Below are positions 1 to 64,000 of a stretch of 64,000 nucleotides of DNA, piece after piece. The stretch comes from Longimicrobiales bacterium. GTDB taxonomy: Bacteria > Gemmatimonadota > Gemmatimonadetes > Longimicrobiales > Gaopeijiaceae. The stretch spans positions 1-64,000 of the forward strand of contig CBDCKN010000009.1 of the NCBI GenBank assembly GCA_965218295.1. Reading direction: 5' to 3'. A program made the position numbers and the translations under genes. Under the pieces are notes generated by a model. That model saw only the letters and a program-made list of their open reading frames with translations. It was not told where the DNA came from and searched no databases. Numbering within the stretch: position 1 is the stretch's first letter; the number at the start of each line of letters is the position of its first letter.

Positions 1-627
1 CTCAAGAAGGTCGCCCAGTCCGCAGAGTTCTCCGCCATCACCGCGGACGACGCACCCGGATGGCTCATGGGGCAGGCACAGGCGCGATTCGGCATGACAA
101 TCGAGCCCGATGCGGCCCGGGCTCTCGCCCACGGGATCGGAACCGATCTCGGAATCCTGTCGCGGGAGCTGGAGAAGTTGGCGGGCTTCGCCGGTGAGGG
201 CGAGCGCATCACCATCGAGCACGTGCGCACCGCCGGGAGCGTCCTCCCCAAACAGGACCGCTGGCACTGGTTCGACCTGGTGGGCGGCCGGAAGTTCGAC
301 GAGGCGTTACGGGGACTTCGTATCCTGCTGGCCCAGGGCGAGAGCGGGGTTGGCATCACCGTGGGCCTCGCCACCCACCTCCTCCGGATCGGCATCGCGG
401 TGGAGCAGGGGCAGGCGGCTCTCGAGCAGGTGCTCCCTCCGCACCAGAAGTGGCTGTCCCGGCAGATCGCGCGGCAGGCCGACGGCTGGAGCTCGGCGGC
501 GATCCGGGAAGGGATTCTCGGACTCCTGCGGGTGGACCGGCTGCTCAAGGCGAGCTCACTCTCGGACGAGCACCACCTCGAGGAATGGCTTCTCACCGTT
601 ATGACCTTCGAAGACGCGGCGGCCTGA
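1..627 (+). CDS. holA: DNA polymerase III delta subunit (5' end outside window)
   Basis: Frame is open from base 1. GTDLGILSRELEKL and RVDRLLKAS motifs are typical of the HolA C-terminal half. Confidence 0.85.
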   Translation, partial: LKKVAQSAEFSAITADDAPGWLMGQAQARFGMTIEPDAARALAHGIGTDLGILSRELEKLAGFAGEGERITIEHVRTAGSVLPKQDRWHWFDLVGGRKFDEALRGLRILLAQGESGVGITVGLATHLLRIGIAVEQGQAALEQVLPPHQKWLSRQIARQADGWSSAAIREGILGLLRVDRLLKASSLSDEHHLEEWLLTVMTFEDAAA

Positions 628-1631
628 TGGAACCGCGGGCTCTCTGGGTGATTGTTGTCGTCCTGTTTCCTGCTGTCCTATTACTCGCGGTCCCCGCTCC
701 GGCGGCCGGTCAGGAGGGTCAGGAGGGTCTGGAGGGTCAGGAGGGTCTGGAGGGTCTGGAGGGTCTGGAGGGTCTGGGTTCCGTCGACGCCCTGGCTGCG
801 GCCGGGCGCACCGAGGAGGCCCGGGCCGTGCTGGAAACGTGGTGGGACAGTGAGCGGACCCGGTCCAGCCGCCGTGATCGGCAGCGTGGACTGTGGCTTC
901 GGGCTGTCCTCACCGTGGACCCGGGGATGGCGAGCCTGGATTATCAGCGACTGGTGGTGGGGTACCCGGGGGGGCCATATTCGGATGAAGCGCTGGTGCG
1001 TCTGGCCATGATCGCCGGCTCAGACGCGGATCTGCTGGGTGCGGCGGGGTACTACCGCACCCTCTTGCAGGACTATCCCCGGAGTCCGGAGCGGGTGACA
1101 GCGCGGCAGTGGCTCTCGGACCACTCCGAGGAGATCGAGGAGGCCGAGGAGGCCGCGGCGCTGGAGGCCCGGGCGGCTGCGGAGGCCCGGGCGGCTGCTG
1201 AGGCCCGGGCTGCTGCTGAGGCCCGGGCTGCTGGTGAGGCCCAGGCTGCTGCTGATTCGGCAGCAGCGCTGGAGCGGGCGGCTCCTCCAGCGGCGGATTC
1301 GGCGGGTGAGGTCGAACCCGAGGTGGCGGACTCGCTGCCGGGGGTCGAGGAGCCGGAGCAGGAGGAGGCTCCGGCGGAAGAGGTTGGGGGATACGCGGTC
1401 CAGCTCGGGGCGTTCTCCACGGAAGAGCGCGCCGACAGATTCGCAGAAACCTTGGCCCAGGCGGGCTTCGAGACCCGCGTGGTGCGGGTCGAGGGGAGCC
1501 CGCTGTTGCGGGTGCGGGTCGGGCGGTTCGCCGAGCGTTCGGCGGCGTCCGAGCTGATGGCCGAGATCGATAGGTTGGGCTACGACGCTGCGGTGGTCTC
1601 GGACGTGGCGAAAGAGGGGCCGATTAGGTGA
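627..1631 (+). CDS. Exported SPOR-domain protein with TPR-like N-terminal region and low-complexity linker
   Basis: ATG overlaps the holA stop. Signal peptide present. C-terminal YAVQLGAFS...RVRVGRF is a SPOR motif. Confidence 0.85.
   Translation: MEPRALWVIVVVLFPAVLLLAVPAPAAGQEGQEGLEGQEGLEGLEGLEGLGSVDALAAAGRTEEARAVLETWWDSERTRSSRRDRQRGLWLRAVLTVDPGMASLDYQRLVVGYPGGPYSDEALVRLAMIAGSDADLLGAAGYYRTLLQDYPRSPERVTARQWLSDHSEEIEEAEEAAALEARAAAEARAAAEARAAAEARAAGEAQAAADSAAALERAAPPAADSAGEVEPEVADSLPGVEEPEQEEAPAEEVGGYAVQLGAFSTEERADRFAETLAQAGFETRVVRVEGSPLLRVRVGRFAERSAASELMAEIDRLGYDAAVVSDVAKEGPIR
708..776 (+). repeat. 9-bp in-frame tandem repeat GGTC(A/T)GGAG, about 7.7 copies (GQE/GLE)
   Basis: Read directly from the sequence. 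Confidence 0.95.
1164..1253 (+). repeat. 18-bp in-frame tandem repeat, 5 copies (EARAAA)
   Basis: GAGGCCCGGGC(G/T)GCTGCN-like units read directly. Confidence 0.95.
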
Positions 1632-2197
1632 GTGTGATGGCGCGAACGGAAAAGTCCGTGTGGCACGTCGTCTTGGCCGAGGACAACGACGACCACGCGC
1701 TTCTCATCGAGATGGCTCTTGAGAGGGCCGTCGACGTGCCGGTGGACATCCGCAGGGCGCGGAACGGTGAGGAGGCTGTCGACCTCATCAGGGAATCAGC
1801 CCCCGACCTGCTGCTCCTGGACCTGAAGATGCCTGGAATGGGCGGACACGAGGTCTTGGAGGAGATCAAGGGAGACGACCGGCTTCGTAGCATCCCCGTG
1901 GCGGTTCTCACCTCGTCGGACCAGGACGAGGACATGGCCAGGAGCTACGGCCTAGGCGGCAATCACTTCATCACCAAGCCCGAGAGTCCTGCCGAGCTGG
2001 AGAAGAAGCTCCGGGCCCTCCTGCGGAACCTCACCGAGCTGAAGGGGATCCGCCGGGGATCGTCGGGGACCTCCACCACGGCCGTGAGTGCTGTGGACCC
2101 GGAAGCCATGATCGCGCGAAGCGTGGCGCGCTGGGCCGTCGTCGGCACGGTGCTGATCGCCCTCTACATCTTCGGAAAATTCGCGGGCGCTTTCTAG
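1628..2197 (+). CDS. Single-receiver response regulator with C-terminal hydrophobic segment
   Basis: AEDN, LLDLKMP, LTSS and FITKP receiver motifs. C-terminal WAVVGTVLIALYIFG is TM-like. Confidence 0.85.
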   Translation: MSVMARTEKSVWHVVLAEDNDDHALLIEMALERAVDVPVDIRRARNGEEAVDLIRESAPDLLLLDLKMPGMGGHEVLEEIKGDDRLRSIPVAVLTSSDQDEDMARSYGLGGNHFITKPESPAELEKKLRALLRNLTELKGIRRGSSGTSTTAVSAVDPEAMIARSVARWAVVGTVLIALYIFGKFAGAF

Positions 2198-2203
2198 AAG
2201 GCC

Positions 2204-2241
2204 GCCTCCTGGGGTACTGCTTTCGGAACCCTCTGGGGTAC
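2204..2241 (+). promoter_or_regulatory. Two CsoR-like operator boxes upstream of copA
   Basis: GCCTCCTGGGGTAC and AACCCTCTGGGGTAC resemble C-tract/G-tract TACC..GGTA CsoR operators and lie just before a Cu ATPase. Confidence 0.5.
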
Positions 2242-2252
2242 TCTAGAACGCC

Positions 2253-4751
2253 ATGGATGACGCGACATCAACGGATCGCCAGGCAGGATCGGCGGTCATC
2301 GAGCTACCGGTGGATGGCCTCCACTGCGCCGGGTGTGTGGCTTCCGTCGAGCGGGCCCTTACGGCCGTGGAGGGCGTGCAGGAGGCCAGCGTGAGCCTGG
2401 CCGAGGGAAGCGCCCGGTTGAAGATCGACCCGGAGGCCGTTGAGGTGGCAGCCCTGACCGAGGCGGTGGTACGGGCCGGATACGAGGTACCCGTCCTCAC
2501 CCAGGAAGTCGCCATCCGCGGCATGACCTGCGCGGCCTGCGTCCGCCGGGTGGAGATGGCCCTCGGCAGCGTTCCTGGAATCACCTCCGCCGAGGTGAGC
2601 CTCGCCACCGAGTCCGCGCGCATCGAGTACGTGCCGGGGGTCATGGACACGGCCGTGATGCGCGACACCGTGGCCGCCGCGGGCTACGAAGTGGACGCGG
2701 CCGCCGAGGCCGAGGGAATCGAGGAGACGCTCAAGCGCCGGGACGAGGAGCGGGAGCAGGAGGCGCGGAGCCTCCTTCGGCGTTTCTGGGTCGGGGCCGC
2801 ACTGGGTCTGCCCGTCGTCATCATCGGACACGCCCACTTCCATCCGGCCTTCCGGAGCATCGACCCGGTCACCATGCGCTGGCTGTGGGCGCTGAGCGGT
2901 GTGCTGACCATACCCATCATGGTATACGTGGGCGGTCGCTTCTTCACTGGCGGATGGTCCGCCTTCCGGCGGCACGACGCCAACATGGACACGCTGGTGG
3001 CCCTGGGCACCGGTGCGGCGTGGCTCTACTCCACCGTGGCCGTGGCCTTCCCGGGCCTCTTCCCCGAGGGGACGGTGCACCCGTTCTACGAGGCCACAGC
3101 CGTGGTCATCACCCTGGTCGTCCTGGGCCAGGCCCTGGAGGCCCGGGCCAAAGGGCGGACCTCCCAGGCGGTGCGCCGGCTCATGGACCTGCGTCCGCTG
3201 GTGGCCCGGGTCGTCCGGGGCGGCACCGAGGTGGAGGTCCCTGCGGCCGAGGTCCAGGTGGGCGAGATCGTCGTCGTCCGTCCCGGCGAGAAGATTCCGG
3301 TGGACGGGCGCGTCCGGGAGGGCCGAAGCGCGGTGGACGAGTCCATGGTCACGGGGGAGAGCATCCCCGTGGAGAAGGGGCCCGGGGACGAGGTCGTGGG
3401 TGGCACCATGAACAGCGCCGGCGTTCTCCACTTCCGGACCGAGCGCGTGGGCCGCGACATGGTCCTGTCGCGGATCGTGGAGATGGTCCGGGAGGCCCAG
3501 GGCGCCAAGCCGCCCATCCAGCGGGTCGTGGACGTGGTGGCCAGCTATTTCGTGCCCTCGGTGATGATCGTGTCGGTGGTCTCCTTCGCGCTCTGGTACA
3601 CCTTCGGTCCCGAGCCTGCGCTGAGCTACGCCGTGGTGGTGGCTGTGGCCGTTCTGGTCATCGCCTGCCCCTGCGCACTGGGGCTGGCCACGCCCATCTC
3701 CATCATGGTAGCGGTGGGGAAGGCTGCGGAGCACGGCATCCTCATCCGGAACGGAGAGGCGCTCCAGCGGGCTCGCTCGGTGGACACGGTGGTCCTCGAC
3801 AAGACGGGTACCGTCACACAGGGGAGGCCGACCCTCACTGACGTCGTGCCGTTGGGCGGTGCCTCCGACGAGGAGCTCCTGCGGCTGGCGGCCGCCACGG
3901 AAACGGGCTCCGAGCACCCCCTTGCCCAGGCGGTGGCCGAGGGCGCCGCTGCCCGGGGCGTCGAGTATCCGGCGGCGTCCGACTTCGAGGCCGCTCCCGG
4001 GCTGGGTATCCAGGCCACCGTGGACGGCCGGTCAGTCTTGGTGGGCACGGCGGCATTCCTTGTGCAGGCTGGAGTGGAGACGGGCGCTTTGGAGGAGCAG
4101 GCGACCAAGCTGGCCGAGACGGGCCGGACACCCATCCTGGTGGCCGCCGACGGTCAGCCTCTGGGTGCGCTCGGGATCTCTGATCCGGTGAAGGAGGAGT
4201 CAGCGGCCGCCATCGCCCGGCTCCAGGAGATGGGCCTGCACGTGGTCATCCTCACCGGCGACCACGAGGCCACGGCCCAGGCGGTGGCGAAGGAGGTGGG
4301 TGTGGAGTCCGTGCTCGCTCGGGTTCTCCCGGACCAGAAGGCCCAACGGATCAAGGAGCTCCAGGACCAGGGGCGAAGCGTTGCCATGGTGGGCGACGGC
4401 ATCAACGACGCCCCGGCATTGGCTCAGGCCGACGTGGGCATCGCCATCGGCACCGGTACGGACGTGGCCATGGAGGCCGGCGACGTGACGCTCATGGGCG
4501 GCTCGCTCGAGGGGGTGGTGGAGATGATGGAGATCTCCGAAGCCACCTTCAGGAACATCCGCCAGAACCTGGTAGGCGCGTTCATCTACAACACGCTGGG
4601 GATTCCCGTGGCCGCCGGTGTCTTCTATCCGTTCCTAGGGATCCTGCTCTCGCCCGTCATCGCCGGTGCGGCCATGGCGTTCAGCTCCGTGACGGTTGTG
4701 ACCAACGCCAACCGGCTGCGGGGCTTCACGCCGCGGGGTGTGGAGGTGTAG
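2253..4751 (+). CDS. copA: Cu(I)-translocating P1B-type ATPase with two HMA domains
   Basis: CAGC and CAAC metal-binding motifs, [27 protein letters not shown] and MAFSS. Confidence 0.93.
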
Positions 4752-4755
4752 GGGC

Positions 4756-4860
4756 GTGGCGCTGGGTGGTGCGGAGGCGGACGTCATCCTCGTCAACGTC
4801 GGGGCGGTTGCCGCCATCGTCTGGATCGTCTGGTACTTCTGGCTATCGGAGAAGCAGTAG
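4756..4860 (+). CDS. 34-aa single-TM peptide MALGGAEADVILVNVGAVAAIVWIVWYFWLSEKQ (absent from ORF track)
   Basis: GGAGGT SD at 4742-4747, GTG start 4 nt after the copA stop, hydrophobic helix. Confidence 0.6.
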   Translation: MALGGAEADVILVNVGAVAAIVWIVWYFWLSEKQ

Positions 4861-4867
4861 GGGTACT

Positions 4868-5944
4868 TCACTCCCCCGCCAGCACCGCCTCCCAGGCGTC
4901 GAGCATCCCCTCGAAAGAAAAGCGCTCTCGGTAGCGCTCGCTGGCGGCCTTCCCCATGGCGTCCCTGACGCGTCGGTCGTAGACGATGGAGTTCATGCCC
5001 GAGGCGATCTCCGGTGGGGCAAAGCCTGTCACCAGCCCCGGGGGCTGGCCGTCGGGCCCGGGCTCCAGCCCCTCCCGGGCACCCGAGACGTCGGTGGACA
5101 CTACGGGCACGCCCCGCGACATGGCCTCGAGCATCACACCCGCCATGCCCTCCCGGTCGGAGGTGATGACCAGGACGTCCAGAGCCTCCATCACGGTTCC
5201 GATGTCCGGACAGTAGCCCAGGAAGCGGACCCGGTCCCTGAGCCCCAGCGTCTCCGCGAGTTGACCCAGGGCCCCCCGCAGGGGCCCCTCGCCAGCGATG
5301 GCCAGGTGGGCATCGTTCGGCAGGAACACCATGGCCTCCAGGAGGCGGTCGAAGCGCCTCTTGGACACGAGTCGCCCGACGCTTCCCACCAGGGGCCCAC
5401 TCACGGGAAGGCCCAGGGCCCTGCGGGCCTCCTCGGCGCTCCTCCGCTCTCCCTGGGGTGGAAGCCCCTTGTAGATGGTGACGAAGCGGTCCTCCAGCTC
5501 CGGGAGCCGCTCCACGTAGGATTTCCGCATCCCGTCGGACACGAACACAACCTGATCCACCCAGCGCTTCAAGACGAAGCGGTACTTGGCGCTGCTGGGC
5601 GTGTCGGTGGAGAGCCCGGCGCGGACCACGACACGGGGCCCCCCGGCCATGCGTGCGCCCAGGGCCGCCAGCCAGAGCTTCCCAAACGTGCCCACCAGAA
5701 GGGCGTCGGGCCTCTCAACACGGAGTGCCCTACTCAGGAGGACGGCGTCGTGCAACGCGATGTCGCCCCCGAGATGCACCTGCCGGGTGGCGATGCCCTT
5801 GGCCTGGGCGCGCTCCATGACCACGGAGCGGTTGGCGAACAGGGTCACCTCGTGGCCCCGTCCGGCCAGTCCGGCCAGGAGGTCGGTGAGGGCGATCTCG
5901 GCGCCGCCCCACTCGGGGGCGCCGCTGTGGGCGATGATGCGCAT
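4868..5944 (-). CDS. GT4-family glycosyltransferase
   Basis: WGGAE, VGRLVSKR and EGMAGVMLEAM motifs. Alternative GTG start at 5980. Confidence 0.9.
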   Translation of the reverse strand: MRIIAHSGAPEWGGAEIALTDLLAGLAGRGHEVTLFANRSVVMERAQAKGIATRQVHLGGDIALHDAVLLSRALRVERPDALLVGTFGKLWLAALGARMAGGPRVVVRAGLSTDTPSSAKYRFVLKRWVDQVVFVSDGMRKSYVERLPELEDRFVTIYKGLPPQGERRSAEEARRALGLPVSGPLVGSVGRLVSKRRFDRLLEAMVFLPNDAHLAIAGEGPLRGALGQLAETLGLRDRVRFLGYCPDIGTVMEALDVLVITSDREGMAGVMLEAMSRGVPVVSTDVSGAREGLEPGPDGQPPGLVTGFAPPEIASGMNSIVYDRRVRDAMGKAASERYRERFSFEGMLDAWEAVLAGE

Positions 5945-6125
5945 GGGTGCTCGGATGTCGGCTCGGTTCAGGAGCCGCACCGAGTTGATCTCCCGGCTGA
6001 AGGCCGTGTCGGAGGATCCTCCTCATGACACGGTTGGTTGATCGGGTTCCTGAGGGTGGGTATCGTACGTTGCGAGACCAACACACTTACGCTCGACATG
6101 GCGCGCTAGCCCCTTACCCCGCGGA

Positions 6126-8879
6126 ATGTCAAAGGCTGACGATACTCCACTGATGCGCCAGTGGCGAGAGGTGAAATCCCGTCACCGGGACTCCCTCGTT
6201 TTCTTCCGGGTCGGGGACTTCTACGAACTGTTCTACGGCGACGCGGAAGAGGGCTCTCGCCTCCTCGGTCTCACCCTCACTTCCCGGAACAACGGGGCCG
6301 CTGCACGGGTGCCCCTGGCCGGCGTCCCGGCCAAGGCTCTGGACGAGTATCTCGGCCGGCTGGTCAAGCTGGGCCGGAAGGTGGCCATCTGCGATCAGGT
6401 GGAGGATCCGGCCGAAGCCAAGGGGATCGTCCGCCGTGAGGTCACCGAGACGGTCACCCCCGGAACCGTCCTCCAGGACACGCTCCTGACCGCCAAGCGG
6501 AACAACTTCCTGGTAGCCCTCACCGAGGCCACGGAGCAGGGCGTGGGCGTGGCCACCCTGGACCTCTCCACCGGCGAGCTCTCGGCCCAGGCCGTACCGC
6601 CCGCCGAGCTCCGGGCCGAGCTGGGGCGGCGCGACCCCACCGAACTGCTACTCCCGCGGTCGCTGGAGTGGTTGGACCCGGCGGTGGCGGGCGCCGCGGT
6701 GGTGGGTGGGGCGCCGGGGGATGGCGGGCGAGAGGCGGGGGGGCCGGACGGCCTGATCGCGGGGGGGACCAACGCCGCCGCGGGGGATGCCCACCGCGCA
6801 ACGCACGCCGCCCTGTCCGATGCGGCCCCCGGCGTCCTCCGCACCTACCGGGACGACTGGGTCTTCGACTACGAGACGGCTGCCGACGAGCTGAAGCGCC
6901 GCTACGGCGTGCAAAGCCTGGACGCCTTCGGCTTCCAGAAGGACGACCGCGTTCTGGTACGCGCCACCGGGGCGCTCCTGGCCTACGTGGGCGAGATCAG
7001 GCCGGGGGGAGTGGCGCACCTGAGAGCCCCGCAGATCCTCCGGCGCGGGAGCGCCATGCTCCTGGACGAGATGACCCGCCGGAACCTGGAGCTGGTCGAG
7101 CCCTTGCGGGTGGGCGAAGAGGGCGGGACCCTCATCTCCGTGCTGGACGAGACCGTCACGGCCATGGGCGCCCGGGCTCTCCGGCGCTGGCTCCTCCACC
7201 CACTGGTGGATGCCGAGCAGATCTGGAGCCGGCAGGAGGCGGTGACCGAGCTCTTCAATGAGCCCGACCTGAGGGACCGCCTCCGGGAGGCCCTGGGCCG
7301 CATGACCGACCTGGAGCGGCTGGCGGGCAAGGTGGGGGCGGGTCGGGTCTCGCCCCGGGAGCTTCTGGGCTTGGGCCGGTCCCTGGCCGAACTTCCCACC
7401 ATCCGCCAAGCGGGGGAGGGGGCGGGGAGCGCGCTCCTGGGGAGTCTGGTCTCCGAGATGGATCTCCTGGAGGATGTGCGCGAGCTCGTGGAGACGGCCA
7501 TCTCGCCTGACGCCCCAGCCACACTCCAGGACGGCGGCGCGATCCGGGAAGGCTACTCCGAGGAGCTGGACGACCTTCGCCAGACCCGGGACGGCGCCCG
7601 GGACTTCATCGCGGGCCTTCAGAGCCGGGAGCGGGAGCGCACGGGCATCAACTCACTCAAGGTCGGCTTCAACAGGGTCTTCGGATACTATCTGGAGGTC
7701 ACCAAGGCGAACCTCGACAAGGTGCCCGAGGACTACGTCCGCAAGCAGACGCTGACCAACGCCGAGCGCTACTTCACGCCCGAGCTGAAGGAGTGGGAGG
7801 AGAAGGTCTTCGGCGCCGAGGACCGCATGGAGAAGCTCGAGGCCGAGCTCTTCGGCGAGGTGCGCCGGCGGGTGGCGGCCGAGGTGTCCCGCATCCAGGA
7901 GGCGGGGGCCCGGGCCGCCCGCCTCGACGTCCTCGCCACCCTGGCCCACGTGGCGGAGCAGCGGCAGTACGTCCGTCCGGAGGTCCACACGGGGTTCGAG
8001 GTGGAGATCGAGGCCGGCCGGCATCCGGTGGTGGAGACGATGATGCCCGCCGAGTCGTTCATCCCCAACGACCTCTCCCTGGACGAGGACGGACGCATCG
8101 TCATCCTCACGGGCCCCAACATGGCGGGGAAGTCCACGGTGCTCCGGCAGGTGGGCCTCATCCACCTCATGGCCCAGATCGGCTCCTTCGTGCCGGCGAA
8201 CCGAGCCAGACTCCCGGTGTGCGACCGCATCTTCACCCGGGTAGGCGCCTCCGACAATCTGGCTCGCGGGCAGTCGACGTTCATGGTGGAGATGAACGAG
8301 ACGGCGTCCATCATCCACGGGGCCACCGACCGGAGCCTGGTGCTCCTGGACGAGATAGGGAGGGGGACCAGCACCTACGACGGCGTGTCCATCGCCTGGG
8401 CCGTCACCGAGTACCTACACGAGAACCTGGGCTGCAAGACCATCTTCGCCACTCACTATCACGAGCTCACCCAGCTCGGCGACCTGCTCCCCGGCGTGAA
8501 GAACATGAACGTGCTCGTGCGGGAGGTGGGCGACGAGATCGTCTTCCTGCGGAGGCTCGAAGACGGCGGAGCGGACCGCTCTTACGGCGTTCAGGTGGCA
8601 CGCCTCGCGGGGCTGCCCACCGACCTCATCGCCCGTGCCAGGGAACTTCTGACCGAGCTGGAGGGAACACATTCGGGTGGAGGAGAGGGGCTGGGCCGTT
8701 ACGGAGAGCATCGGCCCGCTTCCGAGCCTCCTCCGGATCAGCTGTCGTTCTTCGCCGCGGCGGAGCCGCCGATCCTGAAGCGGCTCCGGGCCATCGATCC
8801 GGAAACGATGACGCCGAGGGAAGCCTTGGATCTGTTGTTCGAGCTCCGGGAGGAATCCGGAACCGGAGACGCGGAGTGA
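6126..8879 (+). CDS. mutS: DNA mismatch repair protein MutS
   Basis: TPLMRQ, FRVGDFYELF, TGPNMAGKST, DEIGRGTS and SYGVQVARLAG motifs. Confidence 0.98.
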   Translation: MSKADDTPLMRQWREVKSRHRDSLVFFRVGDFYELFYGDAEEGSRLLGLTLTSRNNGAAARVPLAGVPAKALDEYLGRLVKLGRKVAICDQVEDPAEAKGIVRREVTETVTPGTVLQDTLLTAKRNNFLVALTEATEQGVGVATLDLSTGELSAQAVPPAELRAELGRRDPTELLLPRSLEWLDPAVAGAAVVGGAPGDGGREAGGPDGLIAGGTNAAAGDAHRATHAALSDAAPGVLRTYRDDWVFDYETAADELKRRYGVQSLDAFGFQKDDRVLVRATGALLAYVGEIRPGGVAHLRAPQILRRGSAMLLDEMTRRNLELVEPLRVGEEGGTLISVLDETVTAMGARALRRWLLHPLVDAEQIWSRQEAVTELFNEPDLRDRLREALGRMTDLERLAGKVGAGRVSPRELLGLGRSLAELPTIRQAGEGAGSALLGSLVSEMDLLEDVRELVETAISPDAPATLQDGGAIREGYSEELDDLRQTRDGARDFIAGLQSRERERTGINSLKVGFNRVFGYYLEVTKANLDKVPEDYVRKQTLTNAERYFTPELKEWEEKVFGAEDRMEKLEAELFGEVRRRVAAEVSRIQEAGARAARLDVLATLAHVAEQRQYVRPEVHTGFEVEIEAGRHPVVETMMPAESFIPNDLSLDEDGRIVILTGPNMAGKSTVLRQVGLIHLMAQIGSFVPANRARLPVCDRIFTRVGASDNLARGQSTFMVEMNETASIIHGATDRSLVLLDEIGRGTSTYDGVSIAWAVTEYLHENLGCKTIFATHYHELTQLGDLLPGVKNMNVLVREVGDEIVFLRRLEDGGADRSYGVQVARLAGLPTDLIARARELLTELEGTHSGGGEGLGRYGEHRPASEPPPDQLSFFAAAEPPILKRLRAIDPETMTPREALDLLFELREESGTGDAE

Positions 8880-9307
8880 GTCGATCCTTGTCGCGTCGAG
8901 CGCTTCCGGGTGGCGCTCGCGCACTCCCGCGTCTTGCGTTCCGCGGCCGAGCGCCCCTGACGGGCGCTCGCCTGGCGGGCGCGCTCCTGGCCGCCGGCGT
9001 CATGGGCTGCACCAGCGACCCGGATATCGAAAGCCCGTCACCTCTGTCGGCGTCGGTGCCGATCGAGTACCCGCTGGAACTGTGGGACCAGGGCATCGAG
9101 GGGCGCTGCATGCTCAAGGTCCGGGTGACGGCTCTGGGCGACGTCGATAGTGTGCTGGTCCTGGAGTCAAGCGGGCACATCGCCTTCGACTCCTCTGCCA
9201 TCCGAGGCGCCAAGACCCTCAAGTTCAGCCCGGCTCGCAAGGACGGGAAGCGCATCGAAGTCTGGGCCCACGTGCCCGTCCACTTCTCGAAGAAGCCCCG
9301 CCCCTGA
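8876..9307 (+). CDS. TonB C-terminal domain protein, probably a lipoprotein
   Basis: GTGA overlap with mutS, lipobox-like GVMGC, and YP...GIEG...SSGH.AFD.SA...FSPA TonB_C pattern. Start uncertain. Confidence 0.8.
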   Translation: MSRSLSRRALPGGARALPRLAFRGRAPLTGARLAGALLAAGVMGCTSDPDIESPSPLSASVPIEYPLELWDQGIEGRCMLKVRVTALGDVDSVLVLESSGHIAFDSSAIRGAKTLKFSPARKDGKRIEVWAHVPVHFSKKPRP

Positions 9308-9405
9308 CCGTGCAGAAGGTCCGGCCCCGACCGAGCGGAGAGGTCCGGAGGCCGACTGTGCAGCGAGGTCGAGCCCCGATCACACACACTAGGACATAGA
9401 CGGAC

Positions 9406-10797
9406 ATGAGCGAGAATCACGCTCGCCCCTACGACAACGTCACTGAGGTGGTGGGCGGGACGCCGCTCATTCGGCTGAACAGCGTCACCCAGGGCGTCCC
9501 CGGGACGATCTACGCGAAGTGCGAGTTCATGAACCCCGGTGGATCGTTGAAGGACCGCATCGGCCTGGCCATCGTGGAGAAGGCCGAGCGGGAAGGGGCA
9601 CTCAAGCCCGGCGGCGTCATAGTCGAGGCCACCAGCGGGAACACCGGGCTGGCCCTGGCAATGGTGGCTGCCATCCGCGGCTATCGCTGCATCTTCACCA
9701 TGCCCGACAAGATGAGCCAGGAGAAGGTGAAGCTCCTCCGCTCGTTCGGCGCCGACGTGGTGATCGTTCCCACGGCCGTACCCCCGGACCACCCCGACCA
9801 CTACACGCAGAAGGCCACGAGCATCGCGCGGGAGACGCCTGGCGCCATTCTTGCGGATCAGTTCTACAACCCCGCGAACGCCGAGGCGCACTACGAAAGC
9901 ACGGGTCCGGAAGTGTGGGAGCAGACCGCCGGCGAGGTCACCCACTTCCTGGCCGACTCAGGCACCGGAGGGACGATCACCGGGGTGGGCCGGTTCCTGA
10001 AGGAGCGGAACCCAGACGTGCAGATCATCGGCGTGGATCCGGTGGGATCGATCTTGAAGACCTTTTTCGACACGGGTGAGATGATCGAAGGCGAACCCTA
10101 CAAGGTGGAGGGGCTGGGGAGCGACACGATCCCCGGAGCGCTGGACATGAGCGTCACGGACCGGTGGGTCACGGTGAGCGACGCTGAGGCCTTCGCCATG
10201 ACGCGGCAGCTGTGCCGGGAAGAGGGGCTGTTCGCCGGGGGCTCGTCGGGGCTCCTGGTCCACGCGGCCATCGAGATCGCCAAGGAGGTGAACGATCCCG
10301 ACGCCGTGATCGTCACGCTCCTGTGCGACTGGGGCGAGCACTACCTGTCCAAGCTCTACGACGACGACTGGATGCGGGAGAACGGCTTCCTCAGGAGAGC
10401 ACACCGGAGCATCCACGAGATGGTGCTGCAGAAGGGCGCCGACGCTCAGGAGCTGGTGACGGTTCAGCCCACGACTTCGGTCCGGGTCGCCCTCTCCACG
10501 ATCACCTCGTTCCACGTCTCGCAGATGCCGGTGATTCTGGACGGCGAGTGCGTCGGCTCCCTCACCGAGGCGGAGCTCATGTCCACGGTCATCGAGGATC
10601 CCGAGCTCCTGGACCGGCCCGTGGAATCGGTCATGGACGCGCCCTTCCCGGTGGTGGACAGCCATCTGGACGCCGACGAGGCGGCGCGGCTCCTGACCCG
10701 GGAGAACCCGGCGGTCCTGGTACGTGCCGACGGGGAGCTCAAGGGAATCCTGACCCGCTACGACGTGGTGCGGGATCTCACAGGGGCGGTGGGCTAG
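9406..10797 (+). CDS. Cystathionine beta-synthase (PLP domain plus CBS pair)
   Basis: NPGGSLKDR, EATSGNTG, GTGGT and a C-terminal CBS pair. Confidence 0.92.
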   Translation: MSENHARPYDNVTEVVGGTPLIRLNSVTQGVPGTIYAKCEFMNPGGSLKDRIGLAIVEKAEREGALKPGGVIVEATSGNTGLALAMVAAIRGYRCIFTMPDKMSQEKVKLLRSFGADVVIVPTAVPPDHPDHYTQKATSIARETPGAILADQFYNPANAEAHYESTGPEVWEQTAGEVTHFLADSGTGGTITGVGRFLKERNPDVQIIGVDPVGSILKTFFDTGEMIEGEPYKVEGLGSDTIPGALDMSVTDRWVTVSDAEAFAMTRQLCREEGLFAGGSSGLLVHAAIEIAKEVNDPDAVIVTLLCDWGEHYLSKLYDDDWMRENGFLRRAHRSIHEMVLQKGADAQELVTVQPTTSVRVALSTITSFHVSQMPVILDGECVGSLTEAELMSTVIEDPELLDRPVESVMDAPFPVVDSHLDADEAARLLTRENPAVLVRADGELKGILTRYDVVRDLTGAVG

Positions 10798-10799
10798 GG

Positions 10800-11834
10800 A
10801 TGAAGGTCGTCGTCCTTCTCGGGGGTGAGTCCGAGGAGCGGGACGTCTCTCTGGTTTCCGGCTGCCAAGTGGCCGACGCCCTCCGGCAGGCCGGGCACGA
10901 CGTAGTGGCCCTGGATCCCGTGAAGGGCCCGCTCGCCGAGCTCGGCGAGCGGATCATCCTGGCGTCGGGAGTCGGGGCGCTGCCGCCGTCCGAGACCGTG
11001 GGCGCGGGGGGTGGGGGGGTGATGGGGCGAGGGGGCGGGGGGGCGACCGCCTCAGGCACCGCGCTGGCCACCCGGAAGGAGATCGTCCAGGCCGACATCA
11101 TCTTCCCGGTGCTCCACGGTGGCATGGGGGAGGACGGCACACTCCAGGCCCTCCTGGACATCGCCGGGGTGTGTTACGCCGGGAGCGGCATGCTCGGGTG
11201 CGCCCTGTCCATGGACAAGGACGTCACAAAGCGAATCCTACGGGACGCCGGGATCCCGACGCCGGACTGGCTGGTGAGTCCCACTGCCGACCAGGTCATG
11301 GAGCGATTGGGCGCTCCCGTCATCGCCAAGCCGGTGGCCGGAGGATCGTCGGTGCGCCTGTCCCTGCTCCAGGTGGAGCTCGAGGTGGTGGCCGCCGTGG
11401 CCGAAGACGCGAAGGCGCCCTCACCCATGATGTACGAGGCCTACATCGAGGGCCGGGAGTTCACGGTGGGGATCCTGGGCGATCAGGCCCTACCCGTGGG
11501 CGAGATCGTGTCCCAGCACGAGCTCTTCGACTACGAATGCAAGTACCAGTTGGGGATGGCCGAGGAAATCTTCCCGGCCGACATCCCCGACGCGCTTGCC
11601 GAGACGCTGCAGGCCCGCGCCCTGGAGGTCCACCGGCTCCTGCGCCTCCGGGACTTCTCCCGCGTGGACTTCATGGTGGACGAGCCGGGCGAGGCGTGGT
11701 GCCTGGAGGCCAACGCGCTCCCGGGGCTCACGGGCAACAGCCTCCTGCCCAAGGCCGCCCGGGCGGGCGGCATCAGCTTTCCCGCGCTGTGCGACCTGAT
11801 CGTCCAGATGGCGGCGGAGAGGAAGGCACACTAG
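10800..11834 (+). CDS. ddl: D-alanine--D-alanine ligase
   Basis: GGESEERDVSL, LHGGMGEDG, MDK, RVDF and EANALPG motifs. Confidence 0.93.
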   Translation: MKVVVLLGGESEERDVSLVSGCQVADALRQAGHDVVALDPVKGPLAELGERIILASGVGALPPSETVGAGGGGVMGRGGGGATASGTALATRKEIVQADIIFPVLHGGMGEDGTLQALLDIAGVCYAGSGMLGCALSMDKDVTKRILRDAGIPTPDWLVSPTADQVMERLGAPVIAKPVAGGSSVRLSLLQVELEVVAAVAEDAKAPSPMMYEAYIEGREFTVGILGDQALPVGEIVSQHELFDYECKYQLGMAEEIFPADIPDALAETLQARALEVHRLLRLRDFSRVDFMVDEPGEAWCLEANALPGLTGNSLLPKAARAGGISFPALCDLIVQMAAERKAH

Positions 11835-12622
11835 CTGGACTCCAGCAGTCGATCCACCTCCTCTTCCGCCTCCAGGCGGAGCGACTCGTGCGTGAGCTGC
11901 TGCAACTGCTCATCCCGATCGTATATCGTCTCCAGCCACTCGGAGACATCGTCGGACGGGATCCCCTCTTCGGTCCCGGCATGGTCCGTAAACGACGAAA
12001 TATCGGCGAGGGCTCTTACGGTCCGTTTCGCGCTGATCCACTCCCGAATGCGGATGATGGTCACGGCGAGTCGAAAGACCGACGGGTCCATCGCTTTCGT
12101 CTTTGCGCTGAAGAGCCCTTCATACCCCGGAATGCCGTTCTTCCACCGCTTGTTCAGCGCGGAGCCAGCCCTCGTGTGGCGGTAGAGCTCCTGGTCGATC
12201 TCCGCCAGTTGGGCGTCACTGAGGTCCTCGTCTGCAAGACGCAAGGCAACCGGGATCCAGCCGTTCTGCCAACGCGCGACTTCGATTCCTTTCAAGCGCT
12301 GGAGGGCCGGCTGGGCCTTTCGGCTGATTTGCTCTTCCCCCTTCTCGATGGCAGCCCTCTGTTCTGGCGTCATTTTCGGCTTGTGATAGCCGGTCAAGTC
12401 TCCTTGCAAGGTCGCGAGCTTCTGCCATTCATCCTGCGCTTTGTCGATGACCTTCCAGACCTCGGCTTCGGCCGGGCGCAGGGATGGCCCCCGCGGTGCG
12501 ATTCTGAGGTGCACGAGCACGCGGCCCCACAGGCTCGTCGGGAACCCGCAGCCAGGGCAATGCCCCTTGCCGGTTGAGATATTGAAGCCGCAGCGCCAGC
12601 TGCGACACTTCTTGTAGCCCAT
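11831..12622 (-). CDS. Hypothetical protein, N-terminal Zn ribbon plus helical/coiled-coil body
   Basis: CRSWRCG...CPGCG, ATG with purine-rich SD, protein-like composition. Confidence 0.65.
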   Translation of the reverse strand: MGYKKCRSWRCGFNISTGKGHCPGCGFPTSLWGRVLVHLRIAPRGPSLRPAEAEVWKVIDKAQDEWQKLATLQGDLTGYHKPKMTPEQRAAIEKGEEQISRKAQPALQRLKGIEVARWQNGWIPVALRLADEDLSDAQLAEIDQELYRHTRAGSALNKRWKNGIPGYEGLFSAKTKAMDPSVFRLAVTIIRIREWISAKRTVRALADISSFTDHAGTEEGIPSDDVSEWLETIYDRDEQLQQLTHESLRLEAEEEVDRLLESS

Positions 12623-12772
12623 CGCGCCCCCCTCTGGGCTGCGCGGATCGTTGCAAGGGTAGGAAGCTACAACCCGAGCGGTCAGTTGCCGAACAGGCCT
12701 GCGAACGCGGAGGGGGGACCACGTACATCTGCTTAGCGGCCTCGTAGTGGGCGTCTTGGCGCGTCTCGTCCT

Positions 12773-13315
12773 CTACCGCGACCAGGGCGGCACCACGTGG
12801 TTCATGCGCGCGTAAGCGATCGACTGCCCGAGATGCTCGTCCATGTGGCTAACGAGTTGGAGCAGGACGGCCCACTTACCGACGTCACGGCCGTATAGCC
12901 TAGTCTTCTCCTCGAGATCCTCGGAGGACATGGAGGCCGCGACACGCCTGACGTGCTCCATCGACTCGGCCAGGATGGCGACGGCCTTCTCCTTGTCGGC
13001 CACCCCCTCCTCCCAGCTGTCGTACTCCGCAGCGCCCATAGGCGAGGGCACGTCCAAAGCGATCTCCGGATAGTAGTAGTTGTAGCGCGCGATGTGCATG
13101 TATACGCGCGCCACCGACCTCACGCCGTCCATGGGACTCCAGGCGTAGCTCTCCTCCGGCATCGCCTTGGCCAGGGCCACAAATTTCTCTGCGGAGGCGT
13201 TGAACTGCCTTTCGAACTCCACGCTGAAGTTCGGAGGTGAGCTCTGCGCCAGGACGTTCGAAGTGAAGATGGCGGCAAGGGCCAGGATCAGAAGCGCGGT
13301 GCTGGCCGTACGCAT
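12773..13315 (-). CDS. DinB-family exported protein
   Basis: Signal peptide, AMPEESYAWSP, H..., and HMDEHLGQSIAYARM. Confidence 0.88.
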   Translation of the reverse strand: MRTASTALLILALAAIFTSNVLAQSSPPNFSVEFERQFNASAEKFVALAKAMPEESYAWSPMDGVRSVARVYMHIARYNYYYPEIALDVPSPMGAAEYDSWEEGVADKEKAVAILAESMEHVRRVAASMSSEDLEEKTRLYGRDVGKWAVLLQLVSHMDEHLGQSIAYARMNHVVPPWSR

Positions 13316-13369
13316 GGGGTAGCTCCGGTTGAGACGGGATGATCGGGGAGAATATAGGGCTCGAGTCCC

Positions 13370-13723
13370 CTATGGAAGCTGCCAGACGAGATACCCTGCA
13401 GCGATGGTACCGACGAGCACGCCCCCGTAACACAGCAGGACAATCAACGCGTTCAGGTGCTTGATCTGCAACCCGTCGTACAGTGTGTAGCGAAAGCGGT
13501 GCGCCCAGTGAAACAACGACAACGTGCACGAGACGAAAATCGTCACGCGCGAAAGTGGGTGGCCCAGCACCGCGAGCATGTGCGCATGACTGGGGGGCGA
13601 AAACCAGCCGAGAGGGAAGGCGAGGCCGAACAGCAACAGCAGGACCGGGATCACTAGGGCGGCCACCACGCCCCCGGCGCTGAAGAGAATCCACAAGAGC
13701 GGCTCTAGCGTTCGCTTTACCAT
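13370..13723 (-). CDS. frdD: Fumarate reductase subunit D
   Basis: EPLLWILFSAGG, HWAHRFRY, three TM segments, operon position. Confidence 0.9.
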   Translation of the reverse strand: MVKRTLEPLLWILFSAGGVVAALVIPVLLLLFGLAFPLGWFSPPSHAHMLAVLGHPLSRVTIFVSCTLSLFHWAHRFRYTLYDGLQIKHLNALIVLLCYGGVLVGTIAAGYLVWQLP

Positions 13724-13725
13724 CG

Positions 13726-14148
13726 CTACCTCGACCCAGCGAGGATGATCCACGCCACCAGGAGAGACGTCACCACCCACGCGCCGTAGTTGGAGGCGGC
13801 AATCAATTTCCCCGGCACTCGCTTGCCTCGCATGTGCAGCACCATCGCCTGGGGTGCCAGGTTGAACCAGGTGACGGCGTGGAATACGACAAAGAACAGG
13901 CTGACGAGGTTGACGAGCACGATGCCCGGGTTTGCGGCCCAACGCATGAACTCTTGGTAAGCAGGCTCTCCACGCCCCACTGCAGCGACCAGCAGCAGAA
14001 AGAACACGACGAACCACGCCACGAAGATGCTGCTCATCTCGCGCAAGATGAACGCGATCGAGGACCGGCGCTTCAACCACCACCACGTGGAAACCGGCGG
14101 ACGATACCAGCGCGGGTGGAAACGCGTGTATGTCGGTTGCTCGCTCAT
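13726..14148 (-). CDS. frdC: Fumarate reductase subunit C
   Basis: WWLK...[22 protein letters not shown] overlap with frdB. Confidence 0.9.
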
Positions 14149-14888
14149 CTGGCGCCCCACGGCAAAAGGAGGCCTTTGAGCGACGTCAGCGCGGCATCGA
14201 GCTTGTAACGCTGAATGGCGCCGGCGGGATCGACGTCCTTCGGACAGACCTCGGTACATTCGCCCACGAAGGTGCAGCCCCAGATTCCATCGTGCTGGGA
14301 AAGAAGGTCGAGACGCTCACCGGATCCCTCGTCGCGTGAATCGAGATTGTACCGCTGGGCCAGAGCAATCACGGCCGGCCCGAGGAACTTCGGGTCGAGG
14401 CCGTACACCGGGCAGGCGGCGTAGCACAGCATGCAATTGATGCACATGCTGTACTGCTTGTACTTGCTCAGTTCGTCCGGTGTTTGCCTGTACTCTCCTT
14501 CCGCCAGAGGCCGTTCCTGGTCGCGCACGATCCAGGGCTTGATCGTGGTCAGCTTTTGCATGAAGTCCGTCATCTCGACGATGAGATCCCGGATGACGGG
14601 GAAGTTTTGCAGCGGCTCGAGACGCACGGGACCCGGCGCGTAGTCGGTCAGGAACGTTGCGCACGTCAGCTTCGGCTCTCCGTTGACGGTCATGCCGCAA
14701 CTACCGCAGATGCCCATGCGACACGACCAACGGTACGACAAGGTGCCGTCCAGCTGATCCTTGATGTAGTTGAGCCCGTCGAGCACCACCCAGTCTTTGC
14801 GGCACGGCACCTCGTATTCCTCGAACGTCGGTTCGGCCTCCTCCTCGGGACGGTACCGTGCCAGCCGCAGGGTGATACGATCATCCAT
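14145..14888 (-). CDS. frdB: Fumarate reductase iron-sulfur subunit
   Basis: [17 protein letters not shown] and [12 protein letters not shown]. Confidence 0.95.
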
Positions 14889-14892
14889 GTTG

Positions 14893-16632
14893 TTACCTCC
14901 CGTATACTCGCTCGCCAGGGGGCCACCGGGTGATCGTCACCGGCAGGGATTCGACCCTCGAGGAGCCGTCGGAATTACGATACGCGAGTGAATGCGCCAA
15001 GAAACGCTCGTCGTCACGGTCGGTGAAGTCGGTCCTTTGGTGTGCGCCCCGAGATTCTTCGCGCCACAACGCAGAGTGGATCATCGCCTCGGAAACGTCG
15101 AGCATGGCGGACAGCTCCAAGACGGTGGTCAGCTCCGTGTTGAACGTTCGGCTGCTATCCTCCACGGCCACGTTTCGAAAGCGCTCCTGAAGCTCGCGCA
15201 GCCGGTCGGCCGCCTGGGTCAGGCCCTCGCCCGAGCGATAGATGCCGGCGCCCTGCTCCATGGTCTCCTGCATCTCCTCGCGAATAGTCGCGGGGCGTTC
15301 CGTGCCATCCGTCTTGTGCAGGAAATCTCGCTCCAAACGCCGTTTTTCATCCTCGGCCTGCGCCAGCAGGCTGGAGCTCGGATCCGTCCGGGTGGACGCA
15401 TACTCCGCCGCTGCACGGCCGGCGCGCGCGCCGAAAACGAGCAGCTCCGTTAGGGAATTGGACCCCAGGCGGTTCGCGCCGTTGATGTTCACGCACGCGA
15501 CCTCACCAGCCGCATAAAGCCCGGCCAGGGGCGTAGCACCGTCGATGTCGGTGTGGACCCCTCCCATCATGTAGTGGATGACCGGCCGTACCGGGATCAT
15601 CTCCGTGACGGGGTCGATATTCTGGTATTTCCGACACAACTCGCGCACGAACGGAATCTTGGTGTCGATGACCTGCCTGCCCAAATGCCGCAGGTCGAGG
15701 TGAACCACCGCTCCGTAGGGGCCATCGATGGCCTGCCCCTTCTCCACCTCCTTGACGAAGGCCTGCGACAGACGGTCCCGAGGCCCCAACTCCATGCTCC
15801 GCAGAACCGGTTTCGGCTCCGGTGTTCCCAGGTCGTAGTCCTGCAGGTAGCGGTAGCCGTCTTTGTTGAGCAACCAGCCTCCCTCGGCCCGCGAGGCCTC
15901 GGTGATCAGGATGCCAGTGAACGGGAGGCCCGTCGGGTGATACTGAACGAACTCCATGTCCTTTAGCGGTGCGCCGGCCGTGTAGGCCAACGCCATGCCG
16001 TCGCCGGTCTTGATGCTGCCGTTGGTGGTGAACGGAAAGACGCGGCCGCAGCCGCCCGTGCACAGAACGACGGCCTTGGCCAGAATCGGCTGGACCTCGC
16101 CGGACATCAGCTCTAACGCCACGACGCCCTGGACCCGACCATCATCGACCAGGAGTTTGGTCACGAACCACTCGTCGTAGCGAACGACGCTCGTGTACTT
16201 GAGTGAGGTTTGGAACAGCGTGTGGAGCATGTGGAAGCCAGTCTTGTCGGCCGCGTACCACGTTCGCTTGTTCTTCATGCCGCCGAACGAACGCACTGCC
16301 ACTCGTCCCTCGGGCGTGCGACTCCAGGGACAACCCCAGTGTTCCAACCGGAGCAGCTCCTCCGGCGCCTCCTTCACGAACTCGTCGACGGCGTCTTGAT
16401 CGCACAGCCAATCGCCACCGGAGATAGTGTCATAGGCGTGCTCGTCGAGGGAGTCGTCTTCGGCGATCACTCCTGCAGCGCCGCCCTCTGCCGAGACGGT
16501 GTGGCTGCGCATGGGGTAGACCTTGGAGACGACGGCGATGCGGAGGCGGGGGTTGATTTCCGCGATGGCAATGGCCGCGCGTAATCCTGCTCCGCCGCCC
16601 CCCACCAGTACTACGTCATGAGAAGCGGTCAC
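14893..16632 (-). CDS. frdA: Fumarate reductase flavoprotein subunit
   Basis: [27 protein letters not shown] and GANRLGSNS. Confidence 0.95.
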
Positions 16633-16824
16633 TTGAGCTCGTCTTCTGGTACGGTACCGTCGTGGCGGACCACACTACGCGAACCGCTTCCGTCGTGATA
16701 TTCGTGGCGGATACTCCGGCAGTAGGGCCTCACGGCCCAAGTGGCCGTCGCCTGCTCGATTATGCGCGTAACGCCCCAGAGCGGCAAGGATCGGAGACTG
16801 TCCCGATGTCGTCCTCTCAGCCGT

Positions 16825-17757
16825 TCAGTATCCCTGTGCCACCAGGACTCCCATCAGTGTACCGGCGAGCGCGCCCCCCATCATCTGCGCCCATGCTTTC
16901 GACGACGGTAGCGGTTGCTCGCCACGATGCAGCAGTGGAACCGTTACGCCGGTCGCAATGCCGATACCGGCGCCTGCCACAACATCCGAAGGGAAATGCT
17001 GGCCTGCCTCGACGCGCAGCGCCGAGGTCATGCCCGCCAACGCGCCCCCCAGGAAGCCGACACCAGCGCGCTCGAGCCAGCTCGCTTCCGGACGGCCCAG
17101 CAGGTGTTCCGTCATCCCCAATGCTGCTCCTGTCCACGCTGAGGACGTGTGCCCCGACGGCATCGAGTGGAAGGTGCGCTCCCTTGAGACGTCGTAGGCG
17201 GCATCGTCCGGACGTTCTTCTGGGGACAGGTACGCAAACGGGCGGGCACGGCCCAGCATCGTCTTGGCGAGGAGTGTGAACCCTTGCCCGATCAGAAATG
17301 TCTCGGCATAGACGAGGCTACGGCGGCCGAGACCACGCCAACGCTCGCCAGGCTGGCCGGTGACCAAGGTTAAAACGAACGGAAACACCTGGGCCGCGGT
17401 GCGTGTCCAGTCACTGGCTGCATCAGCATCAAGACTGCTGCTGCCAACGATTTCACGGTCCACCGACCAGGCGATGTCAGCCGGATCGAACCCCTGCGGC
17501 GGCACCTCGCGATCATCGACTGGCACGAGAAGGCCGGTGACCAGGAAGCCGGCGCCCACTCCCGACAGGGTGATCTCGCGCCCTTTCCGATAATCGGGAT
17601 AGAAACGATCAGGATGGACGCCATGGGGCGTCGAGACGGAATCGACGCTCGTCGCGGGCTGGCCCCGCGCCCCCGTGGGCAGACACAACGCCAGTACCAC
17701 GGGCGCAACGCAAAGGTGACGGGCCCAGTCATGTCTTGTGGATCGCAAGCGATTCAT
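16825..17757 (-). CDS. PAP2-family phosphatase
   Basis: K......RARP, SMPSGH and RVEAGQHFPSDV motifs. Start uncertain. Confidence 0.85.
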   Translation of the reverse strand: MNRLRSTRHDWARHLCVAPVVLALCLPTGARGQPATSVDSVSTPHGVHPDRFYPDYRKGREITLSGVGAGFLVTGLLVPVDDREVPPQGFDPADIAWSVDREIVGSSSLDADAASDWTRTAAQVFPFVLTLVTGQPGERWRGLGRRSLVYAETFLIGQGFTLLAKTMLGRARPFAYLSPEERPDDAAYDVSRERTFHSMPSGHTSSAWTGAALGMTEHLLGRPEASWLERAGVGFLGGALAGMTSALRVEAGQHFPSDVVAGAGIGIATGVTVPLLHRGEQPLPSSKAWAQMMGGALAGTLMGVLVAQGY

Positions 17758-17990
17758 CGTGCGGCAACCGGGTGGCGGCGTCGCCGTCCCCGGCCGGGTG
17801 ATGGGATCGGACATGGACCCCAAGATGCGGGGTAGCTACGAGGCGTGCCAGCGAGGGCTCTCTTGCGGGCCGTCCAAGAAGAAGGGCCGGGAGGCGCAAG
17901 CAAGACCTCGTCACATGCCCGGGATTTTCTTGTCCTGCGCCGTCCCTGCGCATATCCTGTGAGGTTTAGGGGTTGAGACTGGTTGTATGG

Positions 17991-20386
17991 ATGAAATTCG
18001 CGGCAGTGCCTGTGACCATTTTCACGGTCTTGCTGGCTGTCCCAGCGACAGTCCGCGCGCAGCAGGTCAGTTCTGCCGCACCGCCGTCGCTGACCGCCCT
18101 GCGGGTCGAACATCTCGATCTACTTCGACTCTTTTCACGATCGCCGGACAGCTTTCCAGTTCGCGGTGGGCCCGAGTGGCTCCATCATGGACCGCTACTC
18201 CACGAACGATCGTCGCGGTGGTGACTTCTCGTGGGATCCCGTGTGGCAGGTGGCGACATCCATCGACGAGCTGGGGTGGGTCGCTGAATTCCGCATCCCC
18301 TTGACGCAGCTACGGTTCGCCACCGACCAGGCCACCTGGGGCTTCCAGGTGCGCAGGTATATCCAGCGGAAGAACGAACAAGCGTTCTGGGCGCCATGGT
18401 CCAAAGCATCCAGCGGGTTCGCGTCGCTTTTCGGTGAGCTGCACGGGCTCACCGACCTTCCCTCTCCAGCGCGACTCGAGATCCGTCCTTACGTAGTGGC
18501 TACGGGGCGCCGGCGTCCTGAGTCCACTGGAAGCGTCTATGCTCCAGCGTCGGCTGTAGGCGGTAACGTCGGGATTGATCTGAAATACGGCCTCTCGTCA
18601 GCCTTCACCCTCGACCTCACGGCCAACCCGGATTTCGGACAGGTCGAGGCCGATCCCGCAGTGGTCAACCTCACAGCGTTCGAGTCGTTCTTCCCCGAGC
18701 GCCGACCATTCTTCGTGGAAGGTGGTGATCTCTTCAACCAGTTCGTCCCTTGGGCACGACTGTTCTACTCGCGTCGCATCGGCCGAAGGCCGCAGGGATG
18801 GTCGAGTCCTCCCGACGGAGGGACCGTCGAGATCCCCGACACTACCACCATCGTGAGTGCGGCCAAAGTCACTGGCAAATCGGCGGGTGGCTTGGGGCTC
18901 GGGCTGTTGTCGGCGGTGACGACCGGCGAGAGCGGCACCATGCGAGATGCGTTGGGCGACGTCGTAGGGTCGGAGCGCGTGTAGCCCTGGGTGCACCATT
19001 TCGCCGGTCGCGTCGAGCAGGACTACCGCGATGGCCAGCACACGGTCGGGACGATGGTGACGGCGCTGAACCGATTCGATGGGGCCGACGAACTAGGACT
19101 CCGTCGCGCGGCGTATTCGATGAAGGTGGACGACACGCACAAGTGGCAGCGCAACACATACGGCCTGGACTGGTCCATTGGCGGCAGCCACATCCGTGGA
19201 GCCGAGGCGGTGATCCTGGGGGCGCAGCGCTCCTCGTTCCGATACTTCCAGCGCCCCGATGCTGATCACCTATCTGTCGATGACACGCGCACGTCACTGA
19301 ACGGCTATTCGATCTTGGTTAGCGCGGGTAAGAACGCGGGCGCGTGGCGGTACTACGGGTTTGCGTTTCGGAACAGCCCGGGATTCGACGTCACCGATCT
19401 CGGCTTCCTCTTCGGACCGGTCGACAATCAACAAGCAGGGGGCGGGATCGGTTACTACCAGGTAACTCCCGTCGGTCCGTTTCGTGACTTCCGGGTCGGC
19501 GTGGACGCGCGTTCAAGTTGGACCACTGACCGGGTGAGGTTGGCAACCTGGTTTCGTCCGGCGTTCTTCGAAGGAAACCTGCGCAACAACTGGGGCTTCG
19601 ACGTGAACCCCATGGCTTTCATGGTCGGCCAGCGGTCGGTCAACGCCCTGCGTGGTGGCCCTTCCATCCGGCAGAACACATGGCACCAGAGCTTCGTCAA
19701 CGTGTTCAGCGATCGTCGCAAGCCCTTGTCGTTTTCTCTGGGCATGAGGATCGGCGGTCGATTCGGCACCCCGGCCCGGTGGGCTGACACCAACGTCCGG
19801 GCGACCTTGCGCCCGACCGCGACCCTGAACGTTCAGCTCCGCGTCGGCTACGACTCGAACAGGGACCCGGAGCAGTGGATCACGAGCCGGACCATCGCCG
19901 ACTCGACACGCTATGTGCTCGCGTCGATTCGTCAGCGGACAACTCAACACCAGCGTGCGGCTCGACTGGACTCTATCGCCCAACCTCAGCTTCCAGCTCT
20001 ACGCCCAGCCTTTCGTGTCGGCGGGAGAATATTCGTCTTATCTCGAGGTTGACGATCCCGAGGCCGAGCGCTGGGAGGACCGCTTCCACTTCTACGGTGA
20101 CGAGATCGCTTGTGGTGACTCCGAGTGTGAGATCGACCGTGACTCCGACGGGGTCCCGGACGCGTCGTTCGCGCGGCCCGATTTCAACTTCGAGTCGCTT
20201 CGGATGACGTCCGTGCTCCGGTGGGAGTATGTGCCCGGCTCGGTACTCTTCGTAGCATGGCAGCATGGCCGCAGCGATCGTGGACTCGATGGGGAGTTCG
20301 GAGGGTTGGGTGCCATGCGCGATCTCTTCAGCCTGGAGACCGACAACACGGTCCTCGTCAAGGTGAGCTACTGGCTGGGGTTATAG
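17991..20386 (+). pseudogene. DUF5916 / CBM9-like outer-membrane protein, disrupted
   Basis: Signal peptide, apparent deletion and frameshift near 18111, NPDFGQVEAD and FFPERRPFF motifs, in-frame TAG at 18982, +1 frameshift near 19940, C-terminal KVSYW. Confidence 0.85.
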
Positions 20387-20401
20387 GCGCCAGTCAGTTC
20401 C

Positions 20402-20511
20402 CCATCCGCGCCTTCAACACCTCGAAGAAGTTCTGGACCACCCCCACACGGAACCTGCTTGCCCGAACCGGGGTTTGAAGTCAGGATGGCAGGGCGGGAT
20501 CCTTTTTTTTT
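20402..20511 (+). other. About 90-nt imperfect rod-like hairpin followed by a T9 tract
   Basis: Pairings CCATCC/GGATGG, CTTCAA/TTGAAG, ACCTCG/CGGGGT, GTTC/GAAC. T9 at 20503-20511. Confidence 0.45.
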
Positions 20512-20566
20512 CGTTGTATGTTGGAGAAGTGCTTGTGAGAAGACGGGGTACGTGGCCGGCGTCGGT

Positions 20567-21382
20567 ATGAATCTCAGCTACCGGTTGACGCCGTGGGTCA
20601 AGCGGCTGCTGATCGCCAATACCGTCGTTTTCATCCTGACCTGGATCGTCGGCCGCAGCTTCGTCTTCAACTGGTTCTCCTTCCAGCCCTCCGAGGTGCT
20701 GTTCCGCCCCTGGGGCGCCGTGACCTACATGTTCCTCCACGGCGACTTCTGGCATCTCTTCATGAACATGCTGGTGCTGTTCTTCTTCGGGCCTCCCCTC
20801 GAGTCCAAGTGGGGATCCAGGGAGTTCATCAAGTACTACATGATCTGCGGGCTCGGGGGCGTCGCCCTGAGCTTTTTCTTCGTCTCCTACTCCATCATAG
20901 GCGCGTCGGCGGCGGTCTACGGCATCATGCTGGCCTTCGCCATGACGTGGCCCGAGGCGCCCATCTACGTCTGGGGCATCTTCCCCGTGAAGGCCAAGTG
21001 GTTGGTGGCGTTCCTCTTCGTCGTGACCTTTTCCAGCGCGTTCGGGGGAGCGGCCGGCGGTGTGGCGCACTTCGCCCACCTGGGCGGCTTCATCACCGGC
21101 TTCCTCTACCTGAAGACCGACTGGAAGGCGGCGGAGCAGATTCAGAAGATAGGCAGGGCCGCCCGGGCCAGACGCTTCGCCATCGTGCCCCGGGACGAGA
21201 GCGAGGACAAGGCCAGCGGACGGCGTCGAGGACGTGACGCCGAGGCCGATGTGAGAGAGAACACGATGTTGGATGCGGTCGACAGGGTCCTGGACAAGAT
21301 CTCTGCCGAGGGGATGAGTTCACTCACGGAAGACGAGAGAAAGCTTCTCGATGAGGTCTCCAAGAAACACCGCACGAACTGA
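20567..21382 (+). CDS. Rhomboid intramembrane serine protease with soluble C-terminal tail
   Basis: HLFMNM, GASAA, AHLGG and tail VDRVLDKIS..G..SLT. Confidence 0.92.
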   Translation: MNLSYRLTPWVKRLLIANTVVFILTWIVGRSFVFNWFSFQPSEVLFRPWGAVTYMFLHGDFWHLFMNMLVLFFFGPPLESKWGSREFIKYYMICGLGGVALSFFFVSYSIIGASAAVYGIMLAFAMTWPEAPIYVWGIFPVKAKWLVAFLFVVTFSSAFGGAAGGVAHFAHLGGFITGFLYLKTDWKAAEQIQKIGRAARARRFAIVPRDESEDKASGRRRGRDAEADVRENTMLDAVDRVLDKISAEGMSSLTEDERKLLDEVSKKHRTN

Positions 21383-21491
21383 GCGGGCTCCGCCCGATCA
21401 CTGAGGTCTCGCCTTCCGAGACCGTAGACACAATCACCGTCCCCAACAAGAGACAAAACCCTAACGAACGAGATTCAGACAGGAGGTGTTC

Positions 21492-23591
21492 ATGGCGTCC
21501 GCCAGAGAGTATACGACGGACAACATCAGGAACGTCGTGGTCCTGGGCCACGGCGGAGCCGGCAAGACCAGCCTCATCGACTCCCTCTGCTACACGGCGG
21601 GGACCTCGAAGCGCAAGGGCAACGTGGACGAGGGTCACGCCCTCACCATGTACACGCCCGAAGAGGCTGCCCACGAGATGTCCCTGCAGTGCACGCCGGC
21701 GTACTGCGAGCACATGGGCACCAAGATCAACCTCCTGGACACGCCCGGGTTCATGGACTTCGTGGGCGAGACGCTGTCCGCCGTCCGTGTCGCCGACTCC
21801 GCGGTCATTGTCGTCAGCTCCACCTCCGGCGTGGAGGTGGGCACGGAGACGGTCTGGGAGTACGTCGAAAACCGGGGCATCCCCCGGTTCTTTTTCGTCT
21901 CCATGATGGACAAGGAGCACGCCTCCTTCGAACGGGTCTACGGCGAGATCAAGTCCCGCCTGACCCAGAAGGTGGTCCCGGTGGAGATCCCCATCGGCGA
22001 GGGTCCCGACTTCCGCGGCATCATCAACCTCTTCAGTGAGCGCGCCCACATCTACAGGAAGGGCACCGAGAAGGGCGAGTACGACGAGGCCGACATCCCC
22101 GAGGAGCTTCAGGCGAAGTTCGAGGAGTGGGAGACGGAGCTGCAGGAGACGTTGGCCACCACCAACGAAGACCTCCTCGAGCGCTACCTCGAGGGCGAGA
22201 AGATCACCCGGGAAGAGGCCATCGAGGCCATGGCCCTGGGCGTCGCGCGCGGTGACGTGATCCCCCTTTTCTGCGGCTCGGCCGAGCACTCGTACGGGAT
22301 GCAGGCACTGCTCAAGAAGCTCGTCGAACTCTGCCCCAGCCCGGCCGAGACCGGCGGCGAGATCGCCAGGAGGGCCGGCATGGATGAAGAGGTCCACCTC
22401 TCTCCGTCCGACGACGAGACCTTCTCGGCTCTCATCTTCAAGACGGCTTCCGAGCCCCAGGTGGGGGAGCTCTCCTACTTTCGGGTGGTGAGCGGCAGCG
22501 TGGCCAACGGGGCCGAGGTCAAGAACGGGGAGCGGGGAAGCGCGGAGAAGCTGAACCACCTCTCCATCCCCCTGGGCAAGGATAGGGCCGAGGTCCCGAG
22601 GCTCCACGCGGGCGACATCGGGGTGGTGGCGAAGCTCAAGAACTCGCACACGAACGACACCCTTACCGACCCGTCTCGCCCAGTGGTCCTCGAGAAGATC
22701 GAGCTGCCCGAGCCCGACATCGCCGTGGCGATCCGGGGCACGGCCCGGCAGGACGAGGACAAGCTGGGCGAGGTGCTACCCAAGCTCCACGAGGAGGACC
22801 CGACCTTCGTGGCCGAGTTCAATCCGGAGCTGGGCCAGACCATCGCCCGGGGGCTGGGCGAGCTGCACCTGGACGTCCAGATCGAGCGCATGAAGCGCAA
22901 GTACGGGGTCTCGGTGGAGACCGAGCAGCCCAAGATCCCCTACCGTGAGACCATCACGAAGGGCGCCCAGGGCCAGGGCCGTCACAAGAAGCAGTCGGGT
23001 GGCCGAGGCCAGTTCGGCGACTGCTGGATCCGCCTGAAGCCCCGCCTCCGGGGCGAGGGCTACGAGTTCAAGAACTCCATCAAGGGTGGGGTCATTCCCA
23101 CGAAGTACGTCCCCAGCGTGGACAAGGGCATCAAGGAAGCAGCCGGGCGCGGGGTGCTGGCGGGCTTCCCCGTGGTGGACTTCGAGGCGGAGTGCTATGA
23201 CGGCTCCTACCATTCGGTGGACTCGAGCGACATCGCCTTCAAGCTGGCCGGCTCCTCCGCCTTCAAGAAGGTGGCGGCGGACTGCGCCCCGGTGATCCTC
23301 GAGCCCATCACCAAGGTGGCCGTGACCACGCCCGACGACTACGTGGGCGACATCATGAGCGACATGAACCAGCGTCGCGGCAAGGTCCTGGGGATGGATC
23401 CCGTGGACGGCCGCACCACGGTGAGGGCGCTCGTTCCCGAGGCGGAGCTCTACAAGTACGCGACGTCGCTTCGCGCCATCACGCAGGGCAGGGCCCATCA
23501 CACCCGGACCTTCTCGGGGTACCAGCCCGTGCCAGCGCACGAGGTCTCGAAGGTGATTGCGGCCACGAAGGAGGCGGCGGGGGCCCACTAG
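21492..23591 (+). CDS. fusA: Elongation factor G paralog (EF-G2 type)
   Basis: GHGGAGKT, DTPG, GELHL, KQSGGRGQFG and DGSYHSVDS. Lacks RGITI and lies outside the str operon. AGGAGG SD. Confidence 0.92.
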   Translation: MASAREYTTDNIRNVVVLGHGGAGKTSLIDSLCYTAGTSKRKGNVDEGHALTMYTPEEAAHEMSLQCTPAYCEHMGTKINLLDTPGFMDFVGETLSAVRVADSAVIVVSSTSGVEVGTETVWEYVENRGIPRFFFVSMMDKEHASFERVYGEIKSRLTQKVVPVEIPIGEGPDFRGIINLFSERAHIYRKGTEKGEYDEADIPEELQAKFEEWETELQETLATTNEDLLERYLEGEKITREEAIEAMALGVARGDVIPLFCGSAEHSYGMQALLKKLVELCPSPAETGGEIARRAGMDEEVHLSPSDDETFSALIFKTASEPQVGELSYFRVVSGSVANGAEVKNGERGSAEKLNHLSIPLGKDRAEVPRLHAGDIGVVAKLKNSHTNDTLTDPSRPVVLEKIELPEPDIAVAIRGTARQDEDKLGEVLPKLHEEDPTFVAEFNPELGQTIARGLGELHLDVQIERMKRKYGVSVETEQPKIPYRETITKGAQGQGRHKKQSGGRGQFGDCWIRLKPRLRGEGYEFKNSIKGGVIPTKYVPSVDKGIKEAAGRGVLAGFPVVDFEAECYDGSYHSVDSSDIAFKLAGSSAFKKVAADCAPVILEPITKVAVTTPDDYVGDIMSDMNQRRGKVLGMDPVDGRTTVRALVPEAELYKYATSLRAITQGRAHHTRTFSGYQPVPAHEVSKVIAATKEAAGAH

Positions 23592-23626
23592 CGATCCCAA
23601 TCTGGAAAGCAGTCGGGAGGAGTACC

Positions 23627-24373
23627 GTGTCTGGACACAGCAAGTGGGCCACCATCAAGCGCAAGAAGGCGGCTACCGACGCCAAGCGCGGAAAGATGTT
23701 CACCAAGCTGATCCGAGAGATCACGGTGGCGGCCCGGGACGGCGGAGGAGACACCAACTTCAACCCGCGCCTGCGTCTGGCCGTGGACAACGCCAAGGCC
23801 GGTAACATGCCCACCGACAACATCACCCGGGCCATCAAGAAGGGCACGGGCGAGATCGAGGGCGTGACCTACGAGGAGGTGACGTACGAGGGCTACGGCC
23901 CGGCCGGCGTGGCCCTCTACATCGAGACTCTCACCGACAACCAGAAGCGGACCGTGGCCGACGTGCGCCACATCCTGTCCAAGCACGGCGGGAGTCTGGG
24001 GACGACGGGCTCCGTGGCGTGGCAGTTCCATCGGAAGGGCCAGATCTACGTGGACGCGAGCCGCCATACCGAAGACGCGGTCTTCGAGGCGGCCATCGAG
24101 GCCGGGGCCGACGACGTCAGCAACGAGGGCGATGAGTTCGTGGTGACCGCGGAAGCCACGGCGTTCCACGAGGTGCAGGAAGGCATGAAGGCCGCCGGCG
24201 TCGAGTTCGAGCGCGCTGAGCTCCATTGGGTGCCCCAGAACGAGGTCAGGGTGGAGGGGAAGAGCGCCGAGAAGCTCATCAAGCTGGTGGACGCCCTCGA
24301 GGACTGCGACGACGTCCAGCAGGTCTCGTCCAACGCCGACATCGACGAAGAGATCCTCGCCCAGGCCATGTGA
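23627..24373 (+). CDS. yebC: YebC/PmpR family protein
   Basis: MSGHSKWATIKRKK, YEGYGP and LEDCDDVQ. Confidence 0.97.
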   Translation: MSGHSKWATIKRKKAATDAKRGKMFTKLIREITVAARDGGGDTNFNPRLRLAVDNAKAGNMPTDNITRAIKKGTGEIEGVTYEEVTYEGYGPAGVALYIETLTDNQKRTVADVRHILSKHGGSLGTTGSVAWQFHRKGQIYVDASRHTEDAVFEAAIEAGADDVSNEGDEFVVTAEATAFHEVQEGMKAAGVEFERAELHWVPQNEVRVEGKSAEKLIKLVDALEDCDDVQQVSSNADIDEEILAQAM

Positions 24374-24402
24374 TGGCAGGACACCAGATGGCGGAACACT
24401 AG

Positions 24403-24894
24403 GTGGACGCCGAGCTCATACTGGGAATCGATCCGGGAACGGCCGTCACGGGCTACGGCGTTGTCGCCAGGACGGGCAGCAGCGCCCTTTCGTTGGTGGA
24501 GTGCGGCGTGGTGAGGACGTCGCCGGGTCAACCGCTGGCGGTCAGGATCAAGGAGATCTTCGGTGAGGTCGGCGAGCTCCTCGACCGCTTCACGCCGGCG
24601 GTGATGGTGGTGGAGGACGTTTTCCAGGGGAAGAACGTGAAGAGCGCCCTCACCCTGGGACACGCAAGGGGCGCCATTCTCCTGGCCGCGGCGCTCCGCG
24701 AGATTCCCATCGCCGAGTACACGCCCCGGGAGATCAAGAAGGCCGTGGTGGGAAACGGGAACGCGACCAAGGACCAGGTGGGCTTCATGGTGCAGCAGCA
24801 GCTCCGGCTCAAGACGGCTCCCACGCCATCCGACGCGGCCGACGGCGTAGCCGCGGCACTGTGCCACTGCGTCATGGGAGCGCTGAGGGTTTGA
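24403..24894 (+). CDS. ruvC: Holliday junction resolvase
   Basis: ILGIDPG, GHARG, KKAVVGNG.ATK and DAADG. Confidence 0.96.
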   Translation: MDAELILGIDPGTAVTGYGVVARTGSSALSLVECGVVRTSPGQPLAVRIKEIFGEVGELLDRFTPAVMVVEDVFQGKNVKSALTLGHARGAILLAAALREIPIAEYTPREIKKAVVGNGNATKDQVGFMVQQQLRLKTAPTPSDAADGVAAALCHCVMGALRV

Positions 24895-25481
24895 TCAGCC
24901 GTCTCAGGGGGAGGCTCGTCTCCCGGGAGCTCGACCACATCGAGGTGGAGACGGCCGGGGGCGTGGTCTACGAGGTGCAGATCCCCCTGTCGATCCTGGA
25001 GCGGCTGCCCAAGCCGCCGGCCGACGACTTCGAGATCCGCACCCTCCAGGTGGTCCGGGAGGAGTCCCTGACGCTCTACGGGTTCATCGAGGCCTTCGAG
25101 CGCGAGCTCTTCGCCCGGCTCCTGGGCGCGTCCGGGGTGGGGCCCAAGGTGGCCCTGGCCATGCTCTCCACCTACTCGGCCCGACGGCTGGCCAAGGCCC
25201 TGGCCGAGAAGGACGTGAACGCCCTGAAGCAGGTGAGCGGGGTGGGGAAGAAGACCGCCGAGCGCATCATCCTCGAGCTGGCCGACAAGGTGGAGGACCT
25301 GGCCATCGGGCCCGAAGGCGAGCCGGGAGGCCCGGCGCCCGGTGCCCAGGAGGCGGTGGCGGCGCTTGTGGCTTTGGGGTACGCGTTCGTTGACGCGGAC
25401 GCGGCGGTCCGGGGCGCTCTGGCCGACGGCGACGCCGGAAGCACCGACGATCTGATCCGCCGGGCATTGGCGAAGAGGTGA
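24891..25481 (+). CDS. ruvA: Holliday junction branch migration protein RuvA
   Basis: TTG start overlapping the ruvC stop. LYGF, GVGPKVAL and GVGKKTAERI. Confidence 0.95.
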   Translation: MISRLRGRLVSRELDHIEVETAGGVVYEVQIPLSILERLPKPPADDFEIRTLQVVREESLTLYGFIEAFERELFARLLGASGVGPKVALAMLSTYSARRLAKALAEKDVNALKQVSGVGKKTAERIILELADKVEDLAIGPEGEPGGPAPGAQEAVAALVALGYAFVDADAAVRGALADGDAGSTDDLIRRALAKR

Positions 25482-25523
25482 CGATGACCGGCGCTATGAC
25501 GGAAAGACGATGACCGAGGGACG

Positions 25524-26564
25524 ATGACAGAGCGACACGAGATCACCACGCCCGAGGCGCTTCAGGAAGACGCCGTTGCCGAGCCGTCTCTCCGGCCTCA
25601 GCGCCTGGACGAATTCATCGGCCAGGACAAGGTCCGGGAGACGCTGTCGATCGCCATCGAGGCCGCGAGGCAGCGCCGGGAGCCCCTGGACCACCTTCTC
25701 TTCCACGGCCCGCCGGGGCTGGGGAAGACCACACTGGCGTCCCTCATCGCCCGCGAGATGGGAGTCAACTTCAAGAGCACGTCGGGGCCCGTTCTGGAGA
25801 AGCCCGCGGACCTGGTGGGCATGCTCACCAACCAGCGGGAAGGGGACGTCCTCTTCATCGACGAGATGCACCGGCTGCGGCCCATCATCGAGGAGTTCCT
25901 GTACCCCGCCATGGAGGACTGGCGGGTGGAGATCCGCCTGGCCGACGGGCCCCGGGCCCAGACCATGACCATGGACATCGAGAAGTTCACGCTCGTGGGA
26001 GCCACCACTCGGTTCGGGCTCCTCACCGCGCCCATGCGGGCCCGCTTCGGCATCATCCAACGCCTGAACTTCTATCCGCCCGAAGAGTTGGCCGTGATCG
26101 TGGCTCGGAGCTCCGAGATCCTGGGCGTGGAGTGCTCGACGGTGGGAGCCCGGATCCTGGCCCGCAGGGCCCGGGGAACGCCACGGGTGGCCAACCGCCT
26201 GCTCCGCCGGGTCCGTGATTTTGCCGAAGTGAAGGTCGAGGGGATCATCACCGAGGCGGTGGCCGAGGAGGCCCTGGCCATGCTCGACGTGGACGAGTAC
26301 GGCCTGGACGAGATGGACACGCGCGTGCTCAAGACCCTCATCGAGAAGTTCGAGGGCGGCCCCGTAGGGCTCCACACCCTGGCCGTGGCGCTGGGGGAGG
26401 ATGTTTCCACGCTGGAGGAGGTGTACGAGCCGTTCCTTATCCAGGAGGGCTTTATCCAGAGGACGCCGCGGGGGCGGGTGGCGACGGTGCGGGCGTACAA
26501 GCGCTTCGGGTACACGGCGCCGCCGGGGGATGGGGCGGGAGGGCAGTCGTCGCTGTTCGACTGA
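25524..26564 (+). CDS. ruvB: Holliday junction helicase RuvB
   Basis: [25 protein letters not shown] and RTPRGR. Confidence 0.98.
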
Positions 26565-26675
26565 GGGGGGGGTCGTCGTGCGCGGTTGGGCGTTTCTGCG
26601 GAAACGCGGGGGCGATTCGATGTGCCGATCGGCGGCTGGACGATTCCATGTGTCGTTGGGACGTGACGTAGGCGC

Positions 26676-27812
26676 GTGAGTCCGGGGTCGGCTCATCGGG
26701 TGAAGGACGGCTCACGGGTCTCGGACTACGAGTACGTGCTTCCTTCCGGGCGGATCGCCCGATACCCCACGGAGCGTAGGGATCAGAGCCGGCTGCTGGT
26801 GGCGCCTCGGGATGGCGGGCCGTTCGAGCACCGGCACTTCTCCGACCTCGTAAATCTTCTGGATCCCGGTGACGTTCTTGTCGTGAACGAGAGTCGGGTG
26901 GCTCCGGCACGGTTACTGGGGCGGAAGCCGACAGGAGCGCCTTCGGAGATTCTGTTGCTGCGCCCGTGGGCTGGTGGCGGGGGCGCCTCGGCGCTCGATA
27001 TGGCGGAGTCCTCCACTCCGGGTGCGGGCGACCAGGTCGACGGCGCGGAAGCGACGTTGTGGGAGGCGCTGGTTCGTCCTGGCGGGAAGCTGAAGCCGGG
27101 CCGCGTGGTGAACATCGCGCCGGGATTCGACGTCGAGATCGTGGACGGGGCGCCGGGGGGCGGTCGGATCGTGCGGCTCGTGGTGGAGGGGTCGGTCAGG
27201 GAGGCCCTGGAGAGGCACGGCCACGTGCCCCTTCCGCCCTACCTGGAGCGGGAAGACGAGCCGCTGGACCGGGAGCGCTATCAGACCGTGTACGCCCGAG
27301 TGCCAGGATCGGTGGCGGCGCCCACGGCGGGGCTGCACTTCACGCCCGAGCTGCTGGAAGAGATCGAGGCGAAAGGGGTGCAGCGGGTGGCGGTCACGCT
27401 GGACGTGGGGGTGGGGACTTTCCGACCCGTTGAGGTGGACGATCCGGCCGAGCACGAGATTCCTGCCGAGCGGTACTTCATCCCGGCCGAGGCGGCGGGG
27501 GCGATCAACGACGCACGGGCGGGGGGGCAGAGGATCTGGGCGGTGGGCACCACCGTGGTGCGCACGCTCGAGAGTGCGGCCTGCGAGGGGGTGGTGGGGG
27601 CGGGGGGCGGGGTGACGGACCTGTTCGTTCGGCCGGCCTACACGTTTCAGGTGGTGGACGGGCTCGTTACGAACTTCCACCTGCCGAGGTCGACGCTCCT
27701 GATGCTGGTGGCCGCGTTTGGCGGGTACGAGAGGACGATGGAGGCTTACGGGGAGGCGATCCGGGAGGGGTACCGGTTCTACTCGTACGGGGATGCCATG
27801 GCGGTGGGGTGA
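26676..27812 (+). CDS. queA: tRNA preQ1 SAM ribosyltransferase-isomerase
   Basis: PLPPY, YQTVYA, AAPTAGLHF, TNFHLP and YRFYSYGD. Confidence 0.97.
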   Translation: MSPGSAHRVKDGSRVSDYEYVLPSGRIARYPTERRDQSRLLVAPRDGGPFEHRHFSDLVNLLDPGDVLVVNESRVAPARLLGRKPTGAPSEILLLRPWAGGGGASALDMAESSTPGAGDQVDGAEATLWEALVRPGGKLKPGRVVNIAPGFDVEIVDGAPGGGRIVRLVVEGSVREALERHGHVPLPPYLEREDEPLDRERYQTVYARVPGSVAAPTAGLHFTPELLEEIEAKGVQRVAVTLDVGVGTFRPVEVDDPAEHEIPAERYFIPAEAAGAINDARAGGQRIWAVGTTVVRTLESAACEGVVGAGGGVTDLFVRPAYTFQVVDGLVTNFHLPRSTLLMLVAAFGGYERTMEAYGEAIREGYRFYSYGDAMAVG

Positions 27813-27825
27813 GGGGGGGGGCTAT

Positions 27826-27856
27826 ACCCGGCCCTCCATCGGCTGGAGGGCCAGGG
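27826..27856. terminator. GC hairpin between convergent queA and thiolase genes
   Basis: GGCCCTCCA-TCGGC-TGGAGGGCC stem. No clear U-tract. Confidence 0.5.
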
Positions 27857-27868
27857 TGGCGTTCGGCG

Positions 27869-29128
27869 CTACACATCCCGCTCGAGGATCATGGCCGACG
27901 CCTGGGCGCCCGCTGCACAGATGCTCACGAGCCCGTATCTGGCGTTACGACGCTTCATCTCGTTGGCCAACGTCGTGACGATCCGGGCTCCCGTGGCGGC
28001 AAACGGATGGCCGACCGCAATGGAGCTTCCGAGCTTGTTCAGCTTGTCCCGATCGACGGCTCCGATCGCCGGCTCCTTCCACCCCTGCTCCCACGCGCGC
28101 AGGTTGCACGCGACCTGTCCGCCGAACGCTTCGTGCATCTCGATCATGTCCAGATCGGAGAGGGTGAGGCCGGTGCGCTGAAGGAGCCGTGGCACCGCGA
28201 CGCCCGGACCCATGAGCAAGCCGTCCTCAGGGTCGATCGCCGCGTACTCGAAGTCCTTCACGAACGCGAGTGGCTCCCGATCTTCGTGGCGGGCTCGAGC
28301 TTCCGACATGAGCAACACCGCGGCCGCGCCGTCCGTCAGTGGACTCGAGTTGCCCGCGGTGAGCGTCCCCGTGGGACTGCGATCGAACACCGGCGACAGC
28401 TTGGCCAGCTTCTCCATCGAGGTGTCGGGCCTGATGAACAGGTCGTGATCGAACCCGTCGAGGGGGTGGATCTCGGCCTTCAGACGGCCGTCTTCCGTCG
28501 CCCGGTGCGCGTTCAGGTGACTGCGATAGGCGATCTCGTCCTGCTCCTCCCGCGGGATCTTCCACTCCTTGACCATGAGCTCGGTGTGCTCGCCCATCGA
28601 CAAGCCGGTGGACGGCTCCTGGACGCCGGGAGCATGAGGCTTGAAATCTCCGGGGCGCAGTCGTGCAAAGAGGCGGAGACGCTGCCCGAACGTCTTGGCC
28701 GCTGCGGCGTCGAGGAAGATGCGACTCGCCCGTTTGCCGAACAGCAGAGCCGGGTTGGACATCGATTCTACTCCGCCCGCGATCCCGATCTCGGCGCGGC
28801 CGGCAACGATCGAGTCAGCGATCGCGGAGATCGCCGACGTCCCCGTGATGCAGTTGTTCGTGAGGGTGAGCGCCTGCACCGCGGGCGGTAGGTTGCTGGA
28901 GAAGACGATGTCCCCGGCGAGGTGGGGGATCCGTGCGTCGACGACGGTAATTCCGAACGCCAGCTCCCCGATCGACTGCGGATCGAGGCTCTGCCTAGCC
29001 AGCAAGCCGTCCACCGCGTGAACGCCCAGGTCGAGCGCCGAGTACTTCCGGAACACGGTGCCCGCCCTGGCGAACGGCGTGCGCGCGCCGCCCACAACGG
29101 CCACCCGAACCGATCTGTCGTGCGTCAT
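27869..29128 (-). CDS. Acetyl-CoA C-acyltransferase (FadI-like thiolase)
   Basis: RTPF, NCITG, AGNSSPLTDGA, HEAF, GHPFAATG and CAAG. Confidence 0.92.
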   Translation of the reverse strand: MTHDRSVRVAVVGGARTPFARAGTVFRKYSALDLGVHAVDGLLARQSLDPQSIGELAFGITVVDARIPHLAGDIVFSSNLPPAVQALTLTNNCITGTSAISAIADSIVAGRAEIGIAGGVESMSNPALLFGKRASRIFLDAAAAKTFGQRLRLFARLRPGDFKPHAPGVQEPSTGLSMGEHTELMVKEWKIPREEQDEIAYRSHLNAHRATEDGRLKAEIHPLDGFDHDLFIRPDTSMEKLAKLSPVFDRSPTGTLTAGNSSPLTDGAAAVLLMSEARARHEDREPLAFVKDFEYAAIDPEDGLLMGPGVAVPRLLQRTGLTLSDLDMIEMHEAFGGQVACNLRAWEQGWKEPAIGAVDRDKLNKLGSSIAVGHPFAATGARIVTTLANEMKRRNARYGLVSICAAGAQASAMILERDV

Positions 29129-29150
29129 GAGGTCTCGCTCCTCTCCGGCG

Positions 29151-30892
29151 TCACAGTGCTATGACCACAGGGGTCGCGGGCTTGGAGCAGCAGATCAAGA
29201 CGTAGCCCTCATCAGGGGGGTCGAGAGGCTCGATGACGTACCGACCTCACCCTCCTCGATCCTGGCCACGCAGGTCTGACAGACCCCTGACCGGCAGCTG
29301 TAGTCGGGACTCAGGCCGTTCGCTTCGGCCAGGTCCAGGATGCTCTCGAACGACGGGTTCCAGTTCGCGCGCACCCCAGAAGTCGAGAACGTGACCTCCA
29401 GATCGGTGCAACATTCGGCGGCCCCGGCGGCGCGCTTCGGCGTGGCGACATTCGCTCGCTCCTTCAAGGCGGACGCGGGTCCGAAGAACTCATAGTGGAT
29501 CCGCAGTTCGGGGACTCCCCACGACAGCAATCCTTCGAAGAGCGATCGCATGAACCGGGTCGGGCCGCACAGATAGAAATCACACTTGTTGTCCGGTAGA
29601 AGACGCTCCAACAGGTCCGCGTCGACCCACCCGGTGTCGTCGTGGTCACGCCCAACGACATCCTCGGCGGACGGCTGGCTGTAGCGGATGTGCGCGTGGA
29701 TGTGGTCATGTTCCTCGGCGAGGCGCCGCACGGCGTCGCCCAGGGCGTGTTCCCGGCCGCATCGACTCCCGTGAACGAACCACGTCGGCCGCTTAGCGCC
29801 GACCGCGACGATGGCATTGAGCATGCTGATCATCGGCGTCTGACCGACGCCCGCACTCACGAGTGCTACGGGGGTCTCACGCTGTGGGTCGAGATAGAAA
29901 CGTCCGCGTGGCGCCTTCGCCGAAAGTGTGGCACCCACGTCCACGTGATCGTGGAAGTAGTTCGACGATACGCCTGGGTACGCGTTGGGGAGGTCGGGAG
30001 GCGCCGGCTCCCGCTTGATGGTCAGGCGATAGTGCTCGGCGCCTGGTCGGTCGGAAAGAGAATACGTTCGGAACACCGGCTCGTATTGGCCTGGGATGTT
30101 CAGCCGGAGCGGCAGGAACTGGCCCGGGAGAAACGCGTCCAAAGGCTCTCCGTCCTCCGCGGCGAGGTAGAACGACGTGATGGACTCGCTCTCCGGCACC
30201 TTTCCCGTAACGACAAAGGTTCGGTACTTCTCTTTGGACTTGGTCGCGCGCTGCGCGTTGGCCAACCGCTTTTCGAACGATTGCCGCCAGCCCGGTGACA
30301 GCGCCTCGATACGCAGCGCCGTTCTCGCGCCTGCCAAGTCGTCCTTGTCGAAATAGAGGAGGTTACTGACCTGACGGACGGTGAGCTCGACTGGATCGAG
30401 GCGAATGCGCTCGATGGCGTCGCCGGCCCCGACCTCGCCCTCCTCCAACACGCGGAAATAGAATCCGGGCCGCCCACTCTCGAGAATGCGGCTGTAGAAA
30501 TTCTCGATGCCGACCTTGATGGCGAGCTTGTAGCACGGCACCCGTGGCTGGGTCACCTGGAACAGCGCTGAGCCGATTCTGAAGACATCGCCGACGTGGA
30601 CATCTTCCTCCAACATCCCGTCGACGGTGAAGTTCTCACCGAAATGACCGAACTCGAACCCCGACTGACCGAGCTCGTGTTCCCAGTAGGCGTAGTTCTC
30701 GAGGGAGTAAACCAACACGGCCCTGAACGGGCCGCCATGGCCGATGAGGTCGGCCTGGCCGTCGCCGTCGATGTTGAGAGTGGCGACCCGTACGCGCCCC
30801 TCGACGGCCTCCTTGAAGATTCCGGTTCGGACGGTCTTGCCCTTGTGTGTGATTTCCCGGGGAAGCGAGACGTTCACGGACATGAGCTTCAT
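29151..30892 (-). pseudogene. MOSC / 3-alpha / FAD-NAD reductase / 2Fe-2S fusion protein, frameshifted in the ferredoxin domain
   Basis: QPRVPC, RTYSLS and SCRSGVCQTC. One base is missing near 29242; the shifted frame reads YVIEPLDPPDEGYVLICCSKP to the stop at 29151. Confidence 0.85.
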
Positions 30893-30917
30893 TCCCGCAC
30901 CTCCGGAGACCTCGGCA

Positions 30918-32357
30918 CTACAGCTCCTTCGAACGAATCACCACCAGCTTCCTGATCTGCATGTCTTCCATCGTATAGGGGATCCCCCCCACTCCGATAC
31001 CCGACTCCCTCAGGCCAGCGAACGGCATCCAATCCACGCGGAATGCGGGGTGATCGTTGACCATAACCGCGGAGGCGTCGAGCCGGCGCGAAGCCCGTAG
31101 CGCAGTATCGAGATCGCGGGTGAATACTGAGGCCTGGAAAGCGTAAGGAAGCGAGTTCGCCCGGGCGAGCGCGTCATCGATGTCGTCGTACGGGTACACA
31201 CAGACGACCGGGCCAAAGATCTCGGATGTCGAGACTCGAGCGTCGCCAGGCGGATCGTACAGCACCGTTGGGGCGTAGCACGTCTCGGAAAGGGCTTCGC
31301 CGCCGGTGAGGAGCTCGCCACCGCGACCGACTCCTTCGCTCACCCACTCTCCTACGCGCTCCACTTCGGCTGGACGGATGAGGGGCCCTACTTCGGTATC
31401 CGGGGAGGTCGGATCGCCGACGTTGAGAGCAGTCGCCGCCTGGGCAAGCCGCTCGGCCAGATCGCGAGCGATGCTCCGGTGGGCGAAGACGCGCTGAACT
31501 GAGACGCAGACCTGGCCGGCGTGATAGAATCCACCCTTGCTGATCAGCGGGAGCACGTGGTCGAGGTCGGCGTCCTCGGCCACGAGGACGGGCGCCGCGC
31601 CTCCGTGTTCCAAGGCGCAGCGAGTGCCGGGAGCAAGCTTGGAGCGCAACATCCAACCCACACGAGCGCTGCCAATGAAGCTGAAGAAGCCCACCCTTCG
31701 ATCCGTGGCCAGTGATCCGGCGACGTCCAGATCGGTGGTCATGAGGCCCTGGCACCATTCCTCCGGGAGACCCGCCTCCCGGAGAATTCCCACGAAGCGC
31801 ATCCCCGACAGGGGTGTGGCCTCTGCCGGTTTGACTATGCACGGACACCCGGTCGCGACAGCCGGCCCGACCTGGTGGACGATAAGATTCAGCGGATGGT
31901 TGAAGGCGCTGAAGGCGACCACGACGCCGATGGGCTCGTAGCGGGTGAACGCCAATCGATTGGCCGACGCCGCGTTGAGTCCCATCGGGATCTCTTCGCC
32001 GTTCTGAGTGCGCAGGAATTCGACACATTCGTGCACTCCGTCGACCGCCCGATCCACCTCGACACGCGAGTCGATCAGTGGCTTTCCGCCCTCTCGGGCG
32101 GCTTCGACCGCTAGCTCCTCTCGTCGCTCCTGCATGATGGCGGCGGCGCCCCTCAGGATCTCGATCCGGCGGGCCGGGCTGAGCCAGGCGTCCCTGTCGC
32201 GGAAGAGTCGGTAGGCCGTGTCCAGCGCCTCCTCCACGACCCGCGCTCCTCCGCGCTCTACGGTAGCGATCAGGCTCCGATCGTAGGGCGCATGGACGTC
32301 CATGAGGTCGCTGTCCGGTGTCGCGCCCGGAACCATGAGTGGGAACTGCTCAGGCAT
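30918..32357 (-). CDS. Aldehyde dehydrogenase
   Basis: AFNHP, FIGS, LEHGG, GQVC and EIFGP. Confidence 0.93.
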   Translation of the reverse strand: MPEQFPLMVPGATPDSDLMDVHAPYDRSLIATVERGGARVVEEALDTAYRLFRDRDAWLSPARRIEILRGAAAIMQERREELAVEAAREGGKPLIDSRVEVDRAVDGVHECVEFLRTQNGEEIPMGLNAASANRLAFTRYEPIGVVVAFSAFNHPLNLIVHQVGPAVATGCPCIVKPAEATPLSGMRFVGILREAGLPEEWCQGLMTTDLDVAGSLATDRRVGFFSFIGSARVGWMLRSKLAPGTRCALEHGGAAPVLVAEDADLDHVLPLISKGGFYHAGQVCVSVQRVFAHRSIARDLAERLAQAATALNVGDPTSPDTEVGPLIRPAEVERVGEWVSEGVGRGGELLTGGEALSETCYAPTVLYDPPGDARVSTSEIFGPVVCVYPYDDIDDALARANSLPYAFQASVFTRDLDTALRASRRLDASAVMVNDHPAFRVDWMPFAGLRESGIGVGGIPYTMEDMQIRKLVVIRSKEL

Positions 32358-32393
32358 TCTCGTATCTCCCGTTATTCGGCCGCCCGCGCCGTC

Positions 32394-33650
32394 CTATATG
32401 GGACAGACCAGATCCCCCAGCTTCTCCGTCAACTTCATGTTCTCCGAGTAATCCACAGGGCAGTCGATGATCACGACGGTGTCGTCGGCGATGGCCTGCC
32501 TCAGCGTCGGCACCAACTCGTCGGCGCTTTCCACCCGATAGCCCTTGGCCCCGAAGCTCTTCGCGAACATCACGAAGTCGGGATTGTTGAAGTCGATGTG
32601 GCTGGGGCGGTCGAAGTGGCGCAGCTGATGCCAATGGATCAGACCGTACTCGCTGTCGTTCCAGATGAGAATGATGATTGGGGTCCCGATACGGAGCGCG
32701 GTCTCGATCTCCTGGCAATTCATCAGGAATCCGGCATCGCCCGTGATCGTTACTGCGGTACGGTCCGGGTGGACCAGCTTTGCGGCGATGGCCCCGGGCA
32801 CGCCGATCCCCATCGAGGCGAAACCGTTCGAGATGATGCAGGTGTTGGGGCGCTCGGCCTCGTAGAGCCGGGCGGTCCACATCTTATGAGCGTCCACGTC
32901 GCTGATGACGATGTCCTCCGGCCCGAGCACCTTCCGGAGGTCCCAAAGGATACGCTGCGGTACCATGGGGAACGCGGGGTTCTCCGCGTGCTCGGAGTGC
33001 TCCTGAAGGATGAGGTCTCGCAAAGCTCCAAGCTTCGGTTCGTTCTGAGGCTGCGCCACCTCAGCGATCCGCCGCAGTGACTCACCGATGTCGCCGATGA
33101 CCCCGGCCGCCAGCATGTAGTGCTCATCCACCTCGGCCGGCGTCTCGTCGATGTGTAGGATTTGGGCGTGTTTTTCGGGATGCCACAGATACGGATGGTA
33201 CTCGACCATGTCGTAGCCTACGCAAATGATCACGTCTGCGCGGTCGAATCCGCAGCTGACGTAGTCGTGGGCTTGCAAGCCCACGGTCCCGAGGCTGAGG
33301 GGGTGTGAGAACGGTATCGCGCCCTTGGCCATGAAGGTGGTCGCGACGGGGATCTGCAGCCTCTCGGCGAACGCCTGGAGCTGCGCCGTGCCTCCGGAGC
33401 GGATGACGCCGTTCCCTGCCATGACGACCGGGTGCTCCGCGCTCGAGATGATCTCAGCGGCCTGCTCGATCTTGGCCTCAGGGGCCCCGGGGGTCGTGGC
33501 CGCCTGCACCTTGAGCGGCTCCTTTCCTTCTACGTCGGAGCCGGCGATGTTTTCGGGAAAGGCGATGAAGCTGACGCCTGGCTTCTCCACGATCGCCTGC
33601 TTGAACGCCTTGCGAACCACCTCCGGAATGGTCTCCGGGTCCATGATCTG
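32394..33650 (-). pseudogene. ThDP-dependent acetolactate-synthase-like enzyme (2-oxoglutarate decarboxylase-like), N-terminus removed at the IS edge
   Basis: EVVRKAFK, SNGFASMG and GDAG...WND ThDP motif. Similarity stops at the IS inverted repeat (33651). Confidence 0.85.
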
Positions 33651-33700
33651 GGTAATTATATACCCCTTGCACGACAACTGCGGGTCAGTTAGCGTGGGGT

Positions 33701-34197
33701 ATGAATCTGAGAGGTTGGCTTGGCAGGCCATACACTGCGGTGTGTGGTCTCGCAATGTTCACGGGTTTGTTGGTCGATTTTCAGGGTGCGGCCTCCTAAG
33801 ATGTCCAAGGTCGTGCCTGTTCTTGCGGCGTTCCTCCCTATAATAGCTATAGGTGGAACGACGTTCTTTGGGCTTTGGTCAATAACGTCTATTTGGACGT
33901 TCCTTTAGGTCACGGCGCCCTGCTGCGAGGTTTGGAACATACTATCACACTGTGGTTCAATGCCGTGATGCCGCCAGGTTCGCGATGGAATGTTCCACGC
34001 ACAGTGCAGAACTGTATGCTGACTTGCGGCAACTTTCCGAAATATTGGGAAGGTTGGGCATAGAGTGTCCATCCGTATTCCCAGATGACCAGAAATATTC
34101 AAGCATATGGTTCGCCTTTCTGACTGAATTGAGCTCACTGGCTTTCCATGGAGATTTGACCAAAGCGCGCAGGCTAAAAAAGTTGATGTCCCTGTGA
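33701..34197 (+). pseudogene. Lower-GC IS passenger gene, probably a 2-TM protein with two frameshifts
   Basis: Segments MNLRGWLGRPYTAVCGLAMFTGLLVDFQGAAS, MSKVVPVLAAFLPIIAIGG... and SFRSRRPAARF...KKLMSL join if single bases are removed near 33796 and 33900. Confidence 0.45.
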
Positions 34198-34208
34198 ACA
34201 GACAGATG

Positions 34209-35117
34209 TTACGCGGCGGCTGTCAGCTCGCGGTACCGGAGGGCCTGGCCGTCCAGGAGACGGATCAGGACGGCCTCGAAGATGTAGGGGTTGTTCCGGT
34301 GGTTGATCCTGAACTCGACTTCGGACAGGTAGGCGTCCAGGTGCTTGGCGCTGACCTGGTGCCATGCTCCGACGATGGAGCGCTTGAGAAGGCTCCAGAC
34401 ACCCTCTACGCTGTTCGTGTGGACATCTCCGACCACCCACTCCTCTTCGGAGTGTTTGACCGTCTCATGGCGCGTGTCGTGATCGGCGATCCCGAGGTAG
34501 GACTTAAGCTCGTCGGTGTAGATGGCCTCGGTGTCGGACCGCGTGTTCCTGGCGATGAAGGCGTGGAGCGTGGCCCGCTTGATGTTGGGGACCACCTCGA
34601 TACGCACCTCGCCGCCACGCTGGACGGCTCCGGCGACCCACGTCTTGCCGACGCGGTTGCCGGTACCGACGCCGCGCCTCTTGCCGCCGACCAGGGTCTC
34701 GTCCACCTCGACCACGCCGAACAGGGTCGGCCCGCCCGAGAGATTGCCCCGCATGGCCGACCGGATACGATGGCACAGGTGCCACGCGGTCTTGTAGGTG
34801 ACGCCGATCGTCCGCTTGATCTGGTTCGCGCTGATGCTCTTCTTCGACTCGCAGACCAGGTAGATCGTTACGAACCACTTCCAGAGCGGAAGGTTCGTGT
34901 TGTCGAAGATGGTTCCCGAAGTAACGCTGAAGCGGTAGCGGCACCCGTTGCAGTCGAACTGGTCGCGGGTGCTGATCTCCGAGACGGACATGTCGCCGCA
35001 GCGCGGGCAAGCAACCGCCCCCGACCAGCGCAGCTTCTCAAGGTATTCGCGGCAAGTCTCTTCGTCGCGGAACTTTTCGATCAACGAAATCAGATTGATT
35101 CTGGAGGTGTCAACCAT
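34209..35117 (-). CDS. IS1595-family (ISXO2-like) transposase
   Basis: CPRCG...CNGC Zn ribbon, HTH with YKTAW, VEVDET, YTDE, HTNSVEGVWS and YLSEVEFR. Confidence 0.96.
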   Translation of the reverse strand: MVDTSRINLISLIEKFRDEETCREYLEKLRWSGAVACPRCGDMSVSEISTRDQFDCNGCRYRFSVTSGTIFDNTNLPLWKWFVTIYLVCESKKSISANQIKRTIGVTYKTAWHLCHRIRSAMRGNLSGGPTLFGVVEVDETLVGGKRRGVGTGNRVGKTWVAGAVQRGGEVRIEVVPNIKRATLHAFIARNTRSDTEAIYTDELKSYLGIADHDTRHETVKHSEEEWVVGDVHTNSVEGVWSLLKRSIVGAWHQVSAKHLDAYLSEVEFRINHRNNPYIFEAVLIRLLDGQALRYRELTAAA

Positions 35118-35262
35118 GGGTCATACCCGGCGTAAAGAGGACAAGCTACCGAAGGACGTAAGGCACCTAACGGGCGACCAGGTGATGGAGAAGTTGTTCT
35201 CTAAGAAAGTGGCTAAAGAACTGAAGAAGGTCGCCCATGAGAAGGGCCGGAAAGCGAAGTGA
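35116..35262 (+). CDS. 48-aa basic peptide inside the IS, divergent from the transposase
   Basis: GGAGGT SD at 35103-35108. Sequence MGHTRRKEDKLPKDVRHLTGDQVMEKLFSKKVAKELKKVAHEKGRKAK. Confidence 0.6.
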   Translation: MGHTRRKEDKLPKDVRHLTGDQVMEKLFSKKVAKELKKVAHEKGRKAK

Positions 35263-35321
35263 ATATCCATACACTGAATCTAATACAACCGGCCCTGCCG
35301 TGCAAGGGGTATATAATTACC

Positions 35322-35655
35322 GAACGGTGGCGTCTCCGACCCTGAAGACGTCGCCAATGCGCACCACCTCGTCTGTCAGGCCCTCGACGGTGAGGTTCTC
35401 TCCAAAGTTGCCGTAACGGAGATCGTCGCGCCGCAGCTCTTGCTTCCAGTACTCGTAGTAGTCGCCTGAATAGACATAGACCGCTTTATCCCGGCCGCCG
35501 TGCACGCTGAGGTCGGCCTGCCGATCCTCATCCAGGTTGAGCTCGCGCATCATCAGCGGCCCAGCCACGGGATCCTTGAAGATGCCTGTCTCGACTCTTC
35601 CGCCTCTGTACTCGACGACCTTCGGGAGCGAGACGTTCACTGATAGGATGCTCAT
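35322..35655 (-). pseudogene. Second MOSC-domain gene, 3'-truncated by the IS
   Basis: SVNVSLP, TGIFK, HGG.DKAV and FGENL. Ends at the IS IR before the QPRxPC motif. Confidence 0.88.
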
Positions 35656-35745
35656 AGTCGAGGCGCTCGGGTCCTATGGCTCCCGGTGCTACAGTTGTTG
35701 ACAGTATTCTACGACGTTCTCCAGCGTCCTCCAAGGAGCACCCCC

Positions 35746-37470
35746 GTGAAGAAACCATCAGTGTCCGAATACATCGTTTCCGCTCTCGCGCAAGCCGGCG
35801 TGCAGCGGGTGTACGGAATCGTTGGTGATTCACTCAACGGAGTCACCGAAGCCGTGCGCCGCCATCCCGATGTGGATTGGGTGTCCGTCCGACACGAGGA
35901 AACCGGCGCGTTCGCCGCCGCGGCCGAAGCTCAGCTGACCGGTCGGTTGGCCGTATGCGCCGGGAGCAGCGGGCCCGGGTGTATTCACCTCGTCAACGGC
36001 CTGTACGATGCGCAGCGCAGCCTGGCGCCAGTATTGGCGCTGGCGGGCCACATCCCCTCCACCGAGATCGGGACCGGATTCTTCCAAGAGTCCCATCCCG
36101 ACCGGCTCTTCGTCGACTGCAGTCATTATAGTGAGCTGATCTCCTCCCCCAGGCAGATGCCCCGCACGCTTCAGATTGCCATGCAGACCGCAATCAGCCG
36201 GCGCGGGGTCGCCGTGGTCGTGCTGCCGGGGGATATCGCCCTGGCCCAGATGACTGACATGGATCTGGCGCACCCCATCGCCGGGGACTGTTCGCGCAGC
36301 CAGCCGTGTGACGACACCCTGGCCGAGCTCGCCGCGCTGTTGAGCGGCAAGGCCAGGGTTACGATCCTCGCTGGCGCGGGGTGCGCGGGCGCCCACGGTC
36401 AGCTCCTCGAGGTAGCCGCCACTCTCAAGGCTCCGATCGTGCACGCGCTCCGGGGCAAGGAGCACGTCGCCTACGACAATCCATACGACGTAGGAATGAC
36501 GGGCCTGATTGGTCTCTCCCCCGGCTACAAGGCGCTGGAAAGTTGCGATGTGCTCCTCATGCTGGGCACGGATTTCCCCTACGCCGACTGGTATCCCAAG
36601 GGAAAGACCATCATCCAGGTCGACATCGACGGGCAGCGCCTGGGACGCCGCTGCGGCCTGACCCTGGGAGTCCAAGCCGATGTAAAGGAGACGCTGGCGG
36701 CTCTCCTGCCTCTGCTGGCAAAGAAGGAAGACTCAGGCCATCTGGATCAGGCGGTCGAGCAACACGTGTCCGCACGCAAACGCCTGGACGAGCACGTACG
36801 GAAATCGACGGAGGACAAGCCGATCCACCCCGAGTACCTGACGAGCATCGTGAGCGAGCTGGCCAGCCCCGACGCGGTGTTCACGGCGGATGTCGGGATG
36901 TGCACGGTCTGGGCGGCGCGGTATCTGGAGATGACCAGAGAGCGCCGTCTTCTGGGCTCCTTTACCCACGGCTCGATGGCCAACGCCCTTCCCCAGGCGA
37001 TCGGAGCTCAGCTCTGCTATCCCGATCGCCAGGTGATCTCACTCTCGGGAGACGGCGGTTTCACCATGCTGTTGGGGGATTTCATCACGCTGGTGCAGGC
37101 GGGGCTTCCGGTGAAGGTGGTGGTCTACAACAACAGCTCGCTCGCGATGGTCAAGCTCGAGCAGAACGTGGCTGGGCTCCCTGATTTCGGGACGCAGCTG
37201 GAGAATCCGAATTTCGCCAAGGTCGCCGAGGCGATGGGCGCGCGAGGAATCCGCGTGGAGGATCCAGGAGAACTCAGATCGGCGGTGGCGTCCGCGCTCG
37301 AGACGAACGGCCCGGTGCTGGTGGATGTGCTCACGAATCCCGGGGAGCTCTCGATGCCTCCCAAGACGACGCTGAAGCAGGTCCAGGGATACAGTCTGTA
37401 CTTGATCAAGGAGATTCTGGGCGGGCGCGGCGGCGGTGCGATCGAGTCGCTTCGAAGCAGCCGGCGGTAG
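35746..37470 (+). CDS. poxB: Quinone-dependent pyruvate dehydrogenase / oxidase
   Basis: GDSLN, RHEE, HALRGKE, HGSMANA and SGDGG...NN. AAGGAG SD before the GTG. Confidence 0.92.
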   Translation: MKKPSVSEYIVSALAQAGVQRVYGIVGDSLNGVTEAVRRHPDVDWVSVRHEETGAFAAAAEAQLTGRLAVCAGSSGPGCIHLVNGLYDAQRSLAPVLALAGHIPSTEIGTGFFQESHPDRLFVDCSHYSELISSPRQMPRTLQIAMQTAISRRGVAVVVLPGDIALAQMTDMDLAHPIAGDCSRSQPCDDTLAELAALLSGKARVTILAGAGCAGAHGQLLEVAATLKAPIVHALRGKEHVAYDNPYDVGMTGLIGLSPGYKALESCDVLLMLGTDFPYADWYPKGKTIIQVDIDGQRLGRRCGLTLGVQADVKETLAALLPLLAKKEDSGHLDQAVEQHVSARKRLDEHVRKSTEDKPIHPEYLTSIVSELASPDAVFTADVGMCTVWAARYLEMTRERRLLGSFTHGSMANALPQAIGAQLCYPDRQVISLSGDGGFTMLLGDFITLVQAGLPVKVVVYNNSSLAMVKLEQNVAGLPDFGTQLENPNFAKVAEAMGARGIRVEDPGELRSAVASALETNGPVLVDVLTNPGELSMPPKTTLKQVQGYSLYLIKEILGGRGGGAIESLRSSRR

Positions 37471-37509
37471 CGCATTGCGCGGAGGCCTCGTCACGGCGTT
37501 TGAGTCATC

Positions 37510-40014
37510 TTGCCCCGACGGCGACGAGAAGTTTTGATATCCCTCTCCAACCCTGGCCCTGGGCTTCATCCGAACAGCGAGGACGTAGCCACGAAACATC
37601 GCTCCCTGTATGTCGTTCTAGGCGTGGCGGCGCTGGTCGCGTCTGGGCTAGATCCCGCGCGCGCGCAGGACCGCGTGGCCGTGAGCATCGGCGTCGTGGT
37701 CGACGGGCCGTGGGAACGAAACGACGAGATTCTAGATCGCTTCCAGCAGGAAATCACCGCGCTCCTTTCCGGCGATTTCGACGTACGGTTTCCGATCCAG
37801 GCACAGGTCGATGGCGGCTGGACGACGGAGGGCGTACGGAACGCGCTCGACCGGTTGCTGGGAGATCAGGAGGTGGACCTCGTCCTCACCATCGGTGTGC
37901 TCGGTTCCGTGGATGCGGGACGCCGCACGGTGCTTCCGAAACCCGTCATCGCTCCCTTCATCTGGGACTCGGATCTACAGGCCATTCCCCGCACGGACAG
38001 CGGCACGAGTGGCGTCGCCAACTTGAGCTATGTCGAGCATCCCGCGGCTTTTTCGCGGGACCTCCAGCTCTTCCGAGAGGTCGTGCCGTTTCAGAGGCTC
38101 GGTGTCTTGCGTGGTGAAGCGTATGTGGGTGGCGCTCCGGAGCTGTGGATCGGGCTGGAGCGGATGGCCACCGCTCTTGGCGTCGAGCTGGTGTCGATCC
38201 CAGTGGGTGGCTCGGCCGATTCGGCCATCGCCGCAGTGCCGCCGGACGTGGAGGCGGTGTACCTCTACCCGTTGACCCAGCTGCGGCCGGGCGAGTTCGA
38301 CCTGCTGGTCGAACGCCTCATCGAGCGGCGGCTGCCGAGCTTCTCGTTCTTGGGCGTCGAGGAGGTGGAGCGAGGCATCCTTGTCGGCCTCAATCCCGAG
38401 ACGTTCTGGGTCCGACTGGCGCGGAGAGTCGCTTTGAACGCGCAACAAATCCTTCTCGGCGCAGACGCGGGCACCCTCTCGGTGGCCATCTCATACGGCG
38501 AGTGGCTGACGCTGAACATGGGGACCGCGCGCGCCATCGGCGTTTCGCCGTCGTGGCAGGTAGTCACCGAAGCGGAAGCGATCAACGATGTCCCGGAAGA
38601 GGGGCGCCGGCTGACGCTCGCCGATGCCGTGCGCGAGGCGCTGGACGCCAACCTGGACTTGACGGTCGAGGACCACCTAGTGGCGGCCGGGTCGAAGAAC
38701 GTCGGGCTGGCCCGTTCTCAACTCTTGCCACAGCTCGACGTGTCGGCGCTCGCCGCGGTCATCGACGCGGACCGGGCTGAGGCAAGCGTCGGTCGCCAGC
38801 CACAGCGGACCCTCATTGGCGGCGTCACCGCGACGCAGCTGCTGTTCTCTGAGCCCGCGTGGGCGAATATGGCCATTCAAGATCGCGTGCAGGTCTCCCG
38901 GGAAGCCCAACGGGACGTGCTCCGGCTCGACGTCATCTGGAATGCGGCGACGGCGTACCTGAACGTGCTGCGCGCCCGCAAATTCGAGCAGATCCAACGG
39001 GAGAACCTGCGGCTCACGCGCGCGAATCTCGAGCGGGCTCGAGTCCGCCGGGTCATCGGCGCGGCGAGCTTCGCCGAAGAGTTCCGTTGGGAGACCGAGA
39101 TCGCACGGGGGCGCAGCGCGTCGATACGAGCCAACTCCCAACGGAACATCGCGGAGATCGCGTTGAACCGCGTGCGGCACCGCCCGCTCGAGGAGTCGTT
39201 CTTGATTGAGGAAGTGGGGCTCGACGACCCCTCCTTGCTCACGGGTGACGCACGGTTCTTCGACTACTTTACCGATCGGGCCACCTTCCGGGTCTTTCGC
39301 ACTTTCATGACCCGTGAAGCGGTTGCCTCGTCACCCGAACTGCAGGGCCTCGCGGCGGCCATCGACGCACAGCGCCGCGTGTATCGTTCCACGTCCAACA
39401 GCTTCTGGGCGCCCACGGTGGCGCTTCAAGCCGACTTGACGGGCCGCCTGGCGGAGGGAGGAGCCGGTACGAACTTCAGCCCGCAGCTACCGCCGGGGAC
39501 ACCCGATCTCTCGGGATTGTTTCCCCAAGCCAACGACGTGAGTCTGAGCCTGGGACTCAATGTGTCGATACCCGTTTTCTTGGGCGGCGCGCGTTTCTTG
39601 GAGCGCACGCAGAGTCTCGAGGAAGTTGCCCGACTCGAAGCACAACAGTTGGCCGTGAGCGAACGCATCGAGCAGCGGGTTCGTACCGCGCTGCATGTTG
39701 CGGGCTCGAGCTATGCGAGTATCGGGCTAGCCCGTGAGGGCGCTGACGCCGCGGGGAGCAACCTGGATCTGGTGAGTGACTCGTACTCGCAGGGCCTCGT
39801 TTCGATCATCGACCTCATCAATGCTCAAAACGCCGCGCTGGTCGCCGACCTCAGCGCCGCCACGGCGGTATACGACTTCCTCGTTGATTGGGTCGAAGTG
39901 GAGCGCGCGATCGGGCGTTTCAGTCTGTTCATGACCGCTGACGGGCGGAACGATTTCTTCGATCGGCTGGAAGCATTTGTCGCTGTAGGCGGCGGCGACG
40001 CGGCGCAACGTTGA
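37510..40014 (+). CDS. TolC-family outer-membrane factor fused to an N-terminal ABC substrate-binding-like domain
   Basis: C-terminal OEP repeats (LTLADAVREAL.AN; Y.QG.VS..DLI.AQ) after an N-terminal domain of about 330 aa. Start uncertain. Confidence 0.82.
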   Translation: MPRRRREVLISLSNPGPGLHPNSEDVATKHRSLYVVLGVAALVASGLDPARAQDRVAVSIGVVVDGPWERNDEILDRFQQEITALLSGDFDVRFPIQAQVDGGWTTEGVRNALDRLLGDQEVDLVLTIGVLGSVDAGRRTVLPKPVIAPFIWDSDLQAIPRTDSGTSGVANLSYVEHPAAFSRDLQLFREVVPFQRLGVLRGEAYVGGAPELWIGLERMATALGVELVSIPVGGSADSAIAAVPPDVEAVYLYPLTQLRPGEFDLLVERLIERRLPSFSFLGVEEVERGILVGLNPETFWVRLARRVALNAQQILLGADAGTLSVAISYGEWLTLNMGTARAIGVSPSWQVVTEAEAINDVPEEGRRLTLADAVREALDANLDLTVEDHLVAAGSKNVGLARSQLLPQLDVSALAAVIDADRAEASVGRQPQRTLIGGVTATQLLFSEPAWANMAIQDRVQVSREAQRDVLRLDVIWNAATAYLNVLRARKFEQIQRENLRLTRANLERARVRRVIGAASFAEEFRWETEIARGRSASIRANSQRNIAEIALNRVRHRPLEESFLIEEVGLDDPSLLTGDARFFDYFTDRATFRVFRTFMTREAVASSPELQGLAAAIDAQRRVYRSTSNSFWAPTVALQADLTGRLAEGGAGTNFSPQLPPGTPDLSGLFPQANDVSLSLGLNVSIPVFLGGARFLERTQSLEEVARLEAQQLAVSERIEQRVRTALHVAGSSYASIGLAREGADAAGSNLDLVSDSYSQGLVSIIDLINAQNAALVADLSAATAVYDFLVDWVEVERAIGRFSLFMTADGRNDFFDRLEAFVAVGGGDAAQR

Positions 40015-40037
40015 CCACGGACTGATCGGGTAAAGCC

Positions 40038-41148
40038 ATGAGACTACCAGACGATTTGTTTCGAACTTGTGGGACCGCCTCCGCGGTGCTGCTCGTGGCC
40101 TGCGGCGGCGGCGAACCGACCACCGAGGTCCTTCGTCCCGTACGGTACGCCCAGGTCTTCGCGACTGGCGGGATTCTAGAACGCACGTTTTCCGGCGCCG
40201 CACATGCCCGTGTGGAGTCGCGTTTGAGCTTTCGAGTGGCTGGAGCGATTCAGCAGATCCCCGTGGACGTTGGCGATGCGGTGCGGATAGGACAGCTCAT
40301 CGGTGAGCTCGATCCGGAGGACTATCGGCTTCAGCTCCAGGAGGCGGAAGTCGCCGTCGCACGCGCGCGCGGAGGCGCGCAACGCCGAGGCCAATCTGGT
40401 GCGGATTCGAGAGCTCTACGAGAGCAGCAACGCGTCCGAGAACGATCTGGACGCCGCGCTTTCGGCGTCCCAAACGGCGGCCGCCCAGGTGCAGGCTGCC
40501 GTGAACCGGCGCGACGCGGCGCGGCTGCAGTTGAGCTACACCCGGCTCAGCGCCCCCGCACCGGGTCGTATCTCCTCGGTCGACGTCGAGGTCAATGAAA
40601 ATATCCGTGTCGGGCAGACCGTGGCGGTGCTCACGTCGGCATCGGAGCTGGAGGTGGAAGTCGCCTTCCCGGAGGCGCTCATCTCGCGCGTACGGGAGGG
40701 CCACCGCGTCACCGTCACCTTCGATGCGCTGCCGGACAGTTCATTTGCGGCCGCCGTGACCGAAGTTGGCGTTACCGCCGGTGGGTTGGCCACCACGTTC
40801 CCTGTCACCGTTCGACTCCAGCGCACGGTGGAGGGGCTTCGACCGGGGATGGCAGCGGAGGTGGCGTTCCGATTCGAATCTAGCGACCGACGGGAGCGGG
40901 TGATCGTGCCGTTGGTGGCGGTCGGGGAGGATCGAAATGGCCGCTTCGTTTTCGTGGTGCAACGTGTCGACTCCATCACGGGTGTCGTGTTGCGGCGGCC
41001 GGTGACTGTGGGTGAGCTCACGACGGACGAGGGCTTCGAGATTCTCGAGGGACTCGTCGATGAGGAACTCGTAGTGACGGCCGGCATCAGCCGCATCGCG
41101 GACAGCATGCGCGTCAGGCTGCCGCGCCCCACAGGACCGGGATCATGA
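40038..41148 (+). pseudogene. RND periplasmic adaptor subunit, frameshifted
   Basis: Lipobox LVAC and LSFRVAG. Frame shifts in the CG dinucleotide run near 40362-40371, then YTRLSAP and LRPGM follow. Confidence 0.87.
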
Positions 41149-44100
41149 ACGTCACCCGGGCTGCCATCGAGCAGAACCGCGTCACGACCGCGCTGCTAAT
41201 CCTGCTGTTGGTCAGCGGCGTCATCACCTACATGAACATGCCGCGTGCGGAGGATCCGGGTTTCGTCGTCCGCACGGCGGTCGTCATGACGTTCTTTCCC
41301 GGCGCCAGCCCGGAACGCGTCGAGCTGCTGGTCACGGATAAGATAGAAAAGGTGGTTCAGGAGATTCCCGAGCTGGACTACGTCACGTCCCAATCGACGA
41401 CCGGCACGTCGATCGTGTGGGCGGAGATCCAACCTCGCTACAAAGAGATGCGTCCGATCTGGGACGACCTCAGGCGCAAAGTGGAAAAGGTGGCTCCCGA
41501 TCTGCCGGAGGGGATCATCGGCCCGATCGTGAACGATGAGTTTGGTGACGTCTTCGGCACCATCATCGCACTCACGGGCGATGGCGATGACTACTCCTAC
41601 ACCGAGCTCAAGGACGTCGCCGACGATGTACGCGACGAGCTCCTCCGTATCGACGAAGTGGCCAAGGTCGAGATCTACGGTGCGCAGGAGGAGCGCGTGT
41701 TCGTCGAATACAACAACGCGCGATTGGCGGAGGTGGGCATCTCGCCGTTTCAGCTACAGGCGATTCTCGAATCCCGCAACATCATCATCCCGGGTGGCGC
41801 CATCACGACCAGCGCAGAGCGGATTGCGCTGGAGCCGTCCGGTAATTTCGAAAGCGTGGACGACCTCCGGAGGAGTGTCATTCACCTGCCGGGAAGCAAC
41901 GACGTCATCGCCCTGCAGGACATCGCCACGGTGCGCCGCGGATATGTGGATCCACCGCAAACCATGACGAGGGCGTCCGGCATCCCGGCGCTGGCGCTGG
42001 CGATCTCGCTGCGGGAAGGCGGCAACATCATCTCGCTGGGTGAACAGTTCGTGCCGGTGTACGAGCGTGTGAAAGCGTCGTACCCCATCGGGATCGAGTT
42101 CGACCTCGTCGCCTACCAACCGGACGTCGTCGACAAGAAGATCAACGATTTTGTACGGAACCTGCTCCAGGCCATCGGCGTGATCATTCTGGTCATCCTG
42201 ATCACGTTGGGTATTCGTACCGGTCTCGTCGTCTCGACGCTGATCCCAATGGCGATCCTGACCTCGCTCCTGATTATGCCGCTGTTCAACGTCGGGCTTC
42301 ACCAAATGTCGCTAGCGGCGTTGATCATCGCCCTGGGCATCATGGTGGATAACGCCATCGTAATGTCCGAGTCGATCATGGTGCGCCTGGCCGAGGGTCG
42401 GGATCGTCTCGAGGCGGTCGTGGAGTCTGCCACGGAGCTCCGGATCCCGCTGCTTACCGCGTCGCTCACGACGGCTGCCGCGTTTCTGCCGATGTATCTC
42501 GCCGAATCGACGGCCGGGGAGTACATGGGCTCGATCTTCATCGTCATCACGATCACGCTGCTCAGTTCATGGGTGCTCTCTCTGACGATGATTCCGATGT
42601 TCAGCTTCCTGTTCCTCAAGGTGAAGAAGGCGGAATCCGCAGACCGATACGAATCGGGTCTACCGGCGATACCGACGGTTGCTCGTGGCGGTGCTCAGGC
42701 ACCGCGCGCGGAGTCTTGCCGGAACGGTGGGTTTGTTCGCCCTGGCGATGTTCATGTTTGGCTTCGTGCCGAATATCTTTTTCCCCCCGTCCGACCGTCT
42801 GATGGTTCAGGGAGAGATCAAGCTTCCCGTGGGAACGCCCATCGAGCACACCCAAGAGGTGGCGATGGAGGTGGAGCGCTTCATCCAGGATTCCCTCACC
42901 GTGACGGCGGACCGCCCGGCCGGCGTTACCAACTGGGCCACGTTCGTGGGCGAAGGCGCGCCCAGGTACACATGCTCCCGTACAATCGCGAGCTAGCCAG
43001 TCCCGAGTACGCGTTCATGATGATCAACCTGAATGCGCTTTCGGCCATCCCGACGACGATCTCGCGTCTGGAGCAGTTTGCGCTGCGGACGCTGCCGGAT
43101 GCGATAACGAAGTTCGCCGCCCCACCCCTTGGCCCGCCCGTGAACTCGCCCATCGAGGTTCGGATCTCGGGCCGAGATACGGATGTGCTCTTCGAGCTCG
43201 TGGATCAGGTCAAAGCGCAACTGGCTCGCGTCAACGGCGCCCGAAACATCACGGACGACTGGGGACAGCGCACGAAGAAGCTCCTGGTAAAGGTCAACGA
43301 ACCGCGTGCGCGGCGCGCGGGTGTCTCGAGTCGTGACGTCGCCGTGTCCCTACAGACGGCGTTTTCCGGATTCCCCACCACCCAGTACCGGGAGGATGAC
43401 AAGATCATACCGGTCACCATGCGCTCGGTGGAAGCAGATCGTAACGATCTGGGGAAGATCGAGAGTCTGAACATCTACGCCCAAGCGACCGGCCGGACCG
43501 TGCCCCTAAAGCAGGTGGCGGACGTCGAGGTGGTGTGGCAACCGTCCAAGGTCAAGCGGCGGGATCGTTTCAGGACGGTGGCGGTGCTGGCGGACGTAGA
43601 GCGAGGCGTAACCGCCGCTGAGGTGAACGCGCAGCTCGTTCCGTGGCTCCAGGACGAGAGTGCGGAGTGGGCTCTGGGGTACCGCTACGAGATTGGCGGT
43701 GAAGCGGAAGAAGCCCGCACCTCGCAGGCGTCGATCAATGTTAAGATGCCCATCATGATGCTCATCATCGTGCTCCTGCTTGTCGCCCAGTTCAACTCAT
43801 TCCGACGACCGTTGATCATCCTCCTCACGATTCCGCTCGGACTGATCGGCGTGGTATTCGGATTGCTCGTGACCCGCTCGTACTTCGGCTTCATGACCCT
43901 GCTTGGGGTCTTTGCGCTTGCAGGCATCGTGATCAACAACGCCATAGTGCTCATCGATCGGATTCGGATCGAGATCGACGAACACGGCCTCGATCCCGCA
44001 CGCGCCGTAATCGAAGCGGCGCAACGCCGGCTGCGACCGATTCTGCTGACGACGGCGACGACCGTGGCGGGATTGCTTCCCCTCTGGTACGGAGGTGGAC

Positions 44101-44255
44101 CCATGTGGAAGCCCATGGCCATCGCGATCATCTTCGGACTCCTGTTCGCCACCGTGCTGACGTTGGGCTTCGTGCCGCTGCTCTATTCTCTCTTCTTCCG
44201 CGTGAGCTTCAAGGGATTCGTGTACGATGCGGTGGGGGCGTCGGATGCACGTTGA
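41145..44255 (+). CDS. RND permease (AcrB family) with an internal compensated double frameshift
   Basis: PGASPERVE, GIMVDNAIV, INNAIVL and RLRPILLT. The natural sequence lies in another frame between about 42658 and 42970. Confidence 0.9.
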   Translation: MNVTRAAIEQNRVTTALLILLLVSGVITYMNMPRAEDPGFVVRTAVVMTFFPGASPERVELLVTDKIEKVVQEIPELDYVTSQSTTGTSIVWAEIQPRYKEMRPIWDDLRRKVEKVAPDLPEGIIGPIVNDEFGDVFGTIIALTGDGDDYSYTELKDVADDVRDELLRIDEVAKVEIYGAQEERVFVEYNNARLAEVGISPFQLQAILESRNIIIPGGAITTSAERIALEPSGNFESVDDLRRSVIHLPGSNDVIALQDIATVRRGYVDPPQTMTRASGIPALALAISLREGGNIISLGEQFVPVYERVKASYPIGIEFDLVAYQPDVVDKKINDFVRNLLQAIGVIILVILITLGIRTGLVVSTLIPMAILTSLLIMPLFNVGLHQMSLAALIIALGIMVDNAIVMSESIMVRLAEGRDRLEAVVESATELRIPLLTASLTTAAAFLPMYLAESTAGEYMGSIFIVITITLLSSWVLSLTMIPMFSFLFLKVKKAESADRYESGLPAIPTVARGGAQAPRAESCRNGGFVRPGDVHVWLRAEYLFPPVRPSDGSGRDQASRGNAHRAHPRGGDGGGALHPGFPHRDGGPPGRRYQLGHVRGRRRAQVHMLPYNRELASPEYAFMMINLNALSAIPTTISRLEQFALRTLPDAITKFAAPPLGPPVNSPIEVRISGRDTDVLFELVDQVKAQLARVNGARNITDDWGQRTKKLLVKVNEPRARRAGVSSRDVAVSLQTAFSGFPTTQYREDDKIIPVTMRSVEADRNDLGKIESLNIYAQATGRTVPLKQVADVEVVWQPSKVKRRDRFRTVAVLADVERGVTAAEVNAQLVPWLQDESAEWALGYRYEIGGEAEEARTSQASINVKMPIMMLIIVLLLVAQFNSFRRPLIILLTIPLGLIGVVFGLLVTRSYFGFMTLLGVFALAGIVINNAIVLIDRIRIEIDEHGLDPARAVIEAAQRRLRPILLTTATTVAGLLPLWYGGGPMWKPMAIAIIFGLLFATVLTLGFVPLLYSLFFRVSFKGFVYDAVGASDAR

Positions 44256-44348
44256 CGTGAGACGGTCGCGGGGGAGGTCTAGGTCCCTTGGCGACGATCG
44301 CGAGTTACAGTGCAACGGAGTTTCGTGAGCTAGGAAGGAGTCAATCGC

Positions 44349-45272
44349 ATGGTCGACGACAAGGAAATCTCTGCGACGTTCCCGTTCGAGTCCAGGTTCA
44401 TCGAGGTGGAGGGATCGAAGATCCACTACGTCGAGGAGGGGACTGGCGACCCGATCCTCTTCCTCCACGGCAACCCGACATCGTCCTACCTCTGGCGAAA
44501 TATCATCCCGTACGCGGCCGAGATGGGCCGGGCGATCGCTCCGGACTTGATCGGCATGGGGAAGTCCGACAAGCCGGACATCGAGTACCGCTTCTTTGAC
44601 CACGTGCGGTACATAGCAGGGTTCATAGACGCCCTCGGCCTCCAGAACATCACCCTCGTAATACATGATTGGGGCTCCGCGATCGGCCTCCACTACGCCA
44701 TGCGAAACGAGTCCAACATTAAAGGGATTGCAATGATGGAGGCGATCCTGATATCCGTCCCAAGCTGGGACGCGTTTTCACCGGATTTCCAGAAGATGTT
44801 CAAAGGCTTCCGAACGCCCGAGGTCGGCTGGGACATGGTCGTCAATCAGAACATGTTCGTCGAGGGTGTCCTTCCCAACGCGATCGTCCGGGATCTGACT
44901 GAAGAGGAGATGAACGTCTACCGGGCGCCGTTCACGGACCCCGAGAGCAGGAAGCCTTTGTGGCGCTGGCCGAACGAACTGCCCATCGAGGGTGAGCCGG
45001 CCGATGTCGTCGAAGCGGTTGACGCCTACGGCGCTAAGCTTCAGCAATCAGACCTGCCGAAACTCCTCTTCCATGCCACCCCTGGGGCGCTCTTGCCGCC
45101 ACCGATGGTGGACTGGAGCAAAGAGCACTTCTCCAACTTGAAGACGGTCGACATCGGCCAGGGCATCCACTTCTTGCAGGAAGATAACCCGCACCTGATC
45201 GGCCGGGAGCTAGCCGGCTGGTATCAGGGGCTCACCACGCCTTCCACGAAGATGCGAAGCCAGGGGATCTGA
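44349..45272 (+). CDS. Haloalkane dehalogenase (HLD-II, DhaA/LinB-like)
   Basis: HGNPTSSYLWRN, IHDWGS nucleophile, MEA acid and GIHFLQED base. Confidence 0.92.
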   Translation: MVDDKEISATFPFESRFIEVEGSKIHYVEEGTGDPILFLHGNPTSSYLWRNIIPYAAEMGRAIAPDLIGMGKSDKPDIEYRFFDHVRYIAGFIDALGLQNITLVIHDWGSAIGLHYAMRNESNIKGIAMMEAILISVPSWDAFSPDFQKMFKGFRTPEVGWDMVVNQNMFVEGVLPNAIVRDLTEEEMNVYRAPFTDPESRKPLWRWPNELPIEGEPADVVEAVDAYGAKLQQSDLPKLLFHATPGALLPPPMVDWSKEHFSNLKTVDIGQGIHFLQEDNPHLIGRELAGWYQGLTTPSTKMRSQGI

Positions 45273-45405
45273 CGGTCACTTCCCCACCCGCTCATCCGCC
45301 CTGCGGCTGTTGACTTCCTGACCTTCGGCTGCGGAGCATGAGGGTCATGCTCTGCGTGGCTCTCTCTGGTCCTCCGTGCTCTCACGGGTATGACTCGATC
45401 CCGAC

Positions 45406-46107
45406 CTACTTGGCCGTTGAGATACGACTGTCGGAGCAAGCGTCTTCCTGACTCCGCACCGTGGTTGCCACCTTTGCGCCAAGTGCCTTAGCGACCTGCA
45501 CCTGCATGCTTCCGGCGCCACCCGCACCGGCGTGGACGAGCACCGTGTCGCCCGACTTCACGCCGCCTACGGTCTTTACCGACCGTACCGCGGTCGCCAA
45601 AACCACGGGCAGTGTGGCCACGAGCTCCGGCGCTAGTCCGGTCTCGTCCTTTACCGTGAACTCGGCCGGAAACTCGACGTACTGGGCGTACGTGCCCGGC
45701 CGCCCGAGCCCGGGGACCGTGAAGCTGACGGCGGTCCCGGCCGGCTGGATGCCCCACTCGGCCTCATCGAGTGGGTAGCCAGGCACCGGAATGACCGCGT
45801 CGCCGATCTCGAAACCGTTGACGCCGGCGCCAATAGCTGCCACTTCACCCGCGGCATCGGAGCCCAGGATGTGTGGCCACGGAAGCTCCGGGGCGATCTC
45901 TCCTTGTCGGATGTAGTGATCGAACCGATTCAGGCCGGCGGCGTTCACCTTGATGAGCAGATGATCAGGCTGCGGCTCCGTGAGGGGCACTTCCGTGAGC
46001 TCGAGCGCGTCGGGCCCACCGAACCCCCGGATGACGGCTGCCGTCATCACACCGGCCGTCGACTGCTCCGTTCCCTGCACCGTGTCGCTCTTCGTTATCG
46101 TTGCCAT
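45406..46107 (-). pseudogene. MDR / quinone-oxidoreductase family protein, 3'-truncated
   Basis: FGGPDAL, LGSDAAG, YAQY and VLVHAGAGGAG. Similarity ends near 45445, well short of the family length. Confidence 0.8.
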
Positions 46108-46173
46108 CGTTCTGTCTCCTTTTCGTGTGGCGAGAGGTCCTTGTGCCTCTCCGTCGCTCAATCGCAAGGGAAG

Positions 46174-46189
46174 GCACGGGTCGTGCCAA
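46174..46189 (-). promoter_or_regulatory. Sigma54 (-24/-12) promoter for the oxidoreductase gene
   Basis: TTGGCACGACCCGTGC has GG-N10-GC spacing and one mismatch to TGGCACG-N4-TTGC. Confidence 0.75.
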
Positions 46190-46243
46190 GCGCGGCAGCG
46201 CCGTAAATCGTTGGCAGAAAAAACGTTGCGGATTTCAGACTGA

Positions 46244-46299
46244 TCATGAAAGTTCGTGGTATCACGAACTATCGTTGATATTGTCACGAGTTATCGTGA
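46244..46299. promoter_or_regulatory. Three palindromic enhancer boxes TCACGA-N4-TCGTGA
   Basis: 46244-46259 TCATGAaagtTCGTGG, 46262-46277 TCACGAactaTCGTTG, 46284-46299 TCACGAgttaTCGTGA. Confidence 0.7.
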
Positions 46300-46364
46300 T
46301 TCTTGTGGGGAGCGGCGATGGGATGCTTCAGAGGCGATGTTCACGCGGTCTCGGAGGAGGTTGA

Positions 46365-47834
46365 ATGCCCGAAGAAGGTCTGACCCCGGATCTGATCAAC
46401 GAGCTCGAGCAGTACCGGCGGATACTCAACAACATCCCGGCGGAGATCGGCGTTCTCGACACCGACGGGCGGTACCTCTTCAACACGCCGTCCGGAATTC
46501 GCGACCCCGGCGTTCGAGAGTGGATGCTCGGCAAGACGAACCACGAGTGGGTGCGAGAGCGGGGTCATCCGATCGAGATCGCGGATAGGCGACAGTCGGC
46601 CGTCGATCACTGCGTGGCGGAGAAGGAGTCGGTGACGTTCGAGGAGATCTGGACCGACCGACACGGTCGCCGGCTCCACTACGTCCGCACGTTCAGTCCC
46701 GTCGAAGACGAAGCGGGGACGGTCACGCACGTGCTCGGATACGGCCAGGAGATCACGCAGCTCAAGAAAGCAGAGGAGGAGCTAAGGACCGCACTGGCCG
46801 AGGTCGAGGCGCTCAGAGACCGACTCCACCATGAGAATCAGTATCTCCGCGAGGAGCTCCAGGCCGAGTACAACTTCGAGGAGATGGTGGGCGAGTCCCC
46901 TGCGATGGCAAACGTGCGTGCCGCGATCGAGACCGTGGCGCCGACGGACGCCAATGTCGTGATCAGCGGGGAAACGGGGACCGGTAAAGAAGTCGTTACT
47001 CGGGCGATCCACGCACTCAGCAGCCGACGTGACAAGCCGCTCATCAAGGTGAACTGCGCGTCCATCCCGCGCGAATTGTTCGAGAGTGAGTTCTTCGGTC
47101 ATGTGAGGGGTGCGTTCACCGGAGCGATCAAGGATCGTGTCGGCCGGTTCCAGCTCGCCGATGAGGGAACCTTGTTCCTCGACGAGATTGGCGAGATCCC
47201 CCTCGAGATACAGGGCAAGCTGCTCCGCGTTCTACAAGAAGGTGACTTCGAGCGGGTCGGCGAGGCCAAGACACGCAGAGCCGACGTCCGGATCATCGCC
47301 GCCACCAATCGAAATCTCAAAGAGGAGGTCGAGGGTGGCCGTTTCCGCCAGGACCTCTACTATCGGCTCAATGTCTTTCCCATCGATGTGCCGCCTCTCC
47401 GTCATCGCGGAGACGACACGCAGCTCCTCGCGACTCATTACCTCGAACGAGCCGTGCGGAAGCTCAGCCGAGGACCGCGGTCGCTCACGATCGCCGAAGC
47501 GTCGCAGCTTCTGTCCTACGATTGGCCGGGCAACGTGCGGGAGTTACAGAACGTGATCGAGCGGGCTGTGATCACGAATCGTGGCGGACCGCTGAGCTTC
47601 GATCTTCCTTCGTCGGAGGGAGGTGGGCCCTCCGCGCCCGGGAGCGCAGTGGATGCCGAGGTCGGCGTGGTGTCCGACGCCAAGATGCGACGACGGGAGC
47701 ACGACAACGTGCTGCGCGCCCTCGAGAGAACGAACTGGCGGGTCTACGGATCCGAGGGTGCCGCGGCGTTGCTTGGGCTCAAGGCCACCACACTGGCGTC
47801 GCGGATCAAGAAGCTGGGACTCGACCGCCGATGA
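46365..47834 (+). CDS. PAS-domain sigma54-dependent activator (FhlA-like bEBP)
   Basis: PAS region, [28 protein letters not shown] and a C-terminal HTH. Confidence 0.95.
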
Positions 47835-47878
47835 CGGCGCGCCACCGGGTTAGTGCTCGAAGAGAGCCGGCGCTGGGA

Positions 47879-49168
47879 TCAGCCCGCCAGCGACCTGGCC
47901 CGCTCGTTCAGCGCCTTCCGGACGTGGGTCACTGTCGCCGGCGGGACCGCGGACTCCTGGGCGAAGCGCTCCCAATCGGCCACGGCGGAGCGTGTCTGAT
48001 CTAGGATGCGCTCCGGCTTCTTCACGTCGAAATCCCGGGCGACCGCGAGCAGGTCGGACTCGAGGATGCCCGCGGTCTTGTCACGCACGCGCATCTGGTG
48101 CTCCGACGTCCAGTCCACGCCCCGAGCGAAGGTGACGTCGTACGCCGGAGCCAGCGCCCACTCCCCGTCGGGTCGCATATGGAAGGACAGGTTCTTCACG
48201 TGATCGTCCTGGTTGACGGCGATCACGTTGAAGACCATCCGGCGGTACGCCTGCTCGAGTGGGCCGTAGGTCATCCCGAGCCTGAAGACGGTGCGTAAGT
48301 ACTCCTCGTACGAGCTCGCCCCCCGGTCGTTGTAGTCGACGTGGATCAGCCCCCCGAAGGTGTGCTGGTGGACGCGTGCTCCGTTCTCGATGTCGAAGCG
48401 GCGGATTAGGAGGTGCGCATACCCCTCGTGCTCCAGCACGGTGACGTGCGTGGTCTCGAGACCGGCTGCCCGGGCCATCTCCGAGTACGCGGCCTCGACG
48501 CGGTTGAAGGGCAGGGGCGCTCCCAGCCGGTCCGGCGTCACGCCGTCACCCACGCCATCGAACTTGAGAATGCAGGGGATGTCGCCCGGCCCGGCCGGAG
48601 CGTTCGAGGACCGGATGGAACAGTCCCTGGGGTCGTAGAGGACGACGGCCTTGGGTCGCATGCCTCCGGCCGAAGAGCCGATGCGGTAGATCTCGGGGAT
48701 GGCCACCTCGGGCTCGCCCTGGACGATGCGCCGCGCGTCGCGGACGAGGGCGGCGACCTCGAGTGACTCCAGCTCCGCCTCTCGGGTCGGGATGTCCTCG
48801 GCGGGGTGGAAGGTGAGCGCGCCCAGGGCCCGCTCCCCAACGTACAGCAGTCGTTGAACGGGACTGAGCGCCCGGTCCGACTCGCCCCGCGCCTCGAAGT
48901 ATGCCCGGATAACCTTGTTGCCGAATGCGTCCGGGAGCGAATCGGCGAGGACACCGGGGAGGCCCCGGAAGGCGGGGCGCCTGAGGAGCTCGTCGAAGCT
49001 GAGGGGACCCTCCCGAGACGTGGGGAGGTGGATGGGAGAGATGTCCAGCCCGCTACGCCGGAACGCGTCGGCGTACTCGAAGAGGATGCGGCCGTTGTCG
49101 AGCTCCACCACCGCACCCACGGTCTCGTCCCAGAGGCGCACCTCGGCGTCGGCGAGGACGGAGGCCAC
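47879..49168 (-). CDS. HipA-family kinase toxin
   Basis: HipA N-terminal coupled domain, SSAGGMRPK, RRFD, NQDDHVKN and LAPAYDV. Confidence 0.93.
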   Translation of the reverse strand: MASVLADAEVRLWDETVGAVVELDNGRILFEYADAFRRSGLDISPIHLPTSREGPLSFDELLRRPAFRGLPGVLADSLPDAFGNKVIRAYFEARGESDRALSPVQRLLYVGERALGALTFHPAEDIPTREAELESLEVAALVRDARRIVQGEPEVAIPEIYRIGSSAGGMRPKAVVLYDPRDCSIRSSNAPAGPGDIPCILKFDGVGDGVTPDRLGAPLPFNRVEAAYSEMARAAGLETTHVTVLEHEGYAHLLIRRFDIENGARVHQHTFGGLIHVDYNDRGASSYEEYLRTVFRLGMTYGPLEQAYRRMVFNVIAVNQDDHVKNLSFHMRPDGEWALAPAYDVTFARGVDWTSEHQMRVRDKTAGILESDLLAVARDFDVKKPERILDQTRSAVADWERFAQESAVPPATVTHVRKALNERARSLAG

Positions 49169-49169
49169 G

Positions 49170-49415
49170 CTACTTCGCTCGCCGTTCTTCGAGGACGGCT
49201 ATGGGGGAGATCTCGGGCTTGGGGATGAAGCTCTCCAGGGCCGCGAGGCGGCCGTAGACACGGAGGAGCCGGACGACCGTCAGGAGCGTCGGGTTCTGCC
49301 CTCGCTCCGCCCGGTACAGGGTGTGTCGAGACAGCGCGGCCTGCTCGGCCGCTTCCACCATCGTCAGGCGCCGGGATTCGCGCAGCGCCTCGAGGCGACG
49401 CCCGATCTCCTGCAT
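49170..49415 (-). CDS. XRE-family HTH antitoxin (HipB-like)
   Basis: HTH pattern IGRRLEALRE...AALSRHTLYRAERG, directly upstream of hipA. The true start may lie further upstream. Confidence 0.88.
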   Translation of the reverse strand: MQEIGRRLEALRESRRLTMVEAAEQAALSRHTLYRAERGQNPTLLTVVRLLRVYGRLAALESFIPKPEISPIAVLEERRAK

Positions 49416-49480
49416 CAGCTCTCGATCGGTGGCGGAAGTGTAACTTAAATGGCTTATTCCGGCCCCCTCAGGGCGATTCG

Positions 49481-49590
49481 TACCGTAAAAGTCCCATCAC
49501 AAGGATATGGGATCTCAGGGCCGAAGCGCAAGGGTGTGTACCTTTAAAGTCTCGAATATACCAAAGGATAGGTGTTTGGGACTTTTGGTA
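49481..49590. promoter_or_regulatory. AT-rich inverted/direct repeats, probable autorepression operators
   Basis: TACCgtAAAAGTCCCA (49481), TACCttTAAAGTCTCG (49539) and inverted TGGGACTTTTGGTA (49577-49590). Confidence 0.55.
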
Positions 49591-49875
49591 TGCAGTGCGA
49601 ACGCGCTGGCCCGGGGGCCCTCGCCGAGGGGCAGTACCGCGTCGGCCCCCTCACCAGGGCAGCTGCCGATCGCACGAGGCACTGTGCCCCTGTCCCGGCC
49701 CGAGAGGGCGGGCACGTGCAAGGTGTTGTTCATAATCACCTTGCGCCCCACTTTCACGATGATGCGCTCGCTGGCACCATTTGTGCCCTTCCGCCAGCCA
49801 GAGCACGGAGGCGGCTGGGGGACAGGCATGGACGCCAACGAAGCCTAGTCATCCACCTCTCGGAGGAACGGACCG

Positions 49876-52208
49876 ATGTCCAGCCAAGAGCACCTCGTGT
49901 CTGCCACCCAGCCCCGACCTGGCGGTGTCAAGGTACTCCGAACCCGGGTAGCACCGGCTCTCTTGGCGTGGGGGATTCTGCCCCGGGCCTGGGAGCTCAG
50001 GTAGATCCGCCGCCACTGCCTACCCAAGAAGCGGTCACGGTGGTTCCCGGAGCCCACTACCAAGCGGGGGGCCTGTTCACATCGATGATGGGGCAAGGGT
50101 ATCGCCGGCTGTGGACCACCCCCATCAGGGTGCCCGTCGCCGACCTCGGGAGCCTGGGCGGCGGTGGGCTGACGCCCTTCCGCCTCGGGGGGGGAAGGAC
50201 CACTCAAACCCTCCACCTTCGTGGCGCGGATGGCCGGCGCTACGTGCTGCGCTCCGTGGACAAGTCGCCGCAGGCACTGGCCGAGGAATTCCAGGACACA
50301 CCCGTCGAGGGCATCATCCAAGACCAGATGAGCTCGTTCCACCCCTCGGGAGCCATCGTTGTGGCCAGACTGCTCGAGGCGGTGGGCGTGCTCCACCCTG
50401 AGCCGCGGTTGGTCGTCCTTCCGGATGACCCTCGACTCGCCGAGTTCAGGAGTCAGTTCGCCGGCATGCTCGCGCTCTTCGAAGAGCGACCCGATGACCT
50501 CCCCGAGGGGCAAGCCGGCTTTGCGGGCTCTCGCCGGATCGTCCAGACGGACGACCTCTTAGACGAGCTCGAGGAGGACCCCCGGAACCGCGTGGAGCTC
50601 CGAGAGCTGCTCAAGTCCCGGTTAGTGGACCTTCTCGTGGGGGATCGCGATCGCAGCGTAAACAACCATCTCTGGGCCCGCTTCCCCGACACGGACGGCG
50701 GCTACGTTTGGCGCCCGATCCCTCGTGACCGGGATCAGGCCTTCGTCCAGTTTGACGGATTCCTGAAGGGCCTCGCCCGCTTCTACGAACCTCGGTTGGT
50801 CCGCTTCGGTAGCGACTACCCCGACATCAAGGCTCTCACCAGGAACGCCTGGGACATCGATCGTAACTTGTTGGTCGGACTCGATCGTGCCACCTGGAAT
50901 GCCACCGTCCAGGAGGTCACGGCCGCGATCACAGACGGTGTGCTCGCCGAGGCAGTCTCGCGTATGCCGCCCGAGCACTACGCCCTGGTCGGGCCGGCCT
51001 TGGAAGCGAAGCTCCGGGCGCGTCGCGACGAGCTTCCGATGGCCGCCCGCCACTTCTACGACATCATCTTCCGGTATGCCGACATCCACGGCACAGACAC
51101 CGACGAAGTGGCGATGATCGAGCGCGTCGACGGGGGCGACGTCCGCATCGCGATTCACCCGCGGGGGCCGTCGTCGGAGCCGGAGGGGTCGCCCCACTTC
51201 GAGCGGACCTTCTCGCCCGACGAGACTCACGAGGTGCGCCTCTACATGCACGGGGGAGGCGACCTCATACGGGTCGAGAGCAGCACGGACTTGCCGATCA
51301 CGATACGTGCGGTGGGGGGTGGGGGCCGGGACGAGCTCATCAACTCGACCGGCTCGAGGGGTGTGGTTCTCTACGACGCAGGCGACGGCACGGTGACACG
51401 CGGTGGCGGCACGAAGCTGGTGCGCCGGCCCGCGCCGCGGCCGTACGCGTGGTTCGAAGGCTCTCGCCAGTTGGACTGGGGCACCGAGTCCGAGCCGGCC
51501 GTGGGGATGAGCTTCGACGAGGACCGCGGTCTCGTGGTGGGGATCGGGATCCAGCAGGACCGCCACGGCTTCCTCAGGTACCCGTACAGCTCTCGTCTCC
51601 AGCTGAGAGCCGCCTGGGCGTTTGGCCGATCCCAGCCGATCCTGGACTATCGGCACCACTTCCGGGGCCTCTTCACCAATGGAGGCCTGAAGCTGCGAGC
51701 CCGCTTTTCTGGGATCGACGTGGTCGATTTCTACGGGTTTGGCAACGAGACGACGCAAACGGCGCCGTCGAGCTTTTTCGAGGTCGATCAAAAGCAGCTC
51801 CTCGTGAGAGCGGCGCTGAGCTTTGGGGACGGTGAGCGGCGGGAGCTCAGCATCGGCCCCGTTCTCAAGCGCACGTCCTCGGACACGACCGGGACGGCGA
51901 CCTTCGTCGCGGACACCCGGCCGTACGGGGCAGGCACGTTCGCGCAGCTAGGGCTTCAGGCCTCGCTGCTGGTGGACGGGCGAGACCATCGGACTGCGCC
52001 GACGAGGGGCTATCACCTCTCGGGCGGGGCCAGTTATTACCCCGCGGCCATCGACCTGGAGAGCTCCTTTGCCGAGGTCCATGGAGAGGTGGCCGCCTTC
52101 CTGTCCCGGCAGCCGGCGGCAAGATCGTGGTCCTCACCTGACCCCACGACGACTTGGCGATCCGTTCTCCTTGCCGCCCGTGGCTCGGGGCGGCATGGTG
52201 GGTCATGA
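49876..52208 (+). pseudogene. BamA/TamA-like barrel protein with kinase-like N-terminal domain, 5' frameshift and 3' truncation
   Basis: GGAGG SD with ATG at 49876, frame shift near 49980, GGGRTT, YVLRSVDK, GDRDR and PIPRDRDQAF. Beta-strand region degenerates after about 52105. Confidence 0.75.
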
Positions 52209-52366
52209 AAGGTTTTCTCAACCTCATGGGAATGTCCGTGGGTGGATGGCTGGGCTGGGTGCTCGGGGCTCCGATCTCGTTCTTCACCGCGTTCGTCGTC
52301 GGCCTGGTCGGGACCGGCATCGGGTTGTACGTCACGCAGCGCGCCTTGAAACGCCTTCTTCCCTAA
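52205..52366 (+). CDS. 53-aa Gly-rich two-TM protein
   Basis: MKGFLNLMGMSVGGWLGWVLG...VGLVGTGIGLY. Confidence 0.7.
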   Translation: MKGFLNLMGMSVGGWLGWVLGAPISFFTAFVVGLVGTGIGLYVTQRALKRLLP

Positions 52367-52525
52367 GGGCCTGCCCTCGCCCGATTGGCTTGAGAGGACT
52401 CACCGGTGGAACCGTGGCTGTTCTTGCTCGCGCTGGCTCTGGCTCTGTTGATCGGCCCCGATTGAATTGCCACCCCTTTCGATACCTGAACGATCGACGC
52501 CCGGGTTCTCTGACGGGGCCGCCGG

Positions 52526-53536
52526 TCACAGGGCCGCTCGAGCCTCTTCTGCGAAACGGCGTCGGCACCCCTCACAGCAGAAGTAGAAGGTCTGGCCGTC
52601 GCCCTCCCAGGTGTGTCGCGCCTCCGCCTTGGTGACCTTCATCCCGCAGATGGGATCGACGGCCTCGGCCTCTTCCCGTGGCTCTCCGGGGGTCGCGGCC
52701 ACCGGTTCCTCGGCCTCCTCGCCTTCCGCGTTTCCGGCCGAGGGGGCCCACCCCACCTCTTCCATCGAGCGTCGCGCCTGAACGATCTCGGCCATGATGC
52801 TGAGCGCGATTTCGTCGGGGCCCCGAGCGCCTATGTCCAAGCCCGCGGGGATCTTGAGGCGAGACAGCGCGTCCTCGTCCACACCCTCCTGCCTCACGTG
52901 CCGTATGATTTCTTGTCCCCGCTTTCGACTGGACACCAGCCCCACATAGGGAGGGTTGGAGCGGAGCAAGGCGGCCAGGGCCGATTCGTCGTAGTTGCCG
53001 TGGGTGGCCACCACGACGAAGGTGAGGGCGCTCACCCGGGACGATGCTTCCTCGAGGCTCGAGAAGACATCGTCGGCGTGGGCCATGGCGCCCGCCCCGT
53101 CCTGATCGACGGCGATCACCCGATAGCTCATGGCCTTGGCCAGGTGCGCCAGAGCCTGGGCGATGGGGAGGCCGCCGACTACGAGCAGCTGGGGCTTGGG
53201 CTGATGGGGCTCGATGAAGATGTCCAAGGTCCCCCCTCCGAAGCAGGTCATGCGTACCTCAGTGATTCCCTCCGGGGCGGGCTCGGCGCCCGGATCCGGC
53301 GAGAGGCGGATCAGGCGGCTCTGATCTTCCGAGATCGCCTTCACGGCCTCGGCGACCACGGTGGGTTGCGCGCAGCTCCCACCGATCCACCCGTACATCA
53401 CACCGTCCAGCGTGACGATGGCTCGATCGCCGGGCCGGGCCGACGTGGGCTTCTCGGCCCGCACGACCGTGGCCGTGGCGAACGGGACGCCGTCGCGGGC
53501 AAGCCCATCGGCCTTCTCGAAGAAGTCGTGGTACAT
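52526..53536 (-). CDS. coxF: XdhC/CoxF maturation protein with C-terminal YHS domain
   Basis: GWIGGSC, MTC.GGG, ATHG, PAGLDIGA and EIALS. YHS motif DPICGM...YFCCEGC. Confidence 0.88.
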   Translation of the reverse strand: MYHDFFEKADGLARDGVPFATATVVRAEKPTSARPGDRAIVTLDGVMYGWIGGSCAQPTVVAEAVKAISEDQSRLIRLSPDPGAEPAPEGITEVRMTCFGGGTLDIFIEPHQPKPQLLVVGGLPIAQALAHLAKAMSYRVIAVDQDGAGAMAHADDVFSSLEEASSRVSALTFVVVATHGNYDESALAALLRSNPPYVGLVSSRKRGQEIIRHVRQEGVDEDALSRLKIPAGLDIGARGPDEIALSIMAEIVQARRSMEEVGWAPSAGNAEGEEAEEPVAATPGEPREEAEAVDPICGMKVTKAEARHTWEGDGQTFYFCCEGCRRRFAEEARAAL

Positions 53537-53554
53537 CCGCCGCTGCCCGCCCGC

Positions 53555-55990
53555 TCAGTCGCTCACTCCATTGTCCCGGAGCAGCTTCCACACCCTGTCG
53601 GGGGAGATGGGGATCTCCACGTGCTTCACCCCGAGGTGCCAAAGCGCGTCGACCACCGCGTTGGCGATGGCCGGCGGCGCGCCTACGGTCGCCGACTCAC
53701 CCACTCCCTTGGCCCCGAGGGGGTGGTGGGGCGACGGCGTGATCGTCCTCCCCAGCTCCCACTTCGGGGACTCAACCGCGGTGGGGACCAGGTAGTCGGC
53801 GAGCGTGCCCGTGAGGTTCTGCCCGTTCTCGTCGTAGACGATCTCCTCGAAGAGCGCCGGGGCCAGGCCCATGGTCAGTCCACCGTGGATCTGACCCTCG
53901 ACGACCAGGGGATTGATGATGTTCCCGCAGTCGTCGACGGCGACGAACCGGCGGATGTCCACTTGCCCCGTACCCTTGTCGATGTCCACCACGCAGATGT
54001 AGCTACCGAACGGGAAGGTCAGGTTCGGCGGGTCGTAGTAGTCGGTGGCCTCGAGGCCCGCTTCCATTCCAGGTGGGTGGTCGGTGTACGCCGCGAAGGC
54101 GATCTCCTGGATTGTCTTCGCCTGGTCGGGAGAGCCCCGCACCTGCCATTTGTCCACGTTCCACTCCAGGTCGTTCTCGCCCACCTCCAGCAGGTAGGCG
54201 GCGATCTTTCTGGCCTTGACCTTGATCTTTCTGGCGGCCATGGCCGCTGCGGCACCGGCCGTCGGCGTCGACCTGCTGCCGTACGTTCCGAGACCGTAGG
54301 GCGCCGTGTCGGTATCGCCCTCCTCGATCTCCACGTCGGCCGCCGGGAGGCCGAGCTCTTCAGCGACGATCTGGGCGTATGTCGTCTCGTGCCCCTGTCC
54401 TTGGGACTTGGTCCCGAAGCGCGCCATCGCCTTCCCGGTGGGATGAATGCGGATCTCCGCCGAGTCGAACATCTTGATCCCGAGGATGTCGAAGTCCCGC
54501 GAGGGGCCCGCCCCCACCGCCTCCGTGAAGCTCGAGATACCGATCCCCATGAGCTCACCTCGAGCCCGCCGCTCCTCCTGCTCCTTACGGAGTGCCGGGT
54601 AGTCGATCATGTCCATGGCCTTCCGGAGGGCCCCCTCGTAGTTGCCGGAGTCGTACAGCCATCCGGTGGGCGACTGGTAGGGGAACTGATCGGGGCGGAT
54701 GAAGTTCTTCAGACGGAAGTCGGCCGAGTCCTCTCCGAGCTCGTGCGCCATGATGTCGGTCATGCGCTCGATCATGTGCACCCCCTCGCTCACGCGGAAC
54801 GAGCAGCGATAGGCGATCCCTCCCGGCGGCTTGTTCGTGTAGACGCCGTCCACCACGATGTGCGCGGCTTGTAGATCGTAGGACCCGGTGCAGATGCTGT
54901 AGACGCCCGCCGGGAATTTCGACGGCTGCGCCGCGGCGTCCGCGCAGCCGTGATCCGCCAGGGTCTTCACGCGGAGGCCCGTGATGCGGCCATCCTCGTC
55001 GGCAGCCATCTCCGCCGTGATGTGATAATCCCGGGCGAAGCTGTCGGCCTGGAGGTTCTCGCTCCGGTCCTCCACCCACTTCACCGGCAAGCCCGTGACC
55101 AGGCTGGCGACGATGCAGCAGACGTAGCCCGGATAGATCGGCACCTTGCCCCCGAACCCTCCGCCGAGGTCCGGCGAGATGATCTGGATCTTGTGCTCCG
55201 GAAGTCCGCTCACCATGGCGAAGACCGTCCGGTGGGCGTGGGGAGCCTGGGACGTCATGTAGATCTGCATCCGCTCGGTGACCTTGTCGTAGTTGGCCAC
55301 CATGCCACAGGTCTCGATGGACGCCACGTGGATCCGAGGGATGTGCATGGACTGCGAACCGGTGTGGGCCGCTTCTGCGAACACGCGCTCAGTGGCTTCG
55401 GCGTCGCCGGCCTCCCAGTGCCATATGTGGTTGGTCCTCTCCTCCTTGTCGTCCCGGACGATCACCTCGTCCTTCATCGCCTCGAACGGATCGACAACGG
55501 GATCGAGGGGCTCGTAGTCCACGAAGACCTTCTCGACCGCGTCCGCGGCCGTGTAACGAGTGGTGGCGATCACCACGCAGACCTCCTGGGCGTAGTAGAC
55601 CACTTTGTCGATGGGGAGGACCATCTGGGTGTCCGACATGAGAGTCGGCATCCAGTGCAGGTTCCCCGCCGCCTCCAGGTCCTTCCCGGTGATCACCGCG
55701 GCCACCCCGTCCATGGCGAGGGCTTCACTGGGGTCGATGCTCAGGATCTTGGCGTGTGCGTAGGGGCTTCGGACGATGTCCATGTAGAGCATGCTGGGCA
55801 GCTTGACGTCGTCCAGGTAGCGCCCTCTGCCTCGGATGAATCGGGGATCCTCCTTGCGCTTCATCCGGTGGCCCATCCCGCAGATCTCAGGAGGCGTGGT
55901 CACACGGATCTCGTCGACGGTCTCCACGATTGCCGACGTTTCCTCGGGAATCGGTGTGTGCTGTTCGACCCTGTCTTCGAAGTGCGTCAT
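53555..55990 (-). CDS. coxL: Aerobic CO dehydrogenase large subunit, form I
   Basis: Active-site AYRCSFR (form I AYxCSFR), [22 protein letters not shown] and AKGVGE. Confidence 0.97.
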
Positions 55991-56490
55991 GAGACCGGCT
56001 CCTCTGCGGGCTGTGCCTGCAGCTTCTCTGCCGCGTACTGCACGGCTTCCACGATGTTGTTGTAGCCCGTGCACCGGCACAGGTTGCCCGAAATCCCGAT
56101 GCGGATGTCCTCCTCCGTCGGGTTCGGATTCTTGGAGAGGAGGTGGGCCGCGCTCATGATCATTCCGGGGGTGCAGAACCCACACTGAAGTCCGTGCTTC
56201 TCCCAGAAGCCTTCCTGAAGCGGATGGAGAGCACCGTCTTGCTCTATTCCCTCGATCGTCTGCAGCTCGCCCCCGTTGGCCTGGACCGCGAACAGCGTGC
56301 AGCTCTTCACCGCCGTCCCGTCGAGGATCACGGTGCAAGCGCCGCAGCTCGACGTGTCACACCCGATGTGTGTTCCGGTCAGATCGAGCTCCTCACGGAT
56401 GAAGTGGACGAGCAGCATCCTGGCCTCGACATCCTTCGTGACCGTCTCGCCGTTTACGGACACGGCGACGGTATGCGTCTTCTGGCTCAT
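55987..56490 (-). CDS. coxS: CO dehydrogenase small 2Fe-2S subunit
   Basis: [18 protein letters not shown] and NLCRCTGY. Confidence 0.96.
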
Positions 56491-57362
56491 GAGGAGCCCC
56501 CTTCGGCCCGCGCGACGGCCGCTCGGATGGCTCGCTTGGTCAGGACCCTGGTGAGGTCCCTCTTGTATGCGACGCTGCCGCGCAGGTCCGCCGACGGGTC
56601 GCACTCGGCGGCGGCCGCCGCTCCGGCCGCCTCGATCACGTCCTCGGTGACGGCGTTCCCCGCAAGCGCTGACTCCGCCCCGGTCGCTCTCATGGGAACG
56701 GGGCTCACGTTGGTGAGAGCGATCCGCGCCGACACGCACTGGTCCCCCTCCATCGTCACGCGGACCGCCACGGCTGAAAGGGCGTAGTCGCCCACCTTCC
56801 GCTCCATCTTCACGTAGGCGCCCCCCTGTCCGGGACCCGGCGAGGGGACCCGAATCTCCGTCAAGATCTCGTTGGGGTGGAGGGCGCTCTCGAAGAGCCC
56901 GACGAAGAAGTCGTCGATTGGAATGCTCCGCTCTCCATCGGGACCCTGAGCGACGACCGTGGCGCCCAGTGCGAGCATCACCGCCGGGTGGTCGTTGGCC
57001 GGATCGGCGTGCGCGATATTGCCGCCCACCGTGCTGCGATTCCGCACCAGCGGATCAGCGATGACCTTGGAGGCGTCGGCCAGGATGGGATATCTCTCCC
57101 GCACGAGCTGAGAATCCTCAACCGCCGCTTCCCTCGTCAGGCCTCCGATCCGGAGCTCGCCGTCGTCCTCGCGAAGGTACTCCAGGTCCGGAATGCCGTT
57201 GATGTCGACGAGGGCCTCGGGAACGGCCAGCCTGAACCGCATGGCGGGGATCAGGCTGTGCCAGCCAGCCAGGATCTTCGCCCCGTCACCCAGCTGATCG
57301 AGCAGCCGGACCGCTTCGTCGACCGAGGAGGGGGCGTGGTAGTCGAACGCTCCGGGAATCAC
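56487..57362 (-). CDS. coxM: CO dehydrogenase medium FAD subunit
   Basis: [22 protein letters not shown] and [13 protein letters not shown] replaces the usual AGGHSL. Confidence 0.95.
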
Positions 57363-57431
57363 TGTGATAACCTCCTCAAAGTTGGGGCTGCCTTCGGAGC
57401 CGGCCGCCCTTCCGATGTCTCGTCACCCGTG

Positions 57432-58070
57432 TCAGAAAAGGGCCAAGCCGATCACCATCAGGATCACGACGGCGGCGGCCACCATCACCCAGCGTGGCAC
57501 CAGATCCTTGGCCACTTCCTTCGCCACTGCTGCGGCGAACTGCGCCTGTGAAGGGGACGCCGCGTCGGTCGCGAGTGCCGTGTCGGTCGCGAGTGCGGCG
57601 TCCGCAGTCGATTCTCCCCTCGGATCACCGACGCGCGCCAGGATGGCCGTGTTGAGACCCTCCAGGCTCTGCTTCGTGATGGCTTTCGCCGAGCTCTCGA
57701 TCAGGCGCTGCCCTACACTCGCGATGCGGCCGCCCACCTGGGCTCGGCTCGTGTAGGTGAAGTGGGTCTCGCCGTCGCGGCTCTCGAGCTCTAGGTGGGC
57801 CGTCGCCTTCACGAAACCGGGGGCTCCACGGCCATCCACCTGCATGGTGTATCGGGTCGGCCGCTCTATGTCCTCGAGCTTCACCTTGCCCTGAAACGTG
57901 CCTTGCACCGGTCCGATCTTGATGTTCAGCGCGCCCTCGTACTCGTTCTCGCCCACCAACTCGAGCTTCTCGCATCCGGGAAGCGCGGCGGCCAGCACGA
58001 CCGGATCGAGGAGGCACTGCCAGACCAGGTCCTGGGGGGCACGGAACGTGTACTCGCCGTCGAGGTTCAT
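57432..58070 (-). CDS. coxG: CoxG (SRPBCC domain plus C-terminal TM anchor)
   Basis: W..LLDP.VL...LPGC, VGGRIASVGQRLI and a terminal TM. Confidence 0.93.
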   Translation of the reverse strand: MNLDGEYTFRAPQDLVWQCLLDPVVLAAALPGCEKLELVGENEYEGALNIKIGPVQGTFQGKVKLEDIERPTRYTMQVDGRGAPGFVKATAHLELESRDGETHFTYTSRAQVGGRIASVGQRLIESSAKAITKQSLEGLNTAILARVGDPRGESTADAALATDTALATDAASPSQAQFAAAVAKEVAKDLVPRWVMVAAAVVILMVIGLALF

Positions 58071-58106
58071 GACTCTATTGGGCGCCTCCGGTGGTCGTGA
58101 CGGGCC

Positions 58107-59264
58107 CTATGAGCGCTTCGAGCGGGCCCGATGGGGTAGGTCGGCCAGCGAACCCGCGAGATCGCGCAGTGCCTCGAGATTCCGCACCGAGCGAAAATCA
58201 TCCACGTAGTCCAGAGCCGCTGCCATGCCGGAGACCACCGGTCGGTATCCGGGACGGCCCTGGTGAGGGTTCAGCCAACCTAAGTGATGACAGCGCGCCT
58301 GCAAGTAACGCATCTCGTGTCTCAGCACCTCCACGTCGCCTCGGTCCCACCCGTCGCTGATGACGAGAACCACGGCGCCTCGCCTGAGAACGCGGCGACT
58401 CCAATCACGATTGAAGGTTCTGAGGCATGCGCCGATGCGGGTGCCTCCGGCCCAGTCGACCACCTCCCGGGCAGCCGCGTCGATGGCCCGGTCCACGTTG
58501 CGGATCCGCATCTCGGGGGTGATGCGCGAGAGGCGCGTGCCGAACACGAAGCACTCCACCTCACGGAGGGAGCGGCTCATCACGTAGAAGAATTGCAGCA
58601 CCAGCCTCGAATACTTCTCCATGGAGCCGCTGATGTCCGCGATCAGGATGAGGGGGCGCTCCTTCACCTTGGGGCGGCGCCGGGGCAGGTGGAGGGGCAC
58701 GGATCTCAGCCTGGCCGTCTCACGCAGGGTCCTCCGCAGGTCGACGATGTTCCCCCGGCGGTCGGCGACGCGCCTTCTACTTCGACGGAGCGCGATCCTC
58801 CACTGGATCTGCATCATGAGGCGCCGCACCTCCTCCAGCTCGTCGGCGGACATCTCCGAAAAGTCCTTTCCCTGGAGGATCTCCTCCTCGCTGTAGGTGC
58901 CGTGGCGGTCGACCAGGTCCACCGATGGATCCGTCTTCTTCGCCACCGACGCACGATAGGTAGCGATGCTGAATCGTTGCTGGAACGGGGCGTCCCGTCT
59001 TCGCTCGGCGATCCCTCGGCTCCGCTTGCCGCCTGTTCCCGACGTCCGACTCCAGAAGTGGTTGAACACGATCTGAAACAGCTCGAGGTCCTCTCTGCGC
59101 TTCACCAGGAGCGACCGGGCGGTGTGGTAGACCTGATCGCGTGCACCCAGCTCCACCCAGCCCAGAGCCTCGGCCAAAGCCGCGATCTGTCCGGTGGTGA
59201 CGGGCAGCCCCAGGCGGCGCAGGGTTCTCCCGAAAGTGACGAGGTTCGGGACGATGGCGGCCAT
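58107..59264 (-). CDS. coxE: CoxE VWA-domain protein
   Basis: DISGSM MIDAS, FGTRL, WAGGTRIG, SDGWD and WLNP. Confidence 0.92.
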   Translation of the reverse strand: MAAIVPNLVTFGRTLRRLGLPVTTGQIAALAEALGWVELGARDQVYHTARSLLVKRREDLELFQIVFNHFWSRTSGTGGKRSRGIAERRRDAPFQQRFSIATYRASVAKKTDPSVDLVDRHGTYSEEEILQGKDFSEMSADELEEVRRLMMQIQWRIALRRSRRRVADRRGNIVDLRRTLRETARLRSVPLHLPRRRPKVKERPLILIADISGSMEKYSRLVLQFFYVMSRSLREVECFVFGTRLSRITPEMRIRNVDRAIDAAAREVVDWAGGTRIGACLRTFNRDWSRRVLRRGAVVLVISDGWDRGDVEVLRHEMRYLQARCHHLGWLNPHQGRPGYRPVVSGMAAALDYVDDFRSVRNLEALRDLAGSLADLPHRARSKRS

Positions 59265-60145
59265 CAGTCTGCCGAGGCGCGGTCCAACCACTCCCTCGCC
59301 ACGGTACCGCTCACCTTGTCCACGTCGTCCTGATACTTCAGAAGGAAGCCCAGCGTCGTAACGACTAGATCCTCGTTCAGCTCGGTGGCGTTCAGGTGGT
59401 GGAGAGCCCGAGCCCAGTCGAGGGACTCCGCCACGCCCGGCAGCTTGTACAGATCCTGGTCTCGCAGCACCTGGACGAATCGCACGATCTCCTCGGCCAG
59501 GGCCGGGCCGACCTCGGGGACCTTGGTCCGGACGATCTCCAGCTCCCTCTCGGCCGACGGATAGTCGATCCAGTGGTAGATGCATCGCCGCTTCAACGCG
59601 TCGTGGATCTCCCGGGTGCGGTTGGAGGTGACAAAGACGATGGGCACGTGCTCGGCCCGTAGGGTTCCGATCTCCGGCACCGTGACCTGGAAGTCGGCCA
59701 GGAGCTCGAGCAGGAAGGATTCGAACTCCTCGTCGGCTCGATCGAGCTCGTCGATCAGGAGGACCGGACGGCGCTCGTGGCTGGCGTCGATCGCCTGCAG
59801 CAGGGGCCTCTTGAGAAGGTACTCCTCGGTGAAGATGTCGGCGGTCGAGAGCCCCTCTCCGGACGTGACGCCGGCCTGGATCTCGAGCAGCTGGCGCGGA
59901 TAGTTCCACTCGTACACCGCCTGGCCGAGGTCGAGGCCCTCATAGCATTGCAGCCGAATGAGGGTCGTATCGAGGGCCTTGGCCACGACGTGGGCCAGCT
60001 CGGTCTTTCCCACGCCCGGCTCGCCCTCGAGGAAGAGGGCCTTCTCCATCCGCAAGGCCAGGAAGAGGCTGGTCGACAGCCCCACGTCGGAGAGGTATGC
60101 GTGGCCGGCCAGGGTACGTCCGGCCTCTTCGATGGAGTCGAACAT
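59264..60145 (-). CDS. coxD: CoxD MoxR-family AAA+ ATPase
   Basis: EGEPGVGKT, RLQCYEG, LIDELD and TSNRTREIHDALKRRC. Confidence 0.93.
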   Translation of the reverse strand: MFDSIEEAGRTLAGHAYLSDVGLSTSLFLALRMEKALFLEGEPGVGKTELAHVVAKALDTTLIRLQCYEGLDLGQAVYEWNYPRQLLEIQAGVTSGEGLSTADIFTEEYLLKRPLLQAIDASHERRPVLLIDELDRADEEFESFLLELLADFQVTVPEIGTLRAEHVPIVFVTSNRTREIHDALKRRCIYHWIDYPSAERELEIVRTKVPEVGPALAEEIVRFVQVLRDQDLYKLPGVAESLDWARALHHLNATELNEDLVVTTLGFLLKYQDDVDKVSGTVAREWLDRASAD

Positions 60146-60344
60146 GGGAGGTAAGCTGCTGGTTCCTTGTCACGGCGCAACCTGGCGGAGGTGCGGGACT
60201 ACGCGTTCGGGTCCTGAGCGGATTTCGTGCTCCCCGATGCCCCTTCCATTTTTCCCTATGGAGGAGATCGAGGGTGTAGGTATATTTGAAGGTGCGAATT
60301 AGGCGTGATCTGGTAACACGACTGTACACGAAAGGATCGCCACC

Positions 60345-61812
60345 GTGATTCGAGCGCTGTCGGCTTTGGCCGTGACCTTCGCCTTCCTCCTTCCCCTGAG
60401 TGCCCTCGCCGCCCAGGACTCCGGCCGGTGGGTTCCCACAGGATGGGAGATCTCTCCATTCGTAGGGGTCTTCGACGACCAACCGGAATTCCATCCGGAC
60501 GGCAGCAGCTCGGTCTTCGTCGACCCGGCCAAGAACATCTTCGGCGGAGGCCACGTGGCCTACAACTTCGCCTCGGGCCTCTTCGTGGATGCCGAGGGTG
60601 GATACTTCCCCCTGGACATGAGGCTGGAGACAGGAGGTGTGGTGGACCTGGACCTGGTGCTCGTCAGCGCTGGGGTGGGTTACAACGTCCCGCTCGGTGA
60701 GCGGATCCAGGCGTACGGCGTCGCCGGCCTGGGAGCTTCGAGCTGGAGCCCCGAGGGACTCGACTCCGAGACCGACCTCACGCTGACGTACGGCGGTGGG
60801 GTGCGGTTCTCGCTGACCCCAAGGATCGCGCTTCGGGCCGAGGCCCGAATGCACCAGGTCCCGGACGCGCTGGCGAACACCGCTGCCGCGCTGGCGGGCT
60901 CGGCGCTTTCCAAAGAGACGTTCTGGGGCTGGGGGTTCACGCTGGGCGCCTCCTTCTTCCTGAGTGGAAGTGGAAGCCAGGATTCCGACAGGGATGGTGT
61001 CGACGACAGCTCGGACGCCTGCCCCGACACACCCATGGGCGCCAGCGTAGATGCACGCGGCTGTGCGCTCGACTCGGATCGAGACGGCGTGGCTGACCAC
61101 GCGGACCAGTGTCCCTCCACTCCGGCCGGAGCCCGCGTTGACCGGGAACGGCTGCGCCACCGACGGGGACGATGACGGTGTGGCCGACGGTCTGGATCGC
61201 TGTCCGAGCACTCGGGCTGGGGCCCAGGTGGACGGGAACGGCTGCGCCACCGACGGCGACCGCGACGGAGTCCCCGACGGCCTCGACCGCTGCCCGAACA
61301 CCTGGGCCGGGGCTCGCGTAGACGGCGACGGATGCGCTTTGGACGGAGACCGAGATGGTGTGCCGGACGGCATCGACCGCTGCCCCGACACCGCGGCCGG
61401 CTCCGAGGTGGACGAGACCGGGTGCCCCGTGAGCGAGATCGAGCGGGAGCTCGAGGAAGAGGGACGCCTCACCTTCGGCGGCGTCAACTTCGCTAATGAC
61501 TCCGCGGAGCTCGAAGACGCGGCCAGCCCGATCCTCGAGGAAGTGGGAAGAGTTTTCACCTCCCGACCGGGCGAGCGCGTCCAGCTGACCGGACATACCG
61601 ATTCCACGGGGCCGGAGGCCTATAATCGGGCGCTGAGCCTGCGCCGGGCGCAGGCGGTGCGGGACTACCTGCTGGCCAACTTCCCGGGTCTCGACGCGGA
61701 ACGGTTCGAGGTCCAGGGCGCCGGCGAGTCCCAACCGGTCGCCGACAACGGCACCGAGGCCGGCCGGCGGCAGAACCGTCGGGTCGAGATCGTGCTCGGA
61801 GGTGCGCAGTAG
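60345..61812 (+). pseudogene. OmpA-family protein (barrel, 5 TSP3-like repeats, OmpA_C), frameshifted
   Basis: Signal peptide, DxDxDGV.D..D.CP repeats, GHTD and NRRVE. Extra C near 61143 relative to the sister repeat (GACCGGGAAC vs GACGGGAAC). Confidence 0.88.
60981..61430 (+). repeat. Five 90-bp (30-aa) Ca-binding TSP3-like repeats
   Basis: D(S/G)D.DGV.D..D.CP.T..G..VD..GC units. Confidence 0.85.
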
Positions 61813-61932
61813 GTTCGTTCGAAAAAAAAGTGCAGCGAACCGCTCCGGGAGGAGGTAAATTGTCTCCCCCTGAGGCGGTATCGTCACCGCTCGGGTCATC
61901 GAATCCGCTTTCCGTGACGCCCGACGAGCCAC

Positions 61933-62259
61933 ATGCAGACTCTCTTCTTCTTGATCGCCGGCCACGCCCTGGCCGACTTCGCGTTCCAGTCGGAGGCCAT
62001 GGCGAGGGGGAAGCACCGGAGCTACCGGGCACCGCCCCCCGACACCGAGCACTTCCCCCACTGGTTTTACTGGCTGACCAGCCACTCCCTCATCCACGGA
62101 GGGACCGTCGCGCTGATCACCGGCGTCTGATGGCTGGGCGTAGCCGAGACCGTGCTCCACTGGTTCGTCGACTACGCCAAGTGCGAGGACTGGATCGGCT
62201 TCCACACCGACCAGGGGATCCATGTGGCGTCCAAGGTCCTCTGGTGGCTGCTGCTCTGA
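61933..62259 (+). pseudogene. DUF3307-like membrane protein with an in-frame TGA
   Basis: GHALADF.FQ and HSLIH, then TGA at 62128, then in-frame HWFVD..K and DQGIH. Confidence 0.82.
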
Positions 62260-62551
62260 GCTGAGGCTAGTGCGGACCTGCCGACCCGATGGAGCGTGAT
62301 GAGCCCCGGATGGTACGGCCGAAAAGAGCGATCAGTCCTGTGAGCAGCAGTAGCCGCACTCGGTCTCTAGCAAAAGCGCCTGTCGGACGATAGCGCAGAT
62401 CTCGGAATCTTCCAGAGCCCCTCCGCCCAGTTTCTAGCAAAAGCCCCGACGCCCACGTAGATTTGCTGCGAACATGCCTTCGTCCCGTGTGGCCATGTTT
62501 GCCGCCTGGGGTGTGGGCGGAGCGGTAGAACCCATTAGACAGGAGGAAGAG

Positions 62552-63064
62552 ATGGCTGCCAAGCAGTTCACGATGGCCACTCTGGCCGGCGGGGTGGCTG
62601 CACTGGTCTTGGGCTACCTTTTCTACGGCCTGCTGTTGACGGACTTTTACGCCAGCAACACCGGGTCGGCCACAGGGGTCATGAAGGAGGTGCCCATCTG
62701 GTGGGCGCTGATCCTGGGACAAGTCCTCTTCGCGGCATTGCTCACCATGATTATGGACTGGCGAGGGGACTCCTCGGCGGGGGCCGGCTTGAAGACCGGC
62801 GCACTCGTAGGGCTAGTTCTGGGGCTCAGCTTCAACTTCACGTTCTACGGCACCGCGAACGTCGCGAATCTCACGGCCACCCTCGTCGATCCGATTGTTG
62901 CCGTGATCCAGACTGGCATCATGGGCGCGGTCATCGGCGCGGTCCTCGGGATGGGTAGCGCACCGGCGGTGGAGACGCCAGCCTCGACCGCTGAGCCCAC
63001 GCCGCCGCCGCCGCCACCGCCAGCCGCGGACGAGTACCCCGGAGAGCGATCAGCCGGGATATAG
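62552..63064 (+). CDS. Four-TM membrane protein with Pro-rich tail
   Basis: AGGAGG SD and four hydrophobic segments. Confidence 0.8.
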   Translation: MAAKQFTMATLAGGVAALVLGYLFYGLLLTDFYASNTGSATGVMKEVPIWWALILGQVLFAALLTMIMDWRGDSSAGAGLKTGALVGLVLGLSFNFTFYGTANVANLTATLVDPIVAVIQTGIMGAVIGAVLGMGSAPAVETPASTAEPTPPPPPPPAADEYPGERSAGI

Positions 63065-63141
63065 CCTTTCGTGGCGGCAGCAGGTCCCCGGGGCGCGGCG
63101 TCTAGAGAGCGTTCAAGGCGACGCCTAGCGTCGCGCCTCGA

Positions 63142-63216
63142 GGATCTGGTTCACCAAAGTGTAGTTGGCTCGATGCCTCCGAGTGCCGGAGGCCGATCAC
63201 ACTTGTGCAGAGATCC
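63142..63216. repeat. 75-bp imperfect inverted-repeat element (MITE-like)
   Basis: Pairings GGATCT/AGATCC, AAGTGT/ACACTT and GCCTCC/GGAGGC. Confidence 0.4.
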
Positions 63217-63590
63217 CCTATGCCGCCGGGCGTCGTCGCCGTACCCGACGTCGAGGACCGCACCTTTACCGGCCAGGAGCTCGGCGCCCACGAGCTGGCC
63301 CGCGGCGAGGACGTCTGCCGGGTCGGTCGCCCACTTGCCCACTACCCGGATCGTGCCGGGCTCCCCCTCCCAGCCCGTGGGCTCGTAGGCCCGACCGCCG
63401 GCCCATTTGGCGAAGACCGTCGACGCGATCCCGGCCGAGAGCTCGTGATCGGGTGACAGCTCCAGACGCAGCAGCGAAGCCGGCAGCGGGAGAACGCGCA
63501 TGAGCGCGCGGAACCGGACCACGGAGCACCTCACCAAGTTGGAGCCATGGGGTGGACGGACCCGTGCCCAGACCCGAGACTGTTTGCTCT

Positions 63591-64000
63591 ATGTTCGACT
63601 TCACCGTCCACGCCACCGACGGCCCGGCCCGCGCCGGGACCTTCGCCACGCCTCACGGCGACGTGCCGACACCGGTCTTCATGCCGGTGGGCACCATCGG
63701 GTCGGTGAAGGGGGTCTCGCCGGAGGAGATCGCCGGCGTGGGCGCGTCCATGATCCTCGCCAACACCTACCACCTCTACCTGCGCCCCGGTCACGAGGTG
63801 GTCCGCGACCTGGGCCAGATCCGCGCCTTTATGCGCTGGGATGGGCCCGTCCTCACCGACTCCGGCGGCTATCAGGTCTTCTCTCTTGCCAGAATCAGGG
63901 AGATCCGGGACGACGGGGTGGTCTTCCAGAGCCACATCGACGGCTCCAGCCACCTCTTCACGCCCGAGGTCGTGATGGACATCCAGCGGGCTCTGGGCGC
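63591..64000 (+). CDS. tgt: tRNA-guanine transglycosylase (runs off window; absent from ORF track)
   Basis: Translates MFDFTV...TPHG...TPVFMPVGT...[12 protein letters not shown]...[11 protein letters not shown]. Confidence 0.97.

Follow-up and report, generated by a model that had tools for sequence, protein, structure and literature searches.

The window, a 64,000-nucleotide stretch of a Longimicrobiales bacterium contig, carries an insertion element whose parts are collected in Table 1. The transposase matches the IS1595 catalytic domain PF12762 (DDE_Tnp_IS1595, E=3e-35) and, at its N-terminus, PF12760 (Zn_ribbon_IS1595, E=6e-14), and it scores 192.7 bits against the IS1595 transposase model NF033547, for which the cut-off is 75. 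The terminal inverted repeats are 96% complementary over 26 bp, and the ends are identical in type across the five near-identical copies in the genome. By four tested features the element is an IS1595 family member; the likeness lies in a transposase with zinc ribbon and DDE domain, GG-starting inverted repeats, an 8-bp target duplication found at two of the five copies (C9:550177 and C1) and not at the window copy or two others, and cargo open reading frames. The excerpted text of PMC8101967 describes the family by the same type of transposase, by GG-starting inverted repeats and by a single transposase gene, with an N-terminal zinc ribbon in all groups but IS1016; the monophyly of ISNwi is not recovered in its tree. 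The present element differs from that description in that a second conserved gene and a leaderless upstream open reading frame (uORF) fill the transposase leader. A second element, present in two copies in the same genome, has a transposase 66% identical to that of the window element, and its small ORF, at the matching position, is 62% identical.

Table 1. Parts of the IS1595-family element in the window, from the left end to the right end
Feature	Position	Strand	Description	Basis or remark
IS1595-family element	33651-35321		bounded by 26-bp inverted repeat
Left terminal inverted repeat	35296..35321	-	26 bp, begins GG	holds predicted -35 box TTGCAC, 35305-35300
Predicted -10 box	35277..35282	-	TAGATT, 17 nt from -35 box	arrangement in nearly all 38 left ends
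Leaderless uORF	35121..35270	-	49 codons, ATG 6 nt after -10 box	peptide not conserved
Small basic protein gene	35116..35262	+	48 aa, ends TGA at 35262	conservation and selection
CCATGG	35114..35119	.	two start codons overlapping	CATG core alone recurs in relatives
Shine-Dalgarno of small gene	35103..35108	+	GGAGGT	in antisense of transposase codons 4-5
Transposase, IS1595 family	34209..35117	-	302 aa, zinc ribbon and DDE domain	family models
Variable cargo region	33701..34197	+	on small-gene strand; leaderless 32-codon ORF 33701-33799, 80-codon ORF 33955-34197	no family match
Right-end predicted promoter	33667..33695	+	TTGCAC 33667-33672, 17 nt, TAGCGT 33690-33695
Right terminal inverted repeat and inward predicted promoter	33651..33695	+	repeat 33651-33676	candidate antisense-transcript source

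The transposase and the small gene meet head to head, with the transposase ATG at 35117-35115 on the minus strand and that of the small ORF at 35116-35118 on the plus strand; the GGAGGT sits 7 nt before the latter. An earlier note on this DNA had drawn attention to this start overlap and to the 48-aa Lys-rich ORF with its Shine-Dalgarno (SD) sequence, and all are confirmed in the window sequence. It had also described the SD of the small ORF as strong and that of the transposase as unclear, which holds in the window, where anti-SD pairing reaches -10.6 kcal/mol at the small ORF and -3.8 at the transposase start. That the small ORF fills almost the whole predicted transposase leader is likewise correct: 153 nt separate the transposase ATG from the predicted transcript start (35270), and the ORF spans 145 of them.

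Does the small ORF recur in related elements, a test that the same note had proposed for what it called ISNwi1-group elements? An iterated HMM was run over 10,262 six-frame ORFs of the collected loci (135 with a transposase match, 115 of them non-redundant). It matches 45 loci at E<0.01, all upstream of the transposase and on the opposite strand, and the next best match has E=0.26; locus L019 joined the set by visual inspection and subsequently gave E=0.001. Among the 42 non-redundant loci with a transposase identity of at least 47%, 40 have the small gene (39 by the HMM and L019 by eye), and the two that lack it are without upstream DNA. For alignment, 41 elements were retained, four near-duplicates (L138, L128, L123, L052) and one extended form (L124) being left out. 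Beyond these loci, a profile search among 1.84 billion proteins gave 438 representatives (50% clustering) at E<=0.001. The ORF is thus conserved in related insertion elements, and it represents more than a chance reading frame, being both conserved and, as set out below, under purifying selection. The outcome that would have refuted the earlier note, an ORF absent from related copies or free of purifying selection, did not occur. The conservation indicates that it is a real gene, of an unnamed family.

What kind of protein would it encode? The window sequence has 12 lysines and 4 arginines to 7 acidic residues (D and E). Family traits are a Lys/Arg-rich arm, two predicted helices and the motif T-D-x-E-x-M-x-x-x-F-G/P-K; the basic arm and the motif are present in 137 short members of median length 54. 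Twelve close relatives are mostly of 47-48 aa, which supports the start of the small ORF. The names on record for 10 clusters that were looked up are 'hypothetical protein' or none. The window protein has no match in Pfam, NCBIfam or PHROGs; a weak Pfam signal, to DUF3683, appears in 8 of the 41 members (best E=6e-4). A sequence search of the PDB with the family gave nothing convincing (best E=0.75). Two predicted structures, of low to moderate confidence (pLDDT 69 and 61), consist of an extended arm followed by two helices, and a fold search with these low-to-moderate-confidence models returned a best Z of 3.5 (rmsd 3.3 over 47 residues) and nothing at Z>=5. No fused or longer form was found among 7989 candidates of 120-2000 aa, which is weak evidence; the longer profile matches come chiefly from ORFs extended upstream into DNA antisense to the transposase, and a 417-aa repeat protein among them looks unrelated. 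A plasmid collection gave no match to the small protein, and its best transposase match was 40%.

The start geometry can be followed through the 41 aligned elements. The CATG overlap is common (20 elements), a one-base variant (+1) is seen in four, and most others are offset by about +4 to +22. Of the start overlap, whose conservation the earlier note proposed to test, the CATG core recurs in this way and the six-base CCATGG is not conserved, occurring in 3 of the 41; as a conserved or functional signal shared by the two genes the palindrome is rejected. In the 24 overlap elements the small gene has an SD of -5 kcal/mol or better in 17, variable in position, and the mean pairing energy is above background (-6.1 vs -2.6 kcal/mol).

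Which of the overlapping frames is selected? In 14 disjoint pairs the small-ORF frame has a dN/dS of 0.26, which fits the purifying selection for which the earlier note had proposed to look. The value is 0.37 in the sense frame whose wobble positions coincide with those of the small ORF and 1.3-1.9 in the other four frames. Because of this sharing, dN/dS alone cannot separate the two low-scoring frames. Third-position transversions, however, track the degeneracy of the small ORF (42/175 vs 14/198, P=5e-6) and not that of the sense frame (33/230 vs 23/143, P=0.66), and amino-acid changes are conservative in the antisense frame only (mean BLOSUM -0.04, vs -1.15 in sense). These substitution patterns show the selected protein to be that of the small antisense gene; the degeneracy test and the BLOSUM comparison reject the sense uORF as the selected protein.

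The small gene is also tied to the transposon. In 401 genomes of the host phylum there are 29 matches to the small protein, in 12 genomes, a set that overlaps the alignment; 26 lie beside a transposase, two are at contig ends adjoining a left repeat, and the remaining one is weak, with no transposase in 8 kb. Two other phyla, with 401 genomes each, gave 24 and 11 matches, and removal of two loci already used left a second set of 33 loci with 30 distinct ORFs. These were found by the small protein alone, and an opposite-strand IS1595 transposase stands head to head with it at 27 of the 30; of the other three, two retain a left-end-like repeat but lack a transposase over 7 kb, and the third is weak. 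Identities of the small protein and of the transposase correlate (Spearman 0.58, 35 elements). In a quick, midpoint-rooted tree, each of the 29 members of one clade (support 99) has the gene; neighbouring branches also carry it, and a large Acidobacteriota group does not. The family extends over Gemmatimonadota, Acidobacteriota, Chloroflexota, Planctomycetota and Myxococcota in the same place and orientation. These associations support a link between small gene and transposon, and the related lineages without the gene imply that IS1595 elements generally do not need it.

Other ORFs occupy the same slot in related elements. A sister group (L054, L059, L086, L024, L063) has a different family of Lys-rich antisense ORFs upstream of the transposase, with the motif V-P-x-R-x-L-x-A-x-x-K/R-x-D-L/I-R and no score against the main family profile. 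Five more distant elements (L069, L023, L074, L067, L098) have leaders of 250-285 nt that contain a leaderless uORF together with antisense ORFs of 65-90 codons, which are unrelated to one another and start at the same CATG overlap. In L036, L014, L016, L013 and L125, extra DNA lies between small gene and transposase, with a clear ORF in four; at L036 and L014 it is the passenger start that the CATG overlap and the uORF stop now face, and a separate GGAG-type SD serves the transposase. Such intervening passengers count against the dosage model set out below.

How, then, is a transposase without a clear SD translated? A leaderless uORF over the same DNA, unremarked in the earlier note, could provide the explanation. 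In the window its TGA ends 3 nt before the transposase ATG. A generic promoter scan gave the left-end promoter no score (7/12 consensus matches); its arrangement recurs, however, in the left ends recognised in 38 of the 41 aligned elements, nearly all of which have a -35-like box in the left repeat and, 16-18 nt further in, a TAnnnT box. A start codon, ATG or GTG, lies 4-9 nt beyond the -10 box in 35 of the 38, and at exactly 6 nt in 27. The start opens a frame that crosses the leader in 32 of these 35 (16 expected), and in 31 of the 38 no more than 12 nt separate the stop from the following sense start, which it mostly precedes by 2-3 nt; among uORFs of at least 40 codons the proportion is 31/32, against a control rate of 0.21. 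Three different frames are used (20, 8 and 4 times, one element being counted with two starts), so it is the position of the uORF that is kept and not its peptide. In the second set, starts after the -10 box were seen in 21 of 22 elements, with an open frame in 19 of 21 (10.3 expected, P=3e-5); as the elements are related, the P-values given here overstate independence, and the repeated changes of frame carry more weight. A strict coupling test was passed by 15 of the 22. No selection against stops was seen in the wobble-sharing sense frame (11 stops vs 13 expected); the case for the uORF rests on its start and stop positions. The uORF is broken or absent in L045, L043, L125, L012 and L013, and ambiguous in L131. 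An SD-like stretch precedes the sense start in 11 of the 24 overlap elements, and coupling need not therefore be the sole route to transposase translation.

Leaderless arrangements are also seen outside the small-gene family. Of 56 loci without it, 27 have a detectable promoter; in 11, from more distant relatives, the -10 box is at most 10 nt from the start of the transposase itself, a coupled uORF is present in 6, and 10 are otherwise arranged. The host genome has a modest leaderless signal, with 21 ORFs each at 6 and 7 nt vs about 4 in controls, beside a dominant use of SD sequences. The structure of the leader RNA is not unusual (z=-1.2), and accessibility around the transposase start is only a little below that of the remainder (0.38 vs 0.43 unpaired, 35 elements).

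From where might the small gene be transcribed? No conserved internal antisense promoter was found within 450 nt upstream of the small gene in the 41 elements; a promoter-like site is confined to one subgroup, where it lies in the transposase gene at 44 nt from the start, and the best internal antisense site of the window scores 7.9, vs 11-20 for left-end promoters. The right end could be located for 20 of 38 elements. A -10 box is present in 12 of these, and in 8 the small-gene strand carries a leaderless ORF, in some cases of 100-340 codons. The window right end has its TTGCAC and TAGCGT boxes 17 nt apart and an ATG at 33701, and inside the element there is a single terminator-like site, at chance level. 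Read-through from the right end is on these grounds the leading candidate source of antisense RNA, though 8 of the 20 right ends are without a -10 box. Unstranded metatranscriptome contigs, mostly from relatives, cover parts of the element. Right-end cargo genes of 70-340 codons, lying 6-8 nt after the -10 box and driven from the right inverted repeat, are seen in L145, L136, L146, L044, L141, L125 and L048; several have hydrophobic N-terminal stretches.

These features can be joined in a model in which the leader is coded on both strands, and uORF coupling together with the antisense gene controls the dose of transposase; as a whole we give it an even chance. The control module proposed in the earlier note, with sense/antisense pairing over both start sites and a small nucleic-acid-binding peptide, is supported in part by the results above. 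Conservation establishes its first element, the -35-like box in both inverted repeats with a -10-like box inward. The left-promoter mRNA would begin at the uORF start codon and ribosomes would load leaderless, traverse the 150 nt and initiate anew when they reach the transposase ATG, a sequence of events that we regard as quite probable. The excerpted text of PMC8459731 states that leaderless mRNAs have AUG or GUG at the 5' end of the transcript and that even short added leaders strongly reduce initiation; by this token read-through transcripts would not be translated, and incoming host transcripts, which do not start at the uORF codon, would yield little transposase. On the other strand lies the gene selected at the protein level. 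The layout makes any transcript of the small gene complementary to the transposase start and to the entire leader. Antisense transcription could originate at the inward promoter of the right end, by read-through from the host or, in the one subgroup, at the site inside the transposase gene, and its RNA, pairing with the uORF and the transposase start, would block coupling; we lean moderately towards such transcription and interference. Last, and least supported of the steps, the small protein might act in trans as a brake on transposition, likely by nucleic-acid binding, the basic arm binding end or promoter DNA or the leader RNA. Whether it is a brake, rather than a helper or a passenger, we judge to be evenly balanced. 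A predicted complex of transposase and small protein had a score of 0.00, which gives no answer and is neutral either way. The coupling site may in addition serve as a slot for the capture and expression of passenger genes.

With the same anatomy, the small protein could instead be a positive accessory factor, with a part in transpososome assembly, the bending of end DNA or target choice. Such a role would suit its retention throughout the clade of 29, the purifying selection on it, an identity that tracks that of the transposase, and the different Lys-rich small ORF kept in the same slot by the sister group. The gene is, however, antisense to the transposase mRNA, so that the two would likely be expressed in opposition, and related IS1595 lineages do without it; we consider a helper role rather unlikely. 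Could the small gene be a long-retained passenger that acts on the host, with the uORF a spacer ferrying ribosomes over an inserted cassette? Variable cargo is acquired at both ends of these elements, more distant ones carry unrelated antisense ORFs with long leaders and the same CATG overlap, and such an overlap results whenever C precedes ATG. Unlike cargo, the small gene is constant in family, place and orientation over five phyla, and the few examinable matches away from a transposase keep a left-end-like repeat or are weak, which makes the passenger explanation distinctly unlikely. It is also conceivable that the small gene is real and the sense uORF a relic or by-product, the transposase using its own weak SD. 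The wobble-sharing frame is usually open anyway (31/41 vs 29 expected by synonymous resampling), and some elements do have SD-like sequence before the transposase. Yet the spacing of 6 nt between the -10 box and the uORF start codon is tightly maintained, the two frames that chance rarely leaves open account for 12 of the 32 long uORF starts, and the stops of these long uORFs lie beside the next start far above the control rate; a relic is on this evidence improbable. That the sense uORF is the true coding gene and the Lys-rich ORF its antisense shadow is effectively rejected, for the low apparent dN/dS of the wobble-sharing sense frame is outweighed by the degeneracy test, by the conservative changes in the antisense frame and by a uORF frame that varies among elements while the antisense motif is constant.

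The model of a two-strand leader has parallels in known control systems. Translational coupling, in which a stop codon lies next to a downstream start, is well known, and the element resembles it and leaderless initiation in having a start codon at the predicted 5' end of the transcript and a stop beside the downstream start; the difference is that here a spacer indifferent to its peptide crosses an antisense gene and feeds the transposase. A spacer of this kind would tie transposase translation to the element's own promoter. IS50 Inh and IS1 InsA are second proteins, encoded by the element and proposed to limit transposition, and both are same-strand truncated forms of the transposase. The likeness to the present proposal is in a second element-encoded protein with a proposed limiting role, whereas the 48-aa protein is unrelated to the transposase and comes from the opposite strand. 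RNA-OUT of IS10, which acts on RNA-IN, and art200 of IS200 are, in the excerpted text of PMC4513863, non-coding antisense RNAs from a dedicated promoter. By analogy, the antisense transcript proposed here may have a similar mode of action; it differs in that the antisense strand encodes a selected protein and in that the 450 nt searched in 41 elements yielded no conserved promoter dedicated to it.

IS1595 elements are the bacterial relatives of eukaryotic Merlin transposons. To our knowledge their regulation has been little studied, and the elements have been described as single-gene. Full-text literature searches, whose coverage did not extend to the founding 2009 description of IS1595 or to ISfinder, found no such module, and the two-strand leader is real, conserved and apparently undescribed. 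It offers a testable design of control, with a small-protein family of hundreds of members and a near-complete two-strand overlap maintained across phyla. Leaderless initiation would be a possible means of ignoring read-through transcription, and symmetric end promoters with leaderless starts suggest a route for the expression of captured cargo.

Several observations concern the copies and their surroundings. At the window copy (flanks 32394-33650 and 35322-35655), which is without a target duplication, the genes on both sides are cut: an acetolactate-synthase-like gene is 5'-truncated and a MOSC gene 3'-truncated. No second copy of either flank was found in the assembly, and the cut flanks likely stem from adjacent deletion or from recombination between copies. 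Two related elements stand back to back, about 1.7 kb apart and with diverging transposases, at L129 and L138 (G304:C2:2673847-2677275). The copy at G000:C1:75582-77151 is split by a 1.57-kb insertion sequence of two ORFs, IS3-like by appearance, of which this genome has dozens of copies that are 90-100% identical.
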